Source of the DNA: a virus | Lineage: Duplodnaviria > Heunggongvirae > Uroviricota > Caudoviricetes | Strand: one strand, 5' to 3' | IMG/VR virus record: IMGVR_UViG_3300042997_000183 | Span: 64,001 to 91,971 of that record | Length of the DNA: 27,971 bases | Shown here: positions 1 through 27,971 of the stretch, in pieces | How positions within the stretch are numbered: the first letter of the stretch is position 1 | Layout: every line of letters starts with the position of its first letter | The notes under the pieces: generated by a model | Database searches by the model: none | Seen by the model: only the letters and a program-made list of their open reading frames with translations | Told to the model about the DNA's origin: nothing | Made by a program: the position numbers and the translations under genes

Positions 1-2
1 AT

Positions 3-3000
3 GATGCTAGTGATCCAGAGAACCTAGTAGACAGATATTCAGGCATATTAGATGCTATGATTTCTGAGTTAGGTGATGTAAACACTACAGAAGGTCTTGA
101 AGAAAGACTTGCTGCAGAGCTAGATAAGTTAAGTGATGCCACTCTACAAGCTGAGTTGAAAGATAAGTATGTTAGAGACATGTATAAGAAGTCTTTAGAG
201 AATGAATACTACGATTCTTTAACAAAACTTCTTACACTTCCAGAGAACTTTGAGAGATTGATTTCTCCCATAGGAGATGCTGGTTTAAAAGACTTAGCTT
301 CTAAATTAGATAAGTTAAGAGGGTATGATGAAAGCACTATTAAGAACAGGATGCTTGATAGAAACTATCTAACTAAGCTTAGACATGCATTCGTAACTGC
401 TAAGCGTTGGGTGGGTATTGCTGCTGTAAACATCACTAACCATTCTCTTACACAAAAGATTTCTGCATATATTGATCCTAGTAAGTTTGAGCTTGTTAAT
501 GAGGTTGATAGAAAGATATTAGGTGATGGTAAGGTGGCTCTTCCACATAATACAGTGAATATTAATGGTGAAGAACGTATATCCTTATCTTCAATTCTAG
601 ATAAGGCTGGTAAGTATATTTCTGGTAAACTATCTGGATATGCAACAGCGTTTGTGGATGTAGCTAAAGATCCATACATCCTTAAGATTATAGGTTCTGA
701 CTTAGCTGTAGGTACATTTATGTACTTAGAAAGAATTGGTGTTCCAATTGAGACAACAGCAATGTTCATGAATCAGCCTATTATTAAGGAGTATTTAACA
801 TACTTAGATAACACAGGAGCTAGAGGTTTATTTAACCAAAAGAACATAGATGCTGTTAAGTCTAAGTTTGTTACAACTGGAACATTGATTAACTCTGCAG
901 GTGTTAGCGTTGACACTCTTGAAGATAACATTTCAGAATACTATTCTAAAGGAGAACTTAGTGAACCTAAGAATGCTGAGCAACATGTTATACTAAACGA
1001 GTTCTTGAAATACGCTAAGATGGCTGAGTATCTATTTAACTTTGGTCAAGCGATTAACTATGACACTACCAAGTTTAGAAGTGGTGATGCATTGTTTAAG
1101 AAGGAAACAAGAACAGAAGTTGCTGAAGATATTAACATTATTAGTTCTGTAAATGAGTTGTTAGATGCTTCATTTATAGGTAAGCAGGCTGAGCTTATTG
1201 CTTCTTCTATGGAAGCTATGGGTGAGATATTCAAGCTTGAGAAAGATGAGTTTAGAGTTATAACTAATTCAATATTAAAGTCTTTTGCAAAAGATCAATA
1301 CTTAAGTGCTGATGACTATGATAGAATTGCTAACAAACTAAAAGCTTCTTTCCTAGACTACATCATCCAAACTAAGAGTGGTTTAAACAGTGAGATTAAA
1401 GCATTGTTAGTTGATGCAGGTACATCTGTAGCTTCTCAACTAGCTGAGGCTAAGCGTAAGAACCCAGGACTTACAATCTTAAACGACCTACAAGTGGTTA
1501 GTTCTGATAGAGTGGATGGTGCTAAGAGCATTAAACTATTAGCTAATAACAAAGATGCTTACGATGAGAACTTGTATACAGGATATATGAGAGAGCTTAG
1601 AGATAACCCATCTACTACAGAGCTGTACAACAACATAGTTAAATTGTCTATTCTCCAGGGTACATACCAAACAGGTATATCTATAAAGAACATTATTCCT
1701 ATTGAAGACTATAGCAAAATCATTGCTCCAGTAATAGCTCCTCTTGTATCTAATGATTCATTAAAATCATTTGCTCAAGGTGCATTCCAAAGGAATAACT
1801 GGAAAGATGACAAGATATTTGGTAAGGTGAAGCCTAAGTTCTTCTTAGCTCAGGAGACTCCTATTGCTGTGGATATATATGATAATGACATTTACCAATA
1901 CTTCTCTCCAGCTTTCCCTAATATTAAGAACTTAGGAATCAAGTCTACAGACAGAAAGATATTGTTATTGAGTGAGCGTTATAATGCAGCTAGCTTGAAA
2001 TATGATTTTGTTAAGGTTCCTAGAGTGGTTGAAGATAGTTTTACAGGAACAAGAGTTAATATGACTAATGGTGAAAATGTAACCAACTCAATGTTTGCAA
2101 TTAAGAAATCTAAAGGTGACCTATCTTTAAAAGACATATACGGTTATCAAAAGGTTAAATATGCTGACGGTAGTCCAGTGATTGTATATGATGATAAAGG
2201 AGTGGGTAGCCATGTATATAAATTAATTAATCTATATGGTGACGGTCAATTAGCTTCTGAATACTATGAGAACAATATTCCTTCTGTATTAAACAATGGC
2301 ACTGTAAAGATTGCTAATGAGATTACAGACGAAGAAATAATTGCACATTATGGTGGACAAACTCAACCTAAAGTTGTACCTTTACAATCTATGGATAAGA
2401 CTATTCAGATGCAACCTGCTAATATTGAGAAGATTAAAGCTGGTACTAAAACTGCTACAATACGTTCTCAAAAACAAGCTGATGAAATAGGTATTCCTGT
2501 AGGTCAAACACAAGTTAGAAAAATAGGTGATACATATTATAATATTACAAATCGTGGTCTTTTAACTATTGAAGAAGCTGGCGGTAAAGAAAAAATGCTT
2601 AAGGATGATGGTGCAAAATCTGAGAATGATCTTATGTACCAACAGACTAAAGATTGGGTTAATGGTAAGGGTAGACTATATGTATATGATATTGCACCTG
2701 TAACCACTGAAACTCAACCAGTTATAGATAATAGTACATTAAATGATGGGGATGTAGTGTATGATAAAAATGGTACCAAATTTATCTTTAGAGGAATTAG
2801 AGAAGAAGGTAAAGTAGGAGCACGTTCTCCAAGACTTGAAGAAACAGATGGTAGTAAAAACATAGTCATCCCTGGAGAAAATGTAAAACTTTATACTCAA
2901 TCAACTAAAACTCAATCAACTAAAACTCAATCAGCTATAGAGTTTCAAGAAGAACCCACATCAGGATATAAAAATAGAACTATCAAAAATGCAAGTGCTG

Positions 3001-4448
3001 ATGCAACTATTGCTTTTGCTTACAACTTTAATTCTGCTGGTGAGAAGTTAACTAAGTCATCTGTATTAGAACAAAATAAGAAATATATACCTTTAGCTGT
3101 TCCTACAAAGACAGAAACTTCTGATATTAATAAAGCTAATATAACATCTCAAGTTAATGTGATAGTGGACCAATTGAATTCAGTGAACGCTAAAACATTA
3201 AACATAGCAGGAAATGGTATATACACTATGAGAGAAGCTGGATGGAATCAAGAAGAAGTAGATTTAATGACTTATAGAATATTAAAAGGTGTTGTAGAAT
3301 CTCCTAATCTTAAGAACAAAATAGAATCAATTAGAACTGGTGGACAAACAGGATTTGATGAAGCTGGAGCTAAAGCTGGAATTAAATTAGGAATACCTAC
3401 TACTATACTAGCTCCTAAAGGTTGGAAATTTAGAAACATATCTGGTCAAGATATTTCTAATGAACAACAGTTTAAAGCTAGGTTTGGTCAAGTTAATGAA
3501 ACTCAATCAACTAAACCTCAACCAGTTATAGATAGCTCTAAGAAGATTAACATCTATGCAGGTACAGGAGAGAATGCTGAGTTAAGTAACTTTGCTAATA
3601 GACCTTTTACAACAGCAGATGGTGTAGGCTTTGAAAATGTTGAAGGAGCATTTCAAGCAGCTAAACTACTATATAGCTCAGTTTATAATTCTCCTGAATT
3701 TGGTCTTACTCCTAGTTTTTATGATATGTTACTTAAGTTTCAAGAATACTCAGGAGCTAATGCAAAAGAATTAGGAGGAAAAATTAAAGGATTAAATACA
3801 AAAGCATGGGATGCAAACTCTTCAAGAATAATGAAGGAATTAATGAAAGCTTCTTTTGAACAAAATCCATCAGCTCTTAAAGCTTTGTTAGCTACAGGAA
3901 ATGCTGAACTTACCCATACACAAGAGTCTCCTAAATCTAAATGGAGAACAGAGTTTCCTAAACTGTTAATGGAAGTAAGAGAAGAATTAAAACCTAAACC
4001 AGGTTTAAGTGCGTATGTAACTTTAGAGCAATTAGAAGCTGATAAGTCTTTCTTGAATACAGCTATAGAGTTTGTTGATGAAATCTCTACAAACAAAGAT
4101 GTTCCTGTAGCAATGAGAAACTTAAACAAAGGAGAGAAGATCCAAATGGTTAAAGACCTAATGCAGAAAAAGTTTGACGATAAAGCTTGGACCAGTCCTG
4201 TTACACAGGCAGACGGTAGTAAAGCTACAGCACTTCCTGCAGAACAGTTCAAATCATTTAACGAGTTCTTAACGTTTGCTTTGTTACATGAGAAAGCACA
4301 CGAGACTATATCAAAAGTTTCTGGCGAAACAATTGGTCAGTACGAAGATAGAATCAATGCTGCAGCGTTAAACAATATGCCTAAACCTCCTGCTGAATTT
4401 GAAGGCGATTTAGAAGGAGCTGATAACCCTAATCCTTGTGGACAATAA
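3..4448 (+). CDS. Giant virion protein, 5'-partial; probable virion (injected) two-barrel DNA-dependent RNA polymerase C-terminal half, fused to ASCH, SLOG, NADAR and zincin-like modules
   Basis: The frame is open from base 3 (DASDPENLVDRYSGILDAM...), so the gene starts left of the window. Motifs VGIAAVNITNH and SGYATAFVDVAKDP resemble the LG.I.N.H and S.AVD.PKTG motifs that follow the catalytic DxDxD in QDE-1/RDR-like polymerases and crAss-like virion RNAPs. The catalytic motif itself is not in the window. C-terminal motifs: IKAGTKTATIR (ASCH); GGQTGFDEAG and LNIAG (SLOG); LSNF...VEGAFQAAK...FEQNP...LLATG...LMEVR (NADAR); LLHEKAHE. Confidence 0.7.
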   Translation, partial: DASDPENLVDRYSGILDAMISELGDVNTTEGLEERLAAELDKLSDATLQAELKDKYVRDMYKKSLENEYYDSLTKLLTLPENFERLISPIGDAGLKDLASKLDKLRGYDESTIKNRMLDRNYLTKLRHAFVTAKRWVGIAAVNITNHSLTQKISAYIDPSKFELVNEVDRKILGDGKVALPHNTVNINGEERISLSSILDKAGKYISGKLSGYATAFVDVAKDPYILKIIGSDLAVGTFMYLERIGVPIETTAMFMNQPIIKEYLTYLDNTGARGLFNQKNIDAVKSKFVTTGTLINSAGVSVDTLEDNISEYYSKGELSEPKNAEQHVILNEFLKYAKMAEYLFNFGQAINYDTTKFRSGDALFKKETRTEVAEDINIISSVNELLDASFIGKQAELIASSMEAMGEIFKLEKDEFRVITNSILKSFAKDQYLSADDYDRIANKLKASFLDYIIQTKSGLNSEIKALLVDAGTSVASQLAEAKRKNPGLTILNDLQVVSSDRVDGAKSIKLLANNKDAYDENLYTGYMRELRDNPSTTELYNNIVKLSILQGTYQTGISIKNIIPIEDYSKIIAPVIAPLVSNDSLKSFAQGAFQRNNWKDDKIFGKVKPKFFLAQETPIAVDIYDNDIYQYFSPAFPNIKNLGIKSTDRKILLLSERYNAASLKYDFVKVPRVVEDSFTGTRVNMTNGENVTNSMFAIKKSKGDLSLKDIYGYQKVKYADGSPVIVYDDKGVGSHVYKLINLYGDGQLASEYYENNIPSVLNNGTVKIANEITDEEIIAHYGGQTQPKVVPLQSMDKTIQMQPANIEKIKAGTKTATIRSQKQADEIGIPVGQTQVRKIGDTYYNITNRGLLTIEEAGGKEKMLKDDGAKSENDLMYQQTKDWVNGKGRLYVYDIAPVTTETQPVIDNSTLNDGDVVYDKNGTKFIFRGIREEGKVGARSPRLEETDGSKNIVIPGENVKLYTQSTKTQSTKTQSAIEFQEEPTSGYKNRTIKNASADATIAFAYNFNSAGEKLTKSSVLEQNKKYIPLAVPTKTETSDINKANITSQVNVIVDQLNSVNAKTLNIAGNGIYTMREAGWNQEEVDLMTYRILKGVVESPNLKNKIESIRTGGQTGFDEAGAKAGIKLGIPTTILAPKGWKFRNISGQDISNEQQFKARFGQVNETQSTKPQPVIDSSKKINIYAGTGENAELSNFANRPFTTADGVGFENVEGAFQAAKLLYSSVYNSPEFGLTPSFYDMLLKFQEYSGANAKELGGKIKGLNTKAWDANSSRIMKELMKASFEQNPSALKALLATGNAELTHTQESPKSKWRTEFPKLLMEVREELKPKPGLSAYVTLEQLEADKSFLNTAIEFVDEISTNKDVPVAMRNLNKGEKIQMVKDLMQKKFDDKAWTSPVTQADGSKATALPAEQFKSFNEFLTFALLHEKAHETISKVSGETIGQYEDRINAAALNNMPKPPAEFEGDLEGADNPNPCGQ
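2713..3534 (+). repeat. Dispersed 18-bp direct repeat CTCAACCAGTTATAGATA (QPVID linker), two copies
   Basis: Identical at 2713-2730 and 3517-3534; a related linker, CAAACTCAACCTAAAGTT, lies at 2358-2375. Confidence 0.92.
2895..2933 (+). repeat. 15-bp tandem repeat ACTCAATCAACTAAA x2.6 encoding a TQSTK inter-domain linker
   Basis: Exact copies at 2895-2909 and 2910-2924, a partial copy at 2925-2933, and another exact copy at 3501-3515. Confidence 0.95.
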
Positions 4449-4462
4449 ATAACTGATAAACA

Positions 4463-7400
4463 ATGAGTTGTAAAGTAAAGTATATAGAGAACAATTATAG
4501 AGCTGACCATCCTATATTGGCTGATCGATTAACAGACATCTATCACTCAGTATGGAAAAGCATTACCAAGTCTAACATTTTTAGGAAGTATGGTGAAGGT
4601 AATACAGCAACATATTTATTCTCTCCTGCAGGAACTGGTCAGAACAAAAAACAGTTAGAGCTTATCAATAAGATAAACAAGGAGTTTAATGTTCCTGAAG
4701 GAAAGTCTTTGGTTAGATCTAAACTTACAGTGGCAGGTAACAACTCTAAGGTGGAAGTTGATGTAAATCCACTTGCTCAACAAGAATGGGAAAAGATTGC
4801 TGTACAGGGAACATTGTTTCAAAAGCCTACAGACACAGTGAGTTCTAAAGCTTCTCCTAAAACCATTGCTATGGTTAAGGACTTCTTAACTCGTATAGGA
4901 GTTGATGTTAAGCAAATGGACAAGGTTGTTGTGAATGGTGTTAAGGTGGATGCTAATGGTGCTGCCTTGATTACACAAAAATTAGTACAAGTTGTTGAGG
5001 GTAAGGAAGAGGTGGCTCTTACAGAAGAAGCTATGCACTTTGCTGTTGAAATAATCCAGCAATTAGATCCTAAATTATTCAACAAACTATTGAAAGAAAT
5101 CAACAGTTATAACATATTAAATGATGTGTTTCGTGAATATGGATCTGATCCAAACTACCAAACTGCTGATGGTAAGCCTGATATATTGAAGCTTAAAAAA
5201 GAAGCTATTGCTAAGGTGCTTACAGAGACAGTTATTAATAAGAACGAAGGTTTAACAGAAAAGCCTGAGTTAATAGCCAAGGCTGAGAGCTGGTGGCAAA
5301 CAATTGTAAACGCTCTTAAATCTTTATTCCAAAAGTCTGGATTTGACCAAGCTGCAATGCAAGTGTTATCTGGAGAGTTTGTTGGAACAGTTGATGAGCT
5401 TAGAGATTCTGAAAATGATGTTTATCTACAAAAGGATAAACAACAACAGATATACGATTCTATCATGGATCTTAAAGCTAAGGTTGTTAAGAAGGATGAT
5501 GGATACTATGTAGATGGAGTGAAAGTTCTTAGAAGGGTTACTGACTTAGTTAGTGATTGGTACGATAGAAGATTTAAAGCTAATGACTTAACTAAGAGTG
5601 AGTTTGCTAAAGCAGTGGATGATTTAAAAGCTGAGAAAGGTACAGCAGGACATAAAGATATTGAACATGCATTTGAGGTGTTTGTAGATGCTGACGGTTT
5701 CCTAAGAACAGAACCCCTTAATGATGATGGATATGTTTCCAAACTAGATCCTAATGATAGGACTATGTATGAGATGTTAAAGGTAAATCTAAAGGAACGT
5801 TTAAATTCATTCCCTAAAGAAAATGGTGGTACAAGATTTATGTCTGAGGCAATTGTATATGATCCTAAGCGTGACTTAGCTGGTACTATTGACTTCTTAG
5901 CTATTGAACCTGATGGTAAGACAAACATCCTTGACTGGAAGTTTATGGATCTTAACGTAGATAAGTATGATGACATTCCTTGGTATAAGGTGAATGCTTG
6001 GAGATTACAGATGGAGCAATACAAAGCTATCCTTCAAAATACATATAATATTAATCCTCAAGACTTTAAGCAAACAAGAATGATTCCTATTAAAGCATTC
6101 TACTCTCAAGGTAATGCTAAAACTGGAGACCTTCCTAAGCTTCAGTCAATTAAGATAGGTGATGTTAGTGTTAAAGCTATTCAAGATGACTATCTAATCC
6201 CTGTAGGTCTTGAAGGAGAGAAGACAGGTAATAAAAAGATTGATGCTCTCATTGAGAAACTTAATGCTGTATACAAACAGATTTCTGAAAAGAAAGCACT
6301 ACCTTCTGAGAAGCTATCTAAAGCTGAGCAGTTGAATGCTCTCTTTACAGCAATCAGACAGTTACAAATGAAAGGTAATGTTAAACCTCTATTGTATCAG
6401 GCTAAGGTGCTGAACAAGCAAATCAAAACTACAATTGATAATTACAATGCTAACTGGGCTGGTAAAGATCCTAAATCTTTTAGTGAGGAAGAAATGAATA
6501 CCTTTCAAGAAGAGATTGAAACATCACAAGATGCTCTTGACATGTATACAAAGTTAGACTCTGAACTTAGATTCTTATTCCTTGGAGATTTATCAGAAGA
6601 AGATAAGAAACTTAAAGAAGAACTTAGAGATACAGCAGATGATGCTAGAGATTTACAAAGTGATTTAAACACTGTAGCAGAAGAGTTTGCAGATACAATT
6701 ATTGCAGGTAGCGTTGATGTAGATAACTTATTGTCTCCTGAAAAGATTATCAAGGGTATTACTAGATTCTTTTCTTCTACCACTACATTACAGTTGAAGG
6801 GAGTGGAGGTGTTGTTTAAGAAGGCAAACAAAGCTTTTGGTTTATCTTCTATGGACACTCTTACAGAGACCAAAAGATTACAAAATTTAAAAGAAGAATA
6901 CGATAAACTAGCTGCTTCTAAAGGACTTACAATAAAGAACTACTTTGATTTAATTAAGAAGAAAGATAGTAATGAGCTTATAGATGAGTTTAATCCTGAA
7001 TTCTATAAGGAACTAAGAACTAGAATCAACGATAGAGACTATGCTTGGATTAGAGAAAATGTTGATGCTCAAGAGTTTAAAAAGTTCTTAGATGAGAAGC
7101 TAGAAGAAGAGTATAAAAGAATTGATGATAAACCTAGAGTAGGCACAGATGAAGAAATCAACTCTGCAATTGTAAGAGAGAAGAATGATGCTAAGAGAAA
7201 ATATGATGCAAGTACTTCAGAATCAATTGGGTGGTTGCAATATGAACTAGTTAGAAAGTTCCCTGATAGATCTAAGTGGGAATCTAATGAATGGAAAGAA
7301 TTACACAAACCTGATAACAAAGCTGCTCTTGACTTCTATAATTATATTATAGAGAAGAACAATGAATACAAAGAGATTGGCTACATTAATAAAGCTGAAG

Positions 7401-9406
7401 CTAGAACATTCCTTCCTTATGTAAGAAAGGGATTGATGGAAAAGATTATATTTGGTGGAAACATATCTTTGGGAGAGCAGTTCTTTAGATCAATATCTAT
7501 TGATGAAGGTGATATTGGATTTGGTAAGGTGAACCCACTTACAGGTAAACCTATTGATACAATTCCTACATATTTCACCAGAGAGATTGAAGGTGAGGTG
7601 AGCACAGACTTATTTAGAACAATGGCTCTATACAACGAGATGGCTATTAAGTATAAGTATTTACGTAACATTGAAGCTCAAGCTAGATCACTTGTACGTG
7701 TAGAGAGGAATAAGAAAGCAATTGCTACATCTATATTTGGTAAAACTGAATACAAAGATGGTGTGTTACAATACACTCCAGATAACAATGAGAACACTAA
7801 GCTTGTTGAAGACATGGTGAAAGCTATTGTTTATGGTCAGAAGTATTTACAAAGTGATAGCTTCGATCAACTACTAGGTAAGTTTGGTAAGTTTGGAGAG
7901 AAGATTAATAGCAAGCTTGGATATAAGATATTCCCAGAAAATCTAGAAGGAAGACAAGTTAGTATCAATAAGGTGATTGACCAATTGAATAACACATTCC
8001 AACTTAAAGCATTGGGACTCAACGTGTTATCTGCTACATCAAACTTGTTTGGTGGTACAGCTCAATCAATCATCAACTCAGGTAAGTATTTCACTGCTAC
8101 TGAGTTTGCTGGTACAGAACTTTGGTTAGCTACTAATAAGATGAATGGTGCAGATAAGAAACTAATGATTGGTGCTCTTGAATACTTCCTACCACTAACA
8201 GATAATTACAATAAAGAAATAGCTAAGAAGCTGTCTCTCAATAAGTTAAGTCAAGAGAACATTCAAGAATTCCTAATGGTATTAATGAGGAACTCTGACT
8301 TACACGTACAGACAGTTAACTTCTTTAGCTTCCTTAAGAACTCTATTGTTGAGGATGGTAAGATTGTAAACGCTAGAGAATTACTAAGAGCTACTCCTGA
8401 ATATGCTAATAGATATCGAGGAACAGCAGAACAAAGAAAAGCTTTAGAACAAAAGTTTGAAGAAGACGTTAAGAAACTTGTTGAAGAAAAGGGTGTACTA
8501 AAACTAGGATCTGTAGTGAACAATGAGTTTGTTATACCTGGAGTGGATAGAAAGTCTGACTCAGTGTTAGATATAAGAAGAAAGGTGCAGTCTTTAACTA
8601 AAGATGCATTAGGATCTTTATCAGAAGATGATGTTCGTTTGATCAACATGAGTATCTATGGTAAGTCGTTCATGATGTTTAAGAACTGGATTCCTAGACT
8701 TGTGGATGTAAGAGCTGGTAACCTTAAATATAACTCTGCATCAGATGCTTATGAATGGGGTAGAATGAGAATGGTGTTTAGAGTGATGTCTGAGGACTTA
8801 TTAGGAAGCTTAACTAACTTAACTAACTCATTGCAAGCTAATGATAAAGGTGTTGAGTTTATGAGAACGTTGTTTGAGAAGAAGAAAGCTGACTATGAAA
8901 AAGAAACAGGCAAGGAACTTAAAATGACTGAGGCTGAATTCATGGACCTAGTTAGAAAGAACATTAAGTCTCAGATGATTGACGTTATATTCATGCTTAC
9001 ACTATACGGATTGTTCCTTGGATTAAAGGCAAATGCTCCTGATGATGATGAAGATGAAACAGTTAAGAACCAATACAAGTTCTTATTGAAAGCTTCTGAT
9101 AAACTTAAGGATGAGATCTTATACTTCTATGACCCAACTAGTATTACAAGTCTAGTGTCTTCAGGTATATTCCCATCTATATCTCACATTACCAACTATA
9201 AGACGTTGGTTAAGAACTTCATGATTGAGAACTACGCTATAGCTGTAGGAGATGAAAAACTCCAAGAAAAGAACTACGTTATTAAGTATTTACTACGTTC
9301 TTTCCCTATAACCAGTCAGGCTCAAGGTATGCTTCCAATGTTCTTCCCAGACCTAGCCAAGGACTTAGGTATTAAAGCACAGTCTCAATCTGGTTTCCTA
9401 AGATAA
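4463..9406 (+). CDS. Large (1647 aa) probable virion cargo/ejection protein with a PD-(D/E)xK (RecB/Cas4-like) nuclease domain and a degenerate zincin-like motif
   Basis: Directly follows the probable virion RNAP. KGTAGH...SEAIVYD...AGTIDFL...NILDWK...QMEQY (about 5636-6040) is the canonical RecB-family order. EEAMH at 5024-5038. Long helical, charged body, with a hydrophobic segment VIFMLTLYGLFLGL near the C-terminus. Confidence 0.72.
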   Translation: MSCKVKYIENNYRADHPILADRLTDIYHSVWKSITKSNIFRKYGEGNTATYLFSPAGTGQNKKQLELINKINKEFNVPEGKSLVRSKLTVAGNNSKVEVDVNPLAQQEWEKIAVQGTLFQKPTDTVSSKASPKTIAMVKDFLTRIGVDVKQMDKVVVNGVKVDANGAALITQKLVQVVEGKEEVALTEEAMHFAVEIIQQLDPKLFNKLLKEINSYNILNDVFREYGSDPNYQTADGKPDILKLKKEAIAKVLTETVINKNEGLTEKPELIAKAESWWQTIVNALKSLFQKSGFDQAAMQVLSGEFVGTVDELRDSENDVYLQKDKQQQIYDSIMDLKAKVVKKDDGYYVDGVKVLRRVTDLVSDWYDRRFKANDLTKSEFAKAVDDLKAEKGTAGHKDIEHAFEVFVDADGFLRTEPLNDDGYVSKLDPNDRTMYEMLKVNLKERLNSFPKENGGTRFMSEAIVYDPKRDLAGTIDFLAIEPDGKTNILDWKFMDLNVDKYDDIPWYKVNAWRLQMEQYKAILQNTYNINPQDFKQTRMIPIKAFYSQGNAKTGDLPKLQSIKIGDVSVKAIQDDYLIPVGLEGEKTGNKKIDALIEKLNAVYKQISEKKALPSEKLSKAEQLNALFTAIRQLQMKGNVKPLLYQAKVLNKQIKTTIDNYNANWAGKDPKSFSEEEMNTFQEEIETSQDALDMYTKLDSELRFLFLGDLSEEDKKLKEELRDTADDARDLQSDLNTVAEEFADTIIAGSVDVDNLLSPEKIIKGITRFFSSTTTLQLKGVEVLFKKANKAFGLSSMDTLTETKRLQNLKEEYDKLAASKGLTIKNYFDLIKKKDSNELIDEFNPEFYKELRTRINDRDYAWIRENVDAQEFKKFLDEKLEEEYKRIDDKPRVGTDEEINSAIVREKNDAKRKYDASTSESIGWLQYELVRKFPDRSKWESNEWKELHKPDNKAALDFYNYIIEKNNEYKEIGYINKAEARTFLPYVRKGLMEKIIFGGNISLGEQFFRSISIDEGDIGFGKVNPLTGKPIDTIPTYFTREIEGEVSTDLFRTMALYNEMAIKYKYLRNIEAQARSLVRVERNKKAIATSIFGKTEYKDGVLQYTPDNNENTKLVEDMVKAIVYGQKYLQSDSFDQLLGKFGKFGEKINSKLGYKIFPENLEGRQVSINKVIDQLNNTFQLKALGLNVLSATSNLFGGTAQSIINSGKYFTATEFAGTELWLATNKMNGADKKLMIGALEYFLPLTDNYNKEIAKKLSLNKLSQENIQEFLMVLMRNSDLHVQTVNFFSFLKNSIVEDGKIVNARELLRATPEYANRYRGTAEQRKALEQKFEEDVKKLVEEKGVLKLGSVVNNEFVIPGVDRKSDSVLDIRRKVQSLTKDALGSLSEDDVRLINMSIYGKSFMMFKNWIPRLVDVRAGNLKYNSASDAYEWGRMRMVFRVMSEDLLGSLTNLTNSLQANDKGVEFMRTLFEKKKADYEKETGKELKMTEAEFMDLVRKNIKSQMIDVIFMLTLYGLFLGLKANAPDDDEDETVKNQYKFLLKASDKLKDEILYFYDPTSITSLVSSGIFPSISHITNYKTLVKNFMIENYAIAVGDEKLQEKNYVIKYLLRSFPITSQAQGMLPMFFPDLAKDLGIKAQSQSGFLR

Positions 9407-9454
9407 AATAGGGTGAATTATTGCTATATTATGTGGCATTCTTCATCGTAACTC

Positions 9455-9484
9455 ATTGAAAATAAACTATATTTGTTACCTTTG
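9455..9484 (+). promoter_or_regulatory. Bacteroidota-type housekeeping sigma promoter (-33 TTG / -7 TAnnTTTG) for the tail-fibre operon
   Basis: TTG at 9456-9458, an 18-bp spacer, TACCTTTG at 9477-9484. A second -7 box, TATATTTG, is at 9468-9475. Located in the 138-bp intergenic gap. Confidence 0.7.
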
Positions 9485-9520
9485 CGAATGTGTTTCATGC
9501 ACATTCGCTTTGTTATATTT
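9484..9520 (+). terminator. Intrinsic terminator-like hairpin
   Basis: Perfect 9-bp stem GCGAATGTG (9484-9492) / CACATTCGC (9500-9508), 7-nt loop, followed by TTTGTTATATTT. Confidence 0.75.
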
Positions 9521-9544
9521 ACAACACACTTCTAATCTATTAAT

Positions 9545-12500
9545 ATGGACATTACTTGTTCAGCTGAACCGTGCCCTATTGTATTAAGTGCTACCTGCGT
9601 ATTCTACGAAGGTAATAACTTAATATATACAGGCATTAACAATAATGACAACCTTGAGATTGCTCTACAGAAAATAGATCAAAAGTTCCAAGATGCTGGT
9701 TTAGGTTATATATTTTCAAATGGTATTGAGCAACTAACTCCTGGTGGTGCAGTTATGTTGGGTGGAGCGTTGAATAAGAACACTACAATTGGTGGTTTAT
9801 ACAATCTTGCTTTTGCTGGTACATTAGAAGCTTCTGCCCTTGTTACAACAGGTGGTGCATCATCACAATTTGTAAAGGGTGATGGTAGCTTAGATTCAAC
9901 TAGCTATCAACCTTCAGGTAATTATATTTCAAATTTAACAGGTGATGTAACAGCTAACGGACCAGGTTCTGTAACTGCTACACTAGCAACAGTATTTGGT
10001 GCACCTGGAACATACGGTAATTCAGGAAATGTTCCTAGTATTACAGTGGATGGTAAGGGTAGGATTACAAACGTAACACCTATACCAATCAACTATCCAG
10101 CTCAATCATTAAGTTTTGTAGGGGATGTAGATGGATTTGGTTTCACTGGATCTCCAGTTACACTAACATTAGATACAGTTAATACAGACATTTATGGAAG
10201 TAACAACTTCCTTAAGTTTGCTGTAAACGGTAAAGGACTTATAACATCAGCCACTCCAGTGAGCGGTGGTGATATCACTACAACTCTAGGATATGTACCT
10301 GTAGATGATGCTATTGAATTGACAATCAATGGTATTGCTCATGATTTAACAGCCAATAGAAGTTGGTCTGTAGGTACAGTTACAAGCGTAGGTGTTACTG
10401 CTGGTTTAGGTATTTCTGCTTCTGTAAGCAATCCTAACACTATTCCAGTTATAAATATAGTTAACACTGCTCCTGACCAAACTGTAAATTTAAATGCTGG
10501 TTATGGTATCAGTATATCTGGATCATATCCAAACTTTACAATTACTAACGATTACCCAGATCTTCCAGAAAAGGTAACAAGCTTTAGTTCTGGTAACTTA
10601 GTTCCGTTATTCACTACATCTGTAGCAACTCCTACAACAACCCCTGCTTTAAGTTTTGCATTAGCTAATGCAGCAGCTAACACAGTGTTTGCTGGTCCTG
10701 ATGGTGGAGCAGGGGCTCCTACATACAGAGCTCTAGTGGCTGCAGACATTCCTTCTCTATCATACATTTCTAATATATCTGTATCTGCTCCTCTTGCTTC
10801 TACAGGAGGACTCACTCCTACAATATCTATTAGTCAAGCTAATGCATCTACAGATGGTTACTTGTCTAGTGCAGATTGGAATACATTTAATAATAAAGAA
10901 GATGCTTTAGGATATACACCTGTTCCAGACACTAGACAATTAGGTATCAATGGTGTAAACTATGATCTTACAGCTGACAGATGTTGGTCTGTAGGAACTG
11001 TTACAAGTATTACAGCTTCTGCACCTTTAACAGGTGGTACAATCACTGGCAGTGGTTCAGTTGGTATTACACAAGCAGGTGCTGGTAGTGATGGTTATTT
11101 AAGTTCAACTGACTGGAATACGTTTAATGGTAAACAACCAGCAGGTAATTATATTACAGCTCTCACTGGTGATGCTACAGCTTCAGGTCCTGGATCTGCA
11201 GGCTTAACACTCGCTACAGTGAATGCTGCAACAGGTACATTTGGTAGCTCTACACAAGTTCCTGTAATAACAGTTAATAATAAAGGGTTAGTAACCTGTG
11301 TTACTACAAGTAATATATCTGGATCATTAGAATTTATTGGTGATGTAACAGGAACAGGTTCTACAGGAACTTGTACTAGTCTTACATTAGCTACAGTTAA
11401 TACTGATGTACATACATCTGAGACTTTATTAAACATTGCTGTAAATGGTAAGGGTTTAATTACAAGTGCAAACCCTACAACTGCTGGAGATATTTGTTCT
11501 ACATTAGGATATACTCCTGAGAATGTAGCAAACAAATCTACAGCTACAGCTCTAGGAACATCTAACACCCTCTATCCTACACAACTAGCTGTTAAGACTT
11601 ACGTTGACAGTGCAACAGCTGGTGGTATTATATTACAAGGTGATTGGAACGCAGCTACTAACACTCCTAACATATCTGGAACAACCACAACAGGTTGGGC
11701 TTGGAGAGTTTCTGTACAGGGAACAACAAACCTTGGTGGTATTAATGATTGGCATGTTGGTGACTTAGCAGTTAAGTCTGCTACAGGATGGGTTAAAATA
11801 GATAACACTGAAAACGTAACTAGCGTATTTGGTAGATTTGGTACTGTTATAGCCACCACTGGTGACTATTTAACTTGTCAAGTTACTGAGTGTGGTAATT
11901 TATATTATACAGATGCAAGGGTGAGAGTTGCTGTAGGTCATACAGCCCCTTTAACATATTGTTCTACCACTGGTGTATTTGGTATTACACAATCCAACAC
12001 TACAACAGATGGTTATCTAAGTGCTACAGATTGGACTACATTCAATGATAAGCAACCACTGATTGCTGCTGGTACAATAAGTCAATATTACAGAGGGGAT
12101 AAAACTTTCCAAACATTAGATACATCCGTTGTTACAGAGGGTACTAATCTCTACTTCACTGATAGTAGAGCTAGAAGTGCAATTTGTGCAAGCTCTGGTG
12201 TTGCATATAACCCAACTACAGGACTAATAACAAACTCTTGTCCTGATCAAATAGTTGCTTTAACAGGAGGTGGTACAACCTCTATTACAGGAACCTATCC
12301 TAACTTTTGCATTACATCTTCTGATAGTTTCACAGGAACAGTGACATGTGTTGCTGTAAGTGGTACAAACATTGGTGTAACTGGAAGCCCTATTACATCA
12401 TCTGGCACTATTGGATTATCACTTAGTGGTGCTAATGTATGTGGTGCTTTAGGATTTAGTCCTTACAACTCTACAAACCCTGCAGGTTATACAACTTGTA

Positions 12501-15500
12501 CAGGAACTGTAACAAACGTTGCAACATCTACATCTACTACTGGTGTGCTTCTATCTGGTAGTCCTATTACATCAAGTGGTACACTTGGTATTAATATCTC
12601 CACTGCTTCAACAGTATGCACAGGTTTACTTACAGCTGCTGATTGGAACACATTTAATAGTCACACTAGCTGTAGCGGTACAGTAACTAGTGTAGGTCTT
12701 ATATCTTCAACTGCTGGTATATCAATAGGAAGTACTCCTATTACAACATCAGGAAACATATCATTAAACATTGCCACCGCTTCATCAATCTGTACAGGAT
12801 TGTTAAGCTCTTCAGACTGGAACAGCTTTAATAGCAGAACCAGCTGTACAGGTACTGTTACTTCTGTAAATGCTACAGGAACTAACATCTCTGTAACAGG
12901 TGGTCCAATCACAACATCTGGTAGCCTAGCTATTTCCTTATCTGGAGCAAATGTTTGCTCAGCATTAGGATATACACCTTACAATGCAACCAATCCAAAC
13001 GGTTACACAACATGTATAGGTACAGTTACCTCTGTAGGAGTGGTAGCTACAAACATAAACGTTTGTAATTCTCCTGTAACAACAAGTGGTAACATATGTT
13101 TAAACTTAACAGCTGCTAACGTATGTTCAGCTCTAGGATTTAGTCCTGCTCCATCTTCTGCATTGAGTTCATATTTACCACTTGCTGGTGGTACTATGAC
13201 TGGAAGTATTGCTATGGGTGGGAATAACATCACAGGTTTAAATAATATAACATATTCTGGATCAAATACATACACTGGAAGTGCTAGTGGTCAAGCATTA
13301 AACTTAGCTACAAATGATGGATATGCTTCAATGCGTGTTATTAGAAATAACATGGCTAGTTCACCATTCAATGATGGTATGTACATTGGATATCAAAATG
13401 CTAGTAGTGGTATAACTAGAATATTTGGTGGTGGTTCAACAGGAGGCGGTATTGCAGTAAATGGAGGTGGTGTTAATGATGTAACAATTGCAGGGAATAT
13501 TGCACTAAATGCAGGTAACTACAACTCCTACTCTCCAACATTAACAGGTGGCGGAGCTAGTGGTACGTGGAGTATTACTGCAACAGGTAACGTAGCTTCA
13601 AGAGGTCAATCAAACTGGAATGATGCTACAGTTATAAATAACGTAGTGGGGATGTTAGCATGGAAAAACTATGGCAATGCACACGTTATTTTTGATGCTT
13701 CTCAAGGAACTTCTCCAAGTGGTGGTGGTGTAAGTCAAACTAATGCTACATATGCTTGGGCTGCTTCTTATCCTACATTAATGGGTTGGAATGGCGGTAA
13801 TACATATGGGGTAAGAGTAGATAGTGCTAGAGTAGCTGATAATACTTCTGGCAACTCTGCTACAACATCACAGAGAGATTTTAGTGGAGATATATCCACT
13901 AGCGGTATGGGTCGTTTTACAGGTTGGTATACTGGAAATGCAGCTACAGGTTTAGCAGCTGAAATAGGTATATCAGCAGGACAAGCTTACATTATAGCAT
14001 ATAACAGACAGACAAGCACTTATGGGACTTTAAACCTAGAATCATCAGCCGCCACCTTACGTCTTAGTGGTTCAACAGTTAATGTCATAAGTGGTGCTTT
14101 ACAACAAGGAGGTAATCAAGTTCTTCATGCAGGTAACTTTAACTCTTACTCACCTACACTAACAGGTGGAGGAGCAAGTGGAACATGGGGAATTAACATT
14201 ACAGGTAATTCTGTCACCGTTGGAGGATATGGTGTATCTACAGGTGCTTCTGCTAATACAGTTGTTGTTAGAGATAGTAACGCTTATACCTTCCTTAACT
14301 ATATTAATAGTAATACTTCTAATTTTGAAAATCCAACTGTTTCACAAGTTATTGTAACAAATGGAACTGATAACTACTATCGTAAAGCAGGTATAGATCA
14401 TCTTACAACTGCTGTAAGGAGTAGTGCATCTGGTACTTGGGGGATTAATATTACAGGTTCCGCAGGAAGTGCAGGTTCTGCAAGCACTGCAAGTTTAGTA
14501 AATGGTACATCAGGTGGTGCTATTCAGACTTGGGATGTAAGAACTATCTCTCCTTCAACTATGACATCCTATAGAATGGGATTTGGTTTTACATCGTGGG
14601 CTAATAATAATAGTGCTCCATACGCTGACTACTTACATCTTCGTTCATATGGTGATGGGTCAGGAGGAAGTGATAATCTTGTGACATTCCTTAAGAGTGG
14701 ATTTGGAATGAGAATCTGGCAGCAGTCATTTGGCTCTTCTTCTCCATATTCTTCTTATGTAGATGTATTACATTCTAGCAACTATAGCTCATATGCTCTA
14801 CCTCTTTCTGGTGGCGAACTTAGTGGTCCTTTATATGTAGGAACTACAGGTTCAGGTGTGTATACAACACATTGGAAAGATGGAGGAGGCAGTTATCAAG
14901 AAGCTGTTGGTAATAGTACATCCACAAGGAAGTTAAGACTGCAATCTTTTAATGGTTCATCATCATATGCTCAGTGGTATATGGATGGTGGTAATATGCA
15001 AATATATGGGGATGTTGCTGGTGTTAGAAATTTCCTTATAGATAGTACTACTGCTTATTTACGTTGGGGTGGTGGTGATAGGTTATGGGGTGGTAGTGAT
15101 GGTACAAGAAACTCTGGTTGGGCATATCATCAAGATACTAGTACAGGATTACATTGGCCTGGTAATGGATGGCATTTAATGCCAGCAAGTAACTCTGATT
15201 TTAGAATATATTCAGGTAATAGTTCAAATACTGCTTTAAGATTTGAAACTGCTGGAACTACTCGTGGGTATGTATATGCTGAAAATGATAATACTATTGG
15301 ATTTTTAACTAATGGAAGAAGTTGGGCTTTTAGAACATATTCTAATGGTAATGCTCAAGTATATGGTTATTTAACTGTAAATGGAGCAGGTACATCAAGC
15401 TCCATATACATGAATGATACTGATGAAGGTCAACGTGAAATACATTGTAATTCAAACCGTATTGGTTTCTTAACTCAAGCTGGAGCATGGGGTGCTTGGT

Positions 15501-16171
15501 CTAATGATAATGGTAGCTGGGAATCTGTTTCTTCCGTTACTACTAATGATTGGTTTTATGTAAATGGAGGTGGAGGATTATATTGGAGTTCTTATGGTAG
15601 AGGACTTCGTTCTCCAGATGCAGAAGGTAATCCTTATGGTAATGTTAATACCTATGGTTCTGGAAGAAACGGTTGGTTGGGTTATGGTGTTGGAACACAA
15701 TTTGCATTTATGGGTAGAGAGTCTACCGATATAGGTGTGCATGATTTAGGATATGGGTGGATATTTTATTCTCCATACGCTACTGGTAGAATGGGTATAG
15801 GTACATCTACCACTTCTTCTTCATATAGATTATATGTTGAGGGCGGTATTTATGCAACTGGCGATGTGGTTGCTTATTCTGACCGTAGAAAAAAGACAAA
15901 TGTTGAAACTATAGAAAACGCTCTTCAGAAAGTTACAAGTCTTCGTGGTGTATTTTACAATAAGATTGGTGAAGAAAATAAAGGTAGACAACTTGGAGTT
16001 ATTGCACAAGAAGTAGATGAAGTGTTACCAGAAGCTGTAAATTATGCAGCAGATGTAGATGAGTATGGTGTTAAATATGGTAATATGGTAGGTGTACTTA
16101 TTGAAGCTATCAAAGAACAGCAGAAACAAATTGAAGACCTTAAATCTATAATCGATGGCCTTACCAGTTAG
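9545..16171 (+). CDS. Giant tail fibre (2208 aa) with C-terminal peptidase S74 intramolecular chaperone
   Basis: Gly/Ser/Thr-rich repeats (GTVTSV, DGYLSSxDWNTFN, ALGYTPYNxTNPxGY, YLPLAGGTMTG). The C-terminus YSDRRKKTNVETIENALQKV..LRGV..LGVIAQEVDEVLPEAV..VKYGNMVGVLIEAIKEQQ matches the S74 chaperone pattern. Confidence 0.93.
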   Translation: MDITCSAEPCPIVLSATCVFYEGNNLIYTGINNNDNLEIALQKIDQKFQDAGLGYIFSNGIEQLTPGGAVMLGGALNKNTTIGGLYNLAFAGTLEASALVTTGGASSQFVKGDGSLDSTSYQPSGNYISNLTGDVTANGPGSVTATLATVFGAPGTYGNSGNVPSITVDGKGRITNVTPIPINYPAQSLSFVGDVDGFGFTGSPVTLTLDTVNTDIYGSNNFLKFAVNGKGLITSATPVSGGDITTTLGYVPVDDAIELTINGIAHDLTANRSWSVGTVTSVGVTAGLGISASVSNPNTIPVINIVNTAPDQTVNLNAGYGISISGSYPNFTITNDYPDLPEKVTSFSSGNLVPLFTTSVATPTTTPALSFALANAAANTVFAGPDGGAGAPTYRALVAADIPSLSYISNISVSAPLASTGGLTPTISISQANASTDGYLSSADWNTFNNKEDALGYTPVPDTRQLGINGVNYDLTADRCWSVGTVTSITASAPLTGGTITGSGSVGITQAGAGSDGYLSSTDWNTFNGKQPAGNYITALTGDATASGPGSAGLTLATVNAATGTFGSSTQVPVITVNNKGLVTCVTTSNISGSLEFIGDVTGTGSTGTCTSLTLATVNTDVHTSETLLNIAVNGKGLITSANPTTAGDICSTLGYTPENVANKSTATALGTSNTLYPTQLAVKTYVDSATAGGIILQGDWNAATNTPNISGTTTTGWAWRVSVQGTTNLGGINDWHVGDLAVKSATGWVKIDNTENVTSVFGRFGTVIATTGDYLTCQVTECGNLYYTDARVRVAVGHTAPLTYCSTTGVFGITQSNTTTDGYLSATDWTTFNDKQPLIAAGTISQYYRGDKTFQTLDTSVVTEGTNLYFTDSRARSAICASSGVAYNPTTGLITNSCPDQIVALTGGGTTSITGTYPNFCITSSDSFTGTVTCVAVSGTNIGVTGSPITSSGTIGLSLSGANVCGALGFSPYNSTNPAGYTTCTGTVTNVATSTSTTGVLLSGSPITSSGTLGINISTASTVCTGLLTAADWNTFNSHTSCSGTVTSVGLISSTAGISIGSTPITTSGNISLNIATASSICTGLLSSSDWNSFNSRTSCTGTVTSVNATGTNISVTGGPITTSGSLAISLSGANVCSALGYTPYNATNPNGYTTCIGTVTSVGVVATNINVCNSPVTTSGNICLNLTAANVCSALGFSPAPSSALSSYLPLAGGTMTGSIAMGGNNITGLNNITYSGSNTYTGSASGQALNLATNDGYASMRVIRNNMASSPFNDGMYIGYQNASSGITRIFGGGSTGGGIAVNGGGVNDVTIAGNIALNAGNYNSYSPTLTGGGASGTWSITATGNVASRGQSNWNDATVINNVVGMLAWKNYGNAHVIFDASQGTSPSGGGVSQTNATYAWAASYPTLMGWNGGNTYGVRVDSARVADNTSGNSATTSQRDFSGDISTSGMGRFTGWYTGNAATGLAAEIGISAGQAYIIAYNRQTSTYGTLNLESSAATLRLSGSTVNVISGALQQGGNQVLHAGNFNSYSPTLTGGGASGTWGINITGNSVTVGGYGVSTGASANTVVVRDSNAYTFLNYINSNTSNFENPTVSQVIVTNGTDNYYRKAGIDHLTTAVRSSASGTWGINITGSAGSAGSASTASLVNGTSGGAIQTWDVRTISPSTMTSYRMGFGFTSWANNNSAPYADYLHLRSYGDGSGGSDNLVTFLKSGFGMRIWQQSFGSSSPYSSYVDVLHSSNYSSYALPLSGGELSGPLYVGTTGSGVYTTHWKDGGGSYQEAVGNSTSTRKLRLQSFNGSSSYAQWYMDGGNMQIYGDVAGVRNFLIDSTTAYLRWGGGDRLWGGSDGTRNSGWAYHQDTSTGLHWPGNGWHLMPASNSDFRIYSGNSSNTALRFETAGTTRGYVYAENDNTIGFLTNGRSWAFRTYSNGNAQVYGYLTVNGAGTSSSIYMNDTDEGQREIHCNSNRIGFLTQAGAWGAWSNDNGSWESVSSVTTNDWFYVNGGGGLYWSSYGRGLRSPDAEGNPYGNVNTYGSGRNGWLGYGVGTQFAFMGRESTDIGVHDLGYGWIFYSPYATGRMGIGTSTTSSSYRLYVEGGIYATGDVVAYSDRRKKTNVETIENALQKVTSLRGVFYNKIGEENKGRQLGVIAQEVDEVLPEAVNYAADVDEYGVKYGNMVGVLIEAIKEQQKQIEDLKSIIDGLTS

Positions 16172-16556
16172 TGGACCTTTAGGAATTGGAGCTATACGCA
16201 CAGAATTGGGAAGTGCTTCAGGTAGCTTAAGAACACTCAGCTCTTTGGCTGGGTTTAGTCCTCCTGATGCTATTAGTGAGTTCTATGGGTATAGTCCTCT
16301 TCCACAATATTATAGTTATTATGTAGCAACTGCTATCTGCTATGATAATGTTTGTTATGAATCATCATACAGTCCTCCTGATGGTTTACTGTCATCAACT
16401 AGTCCGTTAGATATTGGCAGATACTATCCTGATGCTAGTGGATATGTATTTTTAGTAACAGGATACTATGGATACGGAACTATCTATGGACAAATTTTTA
16501 ATCAAATAGGACCTAGTAGTCCAGTATGTGACTACGTGTGTCAAGCAATAGGTTAA
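16155..16556 (+). CDS. Small tail-fibre-associated protein
   Basis: Overlaps the fibre stop codon by 17 bp. The N-terminus MALPVSGPLGIGAIRTELG...SLRTLSSLAG...DAISEFYGYS resembles proteins commonly encoded right after S74-containing fibres. Tyr/Cys-rich C-terminus. Confidence 0.7.
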   Translation: MALPVSGPLGIGAIRTELGSASGSLRTLSSLAGFSPPDAISEFYGYSPLPQYYSYYVATAICYDNVCYESSYSPPDGLLSSTSPLDIGRYYPDASGYVFLVTGYYGYGTIYGQIFNQIGPSSPVCDYVCQAIG

Positions 16557-16561
16557 TTTAT

Positions 16562-16786
16562 ATGATAAAATATTATAAGGTGGAAGAAATCTACCATTCA
16601 AAATTAAACACAGAAACATTTGAGTATGAAGTTCTTGCTACAAAGCTTGGTAGAGTGTTGTATAAAAAAGGTATTGAGGATTCAGCTTTTGTAAAATTAT
16701 GTTTAGAAAGTAATGACCATCAAAGAACTGAAATAACAGAAGAAGAGTTTCTAGTAGCAAAAGAAGAATTTAAAAATAAAATTTAA
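16562..16786 (+). CDS. Hypothetical protein (74 aa)
   Basis: ATG at 16562, 5 bp after the upstream stop, is preferred over the overlapping GTG at 16538. Fits operon packing. Confidence 0.7.
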   Translation: MIKYYKVEEIYHSKLNTETFEYEVLATKLGRVLYKKGIEDSAFVKLCLESNDHQRTEITEEEFLVAKEEFKNKI

Positions 16787-16798
16787 AACCCTAATATA

Positions 16799-17131
16799 AT
16801 GGCAAAAACAATTCAACCAGTTACTTCTTGGCAAAATGGCGAAGAGAAACAAGCAACAGTGTTTGTGTTAACATCTAACTATGATAACTTATCAACAAAT
16901 GCTAACTTTCAATATCAATTAAATGAGGTTGTAACAACCCCAACACCTCCAACACCTGGACCTATGTATCCTATGTTTAACACATTGGTAAATAGTTCAT
17001 TAAGTATTTCAGGACAAGACTACCTAGATTGGGATGCTGCTACAGATGCTAATGAATGGGCATACAATTGGGCAGCAGCACAACTTAAGTTGACTATTAC
17101 AGGTGAATATGTTCCACCTACAACCTCTTAA
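16799..17131 (+). CDS. Hypothetical tail-associated protein
   Basis: Tightly packed ORF with a Trp/Tyr-rich C-terminus (QDYLDWD...NEWAYNWAA) and a Pro/Thr insert; located in the fibre operon. Confidence 0.7.
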   Translation: MAKTIQPVTSWQNGEEKQATVFVLTSNYDNLSTNANFQYQLNEVVTTPTPPTPGPMYPMFNTLVNSSLSISGQDYLDWDAATDANEWAYNWAAAQLKLTITGEYVPPTTS

Positions 17132-17146
17132 TTCACATAACAAAAA

Positions 17147-17178
17147 TTTGGTAGTTTAAAAGAATTACCATATATTTG
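17147..17178 (+). promoter_or_regulatory. Bacteroidota-type promoter TTTG-N20-TATATTTG
   Basis: TTTG at 17147-17150, a 20-bp spacer, TATATTTG at 17171-17178; 20 bp upstream of the ATG at 17199. Exact fit to the Bacteroides consensus. Confidence 0.85.
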
Positions 17179-17198
17179 CCGCTAAAACAACCAACTTT

Positions 17199-17585
17199 AT
17201 GAAGTATTCAGATTTAAAATTGCTAAGCAGCATCTTACAGTCAGTCATTACTAATGAGGAAACTAAGGTGCAGAAGAAGCTTATTAAGATCTATGACAAG
17301 TTAAAACCTAGTCTTCAAGAGTATCAAGACAAGGCTAATGAGCTAAGGATTGATAATGCATCTGTAGATGAGAAGGACATTCTCTTACTAGATGAAAAAG
17401 GTAACTACAGATTCAGCAAACAGAATATTAAAATCTTGAACAAGCAATTACAAGAGCTTGATAATCAAGAGGTTGTGTTTGAAAAGATTGCTATTACTAA
17501 CCCACAAGGATTAGAGCAATTTTTATTCTTAAAGGACTGGGTAACTGGTGTTCCTTTTCAAGAAGAAGTAGACGAAGAGTTATAA
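17199..17585 (+). CDS. Hypothetical helical protein (possibly DUF1617-like)
   Basis: Charged, helical 128-aa ORF with a NASVDEKDILLLDEKGNY segment, reminiscent of phage tail-region proteins. The family call is tentative. Confidence 0.65.
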   Translation: MKYSDLKLLSSILQSVITNEETKVQKKLIKIYDKLKPSLQEYQDKANELRIDNASVDEKDILLLDEKGNYRFSKQNIKILNKQLQELDNQEVVFEKIAITNPQGLEQFLFLKDWVTGVPFQEEVDEEL

Positions 17586-17587
17586 TT

Positions 17588-18463
17588 ATGAACATCATTT
17601 TCCAGATTAATGGAGGTATTGGTAAATGCATCCTTGCTACATCTATTTGTGAGGTGTTACATAACCAATATCCTGATGATCAACTGATTGTAGTTAGTGG
17701 TTTTCCTGAGGTGTTTATGAACAATCCTTATGTTCATAGATCATTTGCCTTTGGTCAAACCGCTTATTTCTATCAGGATTATATAGAGAATAAGGACTTC
17801 ATTGTGCTTGCACATGATCCTTATGTAGATACAAACTATGTTAGACAGGATGAACATCTTAGCTATACATGGACTAGAATATTTGGTTTACCTGTTCCTG
17901 ATAGTGTAAACCCACAAATATACTTAACAGATAGAGAGCGTCAGTTCTTTAGTGCTAAGTTTGCATCTGACAAACCTATTTTGTTATTACAGACAAATGG
18001 TGGTGGACCTCAGCAAGAACAGAAATACTCATGGGCTAGAGACATTCCAGCTAATATTGTATCAAGTGTTATAGAGGAGTTTGTAAAAGACTACAATGTT
18101 GTCCATGTAAGAAGAGAAGATCAAACAGCTTTTGCTGGGACAATACCTATAACAGATAACTTTAGAGCTTTGGCTGTATTAATAGAGCTAAGCGAAAAGA
18201 GATTACTAATGGACAGCTTTGTACAACACGCAGCAGCTGGACTCAATAAACCTTCTACAGTGTTATGGATAGCTAACACTCCTACAGTGTTTGGTTATGA
18301 TATACATGATAACATCCTAGCTAATCCACACACAAAGAAACCAGAACTTCGTAGTGCATACTTCCAGAAGTTTGACATAGTAGGAAACCTATTAGAGTTT
18401 CCTTACAACAGTGAAGATGAAATCTTTAACGTTGACAAGATAATTGCTTCTCTGAAAGCATAG
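17588..18463 (+). CDS. GT-B fold glycosyltransferase, GT9 (heptosyltransferase)-like
   Basis: N-terminal GGIGKCILATSICEVLHNQYP...NNPYV; middle KPILLLQTNGG...WARD; C-terminal LAVLIELSEKRLLMDSFVQHAAAGLNKPSTVLW...FGY. These follow the GT9 pattern (D/S.P.HLA.AL..P). Confidence 0.8.
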   Translation: MNIIFQINGGIGKCILATSICEVLHNQYPDDQLIVVSGFPEVFMNNPYVHRSFAFGQTAYFYQDYIENKDFIVLAHDPYVDTNYVRQDEHLSYTWTRIFGLPVPDSVNPQIYLTDRERQFFSAKFASDKPILLLQTNGGGPQQEQKYSWARDIPANIVSSVIEEFVKDYNVVHVRREDQTAFAGTIPITDNFRALAVLIELSEKRLLMDSFVQHAAAGLNKPSTVLWIANTPTVFGYDIHDNILANPHTKKPELRSAYFQKFDIVGNLLEFPYNSEDEIFNVDKIIASLKA

Positions 18464-18488
18464 AAATAAAACTCCAATTTTAAAACTA

Positions 18489-18526
18489 AATAGCATGTTT
18501 TCCTTATAAGGGAAGAGCATGCTATT
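18489..18526. terminator. Intergenic hairpin ahead of the lysis cassette
   Basis: AATAGCATG (18489-18497) pairs with CATGCTATT (18518-18526) and extends inward with G-U pairs and one bulge. No U-run follows on +; TTTAGTTTT follows on the - strand. Confidence 0.5.
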
Positions 18527-18543
18527 GTCATTTGTGAAACAAA

Positions 18544-18837
18544 ATGAAACAACCTATTGAAAATTTCAAAGTTTGGATTTTCCCTAGCTTAGTATCAATA
18601 CTAGCTATGATGATTTGGAATGATGTCAGTGAAATCAAAGCTGATGTAAAAGCCCTCATGGCTCGGTCTAATATAGACAAGACACGTATAGACAATCTAG
18701 AGAGGCTCATCTATAAGAAGACAGCTTCTATTCCTGTTGATTTACCAAGTGCAGACTTGGAATTAACAAGCTATGCCATCCTACCTAACAATAGAAAAAC
18801 AATTAAAAACGAAAAACATGAAGAAATTCTTTTCTGA
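18544..18837 (+). CDS. Single-TM membrane protein, putative holin/antiholin
   Basis: N-terminal hydrophobic helix VWIFPSLVSILAMMIW, then a coiled-coil-like stretch; first gene of the lysis cassette. Confidence 0.55.
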   Translation: MKQPIENFKVWIFPSLVSILAMMIWNDVSEIKADVKALMARSNIDKTRIDNLERLIYKKTASIPVDLPSADLELTSYAILPNNRKTIKNEKHEEILF

Positions 18838-19069
18838 TCTATTTGATGACAGCAACTCAATCAATGAGAAAGCTGTAATTGGCTTTGCTTCTTTTGTAAT
18901 TATGATAATATTTGCTATAACAGATATTGTTACAGGAGCTATGAATAAACCATTGTTAGTAAATGAGTTCATATATGACTCATTTAAAATCTTGACTATA
19001 GCTTGTTTTGGAATTGCTTCCGTGGACAAGTTTATAAACAAGAAGAACCAAACTGAAGATAATGAATAG
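18818..19069 (+). CDS. Putative holin (two TM helices, charged C-terminus)
   Basis: Likely start is the ATG at 18818 (MKKFFSDLF). Two hydrophobic segments, a KKNQTEDNE tail, two genes upstream of the endolysin. Confidence 0.65.
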   Translation: MKKFFSDLFDDSNSINEKAVIGFASFVIMIIFAITDIVTGAMNKPLLVNEFIYDSFKILTIACFGIASVDKFINKKNQTEDNE

Positions 19070-19670
19070 ATTACTTATTTTTGTAATTGCTGTTTTAATG
19101 GCAATCATACTTTTCCAAAAAGATGGTTGTACATATATAAAAGATAAACAACCTGAGGTGGTCACTGTACATGATACAACATGGCAAGTGCATGACTCAT
19201 TGATTATCAAGAAGTTAAAGGTTAAGGAGACAATATATGAAACTATTCAAACTCCTCCAGAGTATATAGCTGATACATCCTATCCTAGGCTCAAAGAACA
19301 ATATGATTCATTAGTTGTTGCCTACCTGGCAAAGAACATCTATGCTGATACATTGAAGCTGGACACCTTAGGATATGTAGCTATAGCTGATACATTACAG
19401 AAAAACAACTTACAGAATAGATCTTATAAATACAACTATAAGATACCTACTATTCATACAACTACAACCATTACTAAGTACGCACCCCTTAAGAATCAAT
19501 TATATATGGGTGGTGGTGTAATTGGTGACAAGACATCAGGTGTTGAAAATGTAAATCTTGGATTACTTCTTAAGACTAAGAAGGATCAGATTTATAGTGT
19601 GATGGTTGGTACAGACGTTGAAGGTCAAATAAACTATGGCTTTCAGTTATTTTGGAAAATCAAAAAATAA
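19062..19670 (+). CDS. Exported lysis-associated protein (N-terminal signal/anchor, C-terminal amphipathic beta strands)
   Basis: Hydrophobic N-terminus with Cys23, six D-(S/T)-(L/T) sequons, and C-terminal alternating beta strands ending FQLFWKIKK. Directly upstream of the endolysin. Confidence 0.6.
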   Translation: MNRLLIFVIAVLMAIILFQKDGCTYIKDKQPEVVTVHDTTWQVHDSLIIKKLKVKETIYETIQTPPEYIADTSYPRLKEQYDSLVVAYLAKNIYADTLKLDTLGYVAIADTLQKNNLQNRSYKYNYKIPTIHTTTTITKYAPLKNQLYMGGGVIGDKTSGVENVNLGLLLKTKKDQIYSVMVGTDVEGQINYGFQLFWKIKK

Positions 19671-19673
19671 AAA

Positions 19674-20273
19674 ATGAATTTAGAAAAATTAAAAGGACAC
19701 ATTCCTGACACAGTGATTGCTCAGATTCCTGATGTACAAACTAAGTTTGAAATCAATACTCCTTTAAGACTAGCTCATTTCTTGGCTCAGTGTGGTCATG
19801 AATCAGGTGGATTCAAAGCTGTTTCAGAGAATCTAAACTATGGGGCTAAAGGTCTTATGACCACTTTTAAGAAATACTTTCCTACAGAAGCATTAGCTAA
19901 TGCATATGCTCGTCAGCCAGAAAAGATTGCTAACAAGGTGTATGGTGGTCGTATGGGTAATGGTTTAGAAGCATCTGGTGAGGGTTGGAAGTTCAGAGGA
20001 CGTGGTTACATTCAGCTAACTGGAAAGGATAACTACACAGCTTTTGATAAATCTGTAGAGGATGATATCCTAGCCACTCCTGATTTAGTAGCTACAAAGT
20101 ATCCTTTATTATCTGCAGCTTGGTTCTTCCATAAGAATGGTTTACATAAGATTGCTGATGAGGGGGCTACAGATGCTGTAGTAACTAAGGTGACTAAGCG
20201 TGTAAATGGTGGTACAATTGGTCTTGCTGATCGTATCAAGCATTTCAATGAATACAATAACCTATTAAAATAA
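19674..20273 (+). CDS. Endolysin, glycoside hydrolase family 19 (chitinase/lysozyme-like)
   Basis: RLAHFLAQCGHESGGF...ENLNY, FRGRGYIQLTGKDNY, SAAWFF and VTKRVNGGTIGLADR are GH19 phage lysin motifs. Confidence 0.95.
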   Translation: MNLEKLKGHIPDTVIAQIPDVQTKFEINTPLRLAHFLAQCGHESGGFKAVSENLNYGAKGLMTTFKKYFPTEALANAYARQPEKIANKVYGGRMGNGLEASGEGWKFRGRGYIQLTGKDNYTAFDKSVEDDILATPDLVATKYPLLSAAWFFHKNGLHKIADEGATDAVVTKVTKRVNGGTIGLADRIKHFNEYNNLLK

Positions 20274-20279
20274 AATATA

Positions 20280-20528
20280 ATGAACTATGGTCAAGAGTTT
20301 ATGAATAAACTAAAGGAGCAGTCCTTTACAATATTGATCCTAGTTGGTATTATGTATTATCAGAATAGTTTATTTACATCTCAGATGAACGAGTATAAAC
20401 AGATGATTAAGTCAAAAGAAGAACTAATCCTGAAGTTAACTGAAGATGAAAGACAAAGACTATTAGACAGAGAAAAATATCTAATGGCTCAAAGAGATGA
20501 ATTTATACAAGATTTAAAAAGAAAATAA
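20280..20528 (+). CDS. Small TM + coiled-coil protein (lysis cassette)
   Basis: FTILILVGIMYY helix followed by a charged heptad-like stretch. Confidence 0.6.
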   Translation: MNYGQEFMNKLKEQSFTILILVGIMYYQNSLFTSQMNEYKQMIKSKEELILKLTEDERQRLLDREKYLMAQRDEFIQDLKRK

Positions 20529-20830
20529 TGGCAGCAAAAAAAGAAACAAACATTTCAGCAAATCCTTTACCTATAAGTTTTAAGGAGTTTGCTAAGAACC
20601 CAATAGTGGGTACACTCTTCCTAGTACTCATTGCTATTTCATACCTATATATAGATGTGCGTACAACATTCAAAGAGCAGGCAACTTCTCAGAATGTACG
20701 TATTGATAAGGTGGAAGGTAGATTAGATAAGGTGCAGGAAGCACTAAGAGTTAGTGACAGCACTAAAGCTGTGACTACCACCCAGTTACAAACATTACAA
20801 CAATTAGGAGCTATAAAAAAGTTAAACTAA
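20528..20830 (+). CDS. TM + coiled-coil protein, i-spanin- or holin-like
   Basis: IVGTLFLVLIAISYLYI helix, then a periplasmic-looking coiled coil. 1-bp TAATG overlaps with both neighbours. Confidence 0.6.
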   Translation: MAAKKETNISANPLPISFKEFAKNPIVGTLFLVLIAISYLYIDVRTTFKEQATSQNVRIDKVEGRLDKVQEALRVSDSTKAVTTTQLQTLQQLGAIKKLN

Positions 20831-21159
20831 TGAGAGTATTAACATTTTTAATATTAATAAGTCTATATGGATGTCAATATACCACAGCTCAGCACGCTGA
20901 TGAAACAGTTAAAGAAGATAAAGAGCTTGAGTCCCTACTTAACAAAGTTTCAGAAAATAATAAAAATGGTGCAGCTGTACAAGAAGGTGCTGCCAAAGCA
21001 CAAACAAAAATAGTAAACCAAGCAGTTAGCCAAATTGTATCATTAAAGGCAGAGGTTAGCTCATTAAAATCTGAATTAAGCAATGCTAAAAGTAAACTTG
21101 ATAGTAATCTTGCTGACACTGGTGTCAAATTTAACCTATTGCCAGTATCCGATCGTTAA
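20830..21159 (+). CDS. Putative lipoprotein with coiled coil, o-spanin-like
   Basis: Short signal MRVLTFLILISLYG-C (relaxed lipobox) and heptad IVSLKAEVSSLKSELSNAKSKL. Confidence 0.55.
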   Translation: MRVLTFLILISLYGCQYTTAQHADETVKEDKELESLLNKVSENNKNGAAVQEGAAKAQTKIVNQAVSQIVSLKAEVSSLKSELSNAKSKLDSNLADTGVKFNLLPVSDR

Positions 21160-21469
21160 GAAGATAGGAAATGATTCTGTAGTGATAATGACTTTAAAGC
21201 AGGCAACCACTATAAATGATAATTTTCAATCTAATAAAACTACAATTGATTCACTAAGAACATCTGGTTATAAAAAAGATAGCATTATAAATAAGGAAAA
21301 AACAACATATGATAGCTTGTATACAGTTACAAATCAGTATAGAGTGAGATATGATGAAAGATTAAATATGCGTATTCCTATTCCTAAAGACAATAATAAA
21401 TGGGAATTCACTCAAAAGATGGTACTAATTGGTGTTATAGTATTACAATTCTTCACTATAAAAAGATAA
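21083..21469 (+). CDS. Exported protein with N-terminal signal and C-terminal TM anchor (spanin-like)
   Basis: Signal MLKVNLIVILLTLVSNLTYC-QY; C-terminal MVLIGVIVLQFF; overlaps the previous gene by 77 bp. Confidence 0.55.
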   Translation: MLKVNLIVILLTLVSNLTYCQYPIVKKIGNDSVVIMTLKQATTINDNFQSNKTTIDSLRTSGYKKDSIINKEKTTYDSLYTVTNQYRVRYDERLNMRIPIPKDNNKWEFTQKMVLIGVIVLQFFTIKR

Positions 21470-21479
21470 AACAATCAAC

Positions 21480-21608
21480 ATGGCAAAGGCTAAAGGAGGA
21501 TCATCCTCACAAAAACTCACATTTGGAAAACGTAAAGGCGGTAAAGCTTCAAAATCCAAAGGTCCAAAAGACAAACCAGTAAAGAAATATAAAGGTCAAG
21601 GTAAGTAG
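21480..21608 (+). CDS. Lys/Gly-rich basic microprotein (42 aa), not in the ORF track
   Basis: Manual translation: MAKAKGGSSSQKLTFGKRKGGKASKSKGPKDKPVKKYKGQGK*. It fills the gap after 21469, has an A-rich start context, and ends in a KxYxGQGK motif seen in small phage proteins. Confidence 0.8.
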   Translation: MAKAKGGSSSQKLTFGKRKGGKASKSKGPKDKPVKKYKGQGK

Positions 21609-21641
21609 TATTACTACCAACATATAGATATTTCTAAACTC

Positions 21642-21680
21642 TAATCAATTTAGTTAGAAATCAATTAATCAATTTAGTTA
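21642..21680. repeat. 15-bp direct repeat TAATCAATTTAGTTA x2 upstream of a promoter
   Basis: Exact copies at 21642-21656 and 21666-21680, with a third AATCAAT core at 21659-21665. Confidence 0.85.
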
Positions 21681-21699
21681 TTGTAAATTATTGATGCTC

Positions 21700-21730
21700 A
21701 TTGGTTATAGTAAAAAACAACATATCTTTG
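21700..21730 (+). promoter_or_regulatory. Bacteroidota-type promoter for the collagen / Thr-stalk / glycosyltransferase block
   Basis: TTG at 21701-21703, a 19-bp spacer, TATCTTTG at 21723-21730; 19 bp before the ATG at 21750. Confidence 0.78.
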
Positions 21731-21749
21731 AATATTAATTTTCACAATC

Positions 21750-22691
21750 ATGGCAATACCAAGTAGACAGATAGGCTGGGGCACAGAAGAGAATCTTTTG
21801 TGGCAGATTTCTAAACAATTAGAAGCTCTTACAGGAGTGACATATAATAGTGGAGGTGGTGGTATTGTAGGTCCTCAAGGACCTATTGGTCCTCAGGGTC
21901 CACAAGGAATACAAGGAATACAAGGTGTGCAAGGTGAAACTGGAGCTCAAGGAAGTGCAGGTAATTCTGTAACTCTTCTTGGATCTTATGCTGATCTTGC
22001 TGCATTTAATGCAGGAGCAGGAAGTTTACCAGGTGCTAACATTGGTGATGCATGGATTTTATTATCTGATGGATCATTGATGACTTGGAATGGAACTGTA
22101 TGGTTTGATGCTGGTGATATAAAAGGACCTCAAGGTGATCAAGGCATCCAAGGTGATCAAGGTGTTCAAGGAGAGCAAGGTATACAAGGTGTGCAGGGTA
22201 TTCAAGGAATTCAGGGTGCAGCTGGTGGGTTTGGTTATCTAGGATCTTTCTATGACACTACAAATCAAACAGGTGTTGCTAATAGTGTTCTTACAATGGG
22301 TCTTAATAATTCAGATTCTTGGAACAACGGTGTTTCAATTGTTTCTGGTAATAGAATAACTATAGCTAATCCTGGTGTATATAGCATAGCGTTTAGTGCT
22401 CAGATGGTAAAAAATACTGGTAACACTGCTACACACATTCATATTTGGTTAGCACAAAATGGTACATCTATACCAACTAGTGCTTCTCAAATAAGTTTCC
22501 CATCTAATTCTGTATATGTTGTACCAGCATGGAACTTTTTTGTTAAAACAACAGTGGCTAATGAATATGTACAGCTTAAGTGGGAAATAAATAGTAATCA
22601 AGATAATGCAGTAGTAATGACATCAGCTGTAGCTACAGGAAATATCCCTGCTATTCCTGGATTAATTGTAACAGTAAATCAAGTAGGATAA
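21750..22691 (+). CDS. Collagen-like virion fibre/spike with a C1q/BclA-CTD-like C-terminal domain
   Basis: Two Gly-X-Y runs (GPQGPIGPQGPQGIQGIQ..., GPQGDQGIQGDQGVQ...) separated by a short Trp-containing domain. The C-terminus GSFYDTTNQ...RITIANPGVYSIAFSAQ resembles TNF/C1q-like trimerisation heads. Confidence 0.85.
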   Translation: MAIPSRQIGWGTEENLLWQISKQLEALTGVTYNSGGGGIVGPQGPIGPQGPQGIQGIQGVQGETGAQGSAGNSVTLLGSYADLAAFNAGAGSLPGANIGDAWILLSDGSLMTWNGTVWFDAGDIKGPQGDQGIQGDQGVQGEQGIQGVQGIQGIQGAAGGFGYLGSFYDTTNQTGVANSVLTMGLNNSDSWNNGVSIVSGNRITIANPGVYSIAFSAQMVKNTGNTATHIHIWLAQNGTSIPTSASQISFPSNSVYVVPAWNFFVKTTVANEYVQLKWEINSNQDNAVVMTSAVATGNIPAIPGLIVTVNQVG

Positions 22692-22703
22692 AATTTATTA
22701 ATA

Positions 22704-22865
22704 ATGGCAATACCTTCTAGACAAATAGGTTGGAGTACAAAAAGTAACTTGCTTTGGCAGATATCTAAGCAATTAGAGACTCTGACACGTGTTATGTATA
22801 ACAATGGTACAACTACCACTACTACAACTGTTCCTCCTACCACTACTACTACGACTACTGTTTAA
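22704..22865 (+). CDS. 53-aa microprotein, paralogue of the collagen protein N-terminus with a poly-Thr tail; not in the ORF track
   Basis: Manual translation: MAIPSRQIGWSTKSNLLWQISKQLETLTRVMYNNGTTTTTTTVPPTTTTTTTV*. Compare MAIPSRQIGWGTEENLLWQISKQLEALTGVTYN at 21750. Confidence 0.88.
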   Translation: MAIPSRQIGWSTKSNLLWQISKQLETLTRVMYNNGTTTTTTTVPPTTTTTTTV

Positions 22866-22874
22866 TAAAAAGAT

Positions 22875-23738
22875 ATGAGTTTAACTGCTTACATAAGATA
22901 TGATAATAAGGGAAGGATTGTTCCAGGTGGACCAATAGTAACTTCAGTTAAACCTAAGGTGGGTGACTGGGTAGCTATTAGTGACGTTCTTGTTACAACC
23001 ACCCCTCCCAACTATAAACTACGTGCATTTGTTAGATATATAAATAAAATAGGTGGTCAAAATAACAGCAACAAATATGTAGCTGGTAGTTTGATTCTTC
23101 AACATGATGCTCCTCAGGATGGTAATTGGAAAGAGGTTTATTTCATAAAGCCTTGTGAGTCTTGTAACCCAAGCACCACCACCACATCTACAAGTACATC
23201 TACTACAACTTCTACAAGTACAACAACCTCTACAACTAGTACAACAACAACTGCTACACCTACAACAACCACCACCACAACAGATTCTTTTCAACCAATA
23301 AATTTATATAGTAATGGTGTAATATGTGGAGTAGGTACAGATTGGTCAACAAAAACACCAGCTGAAGTAAAATGTGATTGGATTGAAGTATTTAATAGTG
23401 GTAGTCCTAGCTATGGCGGAAGTTCATTCTTATACTATACATCTGCAGGATTTAATGTAGGAACACAAATATATAATACAACTCCTGGAAATCCTCCTGT
23501 TACATTTAGTGGTACTTATATATATGATTTAGGCGGTCCTTATTTAAATGCAAAAGTGTTTACATTAACAACTGGTATTATCTCTGCAATATATAATCTT
23601 GGTGATTTACCTGCATGTTCACCTTATATTTGTCCTACAACAACAACTACAACCACCAGTGCTCCTGGTGATTTTATAACAACAGAGGGTAGTGACCCCA
23701 TCATAACAGAGGGTGGTGATAATTTAATTATAGAATAA
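22875..23738 (+). CDS. Putative virion decoration protein: two N-terminal anchor repeats, a 37-aa Ser/Thr stalk and a Cys-bounded globular domain
   Basis: AYIRYDNKGRIVPGG...KPKVGDW and AFVRY...VAGSLIL...GNWKEV repeats. Ser/Thr tract at 23172-23282. Ends with GDFITTEGSDPIITEGGDNLIIE. Confidence 0.75.
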   Translation: MSLTAYIRYDNKGRIVPGGPIVTSVKPKVGDWVAISDVLVTTTPPNYKLRAFVRYINKIGGQNNSNKYVAGSLILQHDAPQDGNWKEVYFIKPCESCNPSTTTTSTSTSTTTSTSTTTSTTSTTTTATPTTTTTTTDSFQPINLYSNGVICGVGTDWSTKTPAEVKCDWIEVFNSGSPSYGGSSFLYYTSAGFNVGTQIYNTTPGNPPVTFSGTYIYDLGGPYLNAKVFTLTTGIISAIYNLGDLPACSPYICPTTTTTTTSAPGDFITTEGSDPIITEGGDNLIIE

Positions 23739-23748
23739 AAATATAAAA

Positions 23749-24294
23749 ATGGCAAACGTAAAAATTAGTCAACTGACAGCAGGTTCTGCATTAACTGGTG
23801 CAGAAGAAATTCCTGTAGTTCAAGGTAGTTCTACAGTAAAAACAACAGCACAAGATATTGCTGATTTAGCAGGTGGTGTTACAGGTGGTGGTACTACAAA
23901 TACTGTTCCTTTATTCAATGCAAGTACAAATGTTACAAATAGTGTTATTACACAAGTTTCAGGTAACATTCGTATTGGTTCAAACTATGGTCAAACAAAA
24001 AAAGTAAACGTTCAAGGGGACATAGATTTAAGTGGTATTTTATCAAACAATGGTACACAGATTATTAATGTAGGTACTAATTATTTGGCTAATGGAGATG
24101 GAACAGGAAAATTAACAACAAGTGGTGTTTTTGTAGATGATGCAAATTTATTAGTTACTATTGGTGGATCCTTTACTCCATATACATTAACTAACAGTGG
24201 AAATGTTATTTTCAACGGATTACCTACAAGTTCTGCTGGTTTACCAAGTGGTGCGTTATGGAGAAACGGAACTGTTATTAACATTGTACCTTAA
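23749..24294 (+). CDS. Short fibre/structural protein
   Basis: The N-terminal KISQLTAGSALTGAEEIPVVQG..TVKTT and C-terminal LPTSSAGLPSGALWRNG motifs are typical of phage fibre termini. Confidence 0.7.
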   Translation: MANVKISQLTAGSALTGAEEIPVVQGSSTVKTTAQDIADLAGGVTGGGTTNTVPLFNASTNVTNSVITQVSGNIRIGSNYGQTKKVNVQGDIDLSGILSNNGTQIINVGTNYLANGDGTGKLTTSGVFVDDANLLVTIGGSFTPYTLTNSGNVIFNGLPTSSAGLPSGALWRNGTVINIVP

Positions 24295-24335
24295 TTATAT
24301 ATTTATAATTAAATAAAACCAACAAAACTACATAT

Positions 24336-25352
24336 ATGAAGGATCTAAGATTTATCTGTGCTCAACCAGATGATACCTATTACACATGGCAGGTACATTT
24401 ATGGATAGAGAGCTTAAGGAAAATTGGACATTCAGACAAAGCAATTGTGCTTATATTCATTCCTAGTTATAGGGAAAAGAATACCAAATGGCAGCAAGTG
24501 ATAGACCTCTATCCAGAAGCTGAATTTGTGTTCTACAAAGATGAGCACCAGATTAGTAACATGTTAGGAGTTTATATTCCTGTGTTGCGTCCTTATTGTC
24601 TGAGAAGATATTTTGAAGAGAATCCAGGGATGAAAGATAAAGCTGTTATGTATTGTGATTCAGACGTAGTGTTTACAGAGAATCTAAACATAGATGCTTA
24701 TCTGGATGATGATATAAACTATGTATCTGATACAAACAGTTATATCAACGCTTCATATTTTGATAGTAAGATTAGAGATGTAAAGCCTGAAAAGCTTGAG
24801 TTGTACAAAACTAGAGACATTCTAGCTGAAACAGCAGAGTTTACAGGCATAACTAGAGAGATAGCTGAAGCTAATAATTTACATTCAGGAGGAGCTCAAT
24901 ACCTATTAAAGAACATCGACAGTGATTTCTGGGATAAGGTGTTGCAAGATTGTTTGGTAATTAGAACACATTTGCTAAACGTAAATAGAGAATTCTTTGA
25001 GAATGAAGATAAAGGCTTTCAAAGTTGGTGTGCTGATATGTGGGCTGTTCTCTGGGCTATTTGGTATAGGAAACAAGAAGCAAAGATTATTCCTGAAATG
25101 GATTTTGCTTGGTCTTCTGATCCAATTGAGAAAATAAAGAGAATGGGACTCCTACATAATGCAGGAATTGTTGGTGATCAAGCCAATGGGTATCCTGCTT
25201 TCTATAAAGGAAAGTATCACACAGGACAAGATCCTTTCAATGATCCTCATTTACAAGAAGTTATGAATAGTGAGATTAGTCAGAAGTTCTGTACACACTA
25301 TTATACATCACAACTGATGGAATTAAGAGAAAAATACAAATTATTATATTAA
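24336..25352 (+). CDS. GT-A fold glycosyltransferase resembling peptide O-glycosyltransferases of the HPAT/SGT1 (GT95/GT96) type
   Basis: YYTWQVHLWIESL, YIPVLRP, the DxD motif in MYCDSDVVF, GGAQYLLK, WCADMWAVLW and the late His in LLHNAG resemble the WQ / NRP / DxD / W..EMY / H order of HPAT/SGT1-like enzymes. Confidence 0.65.
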   Translation: MKDLRFICAQPDDTYYTWQVHLWIESLRKIGHSDKAIVLIFIPSYREKNTKWQQVIDLYPEAEFVFYKDEHQISNMLGVYIPVLRPYCLRRYFEENPGMKDKAVMYCDSDVVFTENLNIDAYLDDDINYVSDTNSYINASYFDSKIRDVKPEKLELYKTRDILAETAEFTGITREIAEANNLHSGGAQYLLKNIDSDFWDKVLQDCLVIRTHLLNVNREFFENEDKGFQSWCADMWAVLWAIWYRKQEAKIIPEMDFAWSSDPIEKIKRMGLLHNAGIVGDQANGYPAFYKGKYHTGQDPFNDPHLQEVMNSEISQKFCTHYYTSQLMELREKYKLLY

Positions 25353-25366
25353 CAAAAACGATTATT

Positions 25367-25810
25367 ATGAGTAATAAGAGAGACTTAAGAGCCTTTGTTC
25401 GCTTCGATGGAAGCGGAAGAATCGTTGCTGGTAGCTTAATCCTTAGGAAAAATAAACCTAAGGTGGGTAAATGGCATGAAATTCAAGCATACGAATGTTG
25501 TAATTACATTCCTTCATCTACAACAACAACAACCACACAAGGTGGTGGTGGTGTTACACCTACAGCGTGGGTTGGTAGAGTAACTTCAGATTTATTAAGT
25601 GCTTGTGAACAAGGTTTTAATGTATTCTATACAGCAACTTCTGTTATTAACGGAAATATGGTGTATCAAGATGCAGCTCTTACTAATCCGTTCACTCAAG
25701 TTGGATTGTATATTTCTACAGCAGGGTACTATTATCAAATTAATCAATCTAGTTTAGCTATATTAGTAGGACCTTGTCCAACAACAACAACAACCACAAC
25801 TGCACTTTAA
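25367..25810 (+). CDS. Putative virion decoration protein (anchor domain + poly-Thr + small domain + poly-Thr)
   Basis: LRAFVRFDGSGRIVAGSLILRKNKPKVGKWHEI...ECC, then SSTTTTTT and a terminal CPTTTTTTTAL; paralogue of 22875 and 25823. Confidence 0.75.
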   Translation: MSNKRDLRAFVRFDGSGRIVAGSLILRKNKPKVGKWHEIQAYECCNYIPSSTTTTTTQGGGGVTPTAWVGRVTSDLLSACEQGFNVFYTATSVINGNMVYQDAALTNPFTQVGLYISTAGYYYQINQSSLAILVGPCPTTTTTTTAL

Positions 25811-25822
25811 AATTAAATAAAA

Positions 25823-26512
25823 ATGGCAAATCAAAATAAATTAAAAGCGTACGTACGCTATGATGGTACAGGTAGAGTGATAGCTGGTGGTCCAATTCTA
25901 CAAAGATTCAAACCTGCTGTAGGTAATTGGGTGGAAATCAATGCAAACGAGTGTTGTAACGGAACACCTACAACTACCACTACCACTACGCAAGGTGGTG
26001 TTACACCAACTGCACATATTATCAATCTTGGTTATACTGAATTTGGAGCATGTGAAAACCCTTATTCAACAGGAGTTTATTATACTAATTCTAGTGTAAT
26101 TACAACAGGAACAATTATATATTCAGATGCTTCTTTAACTACTGTTGCTTCTTTTAATGCAACTTATATATCTATAAACAATATTTTATACACTGTATCT
26201 AATGCAGTTGTTACATCTAATGGAACACCTTGTGGAAGTACAACAACTACTACAACTACCACTACTATAGCAACTATAAATGTAGGAACAACTTCAGAAT
26301 CTTGTGGAACACCTAGTACTTTTGCAACAGTATCATTTGCTACTGGTAGTAACATATGTGATCTAGTTGTTGAATTACAAGGTGATTTCTCAATGTTCCC
26401 TTCAACATTTTATGTAATCTATGGTGGATTTTCAAGATTATTTAGTAAAATTAGTGATTCAATAATCCAAGGTGCAGGTGGAGCTCCTGGTGAATGTGTT
26501 TCTTGTGGATAA
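25823..26512 (+). CDS. Putative virion decoration protein (anchor domain + two poly-Thr-linked Cys-containing domains)
   Basis: LKAYVRYDGTGRVIAGGPILQRFKPAVGNWVEI...ECC, TTTTTTTQGGVTPTA, PCGSTTTTTTTTT. Confidence 0.75.
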   Translation: MANQNKLKAYVRYDGTGRVIAGGPILQRFKPAVGNWVEINANECCNGTPTTTTTTTQGGVTPTAHIINLGYTEFGACENPYSTGVYYTNSSVITTGTIIYSDASLTTVASFNATYISINNILYTVSNAVVTSNGTPCGSTTTTTTTTTIATINVGTTSESCGTPSTFATVSFATGSNICDLVVELQGDFSMFPSTFYVIYGGFSRLFSKISDSIIQGAGGAPGECVSCG

Positions 26513-26530
26513 ATAATATAATTAAAAACT

Positions 26531-26935
26531 ATGGCAAAATCATTATTCCCTGATGAGATGATGAAATCAGGAGAACTAAACTTGGAAACAATAGCTGGGA
26601 AGCTTACATATTTCCATGAGCAACTACATTTAACTCATTGGCAAACAAAGAGTTATGCTGAGCACCAAGCTCTAGGAGGATTGTACGATTATGTACAGGA
26701 TTTCAAAGATGGTGTTATTGAGAAGCTTATGGGCTATACAGGCAAACGTCCTGCTCCATACAAGATAGAACCTCTTACAAATTGTACAGGGGATGAATGT
26801 GTGTCAAAGCTTTTATCTTTTGCATCTTCATTGAAAAGCTATGCTGAATCAAATAGCTATCATGATATTGCTAATTTAGCAGATGCTCTAAGCGGTGAAG
26901 CAGCAAAAACTAAATACTTATTAACCTTGTCTTAA
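26531..26935 (+). CDS. Ferritin/Dps-like four-helix protein (DUF5856-like)
   Basis: QLHLTHWQTKSYAEHQALGGLYD...DGVIEKLMGY resembles the H-W...H..L..LY....D..E ferroxidase pattern of Dps-like phage proteins. Confidence 0.75.
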   Translation: MAKSLFPDEMMKSGELNLETIAGKLTYFHEQLHLTHWQTKSYAEHQALGGLYDYVQDFKDGVIEKLMGYTGKRPAPYKIEPLTNCTGDECVSKLLSFASSLKSYAESNSYHDIANLADALSGEAAKTKYLLTLS

Positions 26936-27216
26936 TGCAAATTAACAAGAAATTCTTTCCTGAGGTGATGCAAGATAACGAACTTGCTTATTTTGCTCAC
27001 CTACAGGGAATTATAGATTCTGTGGACGAGTTAGCCACATTAGAAATCACTAGGAATCCTAATTCCTACCACTTTAGACTAGCACCGTCTATACCTAGGT
27101 ATAATGATATGCTGCTAGAAGAGCTATTGAAGTTTCATAACCTCTTACAGATCCATCTAGATCTGTCTAAAAGTATTAAAAGCTCAGCAACAATAGTATT
27201 TGATATCACATTATAA
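26935..27216 (+). CDS. Hypothetical protein (93 aa)
   Basis: TAATG coupling to the upstream gene; no recognisable motif. Confidence 0.7.
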   Translation: MQINKKFFPEVMQDNELAYFAHLQGIIDSVDELATLEITRNPNSYHFRLAPSIPRYNDMLLEELLKFHNLLQIHLDLSKSIKSSATIVFDITL

Positions 27217-27222
27217 CCAACA

Positions 27223-27971
27223 ATGATACAAACTTACAAAGATTTAAAAGGAAGAACTTGGGATCAACCAGGAATACCTAAATGGATATTCAGAGCAGGT
27301 AATGATTCTCTAGAAGATTTACATCCTGAAATAGCTGAGATATACACTACACAGTTAGAGAATAACCCTGACTATGAATTATTCTACTTCAGTAGAGAAG
27401 ATAGATTACAGTTTATAACAGATCAAAATGATAATGAGTTATTGTATGCTTATAATATAATAGTTCCAGAAGCATTTAAAACAGACATGTTTAGATATGT
27501 TGTTTTAACCACATATGGAGGGGTGTATATGGACTTTAGTATGCAAACTCTTGTACCACTTGCTGATATAATTAAACATTACACTTATGTATATGTTAAA
27601 GATACTGCTGGAGACAATCCCCTTATTCAGAGTTTATATAATGCATTTATAATTACTCCTAAAGACAATGCTTTTTTAAAGGCTGCTTTAAAACAATCTA
27701 TATATAATATCAAACATAGGATATACGGTGTAACATGTTTAACTATAACTAGTCCACACATGTTTGGAGAAGTATACAAAAAATTCCATGGACTAGATGA
27801 TATTGTGCTGGGAGAGAGTGGAGATGGTACAATAGTTTATGATCATCGTCTTCCTAATCAGTTTATTGAAGATGGTGACATTAATCTTGTACAGATAAAA
27901 CATCCTAAACATTATGAAATTCTCTATTCTACTGAAGATAGATATAACATAGTTTGGGATGAGAGAAGAAT
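27223..27971 (+). CDS. GT32 (OCH1/Gly_transf_sug-like) glycosyltransferase, 3'-partial; not in the ORF track
   Basis: Manually translated from the ATG at 27223 with no stop to the window end: IPKWIF...NPDYELFYF...AFKTDMFRYVVLTTYGGVYMDFS...YNAFI...NAFLK...ITSPHMF. This matches the GT32 pattern A.K.D..RY..L...GG.Y.D. Confidence 0.85.
   Translation, partial: MIQTYKDLKGRTWDQPGIPKWIFRAGNDSLEDLHPEIAEIYTTQLENNPDYELFYFSREDRLQFITDQNDNELLYAYNIIVPEAFKTDMFRYVVLTTYGGVYMDFSMQTLVPLADIIKHYTYVYVKDTAGDNPLIQSLYNAFIITPKDNAFLKAALKQSIYNIKHRIYGVTCLTITSPHMFGEVYKKFHGLDDIVLGESGDGTIVYDHRLPNQFIEDGDINLVQIKHPKHYEILYSTEDRYNIVWDERR

Follow-up and report, generated by a model that had tools for sequence, protein, structure and literature searches.

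Closely related phages exchange enzyme cassettes within the C-terminal part of a giant RNA polymerase protein, and the breaks lie at short repeated joints that encode linkers. On polymerases that are 96 to 99% identical, we found at least nine different module sets between the polymerase and a zincin-like end, ranging from none to ASCH-AlkB-NADAR; comparison of the C termini of relatives thus refutes an invariant tail. On balance, this crAss-like phage appears to have a polyvalent virion protein in which a polymerase is joined to a tail of cassettes.

Organization of the protein

The window, which is the whole stretch of 27,971 nucleotides that was analysed, opens inside the gene. A single unbroken frame on the plus strand (positions 3 to 4448), whose 5' end is cut by the window start, encodes the final 1481 aa (the C-terminal 30%) of an ORF of 5004 aa that occupies genome positions 53434 to 68448 and starts 10.6 kb upstream of the window. 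In the genome, large virion proteins come after TerL, portal, and MCP. The last 685 aa comprise, in order, an ASCH-like module, a small SH3/Tudor-like barrel, a SLOG module (cpYpsA), a NADAR module, and a zincin-like HExxH domain; only one IMG/VR record is known to have exactly these five modules in this order. The NADAR and SLOG assignments are above the Pfam cutoffs, the zincin assignment is based on the motif and a model with a pLDDT of 90, and the ASCH and barrel assignments are weak fold matches only. The boundaries that the sequence-only reading had given the modules could be kept within a few codons, based on Pfam, AF2 models, and fold matches, and its view that the modules are separable was borne out by relatives that carry single modules and other orders.

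Table 1. Features of the polymerase protein and the gene that follows it (window positions unless residues are given)
Feature	Position	Strand	Basis or remark
N-terminal cargo module	residues ~1-1590 of the 5004-aa protein
First variable site	residues 1594-2035 of the 5004-aa protein
gp66-type two-barrel RNA polymerase, complete	residues 2036-4319 of the 5004-aa protein
Second variable site	after the polymerase		four cassettes: ASCH-like, small barrel, SLOG, NADAR
Protein end			constant zincin-like HExxH domain, then short acidic peptide with near-terminal Cys
C-terminal third of gp66-like two-barrel virion RNA polymerase module	3..2390	+	phmmer, profile
ASCH-like module, PUA-like barrel	2391..2699	+	sub-threshold Pfam ASCH, fold matches
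Joint 1, linker VTTETQPVID	2700..2729	+	repeat copy 1 at 2712-2728
Small beta module, possible SH3/Tudor-like barrel	2730..2900	+	low-confidence model, fold matches
Joint 2, STKTQ repeated, then SAIE	2901..2942	+	repeat copy 2 at 2925-2941
SLOG, YpsA-like/cpYpsA type	2943..3500	+	GGQTGFD near the module's C-terminal end
Joint 3, linker TQSTKPQPVID	3501..3533	+	repeat copy 3 at 3516-3532
NADAR module	3534..3989	+	E-x6-K Glu and Lys present (VEGAFQAAK)
Joint 4, KPKPG, into the constant end	3990..4004	+
Constant zincin-like metallopeptidase-type domain	4005..4373	+	motif, AF2, fold matches
Acidic C-terminal peptide ending ..LEGADNPNPCGQ, then stop	4374..4448	+
Next cargo gene, 1647 aa	4463..9406	+

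The polymerase core

What had been described as an RNAP-like helical region turned out to be the C-terminal third of a polymerase module (residues 2036 to 4319) that is colinear with gp66 of phage phi14:2, the crAss-like virion RNA polymerase whose structure has been solved. In a phmmer search against the PDB, 6VR4_A was the sole match (E 1.2e-21, with GSDFDIDK aligned), and a profile of 13 relatives matched gp66 with an E value of 2.4e-32 (profile positions 804 to 1799 aligned to gp66 807 to 1725). The DxDxD motif that was expected upstream is present as DFDID at residues 3459 to 3463, 179 to 193 nt before the window, in a local context identical to that of gp66. About 1000 residues are colinear, starting from approximately residue 800 in both proteins, and the modules are of similar length (2284 aa here and 2180 aa for gp66); identity is only about 27%. 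All 102 GenBank phage matches to the polymerase are crAss-like phages, with phi14:2 as the best. The dN/dS of the core against three relatives is 0.10 to 0.18.

Previous work placed gp66 in the virion and showed that it transcribes the early genes and prefers single-stranded DNA (10.1101/2020.03.07.982082), and homologues are present in crAss001 virions, based on mass spectrometry (PMC10172136). We infer that the 5004-aa protein, as is the case for gp66, is packaged and ejected. Both polymerases lie between two other large virion proteins and follow a terminal-cysteine rule at the junctions. Whereas gp66 is a separate 2180-aa protein without tail modules, the polymerase described here is fused to an upstream cargo protein and to a 685-aa cassette array with a zincin end. 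BLASTP of the five tail modules against gp078, gp077, and gp076 gave no match.

The 5004 aa contain only two cysteines, one of which is Cys5002 (4437 to 4439). P0004 and 120 relatives were examined, and all 121 have their last cysteine among the final 6 residues, a tag also found on other giant proteins. The only cysteine of the next cargo protein is residue 3 (4469 to 4471), facing the C-terminal cysteine of the polymerase protein. At 33 related loci, the ORF that comes next begins M-x(1-3)-C, and this is the sole cysteine of that ORF in 32 of them. The rule also holds for phi14:2, crAss001, Dulem virus 41, IAS virus, and cr108_1.

Cassette exchange at repeated joints

In P0005 to P0013, with cores that are 96 to 99% identical, the tails contain no module, ASCH, a DprA-like SLOG, a DprA-like SLOG with NADAR, ASCH with SLOG and NADAR, or ASCH with AlkB and NADAR; three further tails come from fragments (P0125 to P0127). 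The DNA of near relatives is colinear at 93 to 98% and breaks exactly at 2394/2395, 2728/2919, 3500, and 3994, and these breakpoints coincide with the repeated linker-coding joint xTQP/S. A 17-nt repeat in the joint DNA was observed in 3 copies, versus 0 expected. Compared with L042, the small barrel corresponds to an indel of 213 nt that is flanked by direct repeats of 23 nt, with the left breakpoint at joint 1, the right breakpoint at joint 2, and a 23-nt overlap in the subject. The alignment with L044 breaks at joint 3 and picks up again at 3500, and the alignment with L043, which has no cassettes, picks up again at 3994. Tail length varies from 11 to 1224 aa across the 120 relatives, and 44 of these do with almost no tail (<70 aa), which makes the cassettes dispensable. 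The tail is 100 aa or longer in 76 relatives, and a domain scan of these tails found NADAR in 13, SF1 helicase in 7, DUF7831 in 7, AlkB in 4, cpYpsA in 2, and His_Phos_1 in 1.

The individual modules

For the ASCH-like module, Pfam ASCH was the sole and sub-threshold Pfam match (E 0.097, 13.8 bits versus a cutoff of 21.2). The AF2 model has a pLDDT of about 75 to 87, and VIA-align gave Z scores of 4.6 to 4.7 over 91 to 96 residues to three ASCH proteins, 2z0t, YqfB (9kyf), and 1xne; all ASCH and barrel matches are below the VIA-align caution line of Z 8. G-x-K-T-x-T-x-R and EAGGK are invariant in a 7-sequence alignment, with the K/T/R/E columns invariant down to 47% identity. Eight nonsynonymous changes versus one synonymous change form one patch, counts that are too small to read. 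The small beta module (AF2 pLDDT 50 to 63) has SH3/Tudor-like fold matches at Z 5 to 6.4 in VIA-align, including the Mfd RNAP-interacting domain (6.4), CarD (5.8), and the UvrD C-terminal domain (5.3). It is missing from the P0013 genome, which is otherwise 97% identical, and elsewhere it either follows the core directly (P0125) or is the final module (P0275 and P0276).

The SLOG module matches Pfam cpYpsA (PF12694, 35.7 bits versus a cutoff of 26.2), phrog_10774 (E 5.4e-32), and PDB entry 3IMK (E 1.1e-4, as two segments whose order is swapped), and it is 41 to 44% identical to the SLOG parts of the PhiCrAssBcn1 and cr10_1 polymerase ORFs. The NADAR module matches PF08719 (45.8 bits versus a cutoff of 35.1) and, over the whole domain with the E and K aligned, Escherichia coli YbiA (2B3W, E 5.7e-6); part of the C-terminal loop of YbiA is missing from the module. 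T4 gp30.3/AdfN belongs to the Pfam family Phage_30_3, which is a secondary, sub-threshold match. Against one relative, the NADAR module has a dN/dS of 0.76, on counts too small to read.

The end of the protein contains HEKAH (4287 to 4301) and conserved glutamates at 4326 to 4328 and 4344 to 4346. The AF2 model (pLDDT 90.4, 40-sequence alignment) matches almost exclusively zincins in Foldseek and VIA-align, including Wss1/SprT, YbeY, IrrE/PprI, minigluzincins, and ArdC, and also a "large polyvalent protein associated domain" (TM 0.55, rmsd 3.1 over 115 residues). Most of its 208 representatives are inside proteins of 1000 to 5300 aa. The zincin end is constant and, because its dN/dS is 0 to 0.11, under purifying selection as strong as that on the core.

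Comparison with known systems

The label "polyvalent" agrees with how Iyer et al. 2017 (PMC5512222) define it, with a zincin-like peptidase as the constant module. N4-type virion polymerases, according to the same paper, invariably carry zincin peptidase domains and effectors as fusions, so that there, as here, a polymerase is joined to a constant zincin-like hub and variable effectors, and modules of unrelated chemistry share one polypeptide. The N4-type enzyme is a T7-like single-subunit polymerase, whereas the one described here is of the unrelated two-barrel type; and the N4-type effectors described are lysozyme, RNase, and ADP-ribosyltransferase. The N4-type polymerase is packaged and injected, as is predicted from homology for the one here. 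ASCH, SLOG, and NADAR have no occurrence in the paper (Iyer, Burroughs, Anand, de Souza, and Aravind 2017), and the passages of it that were consulted did not contain strain-level exchange of cassettes at repeated linker DNA.

A cpYpsA-type SLOG, with 41 to 44% identity to the module here, is also fused to the polymerase protein in cr10_1 (NC_055875) and PhiCrAssBcn1 (OQ221536), as a single module at the extreme C terminus and at the N terminus, respectively, whereas in IAS virus it is a separate upstream gene, labelled "molybdenum carrier," beside the polymerase. The annotations of these ORFs go no further than hypothetical, RNA polymerase, or molybdenum carrier, and, unlike here, the three genomes have no multicassette array and no zincin cap. 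Bacterial polymorphic toxins also combine a constant delivery scaffold with a variable enzymatic end driven by recombination, as outlined by Zhang et al. 2012 (PMC3482391). They are secreted, are accompanied by immunity genes, and acquire their variable tip from downstream stand-alone cassettes, whereas here the array is internal, the cap is constant, immunity genes are absent, and the enzymes are predicted to remove modifications rather than to be toxic.

Discussion

The explanation that we favor, with reasonable though far from complete confidence, is that a polyvalent polymerase is packaged and ejected together with counterdefense cassettes that act at entry. The cassettes would reach the cell with the first DNA, ahead of all phage transcription, and would strip or neutralize host marks on exposed nucleic acid or host alarm signals. 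The enzyme activities of the tail modules are predicted from their families. It was shown that NADARs undo the ADP-ribosylation of guanine in single-stranded DNA (PMC11543638) and that T4 AdfN (gp30.3), with catalytic residues E36/K43, is a NADAR that defeats DarTG1 (PMC11825919). With its conserved Glu and Lys, the NADAR module described here would be expected to act on ADP-ribosylated DNA as well, taking ADP-ribose off guanine in single-stranded DNA after a DarT1-type attack; AdfN is a free-standing T4 gene product, whereas this module is expected to be delivered ready-made. SLOG may bind or cleave a nucleotide derived from NAD or ADP-ribose, and viral SLOG and NADAR proteins, often virion linked, have been predicted to counter NAD-derived signals (PMC9503650). 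The ASCH-like module may be a YqfB-like amidohydrolase or an RNA binder, and in relatives AlkB or an SF1 helicase occupies these places. As gp66 prefers single-stranded templates, the modules would act on the very substrate that the polymerase reads. The putative zincin may cut the polyprotein, freeing the modules and perhaps activating the polymerase, or it may be needed for packaging.

Alternatively, although we consider this unlikely, the modules may stay tethered and serve the polymerase in cis rather than as free effectors against defined defense systems. They would clear the single-stranded template and nascent RNA of ADP-ribose, alkyl, and acyl lesions, a helicase would supply single-stranded DNA, and the zincin end would be structural or serve packaging. 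This would fit with a repertoire of mostly nucleic acid-directed enzymes (NADAR, AlkB, SF1 helicase, and ASCH) that directly follow the polymerase in every variant, and with gp66 transcribing single-stranded DNA far better than double-stranded DNA and its relative QDE-1 requiring helicase and RPA (10.1101/2020.03.07.982082). In addition, the N4 polymerase is packaged unprocessed, yet its zincin region is needed for encapsidation (PMC5512222). However, some relatives (P0093 and P0044) carry ASCH and NADAR some 2300 residues away, at the other of the two variable sites, and this speaks against a fixed geometry; presence or absence at the strain level fits arms-race genes better than core accessory factors, and SLOG has no obvious repair role.

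It is still less probable that the tail works in the producing cell and is removed before packaging, like DdrB of phage P1, which a C-terminal zincin cleaves at that stage (PMC5512222), and that only the polymerase is injected. The product of a late gene would then lose its cassettes through the zincin before packaging, and these would function late in the cell or be discarded. phi14:2 g066 is indeed transcribed at middle and late times (10.1101/2020.03.07.982082), and Drobysheva et al. expect cleavage of fused polyproteins. But every protein examined keeps its near-terminal cysteine, at a place past both the cassettes and the zincin and facing the next cargo protein, which is hard to reconcile with this end being discarded before assembly, and counterdefense against DNA modification would be most useful at entry. 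That the cassettes are neutral or selfish passengers, gained and lost at recombination-prone repeated joints without benefit to the phage, is very improbable: tailed and tail-less variants do coexist and dN/dS looks raised in two cassettes, on few changes, but every insertion is in frame and intact, putative catalytic residues (NADAR E and K; ASCH K/T/R/E columns) are kept, and the same few enzyme families recur across independent lineages.

The sequence-only reading, with a co-injected polymerase carrying counterdefense enzymes, is supported as far as sequence can show. For these phages, the swappable modules are probably ready-made tools that would guard the incoming DNA before phage gene expression.

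Results

The window corresponds to bases 64001 to 91971 of an IMG/VR virus record of 91,971 bp. The open reading frame of the giant protein P0004 runs from genome position 53434 to 68448 (5004 aa), is stop-free, and is already open at window position 3. Because it starts upstream, the finding in the window covers only its last 1481 residues (P0001). The gene lies in a block of giant cargo genes downstream of the structural module, in the order TerL, portal, MCP, proteins of 1625, 1272, 1087, and 901 aa, P0004, a 1647-aa protein (P0002), and a 2208-aa fibre-like protein. All genes of this TerL-to-fibre block are on one strand, with a GC content of 33 to 39%. Between genome positions 43529 and 53421, the 1087-aa and 901-aa cargo proteins have no cysteine; the four cysteines of the 1272-aa cargo protein, whose sequence ends in ..GGWLTKYK, are confined to a CxC...CxxC cluster near its N-terminus. 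Residues 339 to 608 of P0002 (window 5477 to 6287) gave a weak nuclease-like signal, with a below-cut-off PD-(D/E)XK match in Pfam (E 0.0065) and a match to the phrog_298 'exonuclease' (E 8.7e-5). The fibre-like protein (window 9545 to 16171) is rich in Gly, Thr, and Ser, has 26 cysteines, and contains segments that are repeated internally; judged by eye, the final ~130 residues resemble a self-cleaving tail-spike chaperone end.

The sequence-only reading had proposed a probable virion RNA polymerase and a check for a DxDxD motif upstream of the window; the motif is there, and homology supports a polymerase of the virion type. A phmmer search of P0004 residues 2000 to 4320 against all PDB chains returned one match (E 1.2e-21). 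This is 6VR4_A, which is gp66, the RNA polymerase carried in the virion of Cellulophaga phage phi14:2. A profile of 13 relatives matched gp66 with an E of 2.4e-32. As profile positions 804 to 1799 fall on gp66 positions 807 to 1725, residues 2036 to 4319 are colinear with the whole of gp66, and the part inside the window makes up the last third of this module. The DFDID metal-binding motif of the catalytic barrel lies at residues 3459 to 3463, 179 to 193 nt 5' of the window; it is unchanged across the polymerases of 13 relatives, and in the phmmer alignment its context, GSDFDIDK, is letter-for-letter identical to that of gp66. All 102 tblastn matches of the catalytic region in GenBank phages belong to crAss-like phages, with phi14:2 the best. 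Homology thus identifies residues 2036 to 4319 as a gp66-type crAss-like RNA polymerase module of 2284 aa, for which the two barrels and a place in the virion are predicted.

Features of the 3' part of the P0004 gene in the window
Feature	Window position	Strand	Basis or detail
Polymerase module, C-terminal third	3-2390	+	gp66 homology
ASCH-like module	2391-2699	+	sub-threshold Pfam and weak fold matches
Small beta module, SH3/Tudor-like	2730-2900	+	low-confidence model
SLOG	2943-3500	+	Pfam PF12694 (cpYpsA) above cut-off
NADAR	3534-3989	+	Pfam PF08719 above cut-off
Zincin-like domain	4005-4373	+	HEKAH at 4287-4301; model with pLDDT 90.4
Acidic C-terminal peptide	4374-4445	+	Cys third from end, codon 4437-4439

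The search with the polymerase core gave 892 giant relatives. Nine of these (P0005 to P0013) have cores 96 to 99% identical to that of P0004, yet their lengths vary by as much as 966 aa; the zincin end is common to all nine. Counting these proteins, the fragments, and P0004 together, there are at least nine tail architectures, so the C-termini vary among close relatives, as the earlier reading had proposed to check.

Cassettes found between the polymerase core and the zincin end
Tail	Proteins
None	P0010, P0012
ASCH	P0006
DprA-like SLOG	P0008, P0009
DprA-like SLOG + NADAR	P0005, P0007
ASCH-SLOG-NADAR	P0013
ASCH-AlkB-NADAR	P0011
ASCH-barrel-SLOG-NADAR	P0004 (the window's own protein)
ASCH-X; barrel-phrog_2072; DprA-like SLOG alone	additional, from fragments

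The DNA of three relatives is colinear with the window's genome at 93 to 98% identity. The breaks in these alignments coincide exactly with the borders of modules: at window 2394/2395 and 3994 against a tail-less genome, at 2394 and 3500 against a genome with the DprA-like SLOG, and at 2728 and 2919 against the genome encoding P0013. In the last case the subject coordinates overlap by 23 nt, and the small barrel is therefore a 213-nt indel between 23-nt direct repeats. The core of the joint repeat, ACTCAAYCAGYTATAGA, occurs three times in the window, once at each inner joint, where none would be expected, and at the protein level every joint in every variant carries xTQP or xTQS. These results show that modules are exchanged between near-identical phages at repeated joints. 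Chimeric assembly at the joints is unlikely, as the shared DNA is only 17 to 23 nt long and the P0013 architecture was found in seven contigs; the five-module order of the window, known from one record, is more tentative. The counts of synonymous and nonsynonymous changes are 1 and 8 for the ASCH-like module, where they fall in a single patch, and 6.5 and 18.5 for NADAR, too few substitutions for a conclusion on positive selection in the cassettes.

P0004 also has another variable site, encoded 5' of the window between an N-terminal cargo module and the polymerase (genome 58214 to 59538, residues 1594 to 2035 of P0004; 4781 to 6105 in locus L003). Its sequence differs in each near-identical relative, and its joints are of the AELAALEG(Q/K)P type. 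The insert in the window's genome had no Pfam or PHROGs match; in other relatives the site holds ASCH (P0093) or NADAR (P0044).

The sequence that follows the core ranges from 11 to 1224 aa in 120 relatives and is shorter than 70 aa in 44 of them. A Pfam scan of the 76 tails of at least 100 aa found NADAR in 13, DUF7831 and an SF1 (PIF1/RecD/TraI-like) helicase in 7 each, an AlkB-type dioxygenase in 4, cpYpsA in 2, and a histidine phosphatase in 1. Published crAss-like genomes also have SLOG on or beside the polymerase, where it is absent from the annotation or oddly named. In cr10_1 (L054, NC_055875), it forms the very C-terminal end of a 'hypothetical protein' of 4460 aa. It lies at the N-terminal residues 91 to 257 of the 'putative RNA polymerase' in PhiCrAssBcn1 (L007), and in an 837-aa 'molybdenum carrier' gene immediately upstream of the polymerase gene in IAS virus (L051).

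The SLOG, NADAR, and HExxH domains named in the sequence-only reading were recovered in our searches. NADAR and SLOG both have strong matches to phage protein families. The NADAR module scored 42.4 to 45.8 bits against PF08719 (cut-off, 35.1) and can be aligned with Escherichia coli YbiA end to end. In this alignment its VEGAFQAAK lies opposite E...QxxK of YbiA, with Glu and Lys seven residues apart; E36 and K43 are catalytic in the T4 NADAR AdfN (gp30.3; PMC11825919). The module retains this Glu/Lys pair, and ADP-ribosyl-guanine glycohydrolase activity is predicted. SLOG scored 33.4 to 35.7 bits against PF12694 (cut-off, 26.2), over profile positions 44 to 125 of 145. Compared with the solved cpYpsA protein 3IMK, the two matched segments are in swapped order (query 135 to 169 on chain 7 to 41 and query 7 to 56 on chain 52 to 101), and we therefore file the module as YpsA-like rather than as a strict cpYpsA member. 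GGQTG.D lies near the C-terminal end in SLOG and near the N-terminus in 3IMK, which suggests a different circular arrangement.

The ASCH assignment is tentative, with a weak fold match and a Pfam score below threshold. ASCH (PF04266) is the only Pfam family seen for this module, at 13.8 bits against a cut-off of 21.2 and over the first 23 profile positions only, and the Pfam scan of the whole protein gave no ASCH match. The model aligned with 2z0t, 9kyf, and 1xne at a Z of 4.6 to 4.7 over 91 to 96 of ~105 residues, at ranks 31 to 39; one of these three ASCH proteins is the N4-acetylcytidine amidohydrolase YqfB. Its G-x-K-T-x-T-x-R motif and its EAGGK are unchanged even in sequences that are only 47% identical. 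A profile from the ASCH alignment found no ASCH among PDB sequences and only a chance TIR row (E 1.4). With the model of ASCH plus barrel, Foldseek gave no match at an E of ≤0.001 in the PDB or AFDB clusters and only generic SH3/KOW/Tudor rows for the barrel part; tblastn with the two modules gave no match in 50,697 GenBank phage records. PHROGs has no family for the ASCH-like module, the barrel, or the zincin domain.

The small barrel resembles SH3/Tudor barrels, which is a lead and no more, as its model has a pLDDT of 50 to 63. The top of its match list (Mfd-RID, CarD, and the UvrD C-terminal domain; Z 5.3 to 6.4 over 53 to 62 residues) would point to a binder of host RNA polymerase; generic SH3/Tudor folds score similarly, and we do not claim such binding because the Z values are under 8 and the model is of low confidence. 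A scan of viral contigs gave three short partial matches, a word-index search among small proteins gave none, and a 'longer' search gave four fragments.

The model of the zincin-like end has three strands and two long C-terminal helices. In an alignment of 40 sequences, little or no variation was seen in both His and the Glu of HEKAH and in a Tyr-Glu further downstream. Almost all of its fold matches are zincins, including YbeY, IrrE/PprI, Wss1/SprT, minigluzincins, and ArdC, and a 'large polyvalent protein associated domain' entry is also among them. The matches are modest (best AFDB TM, 0.55), and with every Z at ≤5.8, membership is placed at the level of fold and motif only. The domain has 208 representatives among 1.84 billion clusters, and most of the matches listed lie within proteins of 1000 to 5300 aa, at any position there; tblastn found none in the 50,697 GenBank phage records. 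ESM-Atlas feature searches with the zincin and ASCH domains scored 0.76 to 0.83, below the informative level, and gave leads only. The dN/dS ratio is 0 to 0.11 for the zincin domain and 0.10 to 0.18 for the polymerase core, so purifying selection is as strong on the former as on the latter.

The zincin cap and a terminal Cys stay constant while the cassettes vary. Only two of the 5004 residues of P0004 are cysteines, and one occupies the third position from the end; all 121 proteins (P0004 and 120 relatives) have one within the last six residues, whatever the tail (median, two cysteines each). The next gene product, P0002, has a single Cys at residue 3 (window 4469 to 4471). In 33 related loci, the next open reading frame begins M-x(1-3)-C, and this is the sole Cys in 32. 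In phi14:2, gp078 ends in its one Cys, gp66 (2180 residues) carries cysteines at positions 3 and 2179, and the only Cys of gp076 is Cys 3. Dulem virus 41, IAS virus, cr108_1, and crAss001 likewise obey the rule, and the pair was also seen in loci L048, L049, L052, L051, and L008. Where neighbours are fused (P0004 here, crAss002, and cr271_1), the pair is missing at the fusion point. We found no description of this rule in the literature; disulfides are present in crAss001 virions. From this pattern, ejected proteins may be joined head to tail by a disulfide or through a metal. As the terminal Cys lies beyond the tail, it would mark the C-terminal end, cassettes included, as part of the assembled material. 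Like P0004 (window 4374 to 4445), many otherwise different giants that bear the same zincin domain (P0130, P0135, P0137, P0141, P0145, P0148, P0153, P0170, and P0175) end in an acidic tag of the type (D/E)LEG(A/G)D(N/E)PNPCG(Q/K), even where the zincin does not adjoin the end. A possible role for the tag, which surrounds the terminal Cys, is as a signal for packaging or docking.

Discussion

Polyvalent proteins were defined by Iyer et al. (2017) by unrelated activities in one polypeptide of a phage or conjugative element, and P0004 joins polymerase, ASCH-like, SLOG, NADAR, and zincin modules; the hub described there, a zincin-like HExxH with a downstream Glu on the next helix, is present as well. 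Fusions of N4-type virion polymerases with zincin and effectors have been described (PMC5512222). Fusions of crAss cargo proteins, a zincin domain in gp65 orthologues, and phage NADARs that defeat DarTG1 (PMC11825919) were also already known. Our search of the available literature gave nothing relevant that ties crAss-like polymerases to NADAR or polyvalent proteins. We found no description of a two-barrel crAss polymerase carrying an ASCH/SLOG/NADAR/AlkB/helicase array, of array turnover between near-identical strains, or of the repeated in-frame joints.

The region that separates the polymerase from the zincin cap may serve as a site dedicated to in-frame exchange of cassettes, a protein-level 'effector integron' within an injected polymerase. 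The shared xTQP/S joint, with its 17- to 23-nt repeat, would allow whole domains to be inserted, deleted, or reordered by homologous recombination between co-infecting strains with the frame intact. The protein would most likely be packaged and ejected as gp66 is, to judge from the fused polymerase. gp66 is a virion component that transcribes early genes despite rifampicin and strongly prefers ssDNA in vitro (10.1101/2020.03.07.982082). Mass spectrometry detected its homologues in crAss001 virions, and they presumably pass the tail partly unfolded (PMC10172136). The cassettes would then reach the first DNA entering the cell. There, NADAR may strip ADP-ribose off guanine in ssDNA, which is the product of DarT1 and is known to be reversed by NADAR (PMC11543638, PMC11825919). 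SLOG may bind or cleave an NAD-derived nucleotide, as action on such nucleotides has been proposed for viral YpsA-like SLOGs (PMC9503650). The AlkB and helicase cassettes of relatives are consistent with a single-stranded template that is kept readable.

After entry, the zincin cap may cut at or near the joints and set free a strain-specific set of enzymes, while the terminal Cys past it would connect P0004 with the following cargo protein in one ejected thread. Cleavage of fused forms was expected by Drobysheva et al., who did not decide whether proteolysis activates gp66. Alternatively, the zincin may be required for encapsidation, as is the zincin region of the N4 polymerase (PMC5512222). 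Taken as a whole, the reading of an exchange site with zincin release at the joints and a Cys-tied thread is tentative, and we consider it rather unlikely to hold in full.

The crAss-like group includes some of the most abundant of all known phages. DarT-type DNA-modifying defence targets the incoming DNA itself. An enzyme carried on the polymerase would already be there at entry; one that needs transcription and translation may come late. The zincin becomes a candidate protease for the question of proteolytic activation of gp66-type polymerases. Near-isogenic phages that differ only in their modules, including a tail-less form, are natural experiments. The polyvalent-protein concept, so far represented by the T7-like N4 polymerase, now also covers a polymerase of the unrelated two-barrel type. 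This points to convergence, with the 'first protein in' recruited in both cases to carry effectors.

Follow-up and report, generated by a model that had tools for sequence, protein, structure and literature searches.

Glycosylation of virions has been described for the mycobacteriophages Che8, Corndog and Myrna (Freeman et al. 2023, Cell Host Microbe 31:1216, as cited in PMC12619734 and PMC13313380). There, as in the phage that we describe here, cytoplasmic glycosyltransferases encoded by the phage probably modify its own structural proteins, and some genomes add methyltransferases. Other protein-acting enzymes are relevant for their fold. By their Swiss-Prot names, SGT1/SERGT1 (family GT96) and HPAT1-3, RDN and PLENTY (GT95) initiate O-glycans at hydroxyl residues within repetitive peptides. 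Chlorovirus PBCV-1, a eukaryotic virus, carries N-linked glycans on its major capsid protein, at atypical sites; they are built by a virus-encoded cytoplasmic GT-A enzyme, A64R, and its partners.

Here we analyse a window of 27,971 nucleotides from a viral contig (IMGVR_UViG_3300042997_000183:64001-91971). We consider it fairly probable that a gene block at its 3′ end is a cytoplasmic protein O-glycosylation cassette encoded by a crAss-like phage.

The gene block and its phage

Positions 21750-27971 form a single, tightly packed block with all genes on the + strand. The earlier note had described a collagen spike, four Thr-run proteins that include a 37-aa Ser/Thr tract, a GT-A gene amid these stalk genes and a GT32 gene after them, and every gene that it named is present where it had been placed. 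The only sizeable intergenic gap (~140 nt) contains a promoter-like motif, and the gaps downstream are at most 41 nt; the window as a whole holds 45 motifs of this type against 35 expected. The features are as follows.

17588-18463, + strand: 291-aa protein, possibly a GT9-like (GT-B) enzyme, though the lead is weak (phrog_8954, unknown function, E 7.8e-09)
21723-21730, + strand: Bacteroidota-type −7 promoter-like motif TAnnTTTG, TATCTTTG; a motif match only, 20 nt ahead of the ATG at 21750
21750-22691, + strand: collagen-like fibre protein, 313 aa, with an N-terminal 'anchor A' peptide and a BclA_C/C1q-like head (Pfam Collagen E 3.8e-10; many tail-fibre PHROGs; the C-terminal likeness to BclA_C is weak)
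22704-22865, + strand: 53-aa microprotein, anchor A then T7-VPP-T7 (sequence); candidate minimal acceptor
22875-23738, + strand: 287-aa protein; a pair of 'anchor B'-like modules, along with a 37-aa S/T tract, a beta domain framed by Cys and a T7 run (sequence)
23749-24294, + strand: 181-aa accessory protein without a Thr run, a variable cassette member found in only 2 of 80 relatives; no family match in Pfam, PHROG and NCBIfam profile searches
24336-25352, + strand: 338-aa soluble GT-A glycosyltransferase, candidate initiating peptide O-glycosyltransferase (phrog_4417 E 2.3e-54)
25367-25810, + strand: 147-aa protein; anchor B is followed by a Cys pair, a linker with T6, a small beta domain and, at the C terminus, T7 (sequence and model)
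25823-26512, + strand: 229-aa anchor B protein; its linkers contain T7 and ST9, and its distal domains are two (sequence)
26531-26935, + strand: DUF5856 protein, like the PHROG 'starvation-inducible regulator'; conserved neighbour (Pfam E 1.4e-14; in 77 of 80 relatives)
26935-27216, + strand: 93-aa conserved neighbour (in 72 of 80 relatives)
27223-27971, + strand: first 249 aa of a 764-aa protein with three tandem GT32-type domains, candidate optional glycan extender (Gly_transf_sug E 1.3e-11)

By its marker genes, the source is a crAss-like phage: the contig, which is ~79% complete, encodes homologues of crAss_MUZ (E 4.7e-29), CrAss_Ring_1 (E 1.4e-10) and CrAss_Ring_2 (E 2e-17) and a 5,004-aa open reading frame (ORF). 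Thr runs are confined to late or structural genes, the crAss_MUZ muzzle homologue among them. Anchor A and anchor B proteins, which presumably belong to the virion, are encoded past the lysis genes and outside the head and tail module. A glycan coat on the capsid, as first proposed, is not suggested by this genome, because Thr runs are absent from the major capsid protein homologue. The proteins that do carry tags are of the anchor-domain or fibre type, apart from one with an Lcl_C head and the tail muzzle.

The 338-residue enzyme and its structural relatives

The product of 24336-25352 matches phrog_4417 over its full length (residues 5-320 against profile positions 2-286 of 293), belongs to no Pfam or NCBIfam family and gave no match at E ≤ 0.1 to PDB, Pfam or NCBIfam sequences. 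Its family has 2,897 close homologues, or 763 representatives at 50% clustering, and fused members contain GT2, GT32 and methyltransferase domains. Our literature search found no paper on the family and none that reports its glycan, glycopeptide or enzyme activity. Across 57 diverse homologues, D108 and D110 (the DxD motif), H274 and K291 are invariant.

In the predicted structure (pLDDT 97.3), a beta strand spans residues 4-11 and the chain is globular from residue 4, without an N-terminal helix; as modelled, the enzyme should thus act in the cytoplasm. An N-terminal hydrophobic helix is also absent from the sequence, so that the enzyme lacks the type II membrane protein feature of GT95 and GT96, which belong to the secretory pathway.

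When the model was searched by fold against Swiss-Prot, with predicted models on both sides, ranks 1-9 were all SGT1 and HPAT proteins. The top match is an Arabidopsis peptidyl-Ser alpha-galactosyltransferase (E 2.6e-11, TM 0.60), and HPAT1-3, RDN and PLENTY (TM 0.57-0.64) come ahead of the GT8 galactinol synthases; identity in the SGT1 and HPAT alignments is 10-14%. Together with the invariant DxD, this supports the earlier guess of an HPAT/SGT1-like GT-A enzyme, for which such a fold search had been suggested. The models indicate that the enzyme is a GT-A glycosyltransferase with a DxD motif and that its nearest structural relatives are members of GT95 and GT96.

Among solved structures, 205 PDB chains match the model at E ≤ 0.001; those listed at the top are glycosyltransferases, the best by Foldseek being the polysaccharide enzyme WbbM. 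By Z score, the best are glycogenin (14.9), the Skp1 alpha-galactosyltransferase (14.2), LgtC (14.1) and UGGT (13.7), with GlyE of the serine-rich-repeat pathway at 13.1 and the PBCV-1 capsid-glycosylating A64R at 11.3.

Poly-threonine tags and their linkage to the enzyme

The 53-aa microprotein carries two runs of seven threonines (T7). In the 287-aa protein, the 37-residue tract consists of 27 S/T residues, then ATP, then T7, and a second T7 follows; in a close relative, the homologue of this protein has just T7 in place of the tract. The 147-aa protein has SST6 and a C-terminal T7, and in its predicted structure a disordered Thr run links two small beta domains. The 229-aa protein has T7 and ST9.

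That the runs are kept at the protein level, as the earlier note had held, is supported by mixed codon use (ACT 70, ACA 80, ACC 40 and ACG 4 within runs across the contig) and by tracts that are only 66-89% repetitive at the DNA level. The coding strand of the 92-kb contig has 24 occurrences of the T7-coding pattern and the other strand none, versus 3 and 0 for a reversed-pattern control; its frequency on the coding strand is more than chance. The modal run length is exactly seven, in 16 of the 29 runs of at least five Thr on this contig, 228 of 444 runs of at least four Thr in relatives and 20 of 50 such runs in cultured phages that carry the enzyme. Cys-Pro often precedes a run, and xPP or xTP often separates two.

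A fixed length of seven and conserved flanks are motif-like, and would also suit an enzyme that modifies the tagged proteins but uses poly-Thr for recognition or docking, or as a spacer. In that case the sugar would be placed on a neighbouring residue (a flanking Ser or the adjoining domain), or the tags would serve another modification. Both top solved fold matches, glycogenin and the Skp1 transferase, modify their targets at single defined sites, which fits this account. Against it, the microprotein and many C-terminal tails hold little besides Thr after the anchor or domain, and therefore offer few other hydroxyl acceptors, and the closest fold matches act, by their Swiss-Prot names, on hydroxyl residues in repetitive peptides. 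We rate this account as quite unlikely. Poly-Thr linkers can also serve simply as spacers. The reading that we prefer, in which the threonines themselves are glycosylated, draws further evidence from the distribution of tags and enzyme.

Linkage was assessed in 80 relatives from IMG/VR (glycosyltransferase identity 64-96%; flanks of up to 10 kb per side, as far as the contig extends). Thr-run ORFs directly flank the enzyme gene, on its strand, in 79 of them. Of 202 such ORFs, 184 are no more than 1.5 kb away from it, and only one is on the opposite strand. Anchor A is present in 75 of the 80 loci and anchor B in all 80. Microprotein homologues are 44-60 aa long and end 25-37 nt upstream of the enzyme gene in most relatives. 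Because all 80 belong to one lineage, this synteny is partly inherited.

Phage glycosyltransferases that act on DNA are well documented, and the enzymes of this incomplete contig could in principle hypermodify phage DNA (sugar on hydroxymethyl-pyrimidines) as a defence against restriction, with the Thr-run genes as unrelated neighbours. We found, however, no thymidylate-synthase or hydroxymethylase family in the contig and four near-complete relatives, and no DNA-modification families among 23 further scanned proteins. The enzyme is encoded in a late, same-strand block and co-varies with the Thr tags. This explanation is therefore very improbable.

Independent lineages show the same association. 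A homologue of the enzyme occurs with poly-Thr-tailed or tract-bearing proteins in eight cultured phages: Chryseobacterium phage MA9V-3, Enterococcus phages phiFL1A and 4995_1, Lactobacillus phages Semele and iLp84, Lacticaseibacillus phage R3.3, Lactococcus phage 1706 and Staphylococcus phage RQ1. The tagged protein is mostly the major capsid or major tail (tail-tube) protein, and in seven of the eight the enzyme gene lies directly behind the tagged gene. The exception is R3.3, where the tail protein with the poly-Thr tail is encoded ~1.4 kb downstream of the enzyme gene. A ninth, Enterococcus phage Planchet, has a poly-Thr tract in another frame, just past the capsid stop codon. Homologous capsid and tail proteins in Streptococcus phages phiGBSVK and Javan505 and Lactobacillus phage Bassarid have no poly-Thr, and the enzyme is absent from the whole records of these three phages, in which the T6 pattern occurs 0, 0 and 1 times versus 5 in phiFL1A and 18 in iLp84, both of which carry it. 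Leptolyngbya phage Lbo-JY46, the nearest cultured capsid relative, has neither the enzyme nor a T7 pattern in 125 kb. Tag and enzyme have been gained and lost together. The co-occurrence test proposed in the earlier note gives a strongly positive result inside the lineage (79 of 80) and, through the cultured phages, across phyla.

The wider family is not tied to poly-Thr, as 9 of 12 more distant Bacteroidota chromosomal homologues (27-40% identity) have no ORF with a Thr run in the 5 kb around them; at least one seems to be placed amid GT2 genes, as in a polysaccharide locus. These homologues, the WbbM match, fused forms that resemble multi-domain polysaccharide synthases and the position of the cassette directly after the lysis genes would all suit glycosyltransferases with another target in the infected cell, such as lipopolysaccharide, capsule or some other glycan of the envelope, where they might prevent superinfection or help release, with the Thr runs as unglycosylated flexible linkers or stalks of fibre proteins. 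Such a role leaves unexplained why homologous capsid and tail proteins are poly-Thr-tailed only where the enzyme is present, why its gene directly follows the tagged gene in most of the cultured phages, why Planchet has its tract in an alternate frame and why run length peaks sharply at seven, and the modelled enzyme has no membrane anchor. We regard it as unlikely. Since the enzyme family and the Thr tags come and go together in unrelated phages, such phages probably sugar-coat parts of their own particles.

A proposed cassette and its relation to known systems

The GT32 gene is cut by the contig end; on an identical contig, the full gene encodes 764 aa. Gly_transf_sug (PF04488) matches the window fragment at 45.4 bits (cut-off 23) and the full protein at 98 bits (E 5.3e-28) in three stretches, which correspond to three tandem GT32 domains that are 41% and 33% identical to each other. 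All three lack the canonical DXD and read GG-x-Y/F-x-D-F-S, with Ser for the second Asp; as it is conserved in all three domains, DFS looks like a variant motif rather than decay. The gene is present in 4 of 80 relatives and is thus an optional add-on, not a conserved partner or fixed elongation step. In relatives, a variable island is made up of GT2, GT11, GT31 and methyltransferase genes instead, and 45 of 53 have at least one further glycosyltransferase within 10 kb, in at least five combinations. The 17588-18463 protein has no Pfam match; its language-model neighbours in a protein atlas include a cluster with Glyco_transf_9 in 45% of members.

We hypothesize that the 338-aa GT-A enzyme, which is probably retaining and GT8-like, would transfer a first sugar from a host UDP-sugar onto threonines of short poly-Thr tags. 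The typical tag is exactly seven Thr long; tags are often separated by xPP or xTP and often follow Cys-Pro. The enzyme's targets would be made in the same late operon, namely the anchor A microprotein and the three anchor B proteins, and probably also in the structural module: the muzzle C terminus, the Lcl_C-headed protein and a 191-aa protein. The anchors would be conserved N-terminal docking modules with swappable distal domains, and the Thr runs disordered stalks. Glycans could then be extended by transferases that differ between relatives, here the triple GT32 protein and elsewhere GT2, GT11 and GT31/Fringe-like enzymes and a methyltransferase. We infer Thr as the acceptor, the sugar's identity, the timing and the presence of the tagged proteins on the virion; the benefit would presumably be shielding, solubility, protease resistance or adhesion.

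More tentatively, with a chance that we put a little below even, phages of Bacteroidota and Firmicutes may share a portable code of T7 tag and initiating transferase. A run of about seven Thr would direct cytoplasmic O-glycosylation by one conserved GT-A family, fast-changing extenders (GT2, GT11, GT31, GT32 and methyltransferase) would diversify the glycan, and in crAss-like phages the tags would sit on plug-in fibre proteins with two docking peptides. If so, the code and its extender island would give phage particles serotype-like sugar coats, and the crAss-like set would include a 53-aa protein that is anchor and tag and nothing else.

Among known enzymes, SGT1/SERGT1, HPAT1-3, RDN and PLENTY are the best fold matches in the reviewed set (E 2.6e-11 to 1e-7, over nearly all 338 aa). 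The phage enzyme differs from them in its low sequence identity, with no Pfam match and with both structures predicted, in being soluble, without a membrane anchor, and in its presumed acceptor, Thr and not Ser or Hyp. Glycogenin, AgtA (which acts on Skp1) and pneumococcal GlyE, which are GT8-type retaining enzymes, are the best solved matches (Z 13.1-14.9, 211-234 aligned residues) and have in common with it the arrangement of DxD and downstream His/Lys; the phage enzyme, however, has no sequence match to the GT8 Pfam family and has extra helical insertions (rmsd 3.5-3.9 Å). PBCV-1 offers a virus-encoded precedent; its glycosylation is not known to involve poly-Thr tags.

Mycobacteriophage glycosylation is described from virions, whereas here it is predicted from sequence and modelled structures. 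The enzyme families also differ, as no Mycobacterium phage is among the 77 phage records matched by tblastn, and in Che8 the C termini of capsid and tail-tube protein read TGS and DGS, without poly-Thr, unlike the tags here. The crAss-like phage has its tags on the muzzle and on accessory proteins of fibre type rather than on the capsid protein. Candidate acceptors of the mycobacteriophage type, at capsid and tail-tube C termini, are found in the Firmicutes phages that carry the same glycosyltransferase.

A Thr-run cassette in a crAss-like phage

The 91,971-base IMG/VR contig, of which the window forms the final 27,971 bases, is estimated to be approximately 79% complete and encodes a large terminase, a portal and a major head protein. 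It also carries crAss-type ring proteins, a homologue of the crAss muzzle (E = 4.7e-29) and an open reading frame (ORF) of 5,004 amino acids, which together identify it as a crAss-like phage. Matches to its candidate glycosyltransferase (hereafter, the GT) in the genome collection all fall in Bacteroidota records (15 of 15), among them a contig of 112 kb from the bin of a Sediminibacterium metagenome-assembled genome, and the host is likely to belong to the Bacteroidota. The only detectable cultured capsid homologue of the major head protein (contig positions 25517–27070) is that of Leptolyngbya phage Lbo-JY46, at 26% identity, and by DNA similarity to cultured phages the block described below matches only in collagen repeats. 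Judged by its capsid protein, the lineage has no close cultured relative and hence no close cultured crAss-like control that lacks the GT.

The window opens with the C terminus of a giant protein, followed by a 1,647-amino-acid protein, a 2,208-amino-acid tail fibre with an S74 chaperone domain, small genes, a GH19 endolysin with spanin-like genes and, after a gap of approximately 140 nt, the cassette.

Features of the cassette and its surroundings (window coordinates)
17588–18463: a further GT9-like lead
21480–21608 (+): 42-amino-acid ORF, very basic and Lys/Gly-rich, just 5′ of the intergenic gap; also called as a gene on an identical contig (L006:6114–6242)
21640–21690: direct repeat of approximately 14 nt (aatcaatttagtta, two copies approximately 26 nt apart, AT-rich gap), 5′ of the TAnnTTTG motif; possible site for a regulator
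21750–27971 (+): cassette, from a collagen-like fibre gene to the start of a GT32 gene
22704, 22875, 25367 and 25823: four Thr-run proteins
23150–23270: 37-residue Ser/Thr tract of a 287-amino-acid protein
24336–25352 (+): the GT, 338 amino acids

The genes listed in the earlier note are all present where it placed them, including the four Thr-run proteins and the 37-residue tract. The first gene of the block matches the Pfam Collagen family and the last, cut by the contig end, matches Gly_transf_sug, in agreement with the collagen and GT32 assignments made there. The claim of selection on the protein is borne out: the runs draw on mixed Thr codons and their DNA is no more than 66–89% repetitive, so it is at the protein level that they are maintained. 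A single promoter had also been proposed. A Bacteroidota-type TAnnTTTG motif lies 20 nt 5′ of the first ATG and is followed by genes no more than 41 nt apart, an arrangement compatible with a single transcription unit. A scan for sigma-70 promoters, which is ill-suited to this phage, found sites to be rarer than in shuffled sequence.

Thr runs also occur elsewhere on the contig, at the C terminus of the muzzle, in an Lcl_C-headed protein of 451 amino acids and in a protein of 191 amino acids, all within the structural module; early and replication genes of the contig have none. Of the pattern encoding seven consecutive Thr (T7), the coding strand has 24 occurrences and the opposite strand none. 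The earlier proposal of a glycan coat on the capsid was not supported.

Cys, Cys-Pro or Cys-Gly very often precedes the runs, and Cys residues also frame the domains that separate them (contig 32.2–34.2 kb and 42.2–42.6 kb; window 22.7–26.5 kb). Such an arrangement suggests either that disulfides staple the modules, which would sit on glycosylated stalks, or that Cys forms part of the recognition motif. The 37-residue tract of the 287-amino-acid protein is replaced by a single T7 in a close relative (L013:9267–9971) with a 96% identical GT, so tract length changes quickly between near-identical phages. For a 147-amino-acid protein, the structural model has two small β domains with a disordered Thr run between them; a fold search of BFVD matched only uncharacterized phage proteins, which give no pointer to a place on the virion.

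A putative peptide O-glycosyltransferase

By sequence, the GT has no match in Pfam or NCBIfam and nothing meaningful in the PDB by single-sequence or profile search. It belongs to PHROG 4417, in a family of 2,897 close homologues (763 representatives at 50% clustering), and D108, D110, H274 and K291 are invariant among 57 diverse members. The AlphaFold model (pLDDT 97.3) is globular from residue 4, and the enzyme is therefore soluble. Among reviewed proteins, its top nine fold matches (TM 0.53–0.64) are plant and algal peptidyl-Ser α-galactosyltransferase and hydroxyproline O-arabinosyltransferases, which outrank GT8 enzymes and confirm the HPAT/SGT1-like resemblance described in the earlier note. 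Among solved structures the best matches are retaining GT-A enzymes of the GT8 type, several of which act on proteins (glycogenin, Skp1 galactosyltransferase, UGGT and GlyE); PBCV-1 A64R also matches.

An enzyme of this kind might instead glycosylate hypermodified DNA. This is unlikely: hydroxymethylase and thymidylate-synthase families were found neither on the window contig or in four near-complete relatives, nor among 23 other proteins scanned, and we set DNA hypermodification aside for this reason.

Co-occurrence of the transferase and Thr runs

With the single GT protein as query, we compared 80 IMG/VR loci of one lineage (GT identity 64–96%), each extending up to 10 kb to either side where the contig allows. 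Thr-run ORFs lie on the GT strand in 79 of the 80, a positive outcome for the co-occurrence analysis that the earlier note had proposed, and 184 of 202 such ORFs are within 1.5 kb of the GT. In the usual layout, a microprotein of 44–60 amino acids bearing anchor A, one of two conserved N-terminal peptides of small fibre-type proteins, ends approximately 30 nt before the GT, and a protein bearing the other, anchor B, begins 6–24 nt past it. Every locus (80/80) has anchor B, 77 have DUF5856 and 75 have anchor A. Anchor B proteins are 88–100% conserved over their N-terminal 48 residues and variable beyond them, as is typical where a docking module carries exchangeable distal parts. The 229-amino-acid anchor B protein, used as a query, retrieved only nine loci, mostly on contigs already in the comparison.

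GT homologues were also detected by tblastn in 77 cultured phage records, mostly of phages of Firmicutes, and we inspected nine lineages. The GT of Enterococcus phage phiFL1A has the major tail protein on one side and the tail chaperones on the other, and poly-Thr tails end both its major head and major tail proteins. In Enterococcus faecium phage 4995_1 a capsid protein with a poly-Thr tail precedes the GT, as does a tail protein ending in T10 in Lactococcus phage 1706, where T9 ends a 686-amino-acid protein annotated as head maturation protease. Lactobacillus phage iLp84 has T7 tags on its capsid protein, a tail protein and a small protein annotated as ‘major tail protein’; Staphylococcus phage RQ1 has T7 at the end of a tail protein; and Lacticaseibacillus phage R3.3, with its GT in the head module, has a tail protein ending in T6. 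The gene upstream of the GT is Thr-rich in both Lactobacillus phage Semele and Chryseobacterium phage MA9V-3. Conversely, Streptococcus phages phiGBSVK and Javan505 and Lactobacillus phage Bassarid have homologous head and tail modules with neither the GT nor the poly-Thr tails. All three data sets show a sharp peak in run length at seven.

Some loci have runs in unusual frames. Directly after the major capsid stop codon of Enterococcus phage Planchet, before the GT homologue, a poly-Thr tract of approximately 40 amino acids occurs in another frame (7772–8001), which could reflect ribosomal frameshifting onto a fraction of capsid subunits or an unannotated small gene. In RQ1, the major tail gene is overlapped at its 3′ end by an ORF (7623–7934) with seven Thr runs (five T7, one T6 and one T8). 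This ORF probably extends the tail-tube protein through a frameshift. Four T7 runs also occur in the assembly protease of this phage. Enterococcus phages phiFL2A and phiFL1C have GT homologues split over two frames (tblastn pieces 4157–4870 and 4833–4961) and annotated as fragments or unannotated, which may be truly broken or reflect sequencing error; their poly-Thr tails are intact.

Comparative evidence gives good support to the proposal that this putative phage GT would O-glycosylate poly-Thr tags on the phage’s own proteins. The Thr run could also serve for recognition and not itself accept the sugar. The GT may, alternatively, act on host envelope glycans. Nine of 12 distant homologues on Bacteroidota chromosomes (Chitinophaga, Sphingobacterium, Mucilaginibacter and others; 27–40% identity) have no Thr-run genes nearby, and the copy in Sphingobacterium detergens apparently lies within approximately 10 kb of several GT2 genes in a setting that resembles a polysaccharide locus (the contig mapping is probable). 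Action on the envelope does not account for tags being gained and lost along with the GT.

Further transferases and known systems

Downstream of the cassette, relatives have additional transferase genes that are candidate extenders of the glycan; most lie on the convergent strand beside RecA and dUTPase genes. At least one is present in 45 of 53 loci: 35 loci have GT2, 14 a methyltransferase, 7 a Fringe/GT31-like enzyme, 6 GT11 and 3 a triple GT32 protein. Longer members of the GT family have GT2, GT32 or methyltransferase domains fused to them. In the window phage a triple GT32 protein follows the cassette, and its full gene on the identical contig (L006:11857–14151, corresponding to window 27223 to the end) encodes 764 amino acids that make up three GT32-type domains, paralogous and arranged in tandem (41% and 33% identity); each has DFS in place of the expected DXD. 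The triple protein is present in only 4 of the 80 relatives, which rules out GT32 as an obligatory partner and does not support the fixed elongation step envisaged for it.

If the poly-Thr tags are indeed glycosylated, sugar-coated virions would be common, both among abundant environmental crAss-like phages and among phages of Enterococcus, Lactobacillus, Lactococcus and Staphylococcus, with relevance to therapy and dairy fermentation. Such coats would matter for the immunogenicity and clearance of phages, for particle stability and for adhesion to mucus or host glycans, and also for how density and mass shifts left unexplained in virion studies are interpreted. The tag would also offer bacterial glycoengineering a very small, genetically encodable means of cytoplasmic O-glycosylation.

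We found no report in the literature of this GT family or of poly-Thr tags in phages. To our knowledge, virion glycosylation by a phage’s own enzymes has been demonstrated only in actinobacteriophages, in which it changes antibody recognition. The mycobacteriophage precedent Che8 has no poly-Thr tails and no homologous GT, unlike the window phage, and the candidate system described here differs from mycobacteriophage virion glycosylation in enzyme family, proposed acceptor and, in the window phage, set of carriers.
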